Of a stretch of 64,000 nt of DNA, positions 1-64,000 are shown piece after piece. The notes below the pieces were generated by a model. It was given only the letters and a program-made list of their open reading frames with translations. It did not search any database and had not been told where the DNA came from. Position 1 is the first letter of the stretch. Every line of letters begins with the position of its first letter. The DNA lies in NCBI GenBank assembly GCA_963695095.1, contig CAVOFT010000001.1, positions 64,001 to 128,000 on the forward strand. Reading direction: 5' to 3'. The stretch comes from an uncultured bacterium (GTDB taxonomy: Bacteria; Krumholzibacteriota; Krumholzibacteriia; JACNKJ01). The position numbers and the translations under genes are program-made.

Positions 1-1686
1 GAGGACCAGAAGCCGGGGGTCAAGAAGTGCGGACACCAGGGCGGCAAGGTGCTCTCGCCCACGGACGAGCAGCTCAAGCGGCTGAACGCCGCGCGCTTCC
101 AGCTGGACATCATGGACGTGCCCGGCCTCATCGTCGCGCGCACGGACGCCGAGGCCGCGACCTTCCTCGACGGACGCGGCGATGAGCGCGACCAGCCCTT
201 CATCCTCGGCGCCACGCGGCGGGACCTGCCCAGCTACAAGGCCGGCTACGTGGCCCTGCTCCACCGTCTGGCCGCCGCCGGCCTCGCCGAAGTGCGCGGC
301 CACCTGCTCTTCGCGGTCTCCGCCGGCGAGCTGGCCGCGGCCGCGGCCTGGCTCGAGCGGGCCGGCCTGGGCCTCCTCGTCGACGAAGCCGCGGCGGCCC
401 ATCGCGCCGACGCGAGTGGCGGCCTCGATGCGCTGCTCGACGCCCTGGACACGCGCTACGCCGAGCTCTGGCAGGCGCAGGCCGGCCTGAAGACCTACGG
501 CCACGCCGTGGCGGACGTGATCGCCTTCCGCGCGAGCGAGGGCGAGAGCTTCGCGTGGAGCAGCGAGGAGTGGCTGGCCTTCGCCGGCCGGGCCTCGCAT
601 TACGAGGCCCGCGAGCGGGCCCGCGAGCTGGGCATCCAGGTCATCTGGGACTGCGAGCTGCCCAAGACGCCCGAGGGCTACTACCCGATCGAGGCCGGCA
701 TCGAGTTCGCCATCGCCCGTTCGCTGGCGGCGGCGCCCTTCGCCGATCTGCTCTGGATGGAGACGAAGACCGCCGACCTCGCCGATGCCCGCCACTTCGC
801 CGAGGCCATTCACGCCGTGTTCCCCGACAAGCTGCTCGCCTACAACCTGTCGCCCTCCTTCAACTGGGACACGACCGGCATGAGCGACGAGCAGATGCGC
901 CGCTTCCCCGAAGAGCTCGGCAAGCTGGGCTACGTGTTCAACTTCATCACCTATGGCGGTCACCAGATCGACGGCCTCGCCGCCGAGGAGTTCGCCCAGG
1001 CCCTGCGGCAGGACGGCATGCTGGCCCTGGCTCGCCTGCAGCGGCGCTTCCGCCTCGTCGAGTCGCCCTATCGCACGCCCCAGACCCTGGTCGGCGGCCC
1101 GCGCCTGGACGGCGCGCTGATGGCCTCGACGGGACGGACGGCCAACACCAAGGCGATGGGCAAGGGTTCCACGCAGTTCCAGCACCTCGTGCAAACAGAG
1201 GTGCCCACCAAGCTGCTCATGGAGTGGCTCCAGCTTTGGGCTGCGCACAACAAGTTGCCGCACCCTTTGCGCGTGGAGCTCAAGCCCTCCAGCGCGGGGG
1301 CCGAGCTGCTGGAGCTGGCCATCGTGGATGCCGGCGGCGAGAAGATGGCCAACGTGGTCTTCGCGAGCATTCGCGACCGCCGCGAACGCAGCCTGCTATC
1401 GATCCGCGACCAGAACACCTACACCGAGGCGCTGCGCCAGAAGCGCTTGATGACCCTGACGCACCTCTACCTCATCCACCGCTATCAGGCCGTGTCGCTG
1501 CACTACGTGAGTCCCACCGAGGACAACCACTACCAGACGCAGAAGATGCTGGCGCAGGGCCTCTTCACGGACGTGCACAGCGAGATCGGCCACATCATCG
1601 TGGCCGAGGTGAATGCGCCGCGCGTGGAGGCGCTGCTGGCGGCCGACCAGAATGCACTGCGGGCTCTGATCGAGAAGCGCGCCTAG
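1..1686 (+). CDS. aceA: Isocitrate lyase, long ICL2 type with C-terminal GNAT-like domain (5' end outside window)
   Basis: Frame open from base 1: [18 protein letters not shown] (catalytic KKCGH motif), [25 protein letters not shown]. Extra C-terminal domain ([15 protein letters not shown]) resembles mycobacterial ICL2. Confidence 0.93.
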
Positions 1687-2132
1687 TCGAACCAGAAGCG
1701 CAGGCCGAGCCCCGCGTTCAGGCTGAAGTCGGTGTCGGGCGCCAGGTCCATGATCGGCACCAGCTCGAAGAAGAAGTCGAAGCGGTTGCGATCGAAGGCA
1801 TAGGCGATGCCGATCGGGAAGCGGGCGCCGATCAGCTCGTCATTGTCGATCAGCTTCACCCGCGCGCCGATGCCCAGGTAGGTGGGCAGACCCTCGCCGT
1901 CCACCTCGATCCAATCGTAGCGGTGAAAGAGGATGTCGCCGTGCAGGTGCAGGGCGTCCTCGCCCTCGAAGGACCAGGCGGCGGCCAGGTCGATGGCCTT
2001 GCTGCGCCCCGTCCAGTGCTTGAGGCTGAGACCCGTGGGCTCGCCGATGATGAGGCCGAGCCCGGTGTCGCCGGCGGCGGCGGGTAGCGCGGCGGCGAGC
2101 AGGGCACAGGCGAGGATGAGACGGCGAAGCAT
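1683..2132 (-). CDS. Small outer-membrane beta-barrel protein (DUF3996-like)
   Basis: Signal peptide, [15 protein letters not shown] motif, amphipathic strands, aromatic C-terminus GLGLRFWFD. Confidence 0.7.
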
Positions 2133-2264
2133 GGCTTACCTCCGGGTCGGGTGGGCAGGCAGACAAGATAGCGAAGGCGGGCCGCCCTGACCAGGGTTCT
2201 CGAATCCCACACTCGCGGCGCATTGCCGCTTGAGGCGCCAGGCCCGCGGCCCTATCGTGGGGCC

Positions 2265-3950
2265 ATGACGCCCAAGCTGCTGCTCGCTCGCGAAGTCGTC
2301 CTCTGCGGCCCCGCCGGTCCGCTCGTCTTCGGCGGGCGCGCGCCCATCGTCACGCAGACGATGGCCGTGGCGGCCACCGAGCGCACCGAGGCAGTCTACG
2401 CGGAGATCTGCGAGCTGGCCGCGGCCGGCGCCGAGCTGGTGCGCGTGACCGTGCAGAGCCCGCGCATCGCCGAGAGCCTGGCGCCCCTGCGCGCGAAGCT
2501 GGACGCGGCGGGGGTCAAGGTGCCCCTGGTCGCCGACATCCACTTCAGCCCCGAGGCGGCGCTGCGCGCGGCGGATTTCGTCGAAAAAGTGCGCATCAAC
2601 CCGGGCAACTTCGCTGACAGCCGGCAGCCGCGCAGTTCGCCCTACACGGACGCCGAATACGCTACCGAACTGGCCAGAATCGCGGAGCGATTCTTGCCCC
2701 TTGTCGACGCCTGCCGCCGCCAGCGCCGCGTGCTGCGCATCGGCAGCAACCACGGCTCGCTTTCCCAGCGCATCCTCTCGCGCTACGGCGATACGCCGCT
2801 GGGCATGGTGGAGGCCGCGCTCGAGTACGTGCGCCTGGCCGAGGGCGCGGGCTATTCCGAGCTGGTGATTTCGATGAAGGCCAGCCACGTGGGCGTCATG
2901 GTGGAGGCCTACCGCCTGCTCGCGCTCGCCATGTTGCGCCGAGCCGAGGCGGGCGAGGGCGAGGTCTACCCCGTGCACCTGGGCGTCACCGAGGCGGGCG
3001 AGGGCGAGGACGCGCGCTTGAAGAGCTACATCGGCATGGGCGCCTTGCTCGAACTGGGCATCGGCGACACCGTGCGCGTTTCGCTCACCGAGAACGCGAT
3101 CCAGGAGCTGCCGGCGACCCGCGTGCTGGCCGGACGCTACTCGGATCGACGCACCCAGGCGGACCCCTGGACGGCGGCCGACCTCGCCGCCGAGTATGCC
3201 GAGCGCGAGAGCGACCCCGCGACCGGCGCGCTGCCGCGCGACGAGACCCTGGCCGGCCTGGATCCCGAAGCCCGGGCGCTGCACTTTCCCGTCACCCTGG
3301 TGCCGCAGCACTGGCAGCCCTCGATCCAGGAGCTGCTCGACCTCAAGTGGAAGCCCCTGCCGCCGGATCACGTGCGCATCGACGAGCTGGGGCGCCTGGG
3401 GCTCGTGATCGTGCCCCGCGGCATCAGCGCGCGTCTGGCCGAGCAGCGCCTCGAGGTGGAAGTCCGCGAGCGCACGCTGCTGGAGCTGGCCATCAGCGCG
3501 GGGGTCCCCCTCCTCGAGGGGCGCGCGCGCCGGGTGGCCGTGGAGGCCTCGACAGCGGAAGAAGCCGTGCGGGGCGTCGAGCTGGGCTACGCGCTCCTGC
3601 AGACCACGCGCCTGCGCATGAGCCGCGCGGACTTCATCAGTTGCCCCTCCTGCGGACGCACCCACTTCGACCTGCAAGCCGCCACCCGCCGCATCCGCGC
3701 GCGCTTCGGCCACCTGGAGGGCGTCAAGATCGCCATCATGGGCTGCGTGGTGAACGGCCCCGGCGAGATGGCCGACGCCGATTTCGGCTACGTGGGCGCC
3801 GCTCCGGGCCGCGTGGACCTCTACCTCGGCCGCGAGTGCCTGGAGCGCGGCATTCCCGAAGCCCAGGCCGTCGATCGCCTGCAGGCCCTGCTCGCCCTGC
3901 ACGGCGTCTGGCGCGAGTCGCCGGCTGCCGACCCGGAAGAGGGGCGATGA
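2265..3950 (+). CDS. ispG: 4-hydroxy-3-methylbut-2-en-1-yl diphosphate synthase
   Basis: VPLVADIHF, KVRINPGN, RIGSNHGSLS, HLGVTEAG, GIGDTVRVSLT, and the 4Fe-4S motifs ISCPSCGRT and IMGCVVNGPGE. Confidence 0.96.
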   Translation: MTPKLLLAREVVLCGPAGPLVFGGRAPIVTQTMAVAATERTEAVYAEICELAAAGAELVRVTVQSPRIAESLAPLRAKLDAAGVKVPLVADIHFSPEAALRAADFVEKVRINPGNFADSRQPRSSPYTDAEYATELARIAERFLPLVDACRRQRRVLRIGSNHGSLSQRILSRYGDTPLGMVEAALEYVRLAEGAGYSELVISMKASHVGVMVEAYRLLALAMLRRAEAGEGEVYPVHLGVTEAGEGEDARLKSYIGMGALLELGIGDTVRVSLTENAIQELPATRVLAGRYSDRRTQADPWTAADLAAEYAERESDPATGALPRDETLAGLDPEARALHFPVTLVPQHWQPSIQELLDLKWKPLPPDHVRIDELGRLGLVIVPRGISARLAEQRLEVEVRERTLLELAISAGVPLLEGRARRVAVEASTAEEAVRGVELGYALLQTTRLRMSRADFISCPSCGRTHFDLQAATRRIRARFGHLEGVKIAIMGCVVNGPGEMADADFGYVGAAPGRVDLYLGRECLERGIPEAQAVDRLQALLALHGVWRESPAADPEEGR

Positions 3951-4744
3951 GCGCGCTCGTCGTCGTGCTGCTCTGCCTGCCGATCGCCGTGCTGGCCTCG
4001 ATGGTGGGCATCGGCGGCGGCGTCTTCGTCGTGCCGCTCTGGCTGGCGGCCGGCTTCAGCTTCGTGGCCGCCAGCAGCGCTTCGCTGGTGATGACCACGG
4101 CCCTGGGCGCTTCGGCCGCCGTCGTCTACCTGCGCAAGGGCTTGGTCGAGCCGGCGCTCGTCTTCACCATCGGTCCGGCGGCCTGGCTGGTCAGCTTCGC
4201 CTCCGGCTTTCTCTCGGGGCATCTCGATGAACGGCTCTTGCGCGGCGCCTTCGCCTGCGTGCTGCTGGGCCTGTCCCTCTTGCTCTTCAAGCAGCCGCAG
4301 GCCAGGGGACAGGCGCCGGCAGCGACAGGCGGGCGCTGGTCGCTGCGCCGCGAGCGCGAGGGCGAGGTCTACTTCATCCCGCTCGTCGGCGCCGCCGGCG
4401 CTGGCGCCTTGGCCGGCCTCCTCGCTGGTCTCTTCGGCATCGGCGGCGGCGTGCTGATCGTGCCCATCCTCACCCTCGCCTTCCGCATTCCCATCCATAT
4501 CGCAGTGGCCTCGTCGTCCCTGTTGCTCGCCCTCACCTCGGTGTTCGGCGCGAGCGGGCACGCCCTGGCCGGCCACATCGACTGGCTGCCTGCACTGGCC
4601 GCGGCGGCCACGGCTGTGCTGGGCGCCCAGCTCGGCGCCCGCCTCACTTCGCGCCTGAAGCCGCACCACCTGCGGCGACTGCTCGCACTGGTGCTGTTCG
4701 CGGTGGCGCTCTGGATCGGAATCGGAGTGCTCAGGCAGGGCTAG
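3947..4744 (+). CDS. Sulfite exporter TauE/SafE family membrane protein
   Basis: Two GIGGG(V) motifs in a duplicated multi-TM protein. ATGA overlap with the ispG stop. Confidence 0.88.
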   Translation: MSALVVVLLCLPIAVLASMVGIGGGVFVVPLWLAAGFSFVAASSASLVMTTALGASAAVVYLRKGLVEPALVFTIGPAAWLVSFASGFLSGHLDERLLRGAFACVLLGLSLLLFKQPQARGQAPAATGGRWSLRREREGEVYFIPLVGAAGAGALAGLLAGLFGIGGGVLIVPILTLAFRIPIHIAVASSSLLLALTSVFGASGHALAGHIDWLPALAAAATAVLGAQLGARLTSRLKPHHLRRLLALVLFAVALWIGIGVLRQG

Positions 4745-4986
4745 GTTCCGGACCGCGGCGGCCAGAGCCTCCCGCCGAGCAGTTGGCCCGCCACGGCGAA
4801 GACCAGCGTCAGCGCCACGAACCACAGCGAGAGACCTAGCAGGCGCCTGAGCACGAAGGCGAAGGGAATGGGGGCATGGATGGAGAGGATCCAGCTCCAG
4901 CTTCGCTTGCGCGCGTGGACGCGCCAGCCCCCGGCAGGCAAGTTGAGCGCGAAGGCGCTGAGGGCGAGCAGCCCGGCGCGAAGCAT
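4741..4986 (-). CDS. Small hypothetical membrane protein (81 aa) downstream of selD
   Basis: ATG at 4986; hydrophobic LNLPAGGW...WILSIHAPIP...AGQLLGG pattern. Confidence 0.6.
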   Translation of the reverse strand: MLRAGLLALSAFALNLPAGGWRVHARKRSWSWILSIHAPIPFAFVLRRLLGLSLWFVALTLVFAVAGQLLGGRLWPPRSGT

Positions 4987-5039
4987 CAGCGGCAGCGAGC
5001 CCGGCGAGTGGATGGCCTGGGGCAGCGCGGCAAGGGCGC

Positions 5040-6134
5040 TCACGCCAGCACCAGGGTCCCCGGCTGGCCGGACTCGACGCTGCCGATGAGCACCGCCTCG
5101 GCCACGCCTCCCGCCTGCAGCGCCGCGAGCAGGGCCTCGGCTTCGGCCTCCGCCACGGCGATGAGCAGGCCGCCGCTGGTCTGCGCGTCGCAGGCCAGCC
5201 ACAGCTGCGCCTCGCTCACCCCGGCGCCGCGCTTCAGGTGCGGCTCCACCGCCTTGCGGTTCGCGCGGCTGCCGCCGCAGAGCAGATCCTTCGCGATCAT
5301 CGCCAGGGCCTGCGGGTAGGCGGGCAGGGCCGCCGCTGACAGGTGGAAGCAGAGGCCCGCGCCGCGGGCCATCTCGAGCGCGTGGCCGGCCAGACCGTAG
5401 CCCGTGACGTCGGTGAGCGCGTGCACGCCGCGGGTGGCCGGCTCGCCGCGATCGGCGGCGCCGTCGGCGACGAAGGCGTCCAGCACTTCGGCTGCGCGCT
5501 TGTTGAGCCGCATCATGCCCGCCACGGCAGGGGCGACATCGTCATCGCCGAGCTCGCCCTTGCCGCGGCCGGCGAAGAGCGTGGCCGTGCCCAGGGGCTT
5601 GGTGAGGATGAGCCGGTCGCCGACCCGCGCGCCGGCGTTGGTGAGCACGCGGCGGGGGTGCACCAGGCCGGTCACGGCCAGGCCGTACTTCAGCTCGGCA
5701 TCCTTGATCGTGTGCCCGCCGGCCAGCGCCGCGCCCGCCTCGCGGATGGCCTCGTAGCCGCCCTCGAGGATGCGGGCCAGCTCGGCCTTGGGCAGCTGCG
5801 TCGGCGGGAAGCAGCAGATGTTCAGGGCGGTCACGGGCCGGCCGCCCATGGCATAGACGTCGCTCAGCGAATTGGCGGCGGCGATGCGGCCGAAGGTGAA
5901 GGGGTCCTCGACGATGGGCGTGATGAAGTCCAGGGTCTGCACGAGGGCCAGCTCGGGCGAGAGACGATAGACCCCGGCATCGTCCGAGGTGTCGAGGCCC
6001 ACGAGCAGGTTCTCGACACGCTCGGCCCGGATGTGGCCGATGATCTCGCGCAGGTCCTCCGGACCCATCTTGGCGCTTCAGCCGCCGGCCGAAGCGAAGT
6101 CCGTGAGGCTGCAGCGCAGCCCCTCGTCGCTCAC
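5040..6134 (-). CDS. selD: Selenide,water dikinase (selenophosphate synthetase), selenoprotein with Sec at codon 19 (UGA at 6078-6080)
   Basis: GTG at 6134 after a purine-rich RBS reads VSDEGLRCSLTDFASAGG-UGA-SAKMGPEDL in one frame. Downstream motifs DDAGVY, LVQTLDF, AANSLSDVYAMGG, GGHT, TDVTGYGLAGH, DAQTSGGLL. Confidence 0.94.
6052..6066 (-). promoter_or_regulatory. Bacterial SECIS hairpin in selD mRNA
   Basis: mRNA reads UGA, 11 nt (AGCGCCAAGAU), then GGGUCC-GGA-GGACCU stem-loop with a G-containing apical loop. Confidence 0.75.
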
Positions 6135-6166
6135 GGGCGCTCCCTTCTCGTGGCCTGTTACACCGC

Positions 6167-6230
6167 AAGATACCGCAGCCGCCGGGCCTGTCAATCGAGG
6201 CATTGACAGGCCGCCGGGGCGGCTTTTCTT
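6167..6230. promoter_or_regulatory. Divergent sigma70-type promoters for selD and rex, with back-to-back TTGACA boxes forming an 11-bp inverted repeat
   Basis: GGCCTGTCAAT-N6-ATTGACAGGCC at 6185-6212. Minus strand TTGACA-16-TATCTT; plus strand TTGACA-16-TTTCTT (weaker). Confidence 0.55.
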
Positions 6231-6279
6231 GTATTCAGGATTCGGCGCTCCTCTATGGGGCCGGCGGAGGCGGGCGAGC

Positions 6280-6936
6280 ATGAGCATCCGGCAGGACAAG
6301 ATCCCCGCAGCCACGCTGCAGCGCCTGCCGGTCTACCTCTACCGCCTGCAGACGCTGCAGGCGGACGGTGTGGGCCGGGTGAGCAGCCGGACGCTGGCGG
6401 CCCAGTTGCGCATCAACTCCTCGCGCCTGAGGCAGGACTTCCACCACTTCGGCGGCTTCAGCCGCCCGGGCCAGGCCTACGAGGTGGCGCATCTCGTCGA
6501 GCGCCTGCGGGAGATCCTCGCCCTCGGCCAGGCGGTGGACTACGTGATCGCCGGCGCCGGCTACCTGGGCCAGGCGATCGCCGCCTATCCGCGCTTCGAG
6601 GAGGACGGCTTTCGCCTGGCCGGCATCTTCGACATCAATCCCAAGCTCATCGGCCTGCGCTTCCGCGGCGTGGCCGTGCAGGATCTCGAACTGCTGCCCG
6701 CGCTGGTGGGGCGACTCGGCGTCAAGCTCGGCGTGATCACGACCTCCCCCGAGGCGGCCCAGAGCGTCGCCGAGCGGATGGTGGCGGCCGGCATCACCGG
6801 CATCTGGAACTTCGCGCCGGTGGGCCTGCAGGTCCCCGAGGGCGTCACGCTGCAGGACGAGTTCCTCTCGGCCGGGCTGATGGCCCTGCACTACCGCATG
6901 CAGGAGGGCGAGCGCGGACCCGAGCGCCGGCGCTGA
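6280..6936 (+). CDS. rex: Redox-sensing transcriptional repressor Rex
   Basis: IPAATLQRLPVY, VSSRTLA..RLRQDF winged helix, GAGYLGQA Rossmann fold, GIWNFAP. Confidence 0.93.
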   Translation: MSIRQDKIPAATLQRLPVYLYRLQTLQADGVGRVSSRTLAAQLRINSSRLRQDFHHFGGFSRPGQAYEVAHLVERLREILALGQAVDYVIAGAGYLGQAIAAYPRFEEDGFRLAGIFDINPKLIGLRFRGVAVQDLELLPALVGRLGVKLGVITTSPEAAQSVAERMVAAGITGIWNFAPVGLQVPEGVTLQDEFLSAGLMALHYRMQEGERGPERRR

Positions 6937-6941
6937 GCGCG

Positions 6942-6969
6942 AAAAACCCCGGGGCGATCGCCCCGGGGT
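6942..6969 (-). terminator. Intrinsic terminator for a minus-strand transcript; may also act on rex
   Basis: Perfect palindrome ACCCCGGGGCGATCGCCCCGGGGT with a U5 tract on the minus strand only. Confidence 0.75.
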
Positions 6970-7059
6970 CCGCCTTGCTACCCTTTGTGTATCCTGGCCA
7001 CGGGAGGAGCGGAATCCGTTCCGCCTTCTAGCCTCCGCCCTGCGACGTGCTTCCCACGC
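6942..7059 (-). ncRNA. Candidate small RNA (~118 nt), GGA-rich
   Basis: Bounded by promoter TTGCCG-17-TATACT (7093-7065) and the U-tailed terminator. No credible ORF inside. Hairpins GUG-GGAAG-CAC and GCGGAA-CGGA-UUCCGC. Confidence 0.55.
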
Positions 7060-7064
7060 AGACC

Positions 7065-7093
7065 AGTATAGCAGGCCCCTGCCGGCGCGGCAA
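7065..7093 (-). promoter_or_regulatory. Sigma70-type promoter with extended -10
   Basis: TTGCCG-N17-TATACT, with TG preceding the -10 as TGCTATACT. Confidence 0.6.
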
Positions 7094-7356
7094 GCCTTCC
7101 GATCGCGTATCGTGATGATGTGCAACGGGTTAGATTCCCAATTCGCCCTCGAAATGCCCCATCGGGGCCCATGGGGGCGAGGGCTTCGCCGGGGCGATCT
7201 GGGAGATCACGCCCACTTGCCCCTAGCGGGTCGCGCCGGGTGGAGCCGCTGCGGGAGGTGGCGGTTAAGCCGCTATTTGGCAATGGCTTGGGTGACTCAT
7301 TCGGCAGGGTCCGCGTGTCCTGCAACTCTGCGTCCGCTTCGATGTCCGCCTTGCGA

Positions 7357-7386
7357 TTGAGACCCCATGGCCCGATAGTGCATAAT
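7357..7386 (+). promoter_or_regulatory. Putative promoter for the Cys-rich gene pair
   Basis: TTGAGA-N18-CATAAT. Confidence 0.35.
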
Positions 7387-7451
7387 CACGGCAGGTCGGA
7401 GCTCCTCTAGCAGCATCCTCCAGCTCGCCAGTGCCACGGGAGTGCGCATCG

Positions 7452-7943
7452 ATGTCCATTCGCGCGGGTTCAAGCACGGTTGCCCTCGCCGCCCTGGCGC
7501 TGTGGTTGGCGCTGTGGCCTGCAGCCGATGCGATCACCGGCGCCTCGAACACCGTGCTGGACCTGTCGTCCCCCGGCGCCGCCCCGACCGCCCATTGCGC
7601 CGACGCCCCGGACGAGCTTTCGGATTGCGCCAGCGCCCCCTCGTGCAGCCGGATGCTCGCAGCGAATCAGGGCGCCAAGGCCTGCGGCGACACGCGCTCC
7701 CGCTGTGCCACGGACCCGATCCCCGACAGCGAAGGCGATCTCGCTTGCGCGGGCACGAACGCTGCCCGCTGCGGCCAGTGCCAGTGCATCGGCGGCCTCG
7801 TGCTCTTCGCCGCCTCGCCGCCCCAGTTCAGCCCCGACCTCGAGCTGGTCGGCACGCTGAGCGCCGCCCGCTTCGACGAGGCGTCACGCTGCCCACGCCC
7901 GCTGCTCCGCCCGCCGATGGCAAATCTGTCGAACACCGCCTGA
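7452..7943 (+). CDS. Cys-rich leader-type protein with C-terminal RPP motif (DUF2946/CruR/CutF-like architecture)
   Basis: N-terminal hydrophobic helix, 10 Cys including CGQCQC, ends SRCPRPLLRPPMANLSNTA. Confidence 0.55.
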   Translation: MSIRAGSSTVALAALALWLALWPAADAITGASNTVLDLSSPGAAPTAHCADAPDELSDCASAPSCSRMLAANQGAKACGDTRSRCATDPIPDSEGDLACAGTNAARCGQCQCIGGLVLFAASPPQFSPDLELVGTLSAARFDEASRCPRPLLRPPMANLSNTA

Positions 7944-7996
7944 AGCGCGTGCCCTGCACGCACCACCAACACCATTGCATCGGGAGATCGATCCAC

Positions 7997-8491
7997 ATGA
8001 ATCGGAAACGCATGATTGCGCTCGCGACGGCCCTCGCCGTCATGGTCTTCGCCGCGGCCCTCGCCGTGGCCGATGAGAAGCCCGCCCCGCCGGCGCCCGC
8101 CGCCGGCTGCAGCCCTGGCTGCACCGCCACTTGCACCGGGGCCGCGAAGACGGCCGCCGTGCCGGCGGCCGCGGCACCGGCAAGTTCCGGAAGCGAGGAG
8201 GCCACGCTCAAGGCTCACATGGAAGCCTGTGTCAAGGCCTGCGCCGCAGCCTGCAAGACCGGCGACGCCAAGGCTCACATGGAGGCCTGTGCCAAGGCCT
8301 GCGCCGAAGCCTGCAAGACCGGCGACACCAAGGCTCACATGGAGGCCTGTGCCAAGGCCTGCGCCGAAGCCTGCAAGACCGGCGATGCCAAGGCCCATGC
8401 CGCAGCTTGCGCCAAGGCCTGCGCCGCGGCCTGCAAGCCCGCCAAGCTCAGCCCGAAGGATCGGGGGGCCGGCTTGACGCCGAAGCGCTAG
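7997..8491 (+). CDS. Secreted Cys-rich tandem-repeat protein, putative metal-binding
   Basis: GGGAG RBS, signal peptide MNRKRMIALATALAVMVFAAALAVA, CSPGCTATC, then four KAHMEACxKACAxACKTGD-type repeats; 15 Cys. Confidence 0.8.
   Translation: MNRKRMIALATALAVMVFAAALAVADEKPAPPAPAAGCSPGCTATCTGAAKTAAVPAAAAPASSGSEEATLKAHMEACVKACAAACKTGDAKAHMEACAKACAEACKTGDTKAHMEACAKACAEACKTGDAKAHAAACAKACAAACKPAKLSPKDRGAGLTPKR
8210..8445 (+). repeat. Four tandem 60-bp coding repeats
   Basis: Unit AAGGCTCACATGGAGGCCTGTGCCAAGGCCTGCGCCGAAGCCTGCAAGACCGGCGAC... recurs at 8210, 8270, 8330 and 8390 (last copy diverged). Confidence 0.95.
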
Positions 8492-8513
8492 CCGGCGAGC
8501 TTGCTGCGAAGTC

Positions 8514-8549
8514 GAGGCGCCCGCGGGCTTCACCCGCGGGCGTCTTCTT
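8514..8549 (+). terminator. Putative intrinsic terminator
   Basis: GAGGCGCCCGCGGG-CTTCA-CCCGCGGGCGTCTT followed by CTT. Confidence 0.55.
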
Positions 8550-8619
8550 GCCCTCGAGCGCCATTGAGCCGGCAGCGGGATCGCAAGTGCGGCGCCCCGC
8601 CGGCTGTCCGCGCGGATCG

Positions 8620-11085
8620 TCAGCGCGCCAGCACCAGCTTGCGGACCTGGCGCTCGCTGCCGGCGCGCAGCTCGCAGAAGTAGACGCCGCTGGGCAACTC
8701 GCGGCCGTCCGCCGCGCGGCCGTCCCAACTCAGTGCGTGCTCGCCCGCAGCGCGCTCGCCGTCAACGAGTACCCGCAGCAGGCGGCCGGCGGTGTCATGC
8801 ACGGCCAGGCGCACGTGCGCCACCGCCGGCAGGCGGTATTCGAGGCGCGTCGTCGGGTTGAAGGGATTCGGGTAGTTCGGCGCGAGGGTGAGAGCGCTTG
8901 CCGGCAGCTCGGGCACCCCGACGAAGACGCCGAACTCGGCGATCATCCAGTCGCTGAAGGCGGTCTGCTCGCCCACCGTGAGCCAGTTCGCCGCCTGGTC
9001 CACGGCGATCGGGTGCTTGGGCCCTTCCCAGGCCGCACCTCCCCAGCGCCAAAGCCCCAGGCTGTCCTCGTCGGCGCCGTTCAGCTCGTCGTCGAGGTAA
9101 CTCAGCGTGAGGTCGAAGAGCGCGCCCTCGCCCGTAGCGTCGATCGTGTAGTAGCGCTGCAGGCCGCCCGGCGCCAAGGGGTGTTGCTCGCCGGGATGCA
9201 CGAGCATGTCGATCGCGCTGAGCGTGCCCACTTCCGCCAGGTTGACCTTCGCCTTCACGCGGCCGCCGAAGAGGTATTCGCCGGCGCCGCCGATGGCACG
9301 CTGATGCCGGGTGCCCGTGTACTCGAAGGCGCCGATGTCCACGCACCAGCCGCCATTGGCGGGCACCGCGGTGGCCGGGCTGCCGGTCTCGATGCAGGGC
9401 GAGTCGTAGAGCAGGGTAAAATCGCGGGCCGCGGCGTCCGTGAAGCGCGGATCCCCGAGCTGCTCGTACTGCGAGGTGATGAGCGCGTTCGTGTTGCCGA
9501 TCGCGTTCCCGTGGAAAGCGTTGTAGCCGATGGCGAAGGCGATCGCCGCGTGAGCGCCGATGCCGTCACTGCCCGCGACGTCGTGGTCGCAGACGATGTT
9601 GTTCTCCACGTAGGAGGCCGCGCTCGTGCCCAGATAGATTCCGCTGCCGGCGCCTCCCTCGATGGGATCGAGGGTATTCGCGTTGCCGACGACGGTGTTG
9701 TTGCGCAGCGACGTGCGGTAGCCGCCGCCGGTGTAGATGCCCCCACCGTAGCCGACGTCCTCGGTGCTGGCGACGTTCCCCCAGACCACGTTGCGCTCGA
9801 TCGTATTGGTCGACTCGTAGGTAATGCCGCCACCGTACCCGATGCCGTGTACGCAGGCGGTGTTGCCGATGATGGCATTCTCCCGGAAGTCCGTGTTGCT
9901 GTCCGCGAGAAAGGCGCCGCCACCCGAGCCAGTGTGGCCGGCGCTGGTCGACGTCGAGGCCCGATTGTCTTCGATCCAGTTGCCGCGGATGACGGCACCG
10001 CTGCCCGTGCAGATACCGCCGCCGCTGCCGTTGCCGCGCACCGAGGACACGTTCCCCGTGATGCTGCAATCGAGGATCTGCACGCCGGTACCGTTGACCA
10101 GATTGATGCCCCCGCCGCTGCCCTGGCCGCCGCTGGCCTCCGCGGCGACGTTGTCCGTGATCGTGCAGTTCTGCACAACGGCGGTACTGGCATAGCAGTA
10201 GAGGCCGCCCCCGTTGCCGCCCACGCCCGAACTCAGGGTCGAGGCGGTGTTGCCCGCAATCTCGCACTCGCGGAGTTCGCCGCTGCCGCCGTAGTAGGCG
10301 ACGCCCCCGCCGCCGCCGACACGGGCCGTGGAGCCGCGGTTGCCGACGATCGCGCAGTCGTGGATCTCGGCATAGCCGCTGCTAGCAACGTACACGCCGC
10401 CACCGTAGGCGTACCAGGCGCTGGAGCCGGTATTGTTGTCGATCCGGCAGTGGCGGATCTCGGCCGCCGTGCCCGCGCCACGCACGCTGATGCCGCCGCC
10501 GTTGCCGTTGAAGGTGTGGCCGGCCAGGTTGCCAGTGATCCGGCAGCGCTCCACGATGGGATCGGCGCCGCCGTTCACGTCCAGCCCGCCACCGTAGCCG
10601 TAGTTGGGATCGCCCTCGCTGGTGCCGTCGCCGCCGGTGAGTGTCAGGCCGCGCACGATCGTCACCGAGCTCACCGCGGCGCCGCTGATCGTCATCACGC
10701 GGCAGGTGGCGTCGGCCTGCACGATGCACTGGCTCGAGTCCGGCAGCGCCGCGTCCCAGCTCGCATGCGTGCCGTCGTCCGAGCCGAGGCAGCGATCGCT
10801 GCTCAGGACGACGGCCTCGCCGACCGGGTAGAGGCCGTACTTGACCAGGATGGTGTCGCCGGCCGCCGAGGCGGCGATGGCCGCCGCGAGCGTTTGCTTG
10901 GCCGTGGCCCAGGCGAGGCCGTCGCCGCTGTTGTCCGGCTGCGCAGCGTCGGCGAACCAGGTGGCCGCGCGGGCTTCAGCCCCGCCCCCGGGGGCCGGCC
11001 CGAGCGCCAGTACAGTGGCCAGGAGTGCCGCGGCATGGACCTGCCAGGCTGTGATCCCGAGCGGAGAACGACGATGGAAGCCCAT
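8620..11085 (-). CDS. Secreted right-handed parallel beta-helix repeat protein with FlgD-Ig-type C-terminal domain
   Basis: Signal peptide, repeated GGG(I/L)..C.I.GN units, DFTLLYDSPCI..DIGAFE motif, tail NYPNPFNP..WDGR..SGVYF..RKLVLAR. Confidence 0.85.
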   Translation of the reverse strand: MGFHRRSPLGITAWQVHAAALLATVLALGPAPGGGAEARAATWFADAAQPDNSGDGLAWATAKQTLAAAIAASAAGDTILVKYGLYPVGEAVVLSSDRCLGSDDGTHASWDAALPDSSQCIVQADATCRVMTISGAAVSSVTIVRGLTLTGGDGTSEGDPNYGYGGGLDVNGGADPIVERCRITGNLAGHTFNGNGGGISVRGAGTAAEIRHCRIDNNTGSSAWYAYGGGVYVASSGYAEIHDCAIVGNRGSTARVGGGGGVAYYGGSGELRECEIAGNTASTLSSGVGGNGGGLYCYASTAVVQNCTITDNVAAEASGGQGSGGGINLVNGTGVQILDCSITGNVSSVRGNGSGGGICTGSGAVIRGNWIEDNRASTSTSAGHTGSGGGAFLADSNTDFRENAIIGNTACVHGIGYGGGITYESTNTIERNVVWGNVASTEDVGYGGGIYTGGGYRTSLRNNTVVGNANTLDPIEGGAGSGIYLGTSAASYVENNIVCDHDVAGSDGIGAHAAIAFAIGYNAFHGNAIGNTNALITSQYEQLGDPRFTDAAARDFTLLYDSPCIETGSPATAVPANGGWCVDIGAFEYTGTRHQRAIGGAGEYLFGGRVKAKVNLAEVGTLSAIDMLVHPGEQHPLAPGGLQRYYTIDATGEGALFDLTLSYLDDELNGADEDSLGLWRWGGAAWEGPKHPIAVDQAANWLTVGEQTAFSDWMIAEFGVFVGVPELPASALTLAPNYPNPFNPTTRLEYRLPAVAHVRLAVHDTAGRLLRVLVDGERAAGEHALSWDGRAADGRELPSGVYFCELRAGSERQVRKLVLAR

Positions 11086-11249
11086 GATCCCGTCCCTTCC
11101 CAAGCCGGTTGCGAGGGCCGGCCGGCAACGCAGCTCAGCGCCGGCAGTGCCCGCGGACAAGGAGCCAGGGAGTAGGAACCTCGGGTGGCGGCGCCGTCAC
11201 AGCCAGTGGCGGCGAAATCGCGCCCTGGAGGGTGCGGGCGCCAGCCGAT

Positions 11250-11720
11250 CAGGGCCGTTCGGGCGGCTGTTCGTCCAGGCGGAGGATGTGCGCCCGCGCC
11301 TACCTGTTGATCAGCCAATCGTAGCGCTTGGCGAAGCGCGTGAGTCCGTTCACGAAGGGTCGGGCCAGTCCGCGGGGCTGCAAGACCAGCACTGCCGCAT
11401 GGAACGTGCCCGCGCGGAGCGCTTGATCGGAGACCCGGCTTCATCGCGGGAGGCGATGCGCACGTTCATCAGGGTATGGGCCGCGCCACGAACGATGTGC
11501 TTCTCCATGGCGCGGGCGCGGGCGAAGTCGCGGCTGGTGGCGTGGGTCCGGTGCATCTCGAGCGGATTGCCGTGGCTGGCTTCCTGGAAGATCTCGTGGA
11601 GTGGGCAAACCACGATGACGTGCGCAAGGCGCTCCCGGGTGCGCCGAATGACCGCGTGGACTTCCCTCGGCTTCAAGTGCTCGCGGGGCCGCAGCTCGGC
11701 GAGTTGCTACCCGAGGATCT
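11250..11720 (-). pseudogene. Degenerate gene fragment, possibly a class I SAM methyltransferase
   Basis: REHLKPREVHAVI..HVIVVCP..QEASHGNPLEMHRTHATSRDF resembles the C-terminal half of small methyltransferases. No start, internal stops and a frame change. Confidence 0.3.
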
Positions 11721-11784
11721 AGTCGCGGCAGGCAGCGCTGGTGCCATGTGGCTGCGCCGCGCGCCGGCGCCGGCGGCGCCAGTT

Positions 11785-12648
11785 CTAGAGCATGAAGCCC
11801 AATGAAAACTGCGTCAACACGTAGAAGCCGTCCACGCCCGGGCGAATGCCGGCTTCGACCCGCCCCCCCAGGTGGCGCCGGGCCCCTTCCACCCCGATGC
11901 GGCCGCCGTACTTGCTCTCGGTGAACCCGGAGAGCTCAGGATCCTTGTACTCCAGGCTGCCCGCGACCAGCACGTCGGCGTAAACCGTGCGCCAGAGCCC
12001 CTCGTTGTAGTAGACCCGGGTCTTCGCCAAACCGAGGTAGAAGCCGCTCATCGTGTGATTGGTGAAGGTGAGGTCGCGCAGGTTCGGGTCGACGGCGGTG
12101 CCGTCCGCATCGAGGATCGTGTCGTCGTCCTTGCCCAGGTCCGCCGGCATCCCCGATTCCAGACCCAGCACACCGGCGCGAATGCCGTAGAGCTGGTGCT
12201 CTGAGGCCAGCCAGGAGTACTTCGTCGAGTGCGTGGTGATCGTCTCCTGTCCGGTATAGCGGTCCCGGCCGCTGGTCGTCGAGTCGTACCGCTGAGTGGT
12301 GTTCCCGAACTTCCCGGTCCTGACGATCAGGTTGATCTGCGCGCCAGCCTCCCAGGAGGTGAAGGGTTTGAGTTCAGGTGTGGCCGGCATCAGGTAGTAG
12401 TCTTCGTATTCGGTGGCGTTGCCGTTCGTGAAGTACGAGCTGCTGTAGCGGCCTTGCAGGAGCAGTCGCTTGTTCGGAAAGAAGGAAGCCTCCGCCCCGG
12501 CGCCCCAGTTGAGTTGATTGAACTTGTTCATCTCGATGTAGGCGATCTGCGCGCGCACATTGAGACCTACCCAGCTCTCGCGCGCCGAGGCCTGGGCTGC
12601 CAGGCCGAGCGTGAGCGTCAAGACCGCCGCAGTGAACAGACGTGCCAC
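11785..12648 (-). CDS. Hypothetical outer-membrane/secreted protein
   Basis: GTG start after GGAGG, signal peptide, beta-strand-rich sequence, aromatic tail FSLGFML. Confidence 0.75.
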   Translation of the reverse strand: MARLFTAAVLTLTLGLAAQASARESWVGLNVRAQIAYIEMNKFNQLNWGAGAEASFFPNKRLLLQGRYSSSYFTNGNATEYEDYYLMPATPELKPFTSWEAGAQINLIVRTGKFGNTTQRYDSTTSGRDRYTGQETITTHSTKYSWLASEHQLYGIRAGVLGLESGMPADLGKDDDTILDADGTAVDPNLRDLTFTNHTMSGFYLGLAKTRVYYNEGLWRTVYADVLVAGSLEYKDPELSGFTESKYGGRIGVEGARRHLGGRVEAGIRPGVDGFYVLTQFSLGFML

Positions 12649-12969
12649 GGAACCTCCAAGTGCGGATTCCCCGGTTCGAGCATCGGTGAGATGGAGGGCG
12701 ACGGAGCGGCGGCGAGGCCCGGTCGGGCCACCGCCATCGTTGCGCTCAGCGCGCGAAACTCAGTGGCCCCCCGGTTTGGCCCTGCGATCGAGACCCAGCG
12801 TACCGGTGCCACCAGGCAGAGTCAATCATCGCAATTATAGATCTCTGGATCGCGGAACCTAGAGGTCAAGAGGTCCAGAGTTCCTGGTGCCGGAGCCATG
12901 CCCCGCCTGCAGGGTGCGGTAGCCGCTGCGGGGTGCGGCGCAGGTCGGGGCCGTTCGGCGGGCTCTTTC

Positions 12970-13116
12970 GATGGAACGCAGGCCGCCCAGCCGTCCCAGG
13001 CGGGGTTCCGGGTCAGGCGCAGCGGGGAGCTGCTGACCCGATTCACCTGGTAGACCTCGAAACTGCCGTCGCGCAGCTCGCTGGCGACCGATCCGCAGGC
13101 GACTTGCATCGGCCAC
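12970..13116 (-). pseudogene. Remnant of a TolB-like PD40 repeat
   Basis: DGSFEVYQVNRVSSSPLRLTRNPAWDGW matches a degenerate PD40 blade; no parent ORF. Confidence 0.4.
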
Positions 13117-13141
13117 CTGCGACTGTCAACGGGCGCGCGCC

Positions 13142-14506
13142 CTAGGACTTCCGCGCGAAGAGGAAGAGGGTCTTGACCGGCTGCGACTTGCCGCCGACTT
13201 CCAGCAGCGGATAGGCCAGGAAGTTGATCGGGCCGGAGGCCGGACCCGGATCGAGGACGAGGTCGCGGCCGCGAGTGAACTCGAAGCGGTTGGCCGGGTG
13301 ATGGCCGAAGAAGTAGGCGCTCAGCCCGCTGAACTTGTCGGCCTCGCTGATGTCCACTGGCCACCACTTGCCCTCGGCGTAGAACTCGGCCCAGCAGTGG
13401 TAGCCGTCGGTGCCGCCTTCGTCGCGCTCGGACGGGATCGACGCGCCGATCGCGAAGCGGGCCGGGATGCCGATTGTCCGGGCAAGGCCGATGAAGTAGG
13501 CGTGATAGTCCGTGCAGTTGCCGTACTTGGTGCTGCAGGCGAAGACGGCGTCGCCCTTGCCCCAGCCTTCGCCGAACTTCATGTAGCGCATCTGATCCAT
13601 CACGTGGTCATAGAGGGCGCGGGCCCGCGCCAGATCGCCCTGCTGGCCGGCGACCGCCGCTTCGGCGATCGCCTTGATCCCATCGTCGGCCGGCACCATC
13701 GTCTCCGGCCGCAGTGACCTGGACGCTGTTTCCGGGTCGCCGGCGTAGGCGCCCTTCTCCTGGCGGACCACCTCGTAGACGATCTCGATCGTCTGGCCGC
13801 TGTCGGCCGGCGTCAGCTCCAGGAAGAGCACCCGGTTGCCATGGGCGCTGTCCGTGAGGGTCTTCCGCACGCCCGGCGCGCGCACCGACTTGACGGTCAC
13901 CTGCTGAAAGTCGTCCGTGGCGGCCAGTGGAATCCAGCAGCGGGCGTCCTCCGCGATCGCCGGCAGGGTCGCCTGGTAACGAAACTCGAAGGCATCCTCG
14001 CCGGTCAGCACGCCCAGCAGATCATCGGCGGCATCGTCGACGGCAGCGCGCACCCAGTAGCCTTCATCGGTCTGCTGCCAGAGGTAGTAGGGCCGGCCGT
14101 TGAGCTTGTGGACCGTCGTCTCCGTCACGGCCATCGCGCCGGGATCGCCTGTCATGAAGAAGTCGATGTCATAGAACTGGCCGTCGGCGCTCGCCATGTC
14201 CACGCAGGCGAAGTGCTGCCGCGGCGCCAGCGTGGCCAGGTACTCGACGTGGACGCGCACCAGGCGGAGCTCGAGCTCTTCCCCGGCGAAGGGAACACGG
14301 AAGAACCCCTCGCCCCGGACGACCTCCGCGGCGATGTGCTTCTCGATGCCCGCTCGGATGTCGTCGGTGACGATCGGCGGGGCCTCCGACGCCTGCTCGC
14401 CCGCGGTGGCCGACCTGGGCGTGAATGCCGACAGCCCGATCGCCAGCGAGAGGAGGAGGGCGCCGGCCGCTGCGAGCGCTCGGAAGAGGATTCGCGGATT
14501 GAGCAT
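13142..14506 (-). CDS. Secreted transglutaminase-like domain protein with uncharacterised N-terminal domain
   Basis: Signal peptide; Cys-His-Asp triad motifs GNCTDYH, YHCWAEFY, WWPVD. Confidence 0.88.
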   Translation of the reverse strand: MLNPRILFRALAAAGALLLSLAIGLSAFTPRSATAGEQASEAPPIVTDDIRAGIEKHIAAEVVRGEGFFRVPFAGEELELRLVRVHVEYLATLAPRQHFACVDMASADGQFYDIDFFMTGDPGAMAVTETTVHKLNGRPYYLWQQTDEGYWVRAAVDDAADDLLGVLTGEDAFEFRYQATLPAIAEDARCWIPLAATDDFQQVTVKSVRAPGVRKTLTDSAHGNRVLFLELTPADSGQTIEIVYEVVRQEKGAYAGDPETASRSLRPETMVPADDGIKAIAEAAVAGQQGDLARARALYDHVMDQMRYMKFGEGWGKGDAVFACSTKYGNCTDYHAYFIGLARTIGIPARFAIGASIPSERDEGGTDGYHCWAEFYAEGKWWPVDISEADKFSGLSAYFFGHHPANRFEFTRGRDLVLDPGPASGPINFLAYPLLEVGGKSQPVKTLFLFARKS

Positions 14507-14599
14507 GTTCACCCCTGCCTGGCGATGGTGTAGATGGAGTGGAAGCGGCAACCAGCCTGGTTGCCGCTTCCGGCTGGTGGCTCTGGACCCGAGGGCGAA

Positions 14600-15184
14600 C
14601 TAGTGCCCCGGATGGTCCTTGGGCTTCGCGGGCGCGGCCTCCCCTGTGGCAACAGGCGGCAGCACCACGGTATCGATGACGTGGATCACGCCGTTGGTCG
14701 CGGCGATGTCGGTCTTGAGCAGCTTGGCACCGTTGACCATGACGCTCTTGCCCTCGACCTTGATGTCGAGTTCCTGGCCATTGGCCGTCTTGACCTTCAT
14801 CGTCTTCACATCGGCCGCCATCACCTTCCCGGGCACGACGTGGTAGCTGAGGATGCCGGCGAGCATGCCCTTGTTCTCGGGCTTGAGCAGCTCGTCCAGG
14901 GTGCCGGCCGGCAGCTTCGCGAAGGCCTCATCCGTGGGCGCGAAGACGGTGAAGGGGCCCTTGCCCTGCAGCGTCTCCATCAGGCCGGCGGCCTTGATTG
15001 CGGCGACCAGGGTCTTGAAGTTTCCCGCTCCGGATGCGACGGCAACGATGTCGCCCGCCTTCGCCGGGTGCTCGGCCTTCGCCGGATGCTCGGTCGTCGT
15101 CGGATGCTCCTGTGCCAGCGCCAGGTAGGGCAGGGCGGCCAGGATCAGCAGGCCGCTGAGCGCGGCAGTCCGCATGGATTTCAC
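14600..15184 (-). CDS. Fasciclin (FAS1) domain protein
   Basis: GTG after AGGAG (alternative ATG at 15175), [37 protein letters not shown]. Confidence 0.93.
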
Positions 15185-15386
15185 GGTTTCTCCTATCGAT
15201 CGGGCTTGGGGATTCGCAGGTGGCTGGGCCAGGCCGGCCGGCACGCTCGAGTGCGGGCGTCTGCTTAGTCTTGGGAACAAGCTAGTGTTCCCGGAGGGAT
15301 GCCGCAATCGTTCGGCAGGGTTCGCTCACCCTCGAGACTGGGCCCGCACGCCCCCGGTCCGCGGACGGAGGCAGGGGATTCCTCGA

Positions 15387-16394
15387 TCAGCCGATGCCGG
15401 CTGTAAGCAGCACCGCAGCCCCGCGCAGGGCGCCCGCGGCGAGATCGGCAAGCGCCTCGTTGGCCTCCGCGAGCGGATAGCTCCTCACGTCCGGTCGCAG
15501 GGGGATGGCCGCCGCCAGCTCGAGCAGCTCGCGGGCATCCGCGGCGGTGAAGTTGGCCACCGTGCGCAGCACGCGCTCGCCGTAGAGCAGGCGATAGGGC
15601 AGCTCCGCGATCGGACTCATGTGGATGCCGGCCAGGGTCTGCACGCCACCCGGCCGCAGCAGGGCAAGCGCCGGCGCCACCGTGCCGCCCGCGGGGGTGA
15701 AGTTGACCAGCCCGTCCAGGGGCCAGGGCGGCGTCTCCTCCAGCGTCCCGGCCCACTCGGCGCCGAGTTCGAGCGCGTGGCGCCGGTGCGCCTCGCGCCG
15801 GCTGATCACCGCCACGCGCATCTCTAGGTGCCGCGCCACCTGGATCGTCAGATGCGCAGACGCTCCGAAGCCGAGCAACCCGAGCCTTCCGCCCGGCTCC
15901 ACGCCGGAGAGCCGCAGTGCGCGATAGCCGATGATGCCGGCGCAAAGCAGCGGCGCGGCGTGCAGGTCGTCCAGTGCATCCGGCAGCGCGTGGCAGGCCA
16001 CGGCCGGCACGACGAGCTGCTCGGCGAAACCGCCGTTGATATGAAAGCCCGTGAAACGCACCGCCTCGCAGAGGTTCTCCCGCCCGGCCAGACAGGCTTC
16101 GCAGCGCCCGCAGCTCGCGGCCAGCCAGCCCACGCCCACGCGTGTGCCCGGCGCGGGGCCGTCCACGCCGGCGCCCAGGGCCAGCACCCGGCCCACCACC
16201 TGGTGCCCCGGCACGATGGGCAGGCGCGGCGGCGTCAGATCCCCCTCGACGATGTGCAGGTCCGTGTGGCAGACCCCGCAGGCGCTCACCGCCAGCGACA
16301 GCTCGCCCGGCCCCGGCGCCCGCGCCTCCCGCTCTTCAAAGCGCAGCGGCGCACCGCCGATGGGCCCTTGGCGATGGAGTACGATCGCTCTCAC
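15387..16394 (-). CDS. Zinc-dependent alcohol dehydrogenase family protein
   Basis: CGVCHTDLH, PGHQVVG, structural Zn motif CGRCEAC..ENLC, APLLCAGIIG, GFGASAH. Confidence 0.93.
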   Translation of the reverse strand: MRAIVLHRQGPIGGAPLRFEEREARAPGPGELSLAVSACGVCHTDLHIVEGDLTPPRLPIVPGHQVVGRVLALGAGVDGPAPGTRVGVGWLAASCGRCEACLAGRENLCEAVRFTGFHINGGFAEQLVVPAVACHALPDALDDLHAAPLLCAGIIGYRALRLSGVEPGGRLGLLGFGASAHLTIQVARHLEMRVAVISRREAHRRHALELGAEWAGTLEETPPWPLDGLVNFTPAGGTVAPALALLRPGGVQTLAGIHMSPIAELPYRLLYGERVLRTVANFTAADARELLELAAAIPLRPDVRSYPLAEANEALADLAAGALRGAAVLLTAGIG

Positions 16395-16506
16395 GCGAAA
16401 CCTCCCTGCTTGCGAGTGCGGGTTTCGCTCGCGCGACTCTGAGCCGCAGGCGAAGCGGAGCGCGGCGAAACCTGCACGAGCAACCCGAAGCGGAGCGCGA
16501 GGAAAC

Positions 16507-17046
16507 CTACTTGAGCAGTTTGAAGGGCTCGAAGGTCATGAAGTCCGCGTGGTGGACGATCAGCCCCTCGATCGTGCGCTGGCCGGCGTCGCCCTCTTTC
16601 GCGTGCATGGCGATCATGTGGCAGACCCCCACCGGCAGGTCGAAGCGCATGGCCAGGCCGACGCCGCTGAAGGGGTGGCGCAGCAGCGAGCCGTAGTTGC
16701 TCTGCACCACCTTGCCCGCGGCATCCTTCTCGTACTCCAGCAGCTTGCCGACATCGATGAGAATGGCCCCGCTGATCAGCTCGTCCATATTGATCGGCAG
16801 CATGTCGCCGTAGAACTCGCGCATGATGCGCGCGCTCTCCCGGCAGACGTGCACCACGCTGCGCTTGTGCGCCATGAAGCTGACGGCCTTCTTCGTGAGC
16901 AGGGTGAAAGGGATCGTCTCCAGATCCTCCGCGCCGAGCGGACTCTGGGCGATGGCGTACTCCCAGACCGCGGCGGTCTGCTCGCGGAGGTCGGCGTTCT
17001 CGATCCAGTCCAGCTCGGGCCAGAGCTTCTTCACGGTCGCGTTCAT
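16507..17046 (-). CDS. HD-domain (HDIG-like) protein
   Basis: HKRSV, ILIDVGK (the His of HD is replaced by Ile), RHPFSG, HMIAMH, VHHADF. Confidence 0.8.
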   Translation of the reverse strand: MNATVKKLWPELDWIENADLREQTAAVWEYAIAQSPLGAEDLETIPFTLLTKKAVSFMAHKRSVVHVCRESARIMREFYGDMLPINMDELISGAILIDVGKLLEYEKDAAGKVVQSNYGSLLRHPFSGVGLAMRFDLPVGVCHMIAMHAKEGDAGQRTIEGLIVHHADFMTFEPFKLLK

Positions 17047-17828
17047 CGTGCCTCCGGTGATTGGTGGTTGAGACTCCCGTCGTCCGGGGCCGCTGGCGCG
17101 TCGCCGCGGGCCGCCTCGACGTCGAAACGCAGAACATGCTTGCCGATCCCGGCCGTGAGCTGCGTCAGGCGGCCCTCCGCGTCGAAGCGGAACTCGCCCT
17201 TGGCGCGCCGCTTGCGCTCGGCGGCACCCTGCGTGACGGTGTCGAGCCGATAGCGGTAGGTCCAGGACTCGCCGCCCTCCGTCGCGGGCTCGTCCTGGGC
17301 GCCGCGCTCGCTGGGCTCGCCCAGCAGCTCCGCCAGACGCGCCCTGTCCGGCAGCTGCGCGGCCAGTTGCTCGCGCGCCAGGCGCGCCCGCGCCGAACGC
17401 TCGCTGCGGTCCACGTCGGCGCTGCCGAGGGCGGCCAGCAGCTCGCGCAGGCTCTCCTCGGGATAGAGCTGCGTGAACTGGGTCGGGAATTCGATGCGCG
17501 CCAGCCGATCCTCGGCGAAGCCGAGCCGGTAGACCAGGGGCGCCGTTCCGTCGGCCGGCTCCTTGAAGAAGGCGTAGACCCGCCACTCGAGGCCATCGCC
17601 CTGCTCGTAGCGGCTGGGCGCCACTTCCATGAGGCCCTCGACATCGCCACCGTCCAGCAGGGGATGCAGGCAGACGAGCGCGTAGCTGCTGTCGCTCGCG
17701 AAGGCGAAGTGGGCGCTGAAATCATTGAGCTGGTGCTTGAATTTGAGGAGCCGCCAGTAGACGCAGCCGCTGCCGGTCACCACGCCGACCGCCAGGAGAA
17801 CCAGAAGTGTCCGGCGTAGCAGGATCAT
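17043..17828 (-). CDS. Hypothetical lipoprotein
   Basis: Hydrophobic N-terminus with GSGC lipobox-like site; ATGA coupling to the HD gene. Confidence 0.7.
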   Translation of the reverse strand: MILLRRTLLVLLAVGVVTGSGCVYWRLLKFKHQLNDFSAHFAFASDSSYALVCLHPLLDGGDVEGLMEVAPSRYEQGDGLEWRVYAFFKEPADGTAPLVYRLGFAEDRLARIEFPTQFTQLYPEESLRELLAALGSADVDRSERSARARLAREQLAAQLPDRARLAELLGEPSERGAQDEPATEGGESWTYRYRLDTVTQGAAERKRRAKGEFRFDAEGRLTQLTAGIGKHVLRFDVEAARGDAPAAPDDGSLNHQSPEAR

Positions 17829-18043
17829 GGGCTTGCTCCGGCCCCCAAGCTAGCAGAGGCCGCCAGCCCTGTCCAGGCAACCCAATTTCCGTCTGTCGAA
17901 ACGAACGGGAGCCGCCCGCTTCTTCCCGGTCCGGCCGCGTTTCTTCTCAAGCCGCCCGCCATTGCTGTCGATTATTGCATTGTTGTCGATCGATCCGCTT
18001 CAAGCTGCCCCGGGCACGGATGGATAGGGGAGGCCTGGCAGGG

Positions 18044-20209
18044 ATGCCACGCAAGGTCAATGAAACGACGAGCGGCAGGGAGTTGGCCCGCGACATCCTG
18101 CTGCGCATCGCCGAGAGCACGGCCGGCTTGACGGGAGAGGCTTTCTTCGAAGGCCTCACCCGTCAGCTGGCCAGCGTGCTCGGGGTGCGCTACGCGCTCC
18201 TCACCGAGCAGCCTCCCGCCGACCCCGCGCACCTGCGCACCCTCTCCTTCTGGAGCGGCGACACCTGGCTGCCGAGCTCCAGCTACCGGAAGGCGTTCAG
18301 CCCCTGCGCCAAGGTGATGGCCGAGGGGCGCTTCTTCTGCCCCACCGGCGCGCAGGCACGCTTTCCGCAGGACAAGGAACTCGCGAAGCTCAAGGTGGAC
18401 GCCTACTTCGGCCTCCGCTTGGCAGGGAGCGACGGGCGCACGCTCGGCCACCTCTGCGTGATGGACGAAGTGCCCCTGGAGGACGAGCGCTGGCTCGCCT
18501 CGATCCTCGAGGTCTTCGCTGCCCGCGCCGCCGCCGAGATCGAGCGCATGCAGGCCGATCAGGCCATGCGCGAGAGCGAGGAGCGCTTCCGCCACCTGGC
18601 GGAGAACCTGCCCGGCATCGTCTTCTCCTACTTCCAGGATGCAGACAAGCACCGCCACCTGCACTACCTTGGCCCCGGCGCCCGCGCCCTGCTGGGCAGC
18701 GAGCTCTTCGAGCGTGCCCTGGCCAATCCTGACGAGATCTTCACGGCCATCCATCCCGAGGACGTCCCGCCCCTGCTCGAGGCCTCCGACCTCGCCGCGA
18801 CGGAGGGCCGGGCCTTCCACGGCGAGTTCCGCATCCTACTCGATGGCGAGCAGCGCTGGATGGAGGCCTTCGCTCAGGCCGCGCCCCTGGACGATGGCCG
18901 CCGACTGTGGACGGGCACCGTCTTCGACATCAGCGAGCGCAAGGAAGCCGAGGCCCAGCTCAAGGAGTATTCACGGGCCCTGGAGGAGAGCAATCTCGCC
19001 CTTCAAGATGTGAGCGAACGGGCCCATGCCGCCACCCGCGCCAAGACCGAGTTCCTGGCCAACATGAGCCATGAGATCCGCACACCGATGACGGCCATCC
19101 TCGGCTACGCGGATATCCTCGGCGAGCGGATCGCGGACCCCGAGGACCGCGAGGCCCTCGGCATCATTCGCGAGCACGGGCGCTATCTGCTGCAGATCAT
19201 CAACGACATTCTCGACCTGTCGACGATCGAGGCGGGCCGGCTCGAGCTCAGCTTCCGCCGCGTGTCGGTCTTCCAGCTCCTCCACCATGTGCAGGAGCTG
19301 ATGCGGGTGCGCGCCCACGAGAAGGGCCTTTCGCTCACCGTGGAATACCCGGAGCGGATGCCGGCCGTGGTGCGCACGGACCCGGTGCGCCTGCGCCAGA
19401 TCCTGATCAACCTGCTCAGCAACGCGATCAAGTTCACCGAGCGCGGCGGGGTGCGCATTCGCGCGGACTACCACCACCACCCCGGCCTGCCCGTGCTCGA
19501 AATCGAGATCCGCGACACGGGCGTCGGCATGAGCGAGGCCAAGCAGGCCGCGCTCTTCGAGCCCTTCACGCAGCTGGACGGCACGGCGCGCCGGCGCTTC
19601 GGCGGCGCCGGGCTCGGGCTGTCGATCAGCCGCCGCCTGGCCGAGATGCTCGGCGGCACGATCAGCGTCGAGAGCCAGGAGGGCAAGGGCAGCAGCTTCC
19701 GCATCGTCGTGGCCACCGGCCTCATGGACGACCTGCGCATGATCAGCGCCGAAGAGGGCCTGGCCTTCCTCAAGGCGCCCGAAGAGCCCCTGATGGGCCC
19801 CGAGCGTTTGAACCTGCGCATCCTGCTGGCCGAGGACAACCGCACCAACCAGCGCCTCGTGCGCCACGTACTCGAAAAGCTGGGCGCCTGGGTGGGCGTG
19901 GTGGAGAACGGCCGCGAGGCCGTGGACACGGCCCTGGCCGCCCGCGAGCGGGAAGAGCCCTACGATGTCATCCTCATGGACATCCAGATGCCGGGGATGG
20001 ACGGCCACGCGGCGGCCCGCGAGCTGCGCCGGCGCGGCTACGAGGGCCCGATCATCGCGCTGACGGCCCACGCCATGGAGCGCGACCGGGAGGCCGCGCT
20101 CGATGCTGGCTGCGACGACCACTGCACGAAGCCCATCGATCGCCACCAGCTCGTGGCCGCGATCCTGGGCCAGCTCGCCCGCCGCGGCGCGCCGGTCCCG
20201 CCCGGCTAG
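18044..20209 (+). CDS. Cytoplasmic hybrid sensor histidine kinase (GAF-PAS-HisKA-HATPase-REC)
   Basis: FLANMSHEIRTPM, RLRQILINLLSNAIKFT, DTGVG, GAGLGL, and receiver motifs LLAEDN..LMDIQMP..TKP. Confidence 0.95.
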   Translation: MPRKVNETTSGRELARDILLRIAESTAGLTGEAFFEGLTRQLASVLGVRYALLTEQPPADPAHLRTLSFWSGDTWLPSSSYRKAFSPCAKVMAEGRFFCPTGAQARFPQDKELAKLKVDAYFGLRLAGSDGRTLGHLCVMDEVPLEDERWLASILEVFAARAAAEIERMQADQAMRESEERFRHLAENLPGIVFSYFQDADKHRHLHYLGPGARALLGSELFERALANPDEIFTAIHPEDVPPLLEASDLAATEGRAFHGEFRILLDGEQRWMEAFAQAAPLDDGRRLWTGTVFDISERKEAEAQLKEYSRALEESNLALQDVSERAHAATRAKTEFLANMSHEIRTPMTAILGYADILGERIADPEDREALGIIREHGRYLLQIINDILDLSTIEAGRLELSFRRVSVFQLLHHVQELMRVRAHEKGLSLTVEYPERMPAVVRTDPVRLRQILINLLSNAIKFTERGGVRIRADYHHHPGLPVLEIEIRDTGVGMSEAKQAALFEPFTQLDGTARRRFGGAGLGLSISRRLAEMLGGTISVESQEGKGSSFRIVVATGLMDDLRMISAEEGLAFLKAPEEPLMGPERLNLRILLAEDNRTNQRLVRHVLEKLGAWVGVVENGREAVDTALAAREREEPYDVILMDIQMPGMDGHAAARELRRRGYEGPIIALTAHAMERDREAALDAGCDDHCTKPIDRHQLVAAILGQLARRGAPVPPG

Positions 20210-20237
20210 AGCCGCCCGAGCCCCGGGCCGCCGGCGC

Positions 20238-22649
20238 CTAGCGCGCCAGCACCAGCTTTCGCTCCCAGCTCCCCGCCGCGCTGTGCAAGCGGGCCAGATA
20301 GAGCCCGCTGGCCAGGGCATGGCCGGCCTCGTCGCGGCCGTCCCAGATGAAGCTCCGCTCCCCGGCGGGCAGGAGCCCCGCATGGAGCATGCGGAGCCGG
20401 CGGCCCTGCAGGTCGTAGATGGCCAGCTGGGCCTGGCCGCTCGCCGCCAGGCTGAGGCGCAGGGTGGTCTGCGGATTGAAGGGGTTGGGATAGGCGTCCA
20501 GACGCCCGGCCGCTGCCAGGGGGCCCCCGAGGGCGGGCAGCTCGATGAGGCGCAGCATGCGCTCCTGGCCCAGGACGTCCCGCTCCAGCAGGCGATAGCT
20601 GAGCGCGCCCGCCGGCGCCTCGCCGTCGAGCAGGCTGAACAGGGGCCCGCCGGTCAGCGGCACGGGCGTCAAGCGGCGCCAGGCGCCTTGCCCCTCCCGC
20701 CGCTCGAGCAGGAAGCCGGCGCTCGCGTCCTCCCAGGCCACTTCCCAGCGCAACCAGACGCCGTCATCCCCGCGCTCGGCGCGGAACCAGGCGAGGAAGA
20801 CGGGGATGGCCTCGTCGCCGAGGATGGCCACGCCGTTGCGGTCGTCGGCGACGAAGACGTGCGGCCCCGACACGGTCGCGTCCAGGGCCCGGCCGCCGGT
20901 GTCGTAGTAGCCCGCCTCGGTCGGCTGATAGGGATTGCTGACATCGATGACGCGCAGGCCGTCGCCATAGTCGGAGACGTAGGCGTAGGGTCCGGAGATG
21001 TGCACCTTGCGCGCCGAGTCCACGGTGTCGTAGAAGCCGATCTCGACGGGACTCGCTGGATTGCTGATGTCCACGATGCGCAGGCCCCGCGTGTAGGCCG
21101 CCACGTAGGCGTAGTTGCCGTTCACGTCCACGCCCCAGGCCGCATCGACCAGCAGCAGGCTGCCCAGTTCCACCGGAGCGTCCGGATTGCTGATGTCGAC
21201 GACGCGCAGGCCCTGCGGGCCGTCGGCCACGCAGGCCAGGTTGCCTTCCACGGCGACATCGTAGGCGTAGCCGGGCGTGTTGAGCGTGCCGCGGCGGACG
21301 GGCGCGCTGGGGTCGCTCACGTCCACGATGATGAGTCCGGCTTCCGAGGCCGCCACGCAGGCCATGTCCCCGGCGAGCGCAATGGCCCGAGTGCCGGCGC
21401 CGCTCAGGGAGAGGTTGGCCAGCAAGGTCGGATTCGCGCGATCGCTCACGCTCACCACCTTGAAGCCCGGCGTATAATCGGCCAGGTAGGCCAGGTCGCC
21501 ATTGATCGCCACGTCGTAGGCGTAACCGGGGGTGTCCAGACGCGCGACGCGCTCGGGCGCCAGCGAATTGCCGACGTCGAGCACCACCAGGCCCAGGCGA
21601 TTGGCGGCCACGTAGACGAAGGAGCCGTCGGTGGCCACCCCCTGGCAGTAGTCGCCGGACTCCAGCGTGCTCACGGTCACCGGATCCAGCGGATCGGCCA
21701 GGTCCATGGCGACGAGGCCGCCGCCCCAGTCGGCCACCCAGGCGTGGCCGCCACCGACGGCGACGCCGTAGGCCGCCACCGGCGTGTTCTCGATGCTCAT
21801 CAGCGTGGGCAGCGCCGGGTTGCTCACGTTGATCACGACGAGGCCGTCGGCGTCGTCGGCCACGTAGGCCAGGCTGTCCACGACCTCCACTTCCCAGGCG
21901 AAGCTGAGGGTGTCGTAGAAGCCGACCTCGTAGGGAGCCGTGGGATCCGCCACGCTGAGGATGCGCAGGCCCGCATTCTGGTCGGCGATGTAGGCGAGCG
22001 TGTCCACGACTTCCACGCGGAAGGCGCCGCCGGGCGTATCATAGAAGCCGATCTCCGTCGGGTGCGCGGGATCGCTGATGTTGATGATGCGCAGGCCGGC
22101 GCTCCAGTCGGCGACATAGGCCAGCGTGTCCACCGCGCAGACGCCGTGGGCGCGATCCGGCGTGTTGTAGCTGCCGAGGGTGACGGGGTGCGCGGGGTCG
22201 CTGACATCGACGATGCGCAGGCCGTCGAAGTACTCGGCGAGCAGGACCAGCGTGTCGCGCACGGCGACATCGTAGGTGTACTGCGCGGTCTTGGAGTGGC
22301 CCACCTCGACGGGCTGCGTGGGATCGGAGACATCGATGATGCGCAGGCCGTCGGTCCAGGCGCTCGTGTAGACGTAGTCGCCGGCCTGATCCATGCCGAT
22401 CGTGGGCCCCGGCACGGCCACCTGGCCCAGCGCGACGGGATTCGCCGGGTCGCTCACGTCGGCGATAGAGATGGAGCCCCCGTTGCCGTAGAAGACCAGC
22501 CCCGCGTCCCAGTTGGCGCCATAGCAGGGACCGTCCGGCCAGCGCGAGAGCAGCAGCAGGTTCTGGCTGTCGCCGGTGTCGCGATCCTGGGCCGCAGCCG
22601 AAAGGGGCAGACTGACGAGCAGGGCAAGGACAAGGGTGCTGCGCTTCAA
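20238..22649 (-). CDS. Secreted LVIVD-repeat protein with FlgD-Ig-type C-terminal domain
   Basis: Probable TTG start at 22649 after GAGG, signal peptide, many AYVAD..GLRIIDVSDP..P.EIG.YDT repeats, tail YPNPFNP..RKLVLAR. Confidence 0.9.
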   Translation of the reverse strand: MKRSTLVLALLVSLPLSAAAQDRDTGDSQNLLLLSRWPDGPCYGANWDAGLVFYGNGGSISIADVSDPANPVALGQVAVPGPTIGMDQAGDYVYTSAWTDGLRIIDVSDPTQPVEVGHSKTAQYTYDVAVRDTLVLLAEYFDGLRIVDVSDPAHPVTLGSYNTPDRAHGVCAVDTLAYVADWSAGLRIINISDPAHPTEIGFYDTPGGAFRVEVVDTLAYIADQNAGLRILSVADPTAPYEVGFYDTLSFAWEVEVVDSLAYVADDADGLVVINVSNPALPTLMSIENTPVAAYGVAVGGGHAWVADWGGGLVAMDLADPLDPVTVSTLESGDYCQGVATDGSFVYVAANRLGLVVLDVGNSLAPERVARLDTPGYAYDVAINGDLAYLADYTPGFKVVSVSDRANPTLLANLSLSGAGTRAIALAGDMACVAASEAGLIIVDVSDPSAPVRRGTLNTPGYAYDVAVEGNLACVADGPQGLRVVDISNPDAPVELGSLLLVDAAWGVDVNGNYAYVAAYTRGLRIVDISNPASPVEIGFYDTVDSARKVHISGPYAYVSDYGDGLRVIDVSNPYQPTEAGYYDTGGRALDATVSGPHVFVADDRNGVAILGDEAIPVFLAWFRAERGDDGVWLRWEVAWEDASAGFLLERREGQGAWRRLTPVPLTGGPLFSLLDGEAPAGALSYRLLERDVLGQERMLRLIELPALGGPLAAAGRLDAYPNPFNPQTTLRLSLAASGQAQLAIYDLQGRRLRMLHAGLLPAGERSFIWDGRDEAGHALASGLYLARLHSAAGSWERKLVLAR

Positions 22650-23000
22650 GATGTACCTCTTCGCGTTCGGGCCGAGCATCCGGCCGAAGCTGCAAGAGAC
22701 ATGCCCTGGCCGCGCCGGTGACCGGTTCCGGATGGAGCCGGGGACGCGGGGGAAGGATGCACCGCGCCACGCCCGGTTGACCCGCGCGGGACCCCTCTCG
22801 CCTTGCGCGGCAGCGGCGGGAGGATGGCGGAACCTAATAGCGTCACATCGATCGTGCAATCCCGACCCGCGGGCGGCCCGGGCGGGGGAAGGCGATTTCC
22901 CTGTCTGTTCATCCAGTGCTTTGCTAGCCTGCCACTGAGTAATCACTGTTTCGCCCGGCGCCGGGCTGCCGGGCGGCGGCCTCCGGGAGGATAGTGTAGC

Positions 23001-24554
23001 ATGTCCACGCAGCGCCTGCATCGAACCCCGCGTTTCGGTATTCCGATTCTCTGGCTGGCCCTCGCCCTTGCCGGCTGCGCCCAGCGTTCGCAGGGCCCGC
23101 CGCTTGCCGAGGGGCCGCCGCTCTTCGCCCGTGTCGAGGAATTCCGCCTGGACAACGGCATGCTCTGGCTCCTGCTGCCCCGACAGGACGTGCCCAGCAT
23201 CGCCGCGCGCATCCTCGTCAAGGTGGGCAACGTGGACAACCCGCCGGGGGACTCGGGCCTCGCCCACATGTTCGAGCACATGGCCTTCAAGGGCACGGAC
23301 GCAATGGGCGCCATTGATGCTGCCGCGGAGGCCGCGGTGCTCGACACCATCGGCGCGACCGGCGACAAGCTGCGCGATGCGATGAAAGCTGCCGCCCCCG
23401 ACACGGCCTTGATCGAAACCCTGCAGGCCAAGCTGGCGGAACTCGAGTCCCGGGCGGCCGCCTACGCCGAGCCCATGGCCCTCTTTCAGCTCTACGACCG
23501 CTTCGCCTACGACTACAACGCCCGCACGGGCCAGGACTTCACAGTCTACGAGGCCCTCGTGCCTGCCAACGCGCTCGAGGCCTGGATGCTCATCGAGAGC
23601 GAGCGCCTGCAGCACACCGTCTTTCGGGAGTTCTACGCCGAACTCGGCGTCGTCAAGGACGAGCGCCGCATGCGGCGCGACGACAGCCCGGAAGGCATGG
23701 CCTGGGAGTTGATGCAGACCCTCGCCTATGGGGACCACCCCTATCACAACCCCACCATCGGCTGGGAAGAGGACCTGAGCGCGCTTTCCCCCAATCTGGC
23801 GCGAGCCTTCTACGCCACCTACTACGTGCCCGGCAACATGGTGGCGGCCTTGGTCGGGGACTTCGATCCGGTCCAGGCCCGCCAGCTCATCGTCGACTAC
23901 TTCGGCGACTTGGCGCCGGGGCCCTCTCCGCCCGGTATCCCGATGCAGGTCGAGCCGCCGGTCAGGCAGCAGCGAGACGTGCACCGCCAGGGTGACGAGC
24001 GGGAGCTGCTGATGGCCTTTCCCGGCCTGCCGGCCGACTCGCCGCAGCTTCCGGCGGCCCAGATGCTCGCCGAGCTGCTGGCCCGCGACCGCACCTCGCG
24101 CCTGACGCGGCGGCTCGACATCGAGGCCGGCATCGCCCGCGATGTCAGCGCCTACCCCGACGCCGGCTTCAAGCGGGCGCCGGGGCTCTTCGTCATTGGC
24201 GTTGAGATCATGCCCGACCGCAGCAACGAAGAGGCGGAGGCGCTGATCTGGGAGGAACTCCAGCGCCTGCAGGAGCAGCCGGTGGCGCCTGCCAAGCTGC
24301 TCGAGATCTCCTCTGCCGAGCGCAAGATCTTCGTGTCTGGTCTGCAACGCAACGCGTTCCTTGCCGATCGCCTCATTCGCATGCAGGCAGGTTGCGGAGA
24401 CTGGCGCGAGATCTACCGCCGGGTGGCCGCCTACGCGGCGGTCACGCCGGAGGCCGTCCGCAGTCTGGCCCAAAGTCTCTTCGTCCCCGAGCGGGCTACC
24501 ATCGTCTACCTCGAGCCCGAGTCCGCGGAGGGCGGGCAAGGAGGTCAGCCATGA
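23001..24554 (+). CDS. M16 family zinc peptidase, catalytic subunit (lipoprotein)
   Basis: LAGC lipobox, GLAHMFEHMAFKGT (HxxEH), HPYHNPTIGW, YYVPGNM. Confidence 0.92.
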   Translation: MSTQRLHRTPRFGIPILWLALALAGCAQRSQGPPLAEGPPLFARVEEFRLDNGMLWLLLPRQDVPSIAARILVKVGNVDNPPGDSGLAHMFEHMAFKGTDAMGAIDAAAEAAVLDTIGATGDKLRDAMKAAAPDTALIETLQAKLAELESRAAAYAEPMALFQLYDRFAYDYNARTGQDFTVYEALVPANALEAWMLIESERLQHTVFREFYAELGVVKDERRMRRDDSPEGMAWELMQTLAYGDHPYHNPTIGWEEDLSALSPNLARAFYATYYVPGNMVAALVGDFDPVQARQLIVDYFGDLAPGPSPPGIPMQVEPPVRQQRDVHRQGDERELLMAFPGLPADSPQLPAAQMLAELLARDRTSRLTRRLDIEAGIARDVSAYPDAGFKRAPGLFVIGVEIMPDRSNEEAEALIWEELQRLQEQPVAPAKLLEISSAERKIFVSGLQRNAFLADRLIRMQAGCGDWREIYRRVAAYAAVTPEAVRSLAQSLFVPERATIVYLEPESAEGGQGGQP

Positions 24555-25975
24555 AGGCACTGAGGCTCGCCTTGCTGCTGCTCGCGCTGAACGCCGTCGC
24601 GCTGACGGCCACCGAGACGCCGCGCCATATCGATGCCCTGGAACTCGGCGAACTGGCCATCGCCGTGCCCGAGCCGGCGACCTTCACGCTGGCCAACGGC
24701 ATCCGCGTCTACCTGTTCGAGAACCACGAGCTGCCGCTGGTCGCCCTGACGGCTCAGGTGCCCATGGAGGTCCGCTTCCTGCCCTTGGCCGAGGGCATGG
24801 CCTTTCAAGCCATGAGTAGCCTGTGGCGGGAAGGCGGCGCGGGCGATCTGTCGCCCGCTGCCGTCGACGAGCAGGTCGCGGCTCTCGGCCTGCAATTGGA
24901 CGCCGGGGCCGGCGGTGGCCGCGGGCTGGTAGATATCCTCATGATGAAGGAAGACCTGGCCGCGGGCTCGCTCTTGTGGCGGGATCTCTTCCTCCGCCCC
25001 GCCTTCGACGCCGAGCGCCTCGAGCGGACGCAGGCGCAGATCATCAAGGACCTGCAGGGTATCAACGACAATCCCGCGTGGCTGATCGAGCGCTGGTTCA
25101 ACCGCTTGCTGGCGGGTCCCGATACGCCTGGCTGGCACGTGACCACGCGCGCTGACGTCGAGGCCGTGACCCGCGAGGCGATCCTCGCCCTGTACGGGAA
25201 TTTCGTGCGCCCCGAAGCCACGGTGATCGGCATCGCGGGGGACATCGATCTCCGCGAGGCCCGCAAGCGGATGCAGGCCCTGTTCGGCGACTGGGCCCCC
25301 CCCGCCGCCGCCGCACTGCCCGCGCCCGTGGCCTGGGAGCGCTGCCCCCAGCCCGGGGTCTATCTGCTGCCAGGCGATTTCAGCCAGTGCCATGTGCGCC
25401 TCGGCCGCCCGATCGACGACCTCACCGAGCGCGACGCGGACTATCCCCTCTCCCGCCTGCTCGACTACGGTGTGGGCTACAACCGCGTCTACATGCGAAC
25501 GCGCCGCGAAGGGCTCTCTTACGGTACGGCCACCCGCCTGACGGCCGATGCCGTCTGGGCGCAGTTCTATGGCTTCGGGAGCACGGCTCCCGATCAGGTC
25601 GTCGACTTGATCCGGGCCATCCGCGAGGAGGTGGCGGCGATCGAGGCCCGCCCCCTGGATGCCGACGAGCTGGCCGGTTCGCGCACTTTCTTGATCGGCA
25701 GGGAACTGCGCTCGTTCGAAACGCTCTCGGGGATCGTGAATCGGCGCTTGGGCGACCTGCTCACCGGTCGCGGCGAGGACTACGCCGAGCGCATGATCGC
25801 CGGCCTCCAGGCTGCCGACGAGGCGAGCCTGGCGGCGGCCGCTGCCCGCTGGATGGACTTCGGCCCCGCGCCAGTATTGCTTGTGGTCGGCGCACCGGAG
25901 GGCGGCGCCGCCGCACTCGAAGGCCTGGGCCTCGGGCCGGTCACCGTGCTCGAGCCCGTGCGTTTCGGGGAGTAG
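24551..25975 (+). CDS. M16 family peptidase, non-catalytic partner subunit
   Basis: TLANGIRVYLFENHELPLV, R..EGLSYG motif, no HxxEH; ATGA coupling. Confidence 0.88.
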   Translation: MKALRLALLLLALNAVALTATETPRHIDALELGELAIAVPEPATFTLANGIRVYLFENHELPLVALTAQVPMEVRFLPLAEGMAFQAMSSLWREGGAGDLSPAAVDEQVAALGLQLDAGAGGGRGLVDILMMKEDLAAGSLLWRDLFLRPAFDAERLERTQAQIIKDLQGINDNPAWLIERWFNRLLAGPDTPGWHVTTRADVEAVTREAILALYGNFVRPEATVIGIAGDIDLREARKRMQALFGDWAPPAAAALPAPVAWERCPQPGVYLLPGDFSQCHVRLGRPIDDLTERDADYPLSRLLDYGVGYNRVYMRTRREGLSYGTATRLTADAVWAQFYGFGSTAPDQVVDLIRAIREEVAAIEARPLDADELAGSRTFLIGRELRSFETLSGIVNRRLGDLLTGRGEDYAERMIAGLQAADEASLAAAAARWMDFGPAPVLLVVGAPEGGAAALEGLGLGPVTVLEPVRFGE

Positions 25976-26010
25976 GAGCGGGCGGCGGCGCTCACGCCAG
26001 CACTGCGGCC

Positions 26011-26039
26011 TTGCTCTTCTGCCCGCCAGCGCGTAGACT
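26011..26039 (+). promoter_or_regulatory. Putative sigma70 promoter of dnaE2
   Basis: TTGCTC-N17-TAGACT about 100 bp before the ATG. Confidence 0.4.
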
Positions 26040-26137
26040 GAATTACCCTCCCGCGCCCGGCGGCCCGGCTGCCTGGCGCTTTCCTTTGCCCTCCCCCGCT
26101 GCCCTCCCCGCTGCGGCCGCGCCGCTCCGTGACGCGC

Positions 26138-29100
26138 ATGGCCTTCGTGCATCTGAACGTCCACAGCGCCTACTCGCTGCTGGCCGGCACCATGAAGCCC
26201 GAGGCGATCCCCGCCCTGGCGCGGCGCCGCGGCTTTGCCGCGCTGGCCCTCACCGACACCGACGGCCTCTACGCCGCCGTGCCCTTCCAGCAGGCCTGCG
26301 CGCGCGAGGGCCTGCACAGCGTGATCGGCGCCGAGCTGACGCGCCCCCGCCAGCGGCGCGAGGCGGCGCTGGCGCCGCCCATGTTGCCCGCCTTCGCCGA
26401 ATCCTCGGCAGCGGACCCCACCGCTGACGACGAGGCGGACTCCCCGCGCGAACTCGGCGGCTTCGCCCGCGAGCGGCCGGCCGGGCCGGGAGATCCGCGC
26501 CACCGCGCCACGCTGCTCGCCCGCAATGAGGCCGGCTATCGCCTGCTCGGCGAGCTGCTCAGCGCGCGGCACCGCGACCCCGCCTTCGAGTTGGAAGCTA
26601 CTCTCGCCGCCGCGCTCGACTCCGGCGAGCTGTATCTGCTCTGCGCGGGCGAGAGCCTCCTGCGCGCCCTCGCCCCCTGCGAGCAGGCGCTTGCGTCCCG
26701 GCGCGGGCCCCGCCTCTTCGTGGAGCTGCGCGCGGGCCGGGGCGCCTCGGCGCAGCTCGGCCTGCAGGCGCGCCTGCAGCTCGCGGCGGTGCTTGGCCTG
26801 CCGGCCGTGATCACGGCGGGCGTCTTCGTCGCCGATCCCGAGGACCACGAGCTCCACCGCCTGCTCTCGGCCATGCGCATGAACTGCCCCGAGCGCAGCC
26901 TGCCCCTGGATGCCGCCGCCCCCGCCACGGCCTGGCTCATGGACGAGCCCGCGCTGCGCGCCGCGCTCGGCCTCGCCCCCGGGGGCGAGTCGCAGCGCGC
27001 GGCGGCCGGGCACGAACCCGCCCCCGGGGGCGGGTCGGGCGGCGGCGTCCCCACGGGCGCGCGCGGCCTCGCCGACCCGCGCCTGGAGCGCGCGCTGGCC
27101 GCCAGCGCCGAGATCGCGGCGGACTGCCAGCTGCGCATCCCCCTCGGCCGGCCGCGCCCGCCCCGCTTCAACTTGCCGCCCGGCCCCGACGGTCGGCCCA
27201 GCCACCCCGACGCCTTCCTCTACCGCCTCGCCCACGAGGGCCTGCGCGAGCGCCTGGGCCTGGCCCCCGGCGACAGCGACCCGCGCGCCCGCCGCACGCT
27301 GGCCGCCCTGCGCCGCGAGCTGCACGTGATCCGCCGCCGCGAGGTCTCGGCCTACTTCCTCATCGCCTGGGACCTGGTGCGCTACGGACGCAGTCGCGGC
27401 CTGGCGAGCCTGGGCCGCGGCAGCGCGGCCGGCAGCCTGGTCTCCTTCGCCCTCGGCATCACGCACGTGAACCCGCTGGTGGGCGGCCTCTACTTCGAGC
27501 GCTTCCTCAACCTCGAGCGCGCGGGACTGCCCGACTTCGACATCGACTTCGGCTCGGCGGCCCGCTACGAGATTCTCGACTACGCCTTCCGCCGCTACGG
27601 CCGCGAGCGAACGGCGATGATCGGCACCTACCAGACCTTCCGCCCCCGCGGCGCCTTCCGCCGCCTGGTGGCCGCCCTCGACCTGGACGAGACCCTCTGG
27701 GACGCGCGCATCAAGCTGCTGCCGCACTGGGGCAGCTGCGCCACGCTGCGCCGGCAGCTCGCCGAGCACCCGAAGAGCCGCCATCTCGACCTCACCCAGG
27801 GTGACTGGCCGCGCCTGCTCGCCCTCGCCGCGCGCCTGGACGAACTGCCCCAGCACCTGGGCACCCACCCCTGCGGCATCGTCATCGCGCCGGGGCCCAT
27901 CGCGCACTTCGTGCCGCTGCAGATGGGCGCGCAGGGCCTGGCCATCACGCAGTGGGACATGCACAGCGTCGAGGCGGCGGGGCTGATCAAGATGGACATC
28001 CTCGGCCAGCGCGGCCTGGCCGTGATCGACGCCACCAGCGCCCGCGTGCGCGAGAACTTCGGCCGCGCGCCGCGCCTGGCCGGCGACCCGCCGACGGGGC
28101 CACTGCCGCGGCGGGCCGCGGCGGCGCGCGGCGCGCGCGCCGCCAAGGGCGAGGCGGCGGATGCGGTGAACCCCTTCACCGACCCGGCCACGCGCGCCCT
28201 GCTCGCGCGGGGAGGCAGCGAGGGCTGCTTCTACATCGAGAGCCCGATCATGATGCAGATCCTCCGCCAGGCGCGCTGCGAGGACTTCGAGACGCTGACG
28301 GCGCTGTCGTCGATCATCCGCCCGGGCGTGAGCAACTACGGCGGCAAGCGCGACTACCTCATGCGCCACCGCGGCGAGGAGCCCGTGCGCGTGCTGCACC
28401 CGCTGCTCGAGCCGCTGCTGCGCGACACGCACGGCTGCCTCATCTACCAGGAGCAGGTGATGCGCGTCCTCCAGGTGATGGGCGGCATGACGCTCGGCGA
28501 GGCCGACTGCTTTCGCAAGATCATGTCGGGCAAGGGCGGCGGCGACGCCAAGGCCTTCGAGGAGCGCTTCCTCGACGGCGCGCTGGCGCGCTTGGAAGCT
28601 GCGGGCGAGACGCCGGAAGAGGCCGGGCGCATCGCGCGCGAGCTGGGCCGGCAGGTGGCCAGCTTCGCCGGCTACGCCTTCTGCAAGGCGCACAGCGCCA
28701 GCTTCGCGCGCGAGAGCTTCGAGAGCGCCTACTGGAAGGCGCACTACCCGGCCGAGTTCATGGCCTCGGTGATCGAGGAGCGCGGCGGCTACTACAGCAC
28801 GGCCGAGTACGTCGAGGAATCGAGACGGCTCGGCCTGCGGCTCTTGCCGCCCCACGTGAACGCCGGCACGCTGCGCAGTCTCGGCTTCTCGAACGGCGCG
28901 CCGGCCCGCGATCCCGCGGGCGACGCCGGGCTGCCGCCACGCGCGCCGCGGGACCCGGCCGTGCCGCGCGGGCGCCTGCGCATCGGGCTCTCCTTCGTGC
29001 AGGGCGTGCGCGAGGCGGCTTTGCGCTGGCTGGCCGAGGAGAGCGCGCGGCGGACCTTCGTGGCGCTGCGCGAGCTGGTGGACCGCGCCCGCGCTGCGGG

Positions 29101-29817
29101 TGGCAGCGAGGGCCCGCGCCGCTACGAGCTGGCGCGGCTGGCGCGCGTGGGCGCGCTCGACGGTCTGGCGATCGGCGGCGCACCCGCCCCCGGGGGCGGG
29201 TCGGCGCGGAGGGAGCCCGCCGCCGAGCGGCCCGAGCTGCTCGCGGCGCTGGCCGCGCTCTGGCCCGAGGCCACGGCGGCCAAGGCCAACGCCGAGGCCT
29301 TCGCGCCCTTTGCCTGGCCCACGCAGCCGATCGGACCGGCCGCGGCGGCGAGATCCGCGGCGGGGCCAGACGCGGGCACCGAGGCGCTGCTGCGCGCCCG
29401 CGGCGCACCTGGAGCTGGCGGGACTCGGCTTCACGCCCTCGCTGCACCCGCTGCTGCTCTCGCCGGCCTTCGCGGGGTCCGGCAATGGCCGCCTCACGGC
29501 CGCGCGCGCTCGCCGCGCGCGGGGCAGCGCTCGCCTCGCGCGAGCGCGTGGATCTGGGCCGCGTGGAGCTGCACGGCGTCAAGGTGGCCGGCAAGACGAC
29601 GCGCACGGAAAAGGACCAGCGCCTGATGGCCTTCGTCACCTTCTCCGACGAGACGGGGATCTTCGAGACCGTGCTCTACCCCGAAGACTTCGCGCGCCTC
29701 GCCCGCCGCCTGCGCGGGCTGGGGCCCTTTCGCATCAGCGGCCTCGCCAAGGCCGAACTCGGCGAGCTTCTGATCGAAGTGAAGGACATCCAGCCGCTGG
29801 GGGCCGACAGAGGCTGA
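26138..29817 (+). CDS. dnaE2: DNA polymerase III alpha subunit, DnaE2-like (two apparent frameshifts near 29400 and 29520)
   Basis: PHP HLNVHSAYS, RGSAAGS, PDFDIDF, HPCGIVI, QWD..GLIKMDILG, FAGYAFCKAH, GGYYS. LELAGLGFTPSLHPL and the OB fold MAFVTFSDETG lie in the other two frames. Confidence 0.85.
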
Positions 29818-29879
29818 GGATTGCATCGGCAATCCTGGCCGGCAGCGTGGCACAAGGCTGCCTGCAAAAAAGCGCGAGC

Positions 29880-30040
29880 CCTCTCCCGCTCTTGGCGAGA
29901 AAGGGCTCGTTCGCCAGCTTGAACTGCACGATACTTCGACTTGCCGCTATGCCTGCCGACCTTGCGGGCAACGGTGGAAGGGGCGCGATCAATCTTCACG
30001 GCAATCGCCCTAAATGACAGGCCAGTTGCTAGGTCTCTAG
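29880..30040 (-). mobile_element. IS30-family transposase remnant (N-terminal HTH)
   Basis: Minus strand reads RDLATGLSFRAIAVKIDRAPSTVARKVGRHSGKSKYRAVQAGERA, matching the IS30 pattern S.RAIA..LGR.PSTVSRE..R..G...YRA..A. No DDE domain. Confidence 0.65.
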
Positions 30041-30041
30041 C

Positions 30042-30098
30042 GAACTGCTGATCGAGGTCAACGACATCCGGCCGCTGGCACCCGCTCCGGCCATGTGA
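30042..30098 (+). repeat. Diverged duplicate of the dnaE2 3' end
   Basis: ELLIEVNDIRPLAPAPAM* versus ELLIEVKDIQPLGADRG* at 29764-29817. Confidence 0.7.
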
Positions 30099-30113
30099 AG
30101 GGCCGGAGCGGGT
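30080..30113. terminator. Strong hairpin, possible bidirectional terminator
   Basis: ACCCGCTCCGGCC-N8-GGCCGGAGCGGGT between convergent genes. Confidence 0.5.
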
Positions 30114-30166
30114 ACCAGCAGCCGGTGTGGCTTCTAACAGCGGCTAGCCGCGTTCCCGTGCGCTCG

Positions 30167-30493
30167 TCAGAGTTCGCTGGCCTGGTTGAGCGTCCCGATG
30201 AGCAGGATCGTGCTGCAGCCGAGGAGGGCGATGCTCACGGCCAGGCCGATCTTCTTCTTCGTATTGTAAGAGCTCTTGGCGTCCGAGTAGGCGACCTGCT
30301 GCTCCAAGGACGCTTCCGCATCCGGTGGCTGCACCTTGTCGCCATAGGCCTTGAACTGGTCCTTGTAGTACTCCTTCCACTCGATGGGGCCCGCGCCATC
30401 GCCGGGTTCGGCAACCGTCGGCGTGTACCCGGCACAGCCGGCAATCACCATGAGTCCCAGAATCACGAGAGCGAGCAAGATCAGTCTATGCAC
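30167..30493 (-). CDS. Small hypothetical lipoprotein with C-terminal TM helix
   Basis: GGGAGG RBS plus GTG, lipobox IAGC, hydrophobic C-terminal segment. Confidence 0.7.
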   Translation of the reverse strand: MHRLILLALVILGLMVIAGCAGYTPTVAEPGDGAGPIEWKEYYKDQFKAYGDKVQPPDAEASLEQQVAYSDAKSSYNTKKKIGLAVSIALLGCSTILLIGTLNQASEL

Positions 30494-30509
30494 GTCGACC
30501 TCCCATCGG

Positions 30510-31800
30510 TCAGAGAGCCAGAGGCGGTTCAACTGACGCCGGCTGCGTCGTGAGCCGCGCGATCTTCTTCTTGAGCTTGCGAATCATCCAGTGGACTTCG
30601 ATCTGGTCAGTGGACAGATACACGGCGAGAAAGGAGGACGAGGAAGTTCACGAAGAAGCACGCGGATCGCCGAAGGTGAGCAGCGAGAAGACGACCATCA
30701 GAGGGCCCACGATGAAGCAGGGCGAGAAGTAATCCCAGCGCCGGTCCGAAGCGACGAAGAGCAGACCCTGCCACCACGCCGATCAGGAACTCCAGGGTGA
30801 AGGCACAGGGCCTCCATCGGTTCGCGAGCGTCGTGCCGAATCCAGGAGGCGATGGCCTCTGCCGAGACGAAGACCCCCGCCATGTCGCCGACCACGGTCG
30901 TCAGGACATCCCGCCCGGCATGATCGGTGCCGCCGATCAGGACGATCTTCTCGTGCAGCAGCGACTGCGGCGCCGGCGACGGCGGGCAGCGAAAGAATGG
31001 AGGCCGAGTCGTCGGTGCGGGTTACCGCCCCGGTGAGATTGAGGAAGTGGCCCGAGAAGCGGATACGCCAGGGGACCAAGGGATCCGCGGGATTCATGAT
31101 GAAACCACCAGGGCCGGGTGCGATGCTTTTCCAGTCCGAAAGCCGCGATGGCGGCGCCCAGCAGGGTCGGCAGGGTTGATATCGAGGCCTCGTAGCGCTG
31201 CGGCACCGCGCGCACATAGCCGCCCGTGCTCCGAATCGCAGGGGTCGCCCACACCAGCTGTCGATTCGCCGCCAGGGCGTCGAAGGCGGACCAGTTGGGA
31301 TTCCTCGCGCGCCGCTCCAGCCGCTCCATCTGCGGATTGCGCACGAGGATGATCGGTAGATCGCCGGCGCGCCCGGCAAGGAGATCGTAGAGCCGGGCCC
31401 GCGCGGTAGCTCGGTCTGGGGGATTCGCCCGGTGCCGGTGGAGGAGAACATCGAGAATCTCCCCCGCGGCCCGTGTTCGATACTGCGCTGCGTGATGCGC
31501 ATCAGCGCATCGGCATCGAGGGGCGCCTGGCCGCCGAAGAGGGCTGGGTCGTAGTAGTTGTCGTGATCGCGACGACCATGATCGGCGCGTCGAACTGCGG
31601 CCGATCGGCGTTGGCCATCCGATCGAGCCACCACGCCTCGCCGACATCCAGCAGGTGAAAGGCGCGCGCGCCGAACACGAGAAGCGTCACGCAGAAGGAG
31701 GCGAGGATCAGCCGTTCCCAGGTCTCGATGACGTCCGGCGTCGTCCTCAGCGTCCTGGACGCCCAGCAGGACGAACGGGAGGGCGATGGGAGCCGGTCAC
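30510..31800 (-). pseudogene. CHASE2-domain membrane protein broken by several frameshifts (pseudogene or sequencing error)
   Basis: Pieces in different frames: TM helix plus LDRM..APIMVVAIT; GGYVRAVP..TLPTL; KIVLIGGTDHAGRDVLTTVVGDMAGV; then TM helices and a short basic tail. Confidence 0.7.
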
Positions 31801-31815
31801 GAGAGGTAGGTCCGG

Positions 31816-32606
31816 TCAGCCAGCGCCTAAGACGGCGGCCAGTTCCCGGGGCATGGGGTCGCCTTCGGCCTGCTTCAGGTAGGCCGCGCGCCGGCTGTCG
31901 GCCTCCTGGGCGGTGAGCAGCGCGAAACGTCCGCAGAGATAGCGCTCGCCGTTCGCGTCCAGCAGACACCACTCGGCCGGTCCCGGCACGCGGTCGGTGA
32001 GCCCCCAGGCGAAGCTGCCGGTAGGCACGTAGCGCGTCGGCCAGGGAGAATTCAGCCTGCTTGCCGCCGCAGCGGATCCTGATCGCCGACGGCTTGTCCG
32101 CCACCCCCACCATTCGAGCCCGATGGGCACCTCCGGGGCGAACTCCACGCCTCCGTCGGCGATCCTCGCACTCCTCGCTGCGGGAGGCGCCCTCCTCGAG
32201 CCGGGATCGCTCCGCATCCCGAAAGAGGCGCGCCAGTCGCTCCTTCAGGGCCCCCCAGGCCGTCGGCCGGTTCCTGTCGATCACCGCGGGCACGATGAAC
32301 CTGGTGTTCTCGCCGAACACCGAACTCTGGCCATCGCGGAAGTCGAGAAAGGTGATCGTTCCCGATACGACGACGAGGACGTCGCCCTCGACGAGCGGGC
32401 TCAGGGCGCCCACCCGCAGCGTGTCGGCGGCCTGCGCGCGGGGCAGGATGTATCCGGTGCCGTTGACGGGGTAGCAGACCCCGTCCGGGAAGAGACTCGC
32501 CGGCCTCGGTGGCGCCGGCGGCGCTGGACAGGGCCGCGAGCAGGCCGAGCGCGAGCAGGCCGAGCCGGCTGCCAAGACTATTGCTCGACCGAGCGAAGCT
32601 GCCCAT
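31816..32606 (-). pseudogene. Secreted hypothetical protein (in the position of a DUF928/FecR-like partner), frameshifted
   Basis: Signal peptide from ATG 32606; coding-like segments continue across several frames (LVEGDVLVV, GASRS, LEWWG, GRFALLT). Confidence 0.5.
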
Positions 32607-32768
32607 TCGGCCCTCCCCACCATTGCTGGATTCGACCCTGGCACTGGGGCAGCCGATCGGCGACCGCACGGCACATCGGCGCCAAACTCGAGTCGCTCAA
32701 CAAGGGAATCATCTTCGGAAGCCCCGGGAGCATTGCTTTTGTCGGATTAACGTGCTAATCGTATCCAA

Positions 32769-35700
32769 ATGTCCATGTGGCTGCAAGCGCAAACTGGGGC
32801 GGTGGACACGTTGGGGTTTAATCGTTTATGGATGATTGCGCTCATCGGCATCACCATATCAGTAGTACTCTTTGCCGGCTATCGGATCCGGCTCGCGCGC
32901 ACAGGAGGCGGTTCCTCTGCTCGAGCTACAGCAGCTCCTCGAGCAGGGTCGCGCCGACGAAGCCGCCGAAGGCGCGGCCCGCATTCTCGCCGCGACCCCA
33001 CCCACGAGCCGCGCGGATTCGATCGCCCTGTTCGCGGCCACCCGCGTCTACATCGGCGCTCGCCTCCAGGCGTCCCGCTACGAGGACCCATCCCTGGCCG
33101 ACCGCATCTCCTCGCTGACTCAGCTGAGCGAGACGCTCTTCGGAGTGAACTCGCCCTTTCTCGTGGACGCCTCCCTCTACGCGGCAGCGCTTGCCAGGGG
33201 AACTGGCGCGCTCGCTGCGTCGCTCGAGCACTTCCGCTCCGCGCTCGCCAGGGCCGCGTCCCAGAGCCCCGCGATGCCGGCCCAGGTAGCGCAAGCTCAC
33301 CAGGGCCTGGCGGAGGTCCTCTTTCAACTTCAGCGCTACCCTGAGGCCCAGCGCGAATTCGAGCTGGAACTGAAGGCGCGCCTGGCGCTGGCGCCGGACG
33401 GCCTCCTGGCCGGCATCGCGCTCATCAATCTCAACGAAGCCCGGCAGGCTGCCCACGATACCCTGGGCATGGGCGCCGCCTACGCGCAAGCGCAGCGGAT
33501 CTTCGCGCGCCAGGAGGGAGAGGCGTCGGCTCGTCATGCCGATGCTCACTATCGCGAAGGCGCCTGGCGATTCGCCAGCAGCCAGATCCCGGACGCGGCA
33601 AGCGCTCTCGACCGCGCTCTCGAAGCCTTCGCGCAGGGGGCGGGGCAGGGCCGAGCTCTCGCCGAGTGCCTGCTCGCAAGGGCCCAGGTCCACCTGGCCG
33701 CGGGCGAGCACGCGGCCGCAATCGGGACGGCCGCGCGCGCCCGGCTCCACTTCCAGGGAATCGGAGAATCGGCGGCGGCCGATGTCGCGCTTTGCTTGCT
33801 GACCATCGGCCATGCGCAGCGAGCGGCGTTGCGTCGCGAGGAGGCGACGGCCAGCTACCTGGAAGCGCTGCGCATCCATGAGGAGCACGCGCAGACAGAC
33901 AGCGCCGCCTTCGCCAACTGCCTGCGAACGCTGGCCTCTCACTTCCTCGACCTCGCGCGCCATGAGGAAGCGCTGGGCTACGCGCGGCGATCGCTGGCGC
34001 TCAGTCCCCGCATCTGGGGCGCACGCTCCAGCGAGACCGCGATCGCGCGCATGGCCTATGCGGCGACCCTGCGCGGAGCGCAGTTGCCGGACTCCGCCAG
34101 GATTCACTACGAGCTCGCCCGCGACGATCTCCTCGCGACCGTCGGCGACACGAGCCCTCTGCTCGCTGAGCCGGTCCTGCGGCTCGGCACGCTGGCACGC
34201 GAGCGGGGCGACCTCGCCGCCGCGAGGACCGCGGCCGAGCGGGCTCTGGCGCTGCTCGCCGGCGTGCCGAACATCGAAAGCTCCCGCCTTGCCGACTGCC
34301 ACCACGAGCTCGGCATCATCAGGCGCCTGCTCGGCGACGCCCGCGGTGCGCGCTCCGAGCTGGAGCAGGCCCTCGAGCTCGCCTCGCAGACCGATCCGGA
34401 TAGCGAGTTGAAGGCGGCGATCCTGAGCAGCCTCGCCCTGCTGGAGCGCTCCCTCGCCGAGGAGGATGAGGCCTGGACGCTGTTCCAGGAAGCGCTGGGG
34501 ATCATGGAGCGCGTGCACTCGCCGGCCCATCCTCGCCACGCCTTGATCCTGAGGAACCTGGCCAGCCTGGCCAACGCGCGCGGCCGCTTCGCTGAAGCGC
34601 AGGAGCTCTATGCCCGCGCCCTGGCGAGTCTCGAGACGTCCCTCGGGCCCGGCCATCCGGATGTGGCGGCGACGCGGATCGGGCTGGGCAATGCCTTGAA
34701 GGCGATGGGTGCGCTGCCCGAGGCGAAAGCGCAGTACGAAGCCGCCATCGCCATCCACGTCGCAGCGCTCGGCCCCGAGGCGCCGGCGCTGGCCCTCGAC
34801 TACCACAATCTCGCCGCCCTGCTGCTCGAAGAGGGCCGACTCGACTCGGCGATGGCCCAGGCCGAGACCGCCGAGCGGCTCGGGCGGCAGCATTTCCAGT
34901 TGATCGCTCAGGGGGTATCCGAGCGGGAGGCGCTGCACTTCGCCGCACGGCGCGTGCGCGGGACGGACATCGTCCTGACCGCGGCGGGCCGAAGCGTCCA
35001 GCCCGAGGACTGGGAACGCGCCTGGGATCTCGTCGTGCGCTCCCGGGGCGCGGTGCTCGAGGAGATCGCCGCCCGGCATCGCTTCTCGATGCAGAACCGG
35101 GAGCCCGCGGTGAGCGCGCTTGCGCAGGGCCTGAAACAGGCAAGCAGCGAGCTCGCCTACCTCGCCGTGCGCGGAAGCGCCGGCAGCGAAGCGCTGGCCG
35201 CCTTCAAGGCGAGGCTCGCCGCAGCGCGACTGAAGAAGGAAGCGGCCGAGCGCGCGCTCGCCGAGAAAAGCCGCGAGTACCGAGACTCGCGCGCCTACGA
35301 AGACATCGGCCTCGGCGCCGTCCTGGCCGCCCTCCCGGAGCGCTCGGTCCTGGTCGCCTGGCTTCGCTACGAAAGGCTCGAGGCTGCGTCAGGCGGCGCT
35401 GCGCCCGATCGACGGCGGGGGGTAGAGCACTACGCAGCCTTCTCCGTCGATGCGGCCTCTGGAAGTGTCCGCTTCATCCCGCTCGCCCCGGCAGCCGAGA
35501 TCGAAGCGCTGGTCTCCCAGTGGCGCGCGGAGGCCAGTCGCAATCCCGGTCCCGCCTTGGCCGGCGACCGCGCCGAGGAGGCGTGTCGCCGCGCCGGGGA
35601 GGCGCTGCGCCGCGAGATCTGGGATCCGGTCTTCACGGAGGCCACCAGCGCGGAGCGGGTGTTTCTGGTTCCCGATGCTGCGCTGTGCCTCGTGAACTTC

Positions 35701-36612
35701 AATGCGCTGCCCGCCGCGCCTGGCGGCTTCCTCGTGGAGCAGGCCCCCCTCCTGCTCACGCTGGCAACCGAACGCTGCCTGGCCGTGTCGGGTCAGACGA
35801 CTGGACAAGGCCGCGGGCTGCTGACCGTGGGCGAGCCAGACTACGCGTCTCGCTCCCAGGCAGCTGCCGACGCCCCGGAGCGGGACGGCCAGCGGGGCGT
35901 TCCCTGCGGCCAGTTCCAGGCGCTCAGGTTCCAGCCCTTGCCGGGAACCGCCCGCGAGACCGAAGCCGTGGCTCGGCTGTGGCGCTCCAGCAGCGCGGAC
36001 AGCGTTTACCAGCTCGTCGGCCGCGAGGCCAGCGAGCAGAACTTCAGACAGCTCGCCGGTGGCCGGCGGGTGCTGCATGTGGCGACCCACGGCTTCTTCC
36101 TCGGTGCCGAGTGCGTCGCGACACCCATGAGAACGGATTACGCCGAGCCCGACGAGCTCACCGTCGGGGGCCTCGTCGCGGAGAGCCCGCTGCTCCTCTC
36201 CGGAATGGCGCTCAGTGGCGCCAACCTGCGCGGCGAGGCCGGCAGCTCGATCAACGACGGCATCCTCACCGCCGAGGAGATCGTTGGCATCGACCTGCAG
36301 GGGGTGGATCTGGCGGTGCTCTCGGCTTGCGGTACCGGCCTGGGCAGGGTCGAGGCCGGCGAGGGTGTTCTCGGCCTGCGCCGAGCTTTTCAGCTTGCCG
36401 GCGTGCGCAACCTGTTGATGTCCCTCTGGGCCGTTGACGACGCAGCCACCGTGACCTGGATGCAGAGCTTCTTCGCCGGCGCGCTTCGCGAAGGCGCAGA
36501 TCCCGACGCGGCGGTACGCGAGGCATCGGTGGCCGTGATTCGCCAGCGCCGAGCCGAAACGCTTACCGAGCACCCCTTCTTCTGGGGTGCTTTCATCACG
36601 ACGAAGGGCTGA
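32769..36612 (+). CDS. TPR-repeat CHAT (caspase-like) protease; N-terminal hydrophobic segment joined by an apparent frameshift near 32875
   Basis: Long TPR array (e.g. LGPGHPDVA), VFLVPD, dyad LHVATHG and VLSACGTGLG, SLWAVDD, HPFFWGAF. Confidence 0.92.
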
Positions 36613-36621
36613 CGGCTGACC

Positions 36622-38241
36622 GTGCACTCGACCTGCATGCATCGGATTCCCGGCAAGGCCAGGCGCCAGTCGCCGCGCCTTGGCTGCTGGGCGTCCGCAG
36701 CGACAGCGGGCGCGCTGATCGCGCTGACGCTGCTACCCCTGGGTTCCCTTGCCCAGACGCCGACCGAACTCGCCACCGACATTCCCGCGGCCGCCGGGCG
36801 CATCCGCTTCTTCGAGCCGGGCCGCTCCCCGAGCCATGTGCCGCTCGGCGTCGTCCACACCTACCGCAGGCAGGGGCAGCTTCTCCATTCGCTCTACGAA
36901 GACCTCGCCCTCAAGGCCAGGGCGCATGGCGGCGACATCGTCGCCGGCGTGATCGCCGGCACCGACGACCCGCTGCAGGAGGGCTACGCGATCTGGGTGC
37001 TCGGGATCGCAGCCCGCTCCACCGCGGCGGGGATTTCCGGCGACACCCTGCAGGCCTGTGAGAACTGCCTCGTCGCCTGGCAATTCGACGGCAGTGCTGC
37101 AGGCGCTCTGGATTCGACCGCGCTCGCTCAGCTCGAAGCCAAGGCCTTCGCCACCGCGCGCCTGAAGCTCGCCAAGCGCGGCTACTACCTCATCGCGGCC
37201 GCGCGCGCAGAATCGCACACAAGCCAGTCCGCGGCGGAAGCCGACACTGTCGCCCTCGCGCTGGCGGTCAGCATCTCGCGAGCGCCGGCGGAGAAGTCCA
37301 AGGACCTGCTGGCCTTCAACGCCCGCATCGCCTGGCGGCAGAGCGATGCCACCTTCTGGCACTTTGCGCATGCGCTGCAGGTCCCGAGCTACCGGGTGAT
37401 CGACTACCTCGGCAGCGATCGCCTGCTGACGCACAATGCGCTCAGCGGCGTCTACAGCCGCCTGCCCAGCCTCTACGAAGACCGCGATGGCGATGGCGTG
37501 GTCGACGGCCGGGATCGCGAACCCAACACTCCGCCGGGCTTCCAGGTCGATCTCGTGGGCCGCACCCTCGATTCCGACGGAGACGGCGTGCCCAACACGA
37601 TTGATGACCAGCCCTTCACGATTCCCAAGTACCGCCTGATGGTCGGCGAGCGCGGTATCCCCATCGTGACCCATGATGCGGACTTCGACGGCATCCCCGA
37701 CGCGGCGGACCTCTGCGACTCGACCAACGTCCGCTACGTGGTGGATGAGCGTGGCTGCCCCGTGGAAGAGCAGGAGATCGTCGCCGTGCTCGTCGATCGC
37801 GGCGTCCTGCGCGAACGGCGCCTGCTCTTCCAGACCAACGAAGCCATCCTGCTCGAGTCCTCGACGGCCCGCCTCGACTCTCTGGGCACGGCGCTGAGCG
37901 GCTTGCCCGAACTGCGCTTCAACATCGACGGGCACTGCGACGATCGCGGCGGCGATGCGTTGAACCAGCAGCTGAGCGAGCGGCGGGCCGCCGCCGTGAT
38001 CGACTACCTCCTGGCCAACTTTCCGGACCTTAGGCGCGAGCAGTTCAAGGCCAACGGCTACGGCAAGACCCGCCCCCTCGCCTCCGATGTGGATGAGCAA
38101 TCGCGACAGCTGAATAGGCGGGTGGAGATCGCAGTACAGAACCCCGAAGACGCCGTCCGACATGTCGAAGGGACGCGCTTCCGGCTGCGGAACGAGGCCG
38201 TCGACGGCTTCCAGTTCGACGGAACGCGAGGTGGCGGATGA
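36622..38241 (+). CDS. OmpA-family peptidoglycan-binding protein with thrombospondin type-3 repeats
   Basis: DRDGDGVVD, DSDGDGVPN and DADFDGIPD repeats; IDGHCD, NQQLSERRA, GYGKTRP, NRRVEI. Confidence 0.88.
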   Translation: MHSTCMHRIPGKARRQSPRLGCWASAATAGALIALTLLPLGSLAQTPTELATDIPAAAGRIRFFEPGRSPSHVPLGVVHTYRRQGQLLHSLYEDLALKARAHGGDIVAGVIAGTDDPLQEGYAIWVLGIAARSTAAGISGDTLQACENCLVAWQFDGSAAGALDSTALAQLEAKAFATARLKLAKRGYYLIAAARAESHTSQSAAEADTVALALAVSISRAPAEKSKDLLAFNARIAWRQSDATFWHFAHALQVPSYRVIDYLGSDRLLTHNALSGVYSRLPSLYEDRDGDGVVDGRDREPNTPPGFQVDLVGRTLDSDGDGVPNTIDDQPFTIPKYRLMVGERGIPIVTHDADFDGIPDAADLCDSTNVRYVVDERGCPVEEQEIVAVLVDRGVLRERRLLFQTNEAILLESSTARLDSLGTALSGLPELRFNIDGHCDDRGGDALNQQLSERRAAAVIDYLLANFPDLRREQFKANGYGKTRPLASDVDEQSRQLNRRVEIAVQNPEDAVRHVEGTRFRLRNEAVDGFQFDGTRGGG

Positions 38242-38747
38242 TCGCTCGTGAAGAGTCAACGAAGGGCCCTTGGGCGCCGAGCTGCCGCAAGGTCCTGCTT
38301 GGGCTCTTGCTGCTTGTCGCTGGCGGCGCCAGCGTGAAGGCCTCCGATCACGGCTGGCCTCCCTGGGACTATGCCGCCGGGGCACCCGCGAGCGATGGCC
38401 GACTCGAAGCGCCAAGCGCCGGCGAGCGGGCGACGTCCTCGCTGGAGATCGTGACCGTGGCCGGCTTCCGGCTCTATCAGTTCGCCCTGTCGAAGCCCTA
38501 CAACGCCGCCTTCAACCCGGGCGGCTGCCCCTTCACGCCCTCCTGTTCCGCCTACGGCCTGGCGGCGATCCGGCGGCATGGCCTGCTGCATGGGCTGCTG
38601 ATGACCAGCGACCGGCTGCAGCGCTGTCACCCGGCGGCGGCTTTCGCCGGCTACGAGCTCGTCGAGGAGGGCGAGCGCCCGCGCCTCCTGGATCCACCCG
38701 TCTGGCTCAAGCCCGACCCCTACGCCGGAAGCGGGGCCTTGCCATGA
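38238..38747 (+). CDS. YidD-like (membrane protein insertion efficiency factor / haemolytic domain) protein with N-terminal extension
   Basis: CPFTPSCSAYG..AI.RHG...G....DRLQRCHP. Confidence 0.8.
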   Translation: MIAREESTKGPWAPSCRKVLLGLLLLVAGGASVKASDHGWPPWDYAAGAPASDGRLEAPSAGERATSSLEIVTVAGFRLYQFALSKPYNAAFNPGGCPFTPSCSAYGLAAIRRHGLLHGLLMTSDRLQRCHPAAAFAGYELVEEGERPRLLDPPVWLKPDPYAGSGALP

Positions 38748-39643
38748 AGCGCTGCCTCGGCCTGCTCCTGCTGTTTGCGACCGCCGCCCTGAGCAGGCAT
38801 GCCCCCGCCTGCGGGAGCCCCTGCGCGGATTCGCTTCAGGTCGCCTCCGACTATGCCTTCGGCATGCACCTCTTCGAGACGAAGGACTACTACCGCGCGA
38901 TCACCGCCTTCAAGCGCCACGCCTTCTTTTACCCGGATTCTCTCCGCCGGCAAGCAGAATACATGCTTCCTCTCTGCGAGTACGCCGCCGGACGCTACGG
39001 GGAAGCGGTCGGCGGCTTCGACAGCTATTCGAAGGCGGCTGCGCCCGGGCGTCTCCACGAAGCGAGCCAGTACTACCAGGGCTGCTGCTGGCTGCTCCTC
39101 GGCCAGCACCAGGCGGCGGCATCGATCTTCGCCGGGGCGGAGTTCGCCGATCCCCAGCTCCGGGAGCGTGCTGCTCTTGCCCTCGGCTGGGCCCAGCTGC
39201 TCGCCGGGGAGTGGGCGCAGGCGGGCGCCGCGATGGATCGCTACAGCAAGCTCTTCCCCCGAGGCGCCGGGCGCTCCCTGGCGGAGCGCATCTCGCATGA
39301 GCTTGCCAGCGAGCCCCTGTTCGGCCGGAAGAGCGAGAAGCTCTGCCTGCTGTACTCCGCGTTCCCTGGCGGGGGACAGCTCTATGCGGGCCAGCGGGGA
39401 GACGCTGTCTACTCGGCCTTGCTCGTCGGAGCGGCGGCCATGCTTGCCGTAAAGGGCGCGCGAGAGGACTCCCAGCTCGCCTTGAAAGTCGGCAGCGTCC
39501 TCACAGCCACTCTCTATCTGGGCAGCGTCTATGGAGGTGTGAATGGGGTAAGAAACCACAATGTCAGACAATTGGAGCGCAGCATTCAATCGTTTCGAAG
39601 CGAGCTGCCGGCGAGCCTATTCGGCGAGCCCATCTTGCCTTGA
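38744..39643 (+). CDS. TPR protein with C-terminal membrane segment
   Basis: Signal peptide, DYYRAITAFKR, TPR-like helices, SAFPGGGQLYAG followed by TM helices; ATGA coupling. Confidence 0.8.
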   Translation: MKRCLGLLLLFATAALSRHAPACGSPCADSLQVASDYAFGMHLFETKDYYRAITAFKRHAFFYPDSLRRQAEYMLPLCEYAAGRYGEAVGGFDSYSKAAAPGRLHEASQYYQGCCWLLLGQHQAAASIFAGAEFADPQLRERAALALGWAQLLAGEWAQAGAAMDRYSKLFPRGAGRSLAERISHELASEPLFGRKSEKLCLLYSAFPGGGQLYAGQRGDAVYSALLVGAAAMLAVKGAREDSQLALKVGSVLTATLYLGSVYGGVNGVRNHNVRQLERSIQSFRSELPASLFGEPILP

Positions 39644-39751
39644 GGGGCAGCCGGAAGTCTCCAGTTCGTGGTGTCGAAGCGCTCTCGAACGCTGTCCGGC
39701 ATCTTGCAGTGATCTCAGTACAAGGGAATCTCAAGAGGGAGAGGATGAACG

Positions 39752-40345
39752 ATGAAAGCAACGGCTTATCGATTGGCACCGATGGTGATTGTGGCAATCC
39801 TGTGCATGGGTTACTCGGGCATCGCGGAAGCCCAGGGCCTCGTATCGACGCGCGGCAAGGTGCGCGTGTTCAAGGGCGGCCTCACGATCGAGGGGAAGGA
39901 CCTGCAGGTCAATGACCAGTCCGTTTCCCTCACGGTCAGCGGCCAGCCCACCTTCCTGGACCTGAATGACATCGATCGCGTGGATGTCCGCGACAGCAAG
40001 GTGATGAAGGGGGCTTGCATCGGCGGGGCAGGGTGCCTCGCGATCGGTTTCATTGCGTGCAGCGCCTCAAGCGATGAAGACCTGGACTCCGCGGGCGGCG
40101 ACCGCGGCACCTGCTATGCCGGCAGCATGATCTGGGCGGGGCTCTTCGCCGCCGGCGGCGCTCTGCTCGGCAATTCAATGAGCGACTGGGAACCGGTCTA
40201 CTACCGGACGAGCCAGAGCGATGTGGGTACGGATGCGGAAATGCAGCTGGCGGCCGCGACCCCGAAGCAGCCCAGCCTCTACTTCGCGGTGATCCCGCCG
40301 CGGGAGTGCTGCCCGGCGGCGGTCGGCTTCTGGGTTCGGTTCTGA
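39752..40345 (+). CDS. Hypothetical exported protein
   Basis: GAGGA RBS, signal peptide, glycine-rich hydrophobic segments, C-terminal WVRF. Confidence 0.7.
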   Translation: MKATAYRLAPMVIVAILCMGYSGIAEAQGLVSTRGKVRVFKGGLTIEGKDLQVNDQSVSLTVSGQPTFLDLNDIDRVDVRDSKVMKGACIGGAGCLAIGFIACSASSDEDLDSAGGDRGTCYAGSMIWAGLFAAGGALLGNSMSDWEPVYYRTSQSDVGTDAEMQLAAATPKQPSLYFAVIPPRECCPAAVGFWVRF

Positions 40346-40467
40346 TGCTTGCGGGGGTGCGCCGTATTGCGGCGTGCCCCCGCAGCCGAAGGCTAGCGGC
40401 GAGTCCGCGCGCCGCGGGCTCGCCGCCGGGGCTGTCGGCAGGGCTGCGGGTCTCTCCCCGGCGGGAA

Positions 40468-41163
40468 TCAGAGCCCCCCGAGGTAGGCCTGTCCCCCGAG
40501 CTGCTCCATCTGCTCCATGATCCAGCGCGCGCGCTGGCGAACGTAGGGGGACGGCCGGTCCGGATGCATCCGCCGCGGGCTGGGCAGCACGGCGGCGAGC
40601 AGCGCGGCCTCGTAGGCGCTGAGCCGGGCGGCCGGCTTGTCGAAGTGGAGCCGGCTCGCGGCGCCCACGCCGTAGATCCCCGGTCCCATCTCCGCGATGT
40701 TCAAGTAGACCTCGAGGATGCGCCGCTTCGGCCAGAGCGCCTCGATCAGCACGGTGAGGTAGGCCTCCAGCCCCTTGCGCAGGACGCTGCGCCCCGGCCA
40801 CAGGAAGAGGTTCTTGGCCACCTGCTGGGAGATCGTGCTCGCGCCGCGCAGGCGGCGGCCGCGCTGGTGCGCTTCGAGCGCGTCCGCGATGGCCTCGCGG
40901 TCGAAGCCGGCGTGGTGGGGAAAGTTCTGGTCCTCCGCGGCGACGACGGCCAGCCGCGCCGGCGGCGCGATGGCGTCCCAGCCGACCCAGTCGTAGCTCA
41001 GCCGGCGGCCGTCGCCGCGCGTGAAGAGGGCGCCCGTGCGCTCCTGCAGCATCCGCGCGCTGGTAGGCGGCGGCACCCAGCGCAGGACCAGGATGCTAGC
41101 CACCGGCAGGCCGAGGGCAAGCACGGCGAGGGCGAGCGCGATCCGGAGCAGCCAGCGGCGCAT
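40468..41163 (-). CDS. mtgA: Monofunctional biosynthetic peptidoglycan transglycosylase
   Basis: AAEDQNFPHH.GFD, RGASTISQQVAKNLFL, RKGLE, KRRILEVYLN. Confidence 0.96.
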   Translation of the reverse strand: MRRWLLRIALALAVLALGLPVASILVLRWVPPPTSARMLQERTGALFTRGDGRRLSYDWVGWDAIAPPARLAVVAAEDQNFPHHAGFDREAIADALEAHQRGRRLRGASTISQQVAKNLFLWPGRSVLRKGLEAYLTVLIEALWPKRRILEVYLNIAEMGPGIYGVGAASRLHFDKPAARLSAYEAALLAAVLPSPRRMHPDRPSPYVRQRARWIMEQMEQLGGQAYLGGL

Positions 41164-41252
41164 GTGGCGAGGATAGACGCTCCCGGCCGGCGCGGGAAGG
41201 GGTGGGGCCCGGCGGGCCGGCTCGTGTATAGTACTGGGCCGGAGCCGACCCG

Positions 41253-43239
41253 ATGAACGCCACCCACGCCAAGCCGAAGCCCAAGCCGCCCGCGCCGTCC
41301 GGGCAGGGCCTCGTCATCTGGTCCCTGGTGGCCGCGGCGCTTGCCCCCAGCCTGCTCGGCCTGCTTGCGCCGGACGCCTGGTGGGGCAGCCACTGGCTCG
41401 CCTTCTTGCCCCGGTCCTGGGCGGCGCTCACCGCCCTGCTCGCCCTGGCCGCAGCGCTTCTTGCCGCACGGCTCGCGTCCAGCGGCCGCGCCGAGCCGAG
41501 CTGGCTCGCGCGCCGACCCTGGCTCAGCGCGCTCGCCGTCGCGGCAGCCTTCGCCGCGATCTGCCATTTCCTGGGCATGGCCACCGACATCTACGGCGAC
41601 GCCCGGCGAAATCTCGCTCACCTCGAGCAGCTCCTCGAGCGCGGCAACCCCGGCGCCTGGCGCTCGCTCCTCAGCCTCGACCTGCTCCACCGCGAAACCG
41701 GCGAGCGCCTCGTGCTCAACCTCGTCTGGCTGCTCGCGCGCGCGCTCGGCTGCTCGGCGCGCATTGCCTTTGACCTCTTCAACGCCGGCTGGGGATTCGT
41801 CTTCGCCTTCGCCTGGACGCTCGCCGTGCTCACCCGCCTGCGCACCTCCGCGCTGCGCTGGCTGCTGCTGCCGGTGGGTCTGCTCTCGGGTGCGGCCCCC
41901 CTGTTCACGGATCACGCCGAGATCTACGGGCCGGCAGTCACCCTGGCCCTGCTCTTCCTGCTCGCCATGGGCCCCGCGCTCGAGCGGCGCGAGCGGCGCT
42001 GGCTCGCCCTGCTCGCCTTGCTCTTCCTGCTCGCCGCCAAGGCGCACTTCGCCAACCTCATCCTCGCGGTGCCGCTCATTTTGGCCCTCGCCGACATCTG
42101 GCCCCGCCGGGAGCGGGCCTGGATCACCCGACGCCGGCTGCTTGCCTTCGCCCTTGCGCCCCTCGCGCTCGTCTTTCTGGTTCTCTACTTCGGCGTGATG
42201 CAGAACCATGCGGTCAGCCGCTTCGTGGACGACCTGGGACGATCGCGTCTCTTCTTCCTGCCGCTGGTGAACGCGGAGACTAACGGCGCGCCCGTCTACA
42301 CCCTCTTCTCCTTCTGGCACCTCTTCGACTACCTCAACCTCGCGCTTCTGTGGTCCACACCGGCCCTGCTGCTCATCGCCGGCACCTGGCTGCTGCGCCG
42401 CCGCTTCTTGAGCGCAACGCCGAGCCTGATCCTCGCCGAGCTGAGCCTCTTCCTCTACGCCGCCATCTTCTTCGTGACCAACCCCGTGCTCGGCATGCCC
42501 CGCGACTGGGACCTCTTCGCGCTGCCGACCAGCGCCTTGCTCGTCTATGCGCTGAGCCTGGCCGCCGCCCTCACGGCAGCGCCGACGCCGACGGCGCCGC
42601 GGCCCGCGGCCGCAGCCCTGCCGCGGCCGCTCCTGGGCGCGGCCTTCACCCTGCTCGTTCTCGGCCTGCCGGTCTTCGCCGTCAACCAGCGGCCGGCCCT
42701 CAGCGCCGCGCGCTTGGAGAGCATCGGCGTGCACAGCTATCGCAGTTACTGGAAGGGCGCGATCTACCTGCTCAACGTGGCCGCAGAGCTGGACGGCGAG
42801 CGACGCGCTCGCGCGGCGCGTGCGCAGTTACGCGAGAATCCGCCCCTACGCGCTCGACGCCGACCCCGAGCAGGCGGACCTCGCCTGGCGGCTGAGCAGG
42901 CTCTATCGCGAGCAGAAGGACTACGCGCGCGCGCGGCCTTATGCGCTGGACGCCGTGCGCGCCAGCCGCGGCAACGCCCTTTGCCTGTATGAGCTGGGCC
43001 TCGTGCAATTCGGCCTGGGCGACTTCGCCGCGGCCATGGCAGCGGCTGAGCGCCTGCACGAAATAGCGCCGGCGGAGCCCGACTATCTAGACCTCGCCTA
43101 CAAGAGCGCCCTCCGCGCCGGCGAAGGCGCGCGCGCGCTCGACTACTGCCAGCGCTTCCTCGCCCTGCGCCCCGGCGACGCCGAGGCCTTGCGATTGCTG
43201 GCGCTGATCCGGGCTCAACTCGCCGTGCCCACGCCTTGA
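41253..43239 (+). CDS. Polytopic membrane protein (GT-C-like) with C-terminal TPRs; apparent frameshift near 42820
   Basis: More than 10 TM segments with YGD, EIYG and RDWDLF motifs; TPRs continue in another frame to 43239. Confidence 0.65.
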
Positions 43240-43278
43240 GTGGGGCCGCGCTCACCCCGCGCGCGCAGGTTCGGCCGA

Positions 43279-43995
43279 CTACCAGGCAGCCTTCACGGCG
43301 CTGAAGGAACTGGGGGCCGTCGGCGTGGCCTCCCAGGCGGCCATCACGCTCTGCAGGTAGTAGTGTCCGTCGAGATCGACGTCGTGGTCGAAGCCGAAGA
43401 GAATGCTGCCCACGCCGACCCCGCCGACGCCGTGGGTCTCGGCAGGGACGATGAGCGCGCCGTCCAGAGAAACGGCGCAGGTACCCGCAATCATGTCAAA
43501 GACGATCTCCAGCAGCAGGTCCTCGCCGGTCGTGTAGGTGCCCACAGGATCCAGGCCGACGTCATCCGCATCCCCCTGCGACACGGTGCCGCTTTCCTCG
43601 AAGCGCAGGTCCAGAAAGGACGAAGCGGAGTGCAGGGGCTCGCGCACGTAGACGACGTAGTCCTCGTAGTCGACGAAGTACAGCACGGCACTCAGCGTGA
43701 GGATCCCTGTTGTGACTTCGGTGGTGTCCAGAAACTCGAAGCGCACGACGTCGGTGCCGTAGTCGAGGTAGTCGAGGATCTCGAGCGCGCTCCCGCCGGT
43801 GGGGCTGATGCGCACCATCGCCGGCATGCCGCCGATGTCGACAGGCTGATGGGCAGCGGCGCCGTCCGTGCCGATAGGCTGATCGATGGGCTGATCCTCG
43901 AAGTCGCAATCGAGCAGGATGTCGGCTGCTGCCGGCTGGACGAGACAGACGGTGATCAGGGCGAAGAGACGCAGGGCGAGCGGGGAGCGAAGCAT
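43279..43995 (-). CDS. Secreted acidic beta-rich protein with short C-terminal tail
   Basis: GGAGG RBS, signal peptide, tail TPTAPSSFSAVKAAW. Confidence 0.75.
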   Translation of the reverse strand: MLRSPLALRLFALITVCLVQPAAADILLDCDFEDQPIDQPIGTDGAAAHQPVDIGGMPAMVRISPTGGSALEILDYLDYGTDVVRFEFLDTTEVTTGILTLSAVLYFVDYEDYVVYVREPLHSASSFLDLRFEESGTVSQGDADDVGLDPVGTYTTGEDLLLEIVFDMIAGTCAVSLDGALIVPAETHGVGGVGVGSILFGFDHDVDLDGHYYLQSVMAAWEATPTAPSSFSAVKAAW

Positions 43996-44118
43996 GGCAG
44001 TCCTCCAGTTTGGGGCGGGACGCATGAAATCAGGTGCACCTTATCCGAATCCCCCCCAGGCAACAATTAGTACTGCACAAATATTGTAACGAACAGTCCG
44101 GTGGCGGGAAGCCTGCAT

Positions 44119-46025
44119 ATGGCTCTCGAGGGGGCGTCCTGCCGCGAGGCCGGCCGCCCCGGCGGCTCCGCGCCCGGGAGCGCGGGGAAAGGACCGATCC
44201 GTTTGAGCCCCGATCGGGAAGCACAGCGCGTGGACGGCAGGGCCGACAGCGTCGCGCCGGTCGTCGCAAGCCGAGAGGACGACCTGCTGAATGCATGGGA
44301 TCGCCTCCTGGCCATCGCGTCGCTCTATCCCGCTCAGAATACGCGCTTCCGCGACGCCGTGGCCGAGTGGCGCCAGGCCCTGCGCCCGGTGGCCAGGGCC
44401 GACGGCAGCTTCTGCATCGAGGTCGGCCGCGAGGATCGGCTTGCCCACGAAGGCCGTGTCCAGCTGACCGAGCGCGTGGCGCGCAGCCGCCTCTATCCCC
44501 TGCTCATGGGCATCGGCGTGGAGCACGCCGTGCTGAGCATCGACATTGCCGATGAGGCGCTGCACCGGCTGCTCGCTGTCCTGCGGGAGGCACGGCGGGC
44601 TGCCGATCGCTCCATCGGTTTTCAGCACGCCGAGTTGCCCGAGCTGCCCGCGGGCGTGACGGTCGCGCTGCGCAGCTTCGGCAACCCTGGGGAGACAGTG
44701 CTTGGTTCCGTTCTGGGCAGCGGCGGCGAAGGCGGCAACGGCGAAGGCGGCGGGGCGCCTGGCGCGGTGGCCCCTGCCGGTTGCCGATGGCCGATGTGCA
44801 CAACCCCCACGTCGGCGTGCAGAGCGACCTCGCCCGCTCGCTGGAGGACCGGCTCACGGCCCAGGCTGCGACGCTCTATCGAAAGCTCACCCGGGACGCC
44901 GTGCCGGAGGCCATCAGCGAAGCGGTCGACAGCGAGACCGCGGCCGAGCCCCCGGCGGGGGAAGGCGGGCGCACGGTGGATCCTGCGCTGCCTCTCGACG
45001 CGCAGCGCTTGCACGCCCAGCTCGCGCGATTGGATACGGGCGCCCGCTTCGACAGCACCTTGCTTGGTCCCAGCCAGCCGGAGTGGGTCGCCCTTCTACT
45101 GCAGCACGCACTGGTCAATGACGCCGGGGCGACCGCCCTCCGCGCACGCCAGGAACTCGCGGCAGCCCTGGAGCGCGAGCTCGGGCTCCAGGAGATACAG
45201 ATCATCGTCACCGTCTGCGAAGGCCTGCTCGACGCGGGCGATGCGGAGCGGGCGGACGCGCTGCTCCCCTTGCTGCTGGACCCCCTCGCGCAGCAGCGGC
45301 GGCTCGAGCCCGTGCTCTCCGCGCTCGCGGACGGCGCCGATGCGAAGCGCCGCGAGCTGCTCTGGCCGCACCTGGCCGACGCCCTCCTCTGCGAGGCTGT
45401 CACCGTCGGCCTCGCCCAGGTCAAGGGCGCTGACGGCGAAAGCGCCCTGGCCCTGCCCGCCGACGCGCGCAGCCGCGTGCTCGAACGCCTGGAGGCGCGG
45501 CCGGCCCTGCAAGCCGGACGCATTGCGGCCTCCGTCTTCCGGCCGCTGCGCCCCGAGATGCAACCTCTGATCCTCGTTCTCCTGCAGAGTTCGCGGGGCA
45601 GCACCGTCGGCGACCAGCTGCGCGCGGCGCTCCTGGAATCGCCGCCGCCGGCCCCCTTCGCCGGCGTGCTGGCGCTCCTGGGCGACTTCAAGCCGAGCCA
45701 GCGGGAGTTCTACCGTCTGCTCATTGCCGACGCGGCGGAGGCCGGCCCCGCGCTGGACCGGGAGGCGGCGTCCCTCGCCTTGCAGATCCTGCCGCGGCTG
45801 CCGCGCGGCGAGCGGCGGCGGCCCGAGGTGGGCGATGCCCTGCGCGCACTGGTGGCCGCGCCGACCGGCGAGGCCGAGGCCTTGCTCGCCTCCGTGCTCG
45901 CCGAGCGCCGGCTGCTCTTCCTGCCCGCCTGGCCTGCCGCGGCGCGGGGCCAGGCGCAGCAGATCCAGAAGCGCCGCCACCGGGGGCGCACCCTGGCGGC
46001 GCGGGTCGACGAGGAGCGAGCATGA
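44119..46025 (+). CDS. Hypothetical helical protein coupled to the HD-GYP gene; apparent frameshift near 44750
   Basis: Two coding-like halves in different frames (ORFs 44101 and 44781); ATGA overlap with the next gene. Confidence 0.55.
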
Positions 46026-47470
46026 ACGCGCGCGTCGACGAGCTCGTCACCCTGCTCAGCCGCGGCATCGCGCAGCGCAGCATCTACTTCGCGGAGCACC
46101 CGAACGTGCGGGCCTGCAGCCGGGACCTCGCGCAGCGGCTCGCCCGGGAGATCGCCGGCGACGAGGCGGGGTTCTTCCTCGGGGCTGTCGAGGGCCGTCT
46201 CATCCATGAGGGCCGGATGCTGCTCGGCGCCTCGATCCTCGGCCACAAGGTGGCCACCTTCCTCGCCCGCCTGGGCAGCGGCGGTCTGCTCTTCAGGCGC
46301 GGCGTCGAGGCGCAGGAGCTGGCCACGCTCTTCGATCTCGCGGCCCTGCAGACGGAGGCGCTGGCCGGCGGCCTGGCGACCGCACGCGAGCTGCTGGCGG
46401 CGCGCGGCGTGCGGCACATCGAGCTGTCGCCGCGCTTCGAGGACGAGGACTGGTTCGGCCGGCGCGGGGCGCTCGTCGCGACGACGAGCGGCGAGGACGG
46501 CGAGGGTCTCGGCGGCCTGGGGGCCATGATTCCCATCTACCAGTCCCTCTTCGAGGCGGTGGAGACCGCGCACAGCCGCGCCGTCGGTGATCACGCCCTG
46601 GATATCCCCGGCGCCCGGGGCGCCAGCGAGCGCTTCCTCAACGCCTGCGAGGGCAGCTTCACCGACATGATGCAGCTCGTGCGCTACCCGGATGCCGACA
46701 GCTACACCGTGGGCCACTCCGTGCGCGTGGCGCTGCTCTGCGCTCTCGTCGGCCAGCATGTCGGACTGCCTCGCCCGCGCCTGAACGAAATGGCCACCGC
46801 CGGCCTCCTCCACGACGTCGGCAAGGCCAAGGTGCCCGGCGAGATCCTCTACAAGGCGGGCCGCCTGGACCCGGACGAGCTGCGCATCATGCGAATCCAC
46901 CCGGAGGCGGGCGCGAAGATCCTGCTGGAGAGCGGCGAGGCCTCGCCAACGGCCATCTGCGCGGCCTGGGGCCATCACCTGCGCCACGATCTGCGCGGCT
47001 ATCCCGAGGTGCCGGGCTGGGCGGTCCAGGGCGAGTCGACGGCCCTGCTGCAGGTCTGCGATGTCTTCGAGGCGCTGACGGCCGTGCGGCCCTACAAGCC
47101 GGCGACCACGCCGCTGCGCGCCTACGAGATCATGCTCGCGGATCCAGGCGCCTTCCATCCCGGCGCCCTGCGCGCGCTCGTCGGCGCGCTGGGCCTCTAT
47201 CCGCCCGGCAGCCGGGTCGAACTGGCCGACGGTTCGCGCGCCGTCGTGGTCAGCGCAGGCGAGGCCGCGGATCGCCCTCGCGTGCGCGTGGTGCGCGACG
47301 CGGGGGGCACCCCCATCGCGCGCGAGGATCAGACCCTGCTCGATCTTGGCGATCCCGCCGCAGCGGCGATCTCCGTGGACCGACTCCTCGCCGGCATCTT
47401 CGACACGGAGATCGGCGAGCTCGCTCCCGAGCCTGAGGCCCTCGACGCCGACCCGGCCCTGGGCGACTAG
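46022..47470 (+). CDS. HD-GYP cyclic dinucleotide phosphodiesterase
   Basis: YTVGHSVRV, LLHDVGK, HHLRHDLRGYP, DVFEALTAVRPYK. Confidence 0.9.
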   Translation: MNARVDELVTLLSRGIAQRSIYFAEHPNVRACSRDLAQRLAREIAGDEAGFFLGAVEGRLIHEGRMLLGASILGHKVATFLARLGSGGLLFRRGVEAQELATLFDLAALQTEALAGGLATARELLAARGVRHIELSPRFEDEDWFGRRGALVATTSGEDGEGLGGLGAMIPIYQSLFEAVETAHSRAVGDHALDIPGARGASERFLNACEGSFTDMMQLVRYPDADSYTVGHSVRVALLCALVGQHVGLPRPRLNEMATAGLLHDVGKAKVPGEILYKAGRLDPDELRIMRIHPEAGAKILLESGEASPTAICAAWGHHLRHDLRGYPEVPGWAVQGESTALLQVCDVFEALTAVRPYKPATTPLRAYEIMLADPGAFHPGALRALVGALGLYPPGSRVELADGSRAVVVSAGEAADRPRVRVVRDAGGTPIAREDQTLLDLGDPAAAAISVDRLLAGIFDTEIGELAPEPEALDADPALGD

Positions 47471-47494
47471 GCGTGAGTCCGAGAGCAGGACAAA

Positions 47495-47518
47495 GCGCCG
47501 GGAGGGAACTCCCGGCGC
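47495..47518. terminator. Hairpin between convergent genes
   Basis: GCGCCGGGAG-GGAA-CTCCCGGCGC. Confidence 0.5.
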
Positions 47519-47566
47519 CTCGGATTGCTCGCACGTTTGTGAGATAGCTCAGGATCGCCCGCAGGC

Positions 47567-48280
47567 TCAGTACAGAGACTTGATGGTGCTCAGCGACGCC
47601 TCCGCGACTCCCGTGGTGAGCCAGGCCAGGGTGTTGGCGAAGAGGATGTCGTAGTCGCCGCCGATGCCGCCGAAGTAGGCATCGGGGAAGAGGTTCACCG
47701 CGACCACGTTGAGGCGCTCGGCCAGCAAGGGCTCGCCGTCGTTCCAGGTCCCGTGCAGCGTGGCACCGTTCACGACGGCCACGTCGTCGTGGTAGAAGCC
47801 CGACAGCGACGCGACGCCCCCGAAGAAGGGATGCCCGTCGTTCCAGTCCATGACGACGGAGGTGTAGAGGCTGGGGCCCTGGAAGGCGAAGGGGCTGATG
47901 CCATCCGTGATGATGCGGCCGGCCAGCGTGTTGCAGCCCTGATCGGCCCAGGCGAAGGTGGCCAGCACCAGGCGACGCCCCGTATCGGCGTAGTCCGCCA
48001 GGATATCGCCGATGGCCACCATGTCTCCGGCGCAGCCATTCGTGAAGAAGAGGACGGCGTCGTAGTTCAGCAGATCGGCGAGGGTGAGGTTCAGGTCCTG
48101 GCTCGGCACGGCCGAATCGAGCAGGCCCGTGGCCATCAGGTAGTCGGCGACGCCCTGGGTGCTGCCGCCCTCGTTGCCCGTCGACCAGACGAGAACGTCC
48201 TGGGCAAGGGCGCTGGTGGCCATGCAGGCCGCCAGCAGGGCAAGGGTCAGCGCGGCAAGCTGCTTTCGCGTTCTTTTCAT
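47567..48280 (-). CDS. Secreted protein (glutamine-amidotransferase-like fold suspected) with short C-terminal tail
   Basis: GGAG RBS, signal peptide, LLNYDAVLF..LADYADTG, tail TGVAEASLSTIKSLY. Confidence 0.75.
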   Translation of the reverse strand: MKRTRKQLAALTLALLAACMATSALAQDVLVWSTGNEGGSTQGVADYLMATGLLDSAVPSQDLNLTLADLLNYDAVLFFTNGCAGDMVAIGDILADYADTGRRLVLATFAWADQGCNTLAGRIITDGISPFAFQGPSLYTSVVMDWNDGHPFFGGVASLSGFYHDDVAVVNGATLHGTWNDGEPLLAERLNVVAVNLFPDAYFGGIGGDYDILFANTLAWLTTGVAEASLSTIKSLY

Positions 48281-48376
48281 TCCGCTCTCCTTCGTGTGTG
48301 GGTCTGGAAGCCCTGCCCGAGAGAGCGGTTCATTCCGGTGGCAGCGGGAAGTGTAGCACAAATGCGAGGGACGGGC

Positions 48377-49396
48377 CTAGATCGCTTCGAGGGCGAAGCC
48401 CTTCTCGCGAAACAGCGCGAGGCAGGCGTCCACCACGCGAGCGTCGAGCTGGCGGCCGCGCTGCGTCTCCAGCTCCGCGAGCACGACGGGCAGGGGATGG
48501 GCCGGCCGATAGGGCCGGTGCGTGAGCATGGCCTCCACGGTGTCGGCCACGGCCAGGATGCGCGCCTGGAGCAGGATCTCCTCGCCCTGCAGGCCGTCCG
48601 GGTAGCCGCTGCCGTCCAGGCGCTCCTGGTGCTGGGCGATCGCATCGGCCACCGGCCAGGGGAACTCGACCCGCTTGAGGATGCGCTGGGCTGTCTGCGG
48701 CGTGCGCCGCACGATGGCGCGTTCGGCGGGGCTCAGGCGGGCGGGCTTGCAGAGGATCTCCGCGGGCACGGCCACCTTGCCGATGTCGTGCAGCAAGGCC
48801 ATGATGCGCAGGCCTTCGAGCTGGAAGGCGTCGAGGTCCAGCTCCGCGCCCAGGGCGACGGCGAGCTGGGCCACGCGCCGCTGGTGGCCGGCGACGAAGG
48901 GATCGCGGCGTTCCACCATCGTAGACATCGCCTCGACGGCCCCGACGATGACGCGCCGGAGCTGGCCCAGGCTGGTCTTGAGCCGCCCGCTGGGATCGCC
49001 CAGGGCCGTCATGTCCTCGACGAGCACGGCATAGCCGGCCAGCTCGCCGTTCTCGCGCAGGCAGCGGCCGCTGAAACGCAGAAAGCGGGGACTGCCAGCG
49101 AAGGCCACGCTCGGTGACTGATCGAGCGTGAAGTCCTCCCCCGTGCGCTGCATGCGCGTGACCGCGGCGGCCAGGCCGAGTTCGGCCAGCACGGGCAGCT
49201 CGCGCAGGGCGCCGAGTCCGCGCAGCCTTGCCGGCGGGCAATCGCAGAGCTCGGCGAAACGGGCGTTGGCCTGCTGGACGCCTCCTGCCGGATCGAGCAG
49301 CAGCAGCCCGAAGGGCAGCCGCTCCACCAGGAGCCCGAGCAGGGCCTGGGGGCGCTCCGCCGTCTGCAGCGCGCTGCCGTCGCCCTCGAAGTGCAT
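48377..49396 (-). CDS. PAS + HD-GYP domain protein
   Basis: N-terminal PAS, RDPFVAGHQRRV, LLHDIGK, HQERLDGSGYP, HRPYR. Confidence 0.92.
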   Translation of the reverse strand: MHFEGDGSALQTAERPQALLGLLVERLPFGLLLLDPAGGVQQANARFAELCDCPPARLRGLGALRELPVLAELGLAAAVTRMQRTGEDFTLDQSPSVAFAGSPRFLRFSGRCLRENGELAGYAVLVEDMTALGDPSGRLKTSLGQLRRVIVGAVEAMSTMVERRDPFVAGHQRRVAQLAVALGAELDLDAFQLEGLRIMALLHDIGKVAVPAEILCKPARLSPAERAIVRRTPQTAQRILKRVEFPWPVADAIAQHQERLDGSGYPDGLQGEEILLQARILAVADTVEAMLTHRPYRPAHPLPVVLAELETQRGRQLDARVVDACLALFREKGFALEAI

Positions 49397-49532
49397 GCCC
49401 TTTCCCCCTTGCCGAGCTGTCGGCGGCGGCCGCGACCGCCGCCAGCGCCTTGGCCCGTCGGCACTTGCGCCCGGACGCGGCTCCGCCCGGCGGCTGACCG
49501 CCCGAGCCCGTGCAAGGAATCGGCCAAGGGTA

Positions 49533-50102
49533 CTAGCGGCTGCGAACCGGCTTGAGTTCGTGCCCGGAGAGCTTGGGGTTGATCACGGCATCCTGGGCGA
49601 CGAGGAGGTGCACGTCCACATTGCGCGGCGACCCCTTGCCGTGCACGTAGCGCAGGAAGCCGCTGTCGGGATGCGGCAGGATGCGGATGCGGGTGTCGGG
49701 AGCCAGCGCCTCCGTGCGCAGCAGCGTGAGCGTGTTGATGAGCAGGCCGTCGCCGATCTTGTCGCGGATTGCCTGCGTGAACCCGGTGAGGACCTTGCCC
49801 ATGGCGAGGTTGGAGTAGTCGGGCAGCTCGTCGTGGAGCAGGCTGAGGCCCGGCGGCAGCTCGACGAGGTACTCGAGCGCTCGGATGCCGCCCTCGTTGC
49901 GGCGGCTGCCGTTCCACATCATCAGGTAGACGCGCAAGGTGTCCGACGGCTCGCCCTCGAAGATGGTGTCCGTGCCGGCGGCATCGAAGTAGGCGCCGAG
50001 GATGACCTCGGCCTGGCCGTCGTTCCAGAAGGAGGATTCGTCGTCCGCCAGGGCCGGCATGGCCAGGGCCGTGAGCAGGATGAGAGCGAGCAAGCGTTTC
50101 AT
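49533..50102 (-). CDS. Hypothetical secreted protein
   Basis: GAGG RBS, MKRLLALILLTALAMPALA signal peptide. Confidence 0.75.
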   Translation of the reverse strand: MKRLLALILLTALAMPALADDESSFWNDGQAEVILGAYFDAAGTDTIFEGEPSDTLRVYLMMWNGSRRNEGGIRALEYLVELPPGLSLLHDELPDYSNLAMGKVLTGFTQAIRDKIGDGLLINTLTLLRTEALAPDTRIRILPHPDSGFLRYVHGKGSPRNVDVHLLVAQDAVINPKLSGHELKPVRSR

Positions 50103-50268
50103 GGTCCTCAACTCCAGCGCAGCGCGGTTGCAGGGGCTAGCATAGCGGCCTGCGCGGCCCAGGACAAGGGCAGGGCGCCGTGGGGGTCGAATCGGCGCCG
50201 GGCGGGCAAACGCGAGGCGCGCGCGCCGAGTTCCCGCGCCCAGCGCTCGCGGGGCGCTCGCCGGCCGC

Positions 50269-51617
50269 CTAGCGCGCGGCCTCCTCGCCGCGCGCAGCCG
50301 TGTCCCAGCCGTCCAGGAGATCCGCGCGCGCTTCGCAGCCGCGAGCCAGCAGCCGCGCCCGGCGTGGCCTCCGCCAGGCGCAGGCGGTAGTAGCTGCCCT
50401 CGGGCTCGTAGCGCACGTCGCGCACCTCGCACTCCCCGTAGATGGTCGCCGTGAGGGCCTCGCCGCCGGCGGGCAGGAAGAGCACGGTTTCCCGGAAGGC
50501 CTCCTGACGGCGCCGGCCGATGGCCTCGCGCAGCACGTCCAGGCCATCTCCCGTGGCTGCGCTCACGAAGCAGGCCTCCGGCCAGCGCGTGCGCAGGCCG
50601 ATCAGGCCCTGCGATTCCTCGCCCAGGGCGTCCAGCTTGTTGAAGACGCGCAGGCAGCGCTCCGGATCGACGTCCAGTTCGCCCAGCACCTCGTCCACGG
50701 CATGGACCTGCCGGTCCCAGCGCGGATTGGCCAGGTCGACGACGTGCAGCACGAGGTCGGCCTCGCTCACCTCGGCCAGGGTCGCCTTGAAGCTCTCGAC
50801 CAGGTGGTGCGGCAGCTTGCGCACGAAGCCGACGGTGTCGGTGACGAGCACGGGCTCGCTGCCGTCCAGCTCCAGGCGCCGCGTCGTGGAATCCAGCGTG
50901 GCGAAGAGGGCGTCCGCCACGTGGACCTCGGCGCCCGTGAGCGCGTTGAGCAGGCTGCTCTTGCCGACATTCGTGTAGCCGACCAGGGCCACGCTGAAGC
51001 CGCGGCGCCGGCGCTGGCGGGCCTTCGTCTCGCTGACGCGGGCCACCTTGTCCAGCTCGCGCTTGAGCTGGATGACGCGGTCGCCGAGGCGGCGGCGGTC
51101 CACCTCGAGCTGGGTTTCGCCAGGGCCGCGGGTGCCGATGCCGCCCTCCTGCCGCGAGAGGTGCTCCCACATGCGGCGCAGGCGCGGGCGCAGGTACTCG
51201 AGCTGGGCGAGTTCGACCTGCAGCCTCGCCTGCCGCGTGCGCGCGCGGCGGGCGAAGATGTCCAGGATCAGCTCGGTGCGGTCGCAGACGTTGGTCTCCG
51301 TGCGCTTCTCGAGATTGCGCGCCTGCACCGGACTCAGCTCGCTGTCGAAGATGATCAGGTTGGCCTCGCGCTCCCTGGCGAGCGCGGCCAGCTCCTCCAC
51401 CTTGCCGCGGCCGATGTAGGTGGAGACGCTGGGCGCGTCCGCGCTCCTGGACCAGCGCGTGGAGCACGCGCGCGCCGGCGGCGCGGCTGAGCTGGGCCAG
51501 CTCCTGGAGGTTCTCCTCCTCCTCGTCGCGGTCGTCGTAGCGGAACACGGTGCCCACGAGGATCGCCCGCTCCTGCGGCGTGTTCTCGTGGGGATGAAAA
51601 TAGCGCGCTTCGGCCAT
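50269..51617 (-). CDS. hflX: GTPase HflX (apparent frameshifts near 51440 and 50370)
   Basis: ERAILVG N-terminus, DRTELILDIF, GGIGTRGPGETQLE, VGYTNVGKS, LFATLD, DTVGF, NKLD. Confidence 0.92.
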
Positions 51618-51625
51618 GCTGCTCG

Positions 51626-52871
51626 CTAGCCCTTGCCGCGCAGCGGCACTTCGAGCACGCAGGGGTAGTCGGTGAGGTTCTCCAGGTAGCCCTCGCGCAC
51701 CACCGCCACGTCCTCGATGCGGATGCCGAGCTTCCTCTCCGGGTAGTAGACCCCGGGCTCGATGGTGATCACCATGCCGGGCTCGAGCGGCGCCTTGCCC
51801 GCGCGCAGGAAGGGATCCTCGTGCACCTCCAGGCCCAGCCCGTGGCCGAGGCCATGGCAAAAGCCCACCTGGGTGCCGGGGTGGGTCTCCAGGTTCTCGT
51901 AGCCCTTCTCGGCGAGGAAGTGCGCCACGCGCTCGTGCAGGCCCTTGAAGCTGAGCTGCGGCGTGTAGGCCTCGAAGCCCAGCACCGCGGCCTGGCGGAC
52001 GTGCTCGTAGGCCTTCTTCTGCGCGGCCGTCGCCTGGCCGGGCACGAAGGTGCGCGTCATGTCGAAGTAGTAGCCGGTCTCGATGTCCTTGGGGAAGATG
52101 TCGCAGACGATGGGCAGGCCCGTCTTCACCGTGCGCGTGTTCGTGCCCGCGTTGTGGGGCACGCCGCCCTCCTCGCCCTGGGCGACGATGCTGCCGTGGA
52201 GATTTGTGAGACCATGCGCGGCCATCGCCTGGTCGGCGGCGGCCTTGAGGGCGCCGATGGTGAGCGGCAGGCCCTTGGCGGTGTGAAGCGTGCTGCCCTG
52301 CGCGTGGCAGGCGGCCAGCGTGCGGCGGATGGCCTCGAAGCCGGCGCAGGTGCCCACGCCGGCGCGGCGCATCGCCTCGATCTCGGCCTCGGTCTTGATG
52401 GCCCGCGCCTTGGTGACCACGGGCTCTTTCTCGACGACCAGCGTGCAGCCCACGGCCTTGAAGGCCCGCCGCGCCCGCGGCAGCCAGGCGACGGCGCCCT
52501 CCAGGCCCGCGGCGCCGTAGAGCGCGACGCGGCCTTCGGCCTTCACCTTCTGCAGCACCCAGGCGAGCCAGGCAAGCTGGGCGTCGCCGGGCTTCCTGTT
52601 GTCCTTTGCCAGTTGCTGTGCCGGTGTAGTCGAGCGGGCGATCCACTTCAGGCCCGTCTTGGCCGCGTTGTCGCGCTCCATGTCGCCCACGATGAGCAGG
52701 CGCTCGCCGCCGCGCTTCCACACGAGGGTGGCGGCTTCTAGCTTCTGGCCGCCGACCAGGTACCAGAAGGCCGGGCTCTCTGGCGTGTCGCCGGTGAGCG
52801 AGCAGCACGTCGAGCTTGGCCTTTTCCATGAGGGCGTCGAGGCGGGCGGGCAGGGTCTTGTCGGCGGGCAT
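51626..52871 (-). CDS. Xaa-Pro peptidase (M24B) family; apparent frameshift near 52800
   Basis: RAIKTEAEI, DIFP..GYYFDMTRT, HGLGHGLGLEVHE, TIEPGVY, GIRIED. Confidence 0.92.
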
Positions 52872-53057
52872 GGATCTCCTCGCTGGGCTTCGCGGCGCGC
52901 CGACCGCCGGCGCGGGCCGCCAGTATGCGACGGTGAGGGGGAAAACAGCAAGGGCGGCGCGCTGATGGCGCCGCCCCTTCTCTGCTCACCCGGCCCGGTC
53001 CTGGTTCGGCGGTCGCCGCCTGGGACCGAGATGGCCGCCTGAACGGCCTTTGTGCGA

Positions 53058-54761
53058 TTATAGGCTGCGCTCCATGTGGGCGATCGCCCGGTCATGAATG
53101 GCCTGGGCATCAGTATACAACAAGCGCGCACGCTCATGCCAGTCCCTTGCGAGTTTCTCATCCGCAAGGCCCTTCAGGTTGATGCGGACGTTGAAACAGG
53201 CGCCGCGCACGCAGGCCAGGCCGAGCAGGGCGCCCACGCCCGCGTCGCTGGCGCTGTTCGTGTTGCCCACCTCGGCCACGCGCTCGCAGTGCTTCAGCAC
53301 CGCCAGGCCCAGCTCCATCACGGCGAAGGGCACGCGCGTGGCCGCCTCGGTGGCCTTCTGGATCGCCGCCTCACGCCGGGCGAGGTCGGCCTCGGTCGCC
53401 TTCGGCAACTTGAAGGCGGCCATCACCTGGTTGAAGGCCTCGGTGTCCTCGTCCACCTTCGCCTCGAGCTGGGCGCGCAGGGCGTCGGCCTCCTTGCAGA
53501 GCTCGGCCATCTCGCCCTCGACCGCCGCGTAGGCCTTCCCCCGCGTGAGCCGCGCCACCATGGCCGCCAGCGCCGCGGCCAGCGCACCGCAGAGGGCGGC
53601 GACGCTGCCGCCCCCGGGGGCGGGCGAGCTGGAGGCCAGCACCTCGGCGAACTCGGCCACGCCGAGTCCCATCAGCGGGCCGGGCGGCGCCGGGGGCAGG
53701 GACTTGGGCGAGACGGTGCCGCGCTCGAGCATCACCTCGATCACCTTCTCCTCGAGCTGGAAGGGATAGAGGTTGCTCAGGCCCAGGGCCTCGGCGGCCA
53801 GTTCCATCTGCTCCCACTCGCCGGCCGGCAGGCGCACGCCGTTCTGGCCGCAGTGGGCGCGGGCGGCGTCCAGCATGGCCTGCTTGGGCACCACGCCCAC
53901 GATCTCGCTGCCGGTGACCGCCAGGCCGCCGCCGCGCAGCTCGGCCTGGCGCTGAACTTCGGCGAAGGCCTGATAAAGCCCCACCCGCGTGTAGTCGAGC
54001 AGGTTCATGCTCACCTGGGCGGTGGCGGCGTCGTACATCATGCCCGCGGCCTGGGTCGTGGGCAGTGTGCCGGGCTCGTTCACGGCGCGGCCCTTGGCGT
54101 CGCGGACGATCTCGCCCGCCTCGTCGCGCTTGGCCCGCCCGCTCTCGCGGATGTCCAGCGCGATGCCGTGGGCCTTGCCCTTCACCGCCGTGTTCAGGTT
54201 GATGTTGTAGGCGATGAGGAACTGCCGTGCGCCGGTGGCCATCACGCCGCTCCTGGGCACGAAGACCTGCGGCCCGTAGTCGGGCTTGAAGTCCGGCGTC
54301 TTCAGCTTGGCGGCCAGGGCCTCGTACTCGCCCTTGCGGATGTCGGGCAGCGCCACGCGCTCGGGCCGCTGCGCGCTCTTGGCATAGAGGTAGACCGGGA
54401 TCCCCAGCTCCTCGCCCACGCGCCGGCCGAGCCGGTGCGAGAGCTCGATGCACTGCTCCCAGCTCGCCTCGCGCACGGGGATGAAGGGCACCACGTCGGC
54501 GGCGCCCTGGCGCGGGTGCTCGCCCGTGTGCCGCGTCATGTCGATGAGGGCCAGGCCCGTCTTCACGGCGTTGAAGGCGGCGGCCAGGACGGCCTCCGGG
54601 TCGCCGACGAAGGTGTAGACCGTGCGGTTGAAGTCGGGCCCGGCGTCCACGTCCAGCAGCGTGGCGCCCTCGCTCTCGCGAATGGCCTGGGCGATGGCCT
54701 GGATGATGCGGCGGTTGCGGCCCTCGCTGAAATTGGGCACGCACTCGATGATGGTGGCCAT
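53058..54761 (-). CDS. ftcD: Bifunctional glutamate formimidoyltransferase / formimidoyl-THF cyclodeaminase
   Basis: IIECVPNFSEGR, HTGEHPR.GA.DVVPF, ARQFLIAYN, and a C-terminal SSSPAPGGGSVAA cyclodeaminase domain. Confidence 0.95.
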   Translation of the reverse strand: MATIIECVPNFSEGRNRRIIQAIAQAIRESEGATLLDVDAGPDFNRTVYTFVGDPEAVLAAAFNAVKTGLALIDMTRHTGEHPRQGAADVVPFIPVREASWEQCIELSHRLGRRVGEELGIPVYLYAKSAQRPERVALPDIRKGEYEALAAKLKTPDFKPDYGPQVFVPRSGVMATGARQFLIAYNINLNTAVKGKAHGIALDIRESGRAKRDEAGEIVRDAKGRAVNEPGTLPTTQAAGMMYDAATAQVSMNLLDYTRVGLYQAFAEVQRQAELRGGGLAVTGSEIVGVVPKQAMLDAARAHCGQNGVRLPAGEWEQMELAAEALGLSNLYPFQLEEKVIEVMLERGTVSPKSLPPAPPGPLMGLGVAEFAEVLASSSPAPGGGSVAALCGALAAALAAMVARLTRGKAYAAVEGEMAELCKEADALRAQLEAKVDEDTEAFNQVMAAFKLPKATEADLARREAAIQKATEAATRVPFAVMELGLAVLKHCERVAEVGNTNSASDAGVGALLGLACVRGACFNVRINLKGLADEKLARDWHERARLLYTDAQAIHDRAIAHMERSL

Positions 54762-54824
54762 CGTCTTCCTCCCGGGAACCGTCAGGGTATGAAGGCTGCA
54801 GGATAGTCCAGGGCGGGCGCGCGA

Positions 54825-55679
54825 TCAAGGCGCGGCGGGAGGCGCGATGTCATCGCGCAGGCGCGCCAGCACCCAGCGAATGGAGCGCTTGCTCTCCAGC
54901 AGGTTCTCGCCCCAGTTCCAGGTGGGGTGGGTCAGCGGCATCACCGTCCAGTCCACGGCCACCGAGTCGCCGCAGAGGCGCACGAACTCGAGCACGCTGG
55001 TCAGGCTGACGACGCCGTCGTTGGGATAGGATTCGGTGAGGGCGCCGCCGCTGCCGTCCTTGAAGCGATTGCCGGCCAGCACATGCCATTTAACCCTTGG
55101 ATCGGGCGGATTCGCTTCGTTGAAGGCGCCGATGCCCGCCGGCGTGCACCAACCTCTCGGATTCAAGGCCCCGAGCATGTTGACTCCCCCGCTGGGCACG
55201 CCGAGCAGGAAGACCTGCCGCACGGCGCCGGGATGCACGGTCACGAAGCGCCGCGCGAGCAGGCCGCCCATGCTGTGCGCCACCAGATGCAAATTCTCCG
55301 GCGGGATGGCCTGCGCCGCCAGCCAGGCCTCCAGGGCGGCCAGCGCCTCTTCGGGGCCATCATCTTCGGTGGCGCCCATCATGCGCGGCAGACCGGTGAC
55401 GATGTAGGCCTCGCAGTCGGCGGGCAGGAAGCGCAGGGCGGCCAGCCAGAAGCGGTCCCAGAGCCAGGTTTCGCCGCGGTAGCCGTGGATGAAGAGCACG
55501 CGGTGCACCGGCGCGGGCGGCGCCGCCACCGCCCCCGGGGGCGGCAGGTCGAGGCTGCGCGGCGCGCAGGCCCCCGTGCCGAGCGCGAGGCCGAGCGCCA
55601 GCAGGGCTAGGGCCGCGAGCGGGCTTGCCGCGCGCGCCGCGCGCAGGCAATATTGCCGGGAATTCGGGAGCGCCGCCAT
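54825..55679 (-). CDS. Alpha/beta hydrolase (PGAP1/lipase-like), probable lipoprotein
   Basis: VLFIHG, AHSMGG nucleophile elbow, NDGVV, LTH; start uncertain. Confidence 0.82.
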   Translation of the reverse strand: MAALPNSRQYCLRAARAASPLAALALLALGLALGTGACAPRSLDLPPPGAVAAPPAPVHRVLFIHGYRGETWLWDRFWLAALRFLPADCEAYIVTGLPRMMGATEDDGPEEALAALEAWLAAQAIPPENLHLVAHSMGGLLARRFVTVHPGAVRQVFLLGVPSGGVNMLGALNPRGWCTPAGIGAFNEANPPDPRVKWHVLAGNRFKDGSGGALTESYPNDGVVSLTSVLEFVRLCGDSVAVDWTVMPLTHPTWNWGENLLESKRSIRWVLARLRDDIAPPAAP

Positions 55680-57237
55680 GAACCACCTCGCCCGCCCTGC
55701 TCTTCTATTGCTCGCGCTGCTCGCCGCGGCGGGCTGCGGGGAGGATACTCCCGTCTCGCCGGACCCGCCAGGCCTGCCCCTGCCCACCTACTACATCATC
55801 GAGAACCGCGTGGACGGGGACCTCATCGGCTGGGCGAGCGCGCTCACCCGCTACGACGCGGCCGACTGGCGCGGCGAGGTCTATCGCCCCGAGCGACACC
55901 CCTGGCTGGGCTGGCGGGAGACGGCGCTCGGGCCCGGCCCCGCGCTGGACTGGACCCAGGGCCCGGAGGCCGGACCGCCGCGCGCGGGGCGCGTCGCCCT
56001 GGACGGCACGAGCTGGGCGGCCCTGCTCGCCGGCTGGGGCGAGCTCGCACTCACGCGAAGCCTCGCGTCCTCGCTGATCTCGCCGCTGCTGCTCGATCTC
56101 CACTCGCCTCTCGCCGCCGCAGCGCTCGGCCGGGCCTGGCTGGCGGCGGGCCGGCCCGCCAGCCTGGCGCTCTCGCTCATCATCCTCGCCGATCCCGGCG
56201 TGGCGCCGCAGGCGGAGTCCGCCACCCTCGTCTACGACGGGCCCGGCGGGGACCGCGCGGACACCGAGGATTTCCACATGGACCTGGCCGCCGGCACCGC
56301 CTACCTGCGGCTCTACGCGGCGCATTTCCCGGCCCCCTTCGCGGTCTGGTGGGAGGGCTATGGGCTCCGCCTGCTCGAGTGGGGCGCCGAGCCGCCGGAC
56401 ATCGACGAGCAGGCCTTTGCGCCCAGCTTCCCGGCGCCGGCGGGCTACACGGCCTCCGAGATCACGCTCGACGCGGGCGGCCTCGACCTCGCCGCCACGC
56501 GCTGCCGGCCGGAGGGCGCTGGGCCCTTCCCGGCGGTCCTGCTTCTCGCCGATGCCGGGCTCGCGGACCGCAACGACGCGGCCGTCTTCGGGCATCTCGC
56601 CCCTGCGCTGGCCGCGGCGGGCGTTCTCGTGCTGCGCTACGACGAGCCCGGGCGCGGGGCCAGCCCCGGCGATCCGGATGCGCTGGATCTCGGCCTGCGC
56701 CGCGCGGCGCTGGCCGCCGCCTGGGCCGCTCTGCTCGCGGATGCCGACGCCGATCCCGGGGCCTGCGCGCTGGTCGGCCACGGCGAGGGCGCGGCGCTGG
56801 CCCTCGAGGCCGCGGCCGCCGATCCCAGCGTGGCCGCAGTGGCGGCGCTCTCGCCGCCGCTCTACGACCCGGCGCGGGTCCCGGCCATTCCGGAGGCCGA
56901 GACCGGCGCGGACTGGGTGACGCTGCTGGGCCGCGAGGTCTTCGCCGGCAAGCACGCCGACCTGCTCGCCTTCGCCAGCGAGGACTTCCTGAGCGATGCG
57001 GGCTGGGCGGGTCGGCCGGTGTTCCTGCTGCGCGCGGGCGACGATTCGCGCCTCTCCGCCGAGGACTTCGCCGCGCAGAGTGCCTGGCTCGCGGGTGCCG
57101 GCGCCCAGCTCAGAGCGAGCGAACGCGACGGCCTCAGCGCCTTCCTCACGGCCGGCGCTCCCGACGCCCCCCCCGACGCTGTCCTCGTGGCGGATCTGCT
57201 GAGCTGGCTCGCGGCGACTTTGCCAGCGGCGCCCTAG
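55678..57237 (+). CDS. Lipoprotein with degenerate C-terminal alpha/beta hydrolase domain
   Basis: GGGAG RBS, AAGC lipobox, GPFPAVLL, VLRYD..G.G.S, and GHGEG in place of GHSEG. Confidence 0.78.
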   Translation: MNHLARPALLLLALLAAAGCGEDTPVSPDPPGLPLPTYYIIENRVDGDLIGWASALTRYDAADWRGEVYRPERHPWLGWRETALGPGPALDWTQGPEAGPPRAGRVALDGTSWAALLAGWGELALTRSLASSLISPLLLDLHSPLAAAALGRAWLAAGRPASLALSLIILADPGVAPQAESATLVYDGPGGDRADTEDFHMDLAAGTAYLRLYAAHFPAPFAVWWEGYGLRLLEWGAEPPDIDEQAFAPSFPAPAGYTASEITLDAGGLDLAATRCRPEGAGPFPAVLLLADAGLADRNDAAVFGHLAPALAAAGVLVLRYDEPGRGASPGDPDALDLGLRRAALAAAWAALLADADADPGACALVGHGEGAALALEAAAADPSVAAVAALSPPLYDPARVPAIPEAETGADWVTLLGREVFAGKHADLLAFASEDFLSDAGWAGRPVFLLRAGDDSRLSAEDFAAQSAWLAGAGAQLRASERDGLSAFLTAGAPDAPPDAVLVADLLSWLAATLPAAP

Positions 57238-57279
57238 GCGGCGCATGCGCTCCCTGGGCGGCGCCAGCGCGCCCCCCGG

Positions 57280-58422
57280 TCAGAAGGTGAGCGGGCGGCC
57301 GCCGCCCAGGCCCACCAGCTCCACGTAACCCTGTCCGCGGGGCGAGCCGCCCAGGCCGCGCAGCTCCACCGCGCCCTCCCAGTAGTTGAAGCCGCTGCGC
57401 GGGCCCACGTTCTCCTGCGCGGCGAGGCGCGGGATCACCTCCAGCACGAGCTGCGCGCTCGGCACGGCCACCCGCCAGCGCTCGGGATAGCGCGTGCCGG
57501 TGGCCGGGCTCTCCCAGCTTCCCGCGGGCGTGGCCTGCCAGTCGTCCGGTCCGAGGTAGCGCACGCTGCCGTCGGCCTCCACCAGCGTGCCCCGCCGCCA
57601 GTCGGGGCGGCCCTCGCGGTCGCGGAGCTGGTAGAGCATCAGCTCGCGGCCGTCGGCGAGCTGCAGGCTGAACCAGTCCCAGCCCGCTTGCTGGGGCTCG
57701 AGCTGGTTGCTGCCGAACTCCTTGTCGAACCATCCCTCGCCGCGCACTTGGCGCTCTCGGCCGCCGACGCGCAGCGTTCCCTCCAGCGCCAGGCGCGTGA
57801 AGCTGTAGTACTGGCTCGCCGAGCTGGGCCCCGCGCCCTTGCGGCTGTAGCCGTTCGGTCCCTGCAGCACCAGCGGCTTGAGCGGTCGCGTCTCGAGGCG
57901 AAAGGCCATGCCCTGGGCGCTGTCGGCCATGCTGACGGTGAAGGCCTCGCCGTTCCACTCGAGGGTCCAGCGCCCCTCCGTGCCCGCGGGCGCGCGGCTC
58001 CAGGCGATCAAGGTGTCGGGGTAGGCGCCGAAACCCGCGAGCAGGGGGCTGGCGCGATAGAGCAACTCGCTGAAGTGGTGCTCACCGGCCGCGAAGTCGC
58101 CGATGGCCGCGTGGCCCATGATGAGGTTGCGCGCGCTCCAGGCGGAGCCCGGCGCTGCCGGCCCCGGCGTCAGCCCGATGCGGAAGATCGTGAACTGCAT
58201 GCCGAAGCGCGCGGCGGGATCATCCACGTCCTCGAGCTGTGCGGTGAGGTACCACCACTCGGTCTGGTAGTCGGCATGCGACCAGTGGTCTTCGGGAAAT
58301 CGCCAGGCGTAGCTGGAGTCGGCGGGCTGCCAGCTTTCGGCGCGCGCGCCCACGGCCGTAGTGAGCCATGCCGCCGCGAGCAGTGTCTTCAGCAAATGAG
58401 AGGCGCAGCCAAGGCGAACCAT
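57280..58422 (-). CDS. Lipocalin-like AttH/CrtC family secreted hydrolase
   Basis: FPEDH..H....EWWY, YYSFTRL, WFDKEF, GWDWFSLQL, YWEGAV. Confidence 0.88.
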   Translation of the reverse strand: MVRLGCASHLLKTLLAAAWLTTAVGARAESWQPADSSYAWRFPEDHWSHADYQTEWWYLTAQLEDVDDPAARFGMQFTIFRIGLTPGPAAPGSAWSARNLIMGHAAIGDFAAGEHHFSELLYRASPLLAGFGAYPDTLIAWSRAPAGTEGRWTLEWNGEAFTVSMADSAQGMAFRLETRPLKPLVLQGPNGYSRKGAGPSSASQYYSFTRLALEGTLRVGGRERQVRGEGWFDKEFGSNQLEPQQAGWDWFSLQLADGRELMLYQLRDREGRPDWRRGTLVEADGSVRYLGPDDWQATPAGSWESPATGTRYPERWRVAVPSAQLVLEVIPRLAAQENVGPRSGFNYWEGAVELRGLGGSPRGQGYVELVGLGGGRPLTF

Positions 58423-58455
58423 GCCGTCACCATAGCACGCCGGCTGCTGCGCAGG

Positions 58456-59835
58456 TCAGTACAGCGACTTGATGTGACCCCAGCTCCTGGACTCCACGCC
58501 GGTCAGCACGCAGCCCACGTCGAACGCGCCGATGAGCTGCCCGCACTCGTTGTTCGCGGCCGCGCATGGCGAGCCTGTCTGCAAAGAATAGGGACTCTCC
58601 GGATTGAGGGCGCCGCCACAGAAGAGCGGGTCCAGGGCGATGTTGCCGTTCGTGCCCGTGGGGTCGACCATCTCATCGAGGAAGTCGCCGCCCAGATTGC
58701 CCCAGACGTCGCAGCAGCTGAGTTGCGGGCCCGGGATGTTGTTCACCGAACTGATGCCGCCGCCCTGGTTGAAGGCGACGATCACCCGGTCGAGCGTGGG
58801 ATTCGAGCCGAGGACGCAGCGCAACCCGCCAGCCGCGTTCGTGGCCGTATTCCCGACGATCGTGGTGGCGCTGAGACTGACGTTCGCGAAGTCATAGAAG
58901 TACATCGCGCCGCCAAAGGCGGCCTGGTTGGCGTGGAAGAGCGACTCCTCGACGTTCACGGTGCCGCCCCAGACAAAGAGGCCGCCGCCGCTGCCGGTTG
59001 CCTGATTTGCCTCCACTGTGCAGCGGCGGATGTCCAGGAGATCCACCTCCGTGCCGCAGTAGATGGCCGCCCCCCAGCGCGCCGTGTTCTCGCGGAAGAG
59101 GCAGTCTTCAAGGGTCACATGAGTGTTAGCAAGCCAGACATACACACCTCCTCCATCCCCGCCGCCAATCGAGGTATTTCCTAAGAACTCTACATCAGAG
59201 CAATAAACGGATGATCTCGCGATGTTTCCCCCTCCAGCATCTGCTGCACGATTGCCAACAACCATGCCCCGAACATACTCGATCTCCGAGTCCGTGGCCG
59301 TGAAGCCGCCTCCGGTTGAGGCTGTGTTGTCTCGCAATACCACATCTACCAGCATGGATCGCTCCGAAGCGAGAAACCGCACCCCGCCCGCGGCGAGTGC
59401 CTCACACTGCTCGATGGTGACGCCAATGAGTGAGCAACTTGCGCTCACGCACGATATCCCGCCTCCATTCGCCTCCTGCACTTTGCCGTACCGAATCGTG
59501 AATCCCGCAACTACCGCGGCATTCGATTCGCCAGAGTGAAAGTCCATGCCTCGCCCAAGCTGCTGGCAGTCGATGATCGTCTGATCACGGCCCGCTTCGG
59601 AGATCAGTACGAGATCGATGCCATGGAAATCGAGGTTGCGGTTAGCTGACCCGGTGTAGGTACCGGGCCCGACCAGCACGGTATCGCCCACCTGGCAGGC
59701 ATCGATGGCGGGCTGGATCGCCACGAAATCTCCTGTTCCGTCGAGGCGCACGGTGTGCGTGACCGCGAGGGCGCTGCTGCTCAGTGCGAGCAGCAGCGCC
59801 CCAGCTTCCAGGAACAGCACGGATGCATGGCGCAT
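58456..59835 (-). CDS. Secreted right-handed parallel beta-helix repeat protein with short C-terminal tail
   Basis: GDFVAIQPAID..GDTVLVGPGTY, N.A..GGG repeats, DPLFC..SPC..IGAF, tail VESRSWGHIKSLY. Confidence 0.85.
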   Translation of the reverse strand: MRHASVLFLEAGALLLALSSSALAVTHTVRLDGTGDFVAIQPAIDACQVGDTVLVGPGTYTGSANRNLDFHGIDLVLISEAGRDQTIIDCQQLGRGMDFHSGESNAAVVAGFTIRYGKVQEANGGGISCVSASCSLIGVTIEQCEALAAGGVRFLASERSMLVDVVLRDNTASTGGGFTATDSEIEYVRGMVVGNRAADAGGGNIARSSVYCSDVEFLGNTSIGGGDGGGVYVWLANTHVTLEDCLFRENTARWGAAIYCGTEVDLLDIRRCTVEANQATGSGGGLFVWGGTVNVEESLFHANQAAFGGAMYFYDFANVSLSATTIVGNTATNAAGGLRCVLGSNPTLDRVIVAFNQGGGISSVNNIPGPQLSCCDVWGNLGGDFLDEMVDPTGTNGNIALDPLFCGGALNPESPYSLQTGSPCAAANNECGQLIGAFDVGCVLTGVESRSWGHIKSLY

Positions 59836-59866
59836 GATGCCCTCCGATCAACTGCCCGGAAGGTTG

Positions 59867-60373
59867 CTACATCTCCTTCAGATGCAGAATCAGCCGAGCC
59901 CAGATTCCCTCGTTCTCGCTCAAGGATACCACATTTCCGGCGCCGAGCGCATCCGCCGCGAGGCGGCCAATCAGCAGCGTTTCCTGGCTTCTTCCCTCCG
60001 CCAGGCTCTGCCGAAGGATCGGTGTAATGTCGAGCTGGAGGATCGCCTCCGATTCGCCAAAGGCATAGGCCGCCACGGGTCCCGTCTTGCCTTCGGGGAT
60101 CAATACGGTTCCATCGCGGAATGCTGCGGCCTGAACCTCGGAGGCGCCATCCTCGCCGCTCTCGGGAATCAGGCGCAGCTCAAGAAATCCAGAGAGGATC
60201 GCCGCGGGTTCCGTAACCGCGGGAATCGCAACGCTGACTGCGTCCAGTTGCCGGCCATCGTAGACTACCGAGCTCACGCTCGCGGTCGAAAGCGCGGCTT
60301 CATGCATCGCCGCCCCTGCCGGCGGCACGCAGCCAAGAACTGCCAGGATAGCCAGGAGTGCGTGTTTCATCAT
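59867..60373 (-). CDS. Hypothetical secreted protein
   Basis: GGGAG RBS right after the upstream stop, signal peptide MMKHALLAILAVLG. Confidence 0.65.
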   Translation of the reverse strand: MMKHALLAILAVLGCVPPAGAAMHEAALSTASVSSVVYDGRQLDAVSVAIPAVTEPAAILSGFLELRLIPESGEDGASEVQAAAFRDGTVLIPEGKTGPVAAYAFGESEAILQLDITPILRQSLAEGRSQETLLIGRLAADALGAGNVVSLSENEGIWARLILHLKEM

Positions 60374-60386
60374 CGGTCTCCCTTGC

Positions 60387-63300
60387 TCAGCGGATGAGGA
60401 CGAGCTTCTGCGTGGCGGCCGTACTGGCTCCCACGCGAATCTGAACGAAGTAGACTCCCGATCCGGACGGATTACCGAACTTGTCATTGCCATCCCAGGT
60501 CGCCTGGTGCTCGTGTCCATCGGCGGTCCCAGCTGCAAGCGCTCTCACCAGTCGGCCGGCGACGTCGTAGATTGCGAGGGAGTACGCCTCTCCGCTCACA
60601 GGCAGGACGGTAGTAATCACGAAGCTGGGATTGCCGGGGTTCGGGTAAACCGTCAACTTCAGCGCCGTACTCGACGTCTCTCCAGGCAGCACAACCCCGA
60701 AGCTGAATTGCCCGCCGCCGGGGGGCTCGAGAGGACACTCGGAGAGAAAGGGCTCGTAGTCCACACCCACTCCGCAGAAGAAGCCCTCCAGCGGCGTCTC
60801 TGCCCCCCAGTAGTTCATCTCGGCCAGGCAAGAGGCGTTCTTCCGTAGCCGGCTGATCCGACAGACAGCCCCGCTGGCCATCTCGAAGCAGTTGTTGCCC
60901 CAGTTTGGAGAATCCGGAACGCTCCCATCACGCCCGAGATCGACGACCTGCGTACTATTCAGCATCACGCCGACCTGCATGCCATCCAGATAGCTACTAC
61001 GGAGTGTCAGCATGGCCGTGTCATCGATGCGGATGGCATAGTCAAAGCCAACTACCGTGCACTCCTCGGCCTGGGCCACTGCATCGCCAGAAACCGCTAT
61101 CCCGGTCAGCACCGGTTGTATCGCAAGATCGGGTGCGTTGAGTTCGACAGAATTGAGTTCACTGGCTCCGCCCATGCACCGGATGCCCCCGCCGTTCAGG
61201 AGCACACTGGCGATTGAGGCGCTGTTCTCCACGACCAGCTCCGTGCAATTGACATCGCCAGGCAGAGGCGAGAAAGTGCTCGTGCCGAGCGAGTGAGCAG
61301 TGGTTGCGTTCCCGATTGAGAGAATACCGGTTCCCGTGAACTGGCAGTCTTGGATGTCTAACGTATCGGCTGCCGCGAGCGCGTATCCAGCTCCATCGGG
61401 ATCGAGCTCGAACGAGGTCCCCGAGATGGCCACCGCGGCTCCCGTGCCCGCGGAGAGCTCGGTCAGGCCGATGAACTCGGAGTCGTGAAGGGCCAGCCTT
61501 ACGCCTACGCCGACGAGGAGCCCCAGCTCAAGCCCCTCGATTCCTGCTGCAGTGGCGTTGAGTCCCGTCACCGAAATGTCCCCGCTGCCGAAGATGATGG
61601 GACCCGCTCCCAGCATCGTCACGTCTTCGACGGTAGCATCACCTGCGAAGAAGAGTGCTGGACCTTCGGCCTGAGACGGAGGAGGGGTGAATTGGCTCGA
61701 TGTCAACGCATGGGGTCCGACCTGGGCTGAGCCCCCGATTGAGAAGACACCGGAGCCAACGAACTGGCAGCTTGTGACTTCTGCGCTGCCCGCCGCTGAG
61801 AGCGCATAGCCCGCCCCTTCATCCGCAAGCTCGAAGTTGCTCTCCGCGAAGTCCACTGTCGAATTGGCGCCGGCCGAGATCTCCGAGAAGCCCGCGATGT
61901 CCGACGAGAAGATGCTCAGCGCCGCGGAATTTGCGACACTGATTCCCGTCCAGGTCCCCTGGACAGGATCCATGTGAACGGTTTCGCCTTCGGGAACGCC
62001 GATCTGTAGGACTCCTTCGACATCGAAGCCGACCACTCCGCCCACAACGGCGGCCTGGTCCGCGCAAAAGATCTGCGTTCCTGGCATGATCGTCAGCTTC
62101 GCTCCGCTCTCAACCGTCACCTCGCCATTCAAGCTGACGACGCCATCATGGATCAGGCTTGCGGATGGCCAGTAGGTGTCCGCCGTTATCGGGGCCGTGT
62201 GCCCCTCCGCCCAGTAGCTATAGTCGAAAGGAAGCACCTTCGCCGTGCGTGGGCCATCCTCGAGCTCCTTCTCCGTGAGCGTCATGATCAAGACAACGCT
62301 CTTGTAGCGTACACCAAAGCGGCCGACGGAGAAGCTGAAGGTGGGCGTCGCGTTGATGTCGAAATCGCTGAACTCGTAGGTGTTGATCAGCTCGGCTTCC
62401 GAGCCCGCTTCGTGCAAGGCCGAGGTTGCCTCTGGGTAGCCCAGTACGTAGAAGTGCAGTACCTCGTTGTTTGTCAGCTCGGCATCCACGTCCTCGTCGC
62501 TCAGGTCGCACCAGTAGCTATCGTCAACGCTGACATCAACGCGCAGGTCGTAGGCCAGCGCTTCGTTCTGAATCGCTGGAGCCGCAACGAACGGCAGCAC
62601 GTTGTAGCCGTAGGTGCTCACCTGGAGGGCGCGCCGTGGATAGGGTGGGCTGCCCGCGCAGGACGGCGAATCGGGGTAGAGATCCGCCAGCGTGACCCAG
62701 TCCGTCTGGCTCTTGTGCGTCCCTGTGACGACGTTGTAGAGCGGCAGCGTGTGCACATCATTCGTGCAGTTGTTGTCGAAGTCGACCATGTAGCCATGCG
62801 TTCCCGACGGCGAGGCACCATTCGCCCAGACACTTGCTTCGCCCATCAGATTGGGATCGTTCACCCAGAGCGACAGGGCGAACTCCTGGAGCATCTCGCG
62901 GACCCGCCCATCCCCAGTCGTGGCGGAGAACATGCCGACATAGGGGTCAGTTGCTAGTAGCAATGACAGCCCCTTGGGGTCCCCTCGAGCGGGAAGCTCT
63001 TCTGCCTGCAGTGGGTCCTCCTTGCTGTGAATCCAGCGAAACATCGCCTCGTTTGAGTAGCCCGTCCCGAGGGAGTAGTGGTCCATGAGATAGGGCGCAA
63101 ACATGCTGTAGGTCATGTGCTTCAGGACCTGCGGATGACCGGCCTGCGTGGTGTCCGCGGGGTTCTCCTCGCAGGCCTGGTAGTAGTCGCCCGAGAGCAG
63201 GCCGCGCGTGTAGGGCAGCTCGACGCGAGTGCTCGCATCTGTCGGGTTGAGCCAGAACCACCCGCTGAGATACTCCGCGCACTGGGCGAAAAACTCACTC

Positions 63301-63986
63301 GGCGTGTAGTCGGCTCCCAGATTGCGTCCTGCCGCCCAACCAATCGTTCCCTGGATCAGATGCTTCCATTCATGCGCGAATCCATCGAAGGCCATTCGCT
63401 CCAACGAGATCGGGCCGTTGGGTAGGGATAGGTGAATCGTTTCATTCGCTTGCCACGAGCCGCCCCCGGGTGGCCTGATCTCGATGTTGAAGTGCGTGAT
63501 ATAGCCCCATTGCCCGTTGACGATCCACTTGACGTGTGTCGGATAGTACGGCGCCCAAGGTTCCTGATCATTGTCGAAGTCGCGATCATGCCCGAAGTAG
63601 TAGAATGTTCGGCGCATGGCGGACTCGTCGTACATGTCGTCCTGCGGCAGCGCCGGTGGCATAACAGCTTGGATGAACTCCTCCATCGTGCCGTTGGCGG
63701 CCTGCGGATCGGGATCGTAGAAGGGCCATGGCCAGTCCGCGGGGCTTGAATAGCTGGTGTCCGCGGGGTTCCAGTACACGCTGATTGTGAAGGTGCTGTC
63801 GAACTCGAGGTAGTTGGCCGCCATGTAGGCAAGCTCGGCGGCCGGCAGCGGCCAGACTGTGATCGGCTCGGGAGCCTCACCGAAGTTCTCCTCCTCCGGC
63901 GTCAGCGCCCACGAGCTTGGAACCGCGAGGCAAGCGATCAGGCCAAAGCACACGAGCGATGAGAATACTATCCGGCGCCTCGACAT
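60387..63986 (-). CDS. Large secreted putative zinc metalloprotease with beta-helix-like region and FlgD-Ig-type tail
   Basis: Signal peptide, AHEWKHLIQ (HExxH) plus downstream SEFFAQ, tail YPNPGNP..WDG..SGVYF..QKLVLIR. Confidence 0.8.
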   Translation of the reverse strand: MSRRRIVFSSLVCFGLIACLAVPSSWALTPEEENFGEAPEPITVWPLPAAELAYMAANYLEFDSTFTISVYWNPADTSYSSPADWPWPFYDPDPQAANGTMEEFIQAVMPPALPQDDMYDESAMRRTFYYFGHDRDFDNDQEPWAPYYPTHVKWIVNGQWGYITHFNIEIRPPGGGSWQANETIHLSLPNGPISLERMAFDGFAHEWKHLIQGTIGWAAGRNLGADYTPSEFFAQCAEYLSGWFWLNPTDASTRVELPYTRGLLSGDYYQACEENPADTTQAGHPQVLKHMTYSMFAPYLMDHYSLGTGYSNEAMFRWIHSKEDPLQAEELPARGDPKGLSLLLATDPYVGMFSATTGDGRVREMLQEFALSLWVNDPNLMGEASVWANGASPSGTHGYMVDFDNNCTNDVHTLPLYNVVTGTHKSQTDWVTLADLYPDSPSCAGSPPYPRRALQVSTYGYNVLPFVAAPAIQNEALAYDLRVDVSVDDSYWCDLSDEDVDAELTNNEVLHFYVLGYPEATSALHEAGSEAELINTYEFSDFDINATPTFSFSVGRFGVRYKSVVLIMTLTEKELEDGPRTAKVLPFDYSYWAEGHTAPITADTYWPSASLIHDGVVSLNGEVTVESGAKLTIMPGTQIFCADQAAVVGGVVGFDVEGVLQIGVPEGETVHMDPVQGTWTGISVANSAALSIFSSDIAGFSEISAGANSTVDFAESNFELADEGAGYALSAAGSAEVTSCQFVGSGVFSIGGSAQVGPHALTSSQFTPPPSQAEGPALFFAGDATVEDVTMLGAGPIIFGSGDISVTGLNATAAGIEGLELGLLVGVGVRLALHDSEFIGLTELSAGTGAAVAISGTSFELDPDGAGYALAAADTLDIQDCQFTGTGILSIGNATTAHSLGTSTFSPLPGDVNCTELVVENSASIASVLLNGGGIRCMGGASELNSVELNAPDLAIQPVLTGIAVSGDAVAQAEECTVVGFDYAIRIDDTAMLTLRSSYLDGMQVGVMLNSTQVVDLGRDGSVPDSPNWGNNCFEMASGAVCRISRLRKNASCLAEMNYWGAETPLEGFFCGVGVDYEPFLSECPLEPPGGGQFSFGVVLPGETSSTALKLTVYPNPGNPSFVITTVLPVSGEAYSLAIYDVAGRLVRALAAGTADGHEHQATWDGNDKFGNPSGSGVYFVQIRVGASTAATQKLVLIR

Positions 63987-64000
63987 CCTGTCCCTCCTTG

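Follow-up and report, generated by a model that had tools for sequence, protein, structure and literature searches.

We identified, in a 64,000-nt stretch of DNA analyzed as a whole (hereafter the window), a two-gene unit in which a conserved leader precedes a Cys-repeat protein with a predicted export signal and four Cys-bearing helical repeats (positions 7997–8491). With a probability of roughly 55%, we interpret this protein as a copper-regulated periplasmic sponge or store for Cu(I) that works like Csp1 or a metallothionein, the two genes forming a ‘sense and sponge’ unit. Most likely, it arose independently of the copper storage proteins known so far.

The Cys-repeat gene (7997..8491, forward strand) encodes 164 amino acids plus a stop codon and is preceded by the Shine–Dalgarno (SD) sequence GGGAG at 7982–7986. 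Its GC content reaches 0.84 at third codon positions in frame, compared with 0.64 at first and 0.66 at second positions, and full-length orthologs occur in each of the two other genomes of the genus (E values of 1.7e-54 and 1.5e-28). Relative to the G002 ortholog, 49 differences fall at third positions and 31 and 27 at the other two, corresponding to 33 synonymous and 47 non-synonymous codon differences. Contigs from an RNA library cover 7915–8065 (nine differences) and 8207–8357 (three differences), a weak hint of transcription that could stem from DNA carry-over or from a relative. The sequencing runs share just 0.05–0.12 of words with this region, and their 151-nt contigs lie on parts of it, with none spanning the repeats.

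A signal peptide was read from the sequence at about residues 1–25. It is of the Sec type, with MNRKR, a hydrophobic stretch and AVA followed by DEKP. The N terminus MNRKRMIALATALAV lacks the twin-arginine motif expected for the Tat export of Csp1, and the ortholog N termini MKRTRII and MMNRKTLL are likewise without an RR motif. TatC is encoded in the same genome, so that a Tat route exists but appears unused by this protein. After the signal, a Pro/Ala linker carries the single isolated CxxxCxxxC, CSPGCTATC (residues 38–46, nt 8108–8134), followed by four 20-aa helix–turn units (residues 72–151, nt 8210–8449) and a conserved basic tail, KLSPKDRGAGLTPKR. An earlier note on this DNA, made from its letters, had described an open reading frame (ORF) with an apparently Sec-type signal, one such motif, four 60-bp repeats and 15 Cys, all of which were borne out.

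Tandem Repeats Finder reported the repeats at 8200–8441 with a period of 60, 4.0 copies, 89% matches and a score of 352. In frame, the units comprise residues 72–91, 92–111, 112–131 and 132–151; units 1–3 are mutually identical at 56–58 of 60 nt, while unit 4 matches the others at 43–44 of 60. The Cys residues, odd in number, occupy positions 38, 42, 46, 78, 82, 86, 98, 102, 106, 118, 122, 126, 138, 142 and 146 and the His residues positions 74, 94, 114 and 134. The order H, C, C, C at i, i+4, i+8 and i+12, noticed earlier, is present in all four units. CxxxC, the spacing of the intrahelical Cu(I) sites of Csp, occurs ten times counted with overlaps. Residues 62–150 contain 12 Cys among 89 positions, one Leu, one Val and no aromatic residue, a metallothionein-like composition, yet the classical CxxC and CC motifs are both absent from the protein.

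An AlphaFold2 (AF2) model placed helices at residues 65–86, 91–106, 111–126 and 131–146 with four-residue K-T-G-D loops between them, at moderate confidence (pLDDT of 66–76 in the repeats and 58 overall, pTM of 0.41). On a helical wheel, the C/H face of units 2–4 lies 140–160 degrees away from the K/E/D face; a single-helix permutation control of this is weak, with ~8% of permutations reaching the observed value. Model and wheel agree with the earlier proposal of four amphipathic helices bearing His and Cys on one face. Because the predicted core face offers only Cys, His, Met and Ala and hardly any bulky hydrophobic residues, the bundle would probably be held together by metal–thiolate clusters.

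Membership in the Csp/DUF326 family, against which the earlier note had suggested a structural search, did not hold. PF03860 (DUF326) matched neither the protein nor, at E ≤ 1, anything genome-wide, and Csp was not among the structural matches listed by Foldseek (PDB) and a wide VIA search, which instead comprised generic four-helix and repeat folds. The best Foldseek match was SmbP (PDB 3u8v; E of 0.97, TM of 0.20/0.34, rmsd of 8.1; not significant) and the best VIA match a generic helical protein (Z of 6.8). A Pfam scan at E ≤ 1 returned just TIL, Globin and Peptidase_M49, all below the cut-off, and NCBIfam returned no family. Sequence searches of the PDB yielded designed helical repeats and Tim10 at E values of 0.007–0.08 and nothing else. 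In a word-indexed protein search, none of 8000 scored candidates reached E ≤ 0.001, the query itself included, and exact look-up of the protein and three orthologs in a collection of 15 billion proteins found none of them. Gene callers probably miss or mis-start the gene, and this absence says nothing about function. A HMMER scan of 1.84 billion representatives gave four matches, one of them a fragment of 57 aa that coincides exactly with the N terminus of the G002 ortholog. Two were eukaryotic repeat proteins judged spurious by eye and one rested on the signal peptide; these were rejected. The ESM Atlas returned unnamed clusters (best score of 0.82) and no lead.

Directly upstream of the Cys-repeat gene lies the leader ORF (7452..7943, forward strand; 163 aa, GC3 of 0.87), which holds the same position in both genus relatives. 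Its predicted N-terminal export helix (residues 4–28; AF2 pLDDT of 79–95) contains a conserved LALWLxLWPA followed by an AxA-like site, as read from the alignment and the model. Only this helix was modeled confidently; residues 35–144 have a pLDDT <50 and are predicted to be disordered, and the middle of the protein is Cys-rich and variable. In an alignment of ten leaders (A4), W18, W22, P23, A24, C99, C107, C110, P150, P154 and P155 are invariant. The CxxC formed by C107 and C110 (nt 7770–7781, forward strand) is separated from the Pro-Pro P154–P155 (nt 7911–7916), which lies nine residues before the stop, by a stretch that is gap-free in all ten leaders, with 43 residues between C110 and P154. 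The proline motif is LLRPP or RPPVPPP and falls within the last 15 residues; RAPP is absent. Searching 5.8 billion proteins recovered 30 clusters of leader relatives of 111–170 aa, none with a Pfam domain and with ‘hypothetical protein’ as the sole source name. C-x-[QRK]-C is present in 27 of the 30, and each subgroup among these 27 has a single CxxC-to-proline spacing. Divergent Cys motifs were seen in G099 (CRC) and G170 (CC), and weak matches in G008 and G097 (E of 0.007–0.009) were kept out of the locus count given below.

In its anatomy, the leader looks like a short-lived regulatory peptide, and its construction like the copper sensors CutF and CruR supports a role of the unit with copper or another soft metal. 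By sequence, the leader family stands apart from DUF2946 (PF11162): no Pfam family was found at E ≤ 10, PF11162 matched none of the ten aligned members and a six-frame search of the same genome at E ≤ 0.01 was likewise negative. Matches to PF11162 above the cut-off in three of 208 genomes of the phylum are different, RAPP-bearing genes. Comparing A4 by hhalign with an alignment of five canonical RAPP-bearing DUF2946 proteins from the same phylum (A6) gave a probability of 0.8% and an E value of 0.069 over 15 columns, which is not significant.

The two genes are separated by a 53-nt spacer (7944..7996, forward strand) with 82% mean column identity in a three-species DNA alignment. It contains a conserved small hairpin (7947–7961, GCGTGC-CCT-GCACGC) and, within a conserved GGGAGATCGATC block, the SD of the Cys-repeat gene. 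The gap between leader and Cys-rich gene measures 50–67 nt in all ten loci compared. Pairing between the SD and the 3′-terminal 78 nt of the leader ORF was predicted with probabilities of 0.39–1.00 across loci, exceeding 95% of shuffles in five of ten; the window is outside these five (0.41 versus a shuffle mean of 0.56), and folding of 7890–8020 revealed no excess stability (z of +1.19). Ahead of the unit, a promoter-like site was recognized by consensus match only (7357..7386, forward strand; TTGAGA, 18 nt, CATAAT; 10/12). Two such sites, one on the forward strand, lie in 6800–8800 against 0.0 expected from shuffles. Behind the unit, a GC-rich 14-bp hairpin overlapping a U-rich run (8514..8546, forward strand; MFE of −38.4 kcal/mol, z of −2.16) is likely the end of the transcription unit; five of 200 shuffles folded equally well and a simple terminator scan gave no flag.

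Relatives of the Cys-repeat protein were found in one lineage only, and the pairing with a leader recurs throughout. At all 17 leader loci examined (the window, G001, G002, G012, G017, G093, G095, G098, G099, G115, G117, G119 and G170 and the contigs L027, L059, L062 and L063), the next gene on the same strand encodes an exported, Cys-rich, low-complexity protein. The bodies of these proteins differ. Four 20-aa units are present in the window, G002, L059 and G117, while other types comprise 24-aa units (G001), about seven 12-aa units (G017), C-x6-C units (G099) and, in L063, a body resembling a classical CxC/CxxC metallothionein. Ten tabulated downstream proteins contain 7–35 Cys (nine unmasked), no CxxC in any of the ten and 0–5 L/I/V/F/W/Y past residue 30. 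As far as can be read from these sequences, the downstream body is free to vary with its chemistry kept. A second ‘Cys-rich’ ORF in G001 (L032:11336-11662) resembled a non-coding frame and was dropped.

Units 1–3 resemble one another more closely within a genome (56–58 of 60 nt) than units at equivalent positions do in different species (46–51 of 60), and four units are present in all four close relatives and in G117, which belongs to another family. We therefore regard the four-unit layout as old and kept uniform by concerted evolution. This retains the likeness behind the earlier suggestion of recent tandem duplication, but not the recent origin of the layout. A capacity varying with repeat number, also suggested earlier, fits the differences in unit number and length between genera but not the genus itself, where the number is constant at four (three genomes and one metagenome contig).

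Genes around the cassette gave no direct pointer to a metal. A Pfam scan found no metal-homeostasis family among 76 neighboring ORFs in ten cassette contexts (76 of 133 candidates; cassette genes, short overlapping frames and locus-end ORFs were left out) or among 14 further ORFs of the window, and the flanking genes differ between genera. The lack of copper genes among the scanned neighbors fits an alternative that we consider unlikely, a general periplasmic metallothionein of the same architecture and leader control that serves a thiophilic metal or metalloid other than copper (Zn, Cd, Hg, Ag or As). Tetrahedral S4 or S3N sites could arise from four His/Cys layers to which the four helices contribute, and the L063 relative resembles a classical Zn/Cd/Cu metallothionein. 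Met neighbors His in the window (HM), in G001 (HGM) and in His/Met-rich segments of proteins from genus g8, which speaks against this alternative; periplasmic Cu(I)/Ag(I) sites typically have such a Met beside His. According to PMC9973294, CutF-like proteins are not all copper-specific, and some precede Ni/Co genes, but most of those with a Cys motif precede Cu-homeostasis genes. The CxxxC without CxxC of the tabulated members is, moreover, the intrahelical Cu(I) geometry described for Csp3 (PMC5519932, PMC5171941).

The same genome encodes two heme-copper oxidase loci and one HMA P-type ATPase, with no match to multicopper oxidase (PF07732), and the organism appears from its genes to use copper in the envelope. 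DsbA (PF01323), DsbB (PF02600), VKOR (PF07884) and Thioredoxin_4 (PF13462) have no match at E ≤ 1e-3 in this 93.5%-complete genome. Oxidase respiration could still oxidize periplasmic thiols without Dsb enzymes. These data bear on a further, quite improbable explanation, in which inter-helix disulfide ladders, as in the twin-Cx3C small Tim proteins, hold together the helical hairpins of a protein that is structural or in some other way unrelated to metal. An Ala/Cys core requires some cross-link, terminal oxidases imply that oxygen is around and a PDB sequence search weakly matched the twin-Cx3C protein Tim10/DDP (E of 0.019; 0.076 with a profile). However, besides the missing disulfide enzymes, including DsbA-like thioredoxins, the odd Cys count and the substitutions among relatives oppose such ladders. 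In G001, G117 and L059 unit 1, Cys takes the place of the window His. Units of G001 carry His where the window units have their middle Cys, and in one G117 unit the first ligand position, His in the window, is occupied by Arg; ladder positions held by His or Arg would leave their partners unpaired. The conserved His in register with the Cys stripe would have no role in a ladder, and the gene follows a metal-sensor-like leader. The Cys/His interchanges, the scarcity of bulky hydrophobic residues and the lack of a DsbA, DsbB or VKOR match argue for metal thiolate ligands over disulfides.

A Rex gene neighbors the cassette in the window and G001, and a rubrerythrin gene in G115; neither is conserved, and no Rex operator was found in the window at up to three mismatches. 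A non-metal thiol buffer or carrier, serving as a sacrificial periplasmic sink for oxidants or electrophiles or carrying sulfane sulfur or polysulfide, would suit the high thiol density and these neighbors, but we judge it very improbable, as the neighbors are not conserved, the window yielded no Rex box and the regular helical placement of His and Cys and the CutF-like leader are left unexplained.

For the copper sponge, we envisage the following mechanism. The leader (gene 1, 7452–7943) would be exported co-translationally and its nascent chain would sense metal through the Cys motif; a ribosome pausing at the near-terminal Pro-Pro would control translation of the Cys-repeat gene (gene 2, 7997–8491), with metal acting, by analogy with CutF, as inducer. 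The product of gene 2 would be exported unfolded through Sec and bind many soft metal ions, Cu(I) being the likeliest, in the periplasm. Its ligands would be 12 Cys thiolates, which run as CxxxCxxxC stripes along four short amphipathic helices, with help from one His (plus one Met in this species) at each helix start and from the linker CxxxCxxxC, and folding would be metallothionein-like on a Csp-like helical scaffold. More tentatively, we propose a convergent, modular copper store in which tandem 20-aa helices of the form ‘H/C-x3-C-x3-C-x3-C plus turn’, kept uniform by gene conversion and exported by Sec, come together outside the cytoplasm as a minimal four-helix bundle built on Cu(I)–thiolate clusters. 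Its synthesis would be gated by a new branch of ribosome-stalling, metal-sensing leaders, the whole forming a portable cassette with a fixed leader and a sponge body reinvented as helical repeats, 12-aa units or metallothionein-like proteins.

To our knowledge, there are few exported copper stores, and the known ones have Tat signals; Tat is regarded as a route for proteins that have already folded. If correct, our interpretation would add a second, independent way of storing or disarming Cu(I) in the cell envelope and a natural minimal scaffold for metal–thiolate clusters, useful to protein designers. The pairing would also extend metal sensing by nascent chains to another phylum, without detectable similarity to DUF2946, and provide such leaders with a new class of output, in which a metal sponge takes the place of a pump, oxidase or importer. 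As one conserved sensor is combined with many unrelated Cys-rich bodies, the family amounts to a natural experiment from which the needs of sensor and sponge could be learned.

Among known systems, the leader comes closest to CutF (cutFOG of Rhodobacter capsulatus), CruR/Bp2923 (Bordetella pertussis) and DUF2946/PF11162, whose anatomy as copper sensors has been described (PMC9426467, PMC9973294, bioRxiv 10.1101/2025.02.05.636593). Like these, it is the first gene of its unit and combines an export signal, a Cys motif, near-terminal prolines at a fixed distance and disorder (PMC9426467, PMC9973294), and it shares a short gap (<100 nt) to a downstream exported protein, the SD of which may pair with the leader 3′ end. 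In the CutF mode, an mRNA stem-loop shields the downstream SD until the stalled ribosome opens it. The Cys motif is reported as CXXC in CruR and CxxxC in CutF, and the CruR prolines as RAPP (PMC9426467, PMC9973294). In contrast, our leader has no detectable DUF2946 homology, and LLRPP/RPPVPPP replaces RAPP. This ending still falls under the PP rule applied in PMC9973294, but with 163 aa the leader is too long for the <150 aa filter of that study. Its PP lies 44–45 residues after the CxxC versus 48–49 in Bp2923, ~4 fewer; for Bp2923, 45 residues are given from the Cys motif to the R of RAPP (PMC9426467). Leaders of this family are 141–170 aa long and carry extra CC pairs, and the gene under their presumptive control encodes the Cys-repeat protein, a class of neighbor not named in the sections of PMC9973294 considered here.

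Bacterial metallothioneins of the SmtA type are likewise Cys-rich, lack an aromatic core and probably fold around metal, whereas the window protein carries a signal for export, is built from regular helical repeats and uses CxxxC alone. SmtA is cytosolic, and the phrase ‘periplasmic metallothionein’ was not found in the literature searched. SmbP from Nitrosomonas europaea is a small periplasmic protein, a helical bundle made of short sequence repeats; it binds several metal ions through His rather than Cys.

Csp proteins offer a parallel in working principle; they are homotetramers that bind Cu(I) at high stoichiometry with an affinity of about 1e-17 M. In crystal structures of Csp3, Cu(I) favors CXXXC sites on a single helix and forms tetranuclear thiolate clusters (PMC5519932, PMC5171941), which makes the Csp-like storage suggested by the earlier note plausible. 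Csp3 differs in being a cytosolic, repeat-free member of DUF326 with 18–20 Cu sites and a long bundle. Csp1 (MtCsp1 and MtCsp2 of Methylosinus trichosporium and NGO1701 of Neisseria gonorrhoeae; DUF326/PF03860) is, like the window protein, exported, small and helical, with four helices on each of which the Cys are spaced so as to line a single side, with CxxxC motifs and with His/Met at helix ends; the 15 Cys of the window protein equal the load of roughly 13–15 Cu(I) per monomer given for Csp1 and NGO1701 (PMC7558416, bioRxiv 10.1101/2025.05.01.651437). In contrast to Csp1, the window protein shows no sequence relationship or structural match to it, its predicted helices of ~16 residues arise from tandem 20-aa repeats where those of Csp1 are long, and its Cys, strictly spaced at i+4, form no CxxC. 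Csps are described as having a stable apo-bundle, which is doubtful here because bulky hydrophobic residues are almost lacking. The signal is of the Sec type in place of the Tat signal of Csp1, so the window protein would have to fold and load its metal outside the cytoplasm.

The gene for the Cys-repeat protein occupies 7997-8491 on the forward strand as an ORF of 164 codons, with a Shine-Dalgarno (SD) sequence, GGGAG, 10 nt 5' of its start codon. Read from the sequence, the N-terminus (MNRKR, a hydrophobic stretch and AVA|DEKP) is a Sec-type signal without twin arginine, followed by a Pro/Ala linker containing CSPGCTATC, four 20-residue units of the form KAHMEAC(A/V)KACA(E/A)ACKTGD(A/T) and a closing basic tail, KLSPKDRGAGLTPKR. 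Tandem Repeats Finder placed the repeats at 8200-8441 (period 60, 4.0 copies, 89% matches, score 352). The export signal, single CxxxCxxxC and four 60-bp repeats described in the earlier note were, thus, recovered, and its ligand layout proved exact, with 15 Cys and four His overall and H, C, C, C at i, i+4, i+8 and i+12 of each unit. Residues 62-150 comprise 32 Ala, 13 Lys and 12 Cys, with a single Leu and a single Val.

Composition and conservation both indicated a coding frame. GC3 was 0.84 versus 0.64 and 0.66 at codon positions 1 and 2, and full-length orthologs were present in both other genomes of the genus (E values 1.7e-54 and 1.5e-28). Differences from the ortholog in genome G002 numbered 49 at third codon positions versus 31 and 27 at the other two, with 33 synonymous codon changes. 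A promoter-like site on one side (7357-7386) and a strongly folded hairpin on the other (8514-8546; z -2.16) appear to bracket a two-gene unit consisting of a 163-aa leader ORF (7452-7943) and the Cys-repeat gene. Contigs from one RNA library cover 7915-8065 and 8207-8357, a weak hint of transcription. Neither the exact protein nor three orthologs (L002, L003 and L018) were present in a 15-billion-protein collection in which the neighboring leader does occur; gene callers seem to miss this gene and, in high-GC genomes, may systematically overlook Ala-rich and Cys-rich repeat genes or assign them the wrong start.

Within the window, units 1-3 are identical at 56-58 of 60 nt, and within G002 at 49-55 of 60; positional orthologs between the two match at only 46-51 of 60. 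Similarly high within-genome identity (58/60) was found in G117, another genome of the phylum. Because units are more alike within a genome than orthologs are between species, the four-unit layout is, judged from these alignments, old and kept uniform by concerted evolution. The earlier proposal of recent tandem duplication is, on this view, partly right. The suggested variability in repeat number holds between genera, where unit number and length differ, but within the genus (three genomes and contig L059) every copy has four units, suggesting that structure, for example a four-helix unit, constrains the number.

An AlphaFold2 model built from a four-sequence alignment predicted helices at residues 65-86, 91-106, 111-126 and 131-146 separated by four-residue turns (pLDDT 66-76 in the repeats and 58 overall, pTM 0.41). 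In units 2-4, a helical wheel places the Cys/His face 140-160 degrees from the Lys/Glu face, with Ala between. The cysteines could alternatively form disulfides in a twin-Cx3C arrangement, as a weak Tim10 match would have it. This model appears less likely, given that Cys and His interchange among relatives (the window's His aligns to Cys in genome G001, G117 and L059 unit 1, and the middle Cys of the unit to His in G001), that the first ligand of one G117 unit, His in the window, is Arg, and that the Cys total of 15 is odd. Furthermore, DsbA, DsbB, VKOR and Thioredoxin_4 had no match at E≤1e-3 in the 93.5%-complete host genome, where controls did match and TatC is present; the host may lack a dedicated periplasmic disulfide-forming system despite two heme-copper oxidase loci. 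These observations favor thiolate and imidazole ligands over disulfides, and binding of multiple metal ions through thiolates is likely.

Profile searches across 208 genomes of the phylum turned up relatives in a few genera, with one relative from class Candidatus Krumholzibacteriia, and one conserved ORF, the leader, precedes each of them. At all 17 distinct leader loci examined (13 genomes and four further contigs), an exported, Cys-rich, low-complexity protein is encoded immediately 3' on the same strand, although two of these proteins extend past the contig end and one is partly masked. The signal peptide is conserved, as is the A-[DE]-[DE]-K-P with which the mature chain begins. The body is not, and ranges from four 20-aa units (window, G002, L059 and G117) through 24-aa units (G001), 12-aa AAACAAKCKSGD units (G017) and C-x6-C units (G099) to a short, two-helix form (G119) and a classical CxC/CxxC metallothionein-like type (L063). 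The ten tabulated proteins contain CxxxC two to 12 times each, no CxxC and zero to five bulky hydrophobic residues past residue 30. In the versions from genus g8 (L020 1995-2735, L021 614-1420 and L062 877-1518), two kinds of Cys repeat are separated by a conserved block rich in His and Met, HGGHHA.MGHKMM ... ACVGMC.VGEGPACP.HRA, which may be a separate metal site or a docking segment.

Genes flanking the pair differ between loci in the ten contexts compared, and metal-homeostasis families were absent from the 76 of 133 candidate neighboring ORFs scanned there and from 14 further window ORFs. A Rex-type redox repressor gene (5989-6936, forward strand) lies just 5' of the cassette; in G001, the distance is about 4 kb. 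The window yielded no Rex-box-like site. The large secreted proteins encoded at 8620-11160 (reverse strand; right-handed beta-helix) and 20241-24683 (reverse strand; LVIVD repeats) both end in FlgD_ig/Por_Secre_tail-like domains, suggesting that a type IX-like sorting signal is in wide use in the host lineage.

The leader combines an export helix, an invariant CxxC, fixed spacing and a near-terminal Pro-Pro. Its N-terminal helix (residues 4-28) was modeled confidently, with the remainder predicted to be disordered. C107-x-x-C110, P150, P154 and P155 are invariant, with zero indels from C110 to P154 in ten of ten aligned sequences, and the Pro-Pro sits nine residues before the end. A gap of 53 nt (50-67 nt in ten of ten loci) separates the leader from the Cys-repeat gene. 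Pairing between the SD of that gene and the final codons of the leader is predicted, at a level beyond 95% of shuffles in five of ten loci, the window not among them. The SD and spacer, GGAGATCGATC, containing the palindrome GATCGATC, are conserved across families g1 and g58 (window 7982-7994; L018 and L017). This conservation exceeds what an SD by itself requires and may reflect anti-SD pairing or a protein-binding site.

This anatomy recalls two copper-sensing stalling leaders. CruR (Bp2923, DUF2946) is described in parts of PMC9426467 as having an export signal, an invariant CXXC, poor predicted structure and an arrest motif, RAPP, three residues before the end and 45 residues from CXXC, kept within 1-2; copper sensing by the nascent chain relieves arrest, leading to Rho-dependent termination. 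For CutF, passages of PMC9973294 and bioRxiv 10.1101/2025.02.05.636593 report a Sec signal, CxxxC and a proline-rich C-terminus, with periplasmic copper prolonging stalling so that a stem-loop masking the next gene's SD melts. Four rules define CutF-like proteins in part of PMC9973294: a length of <150 aa, PP among the final 15 residues, the presence of a signal peptide and a neighbor on the same strand. Most members with a Cys motif are reported there to precede copper genes. The leader shares the export signal, Cys motif, near-terminal proline motif and predicted disorder, but has 163 aa and, instead of RAPP, LLRPP or RPPVPPP in its family. The family is lineage-restricted and comprises 30 clusters, all of them devoid of Pfam domains, PF11162 (DUF2946) did not match the leader, and its profile did not match that of the phylum's RAPP-bearing DUF2946 proteins (hhalign probability 0.8%). 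In the canonical DUF2946 genes of the phylum (L041, L042, L043, L044 and L046), the spacing between the encoded CxxC and C-terminal RAPP is 43-46 residues. By its anatomy, the leader thus probably works like CutF and CruR, with no detectable similarity to DUF2946 to mark it as a member of that family.

Given how short the gap is and that the SD may be masked, we infer that the leader would act in the CutF mode rather than the CruR mode, which needs a long spacer and Rho. Periplasmic metal would then increase synthesis of the Cys-repeat protein, which would soak up Cu(I); its 12 Cys in four stripes, with His and Met at helix starts, could accommodate roughly ten or more Cu(I). Parts of two Csp3 crystallographic studies (PMC5519932; PMC5171941) report that Cu(I) favors CXXXC pairs on a single helix, alternating with inter-helix sites. 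Besides its two heme-copper oxidase loci, the host genome encodes a single HMA P-type ATPase and gave no multicopper oxidase match; a periplasmic sponge could serve in defense or as a store supplying oxidase assembly. We assign the full reading, including copper and leader control, a probability of roughly 55%.

Descent from the Csp copper storage proteins found no support. Searching Pfam, NCBIfam and PDB sequences gave no meaningful match, PF03860 (DUF326) had zero matches across the host genome, and when all 1.84 billion representatives were scanned with HMMER, the only hits were spurious repeats and a fragment of the ortholog in G002. The structural search against Csp proposed in the earlier note yielded only generic helical matches, headed in Foldseek by SmbP (E value 0.97) and then cytochrome b562 variants, and a wide search reached at most Z 6.8, its targets being designed repeats and generic helical bundles. 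Csp1 hallmarks given in portions of PMC7558416 and bioRxiv 10.1101/2025.05.01.651437 are a Tat signal, which the Cys-repeat protein does not have, a rigid apo-bundle and a tetramer. Of the earlier Csp reading, family membership is, thus, dropped and analogy retained: the evidence partly supports a functional analogue of Csp1 outside the Csp family by descent, with a copper link that comes mainly from the CutF-like and CruR-like leader.
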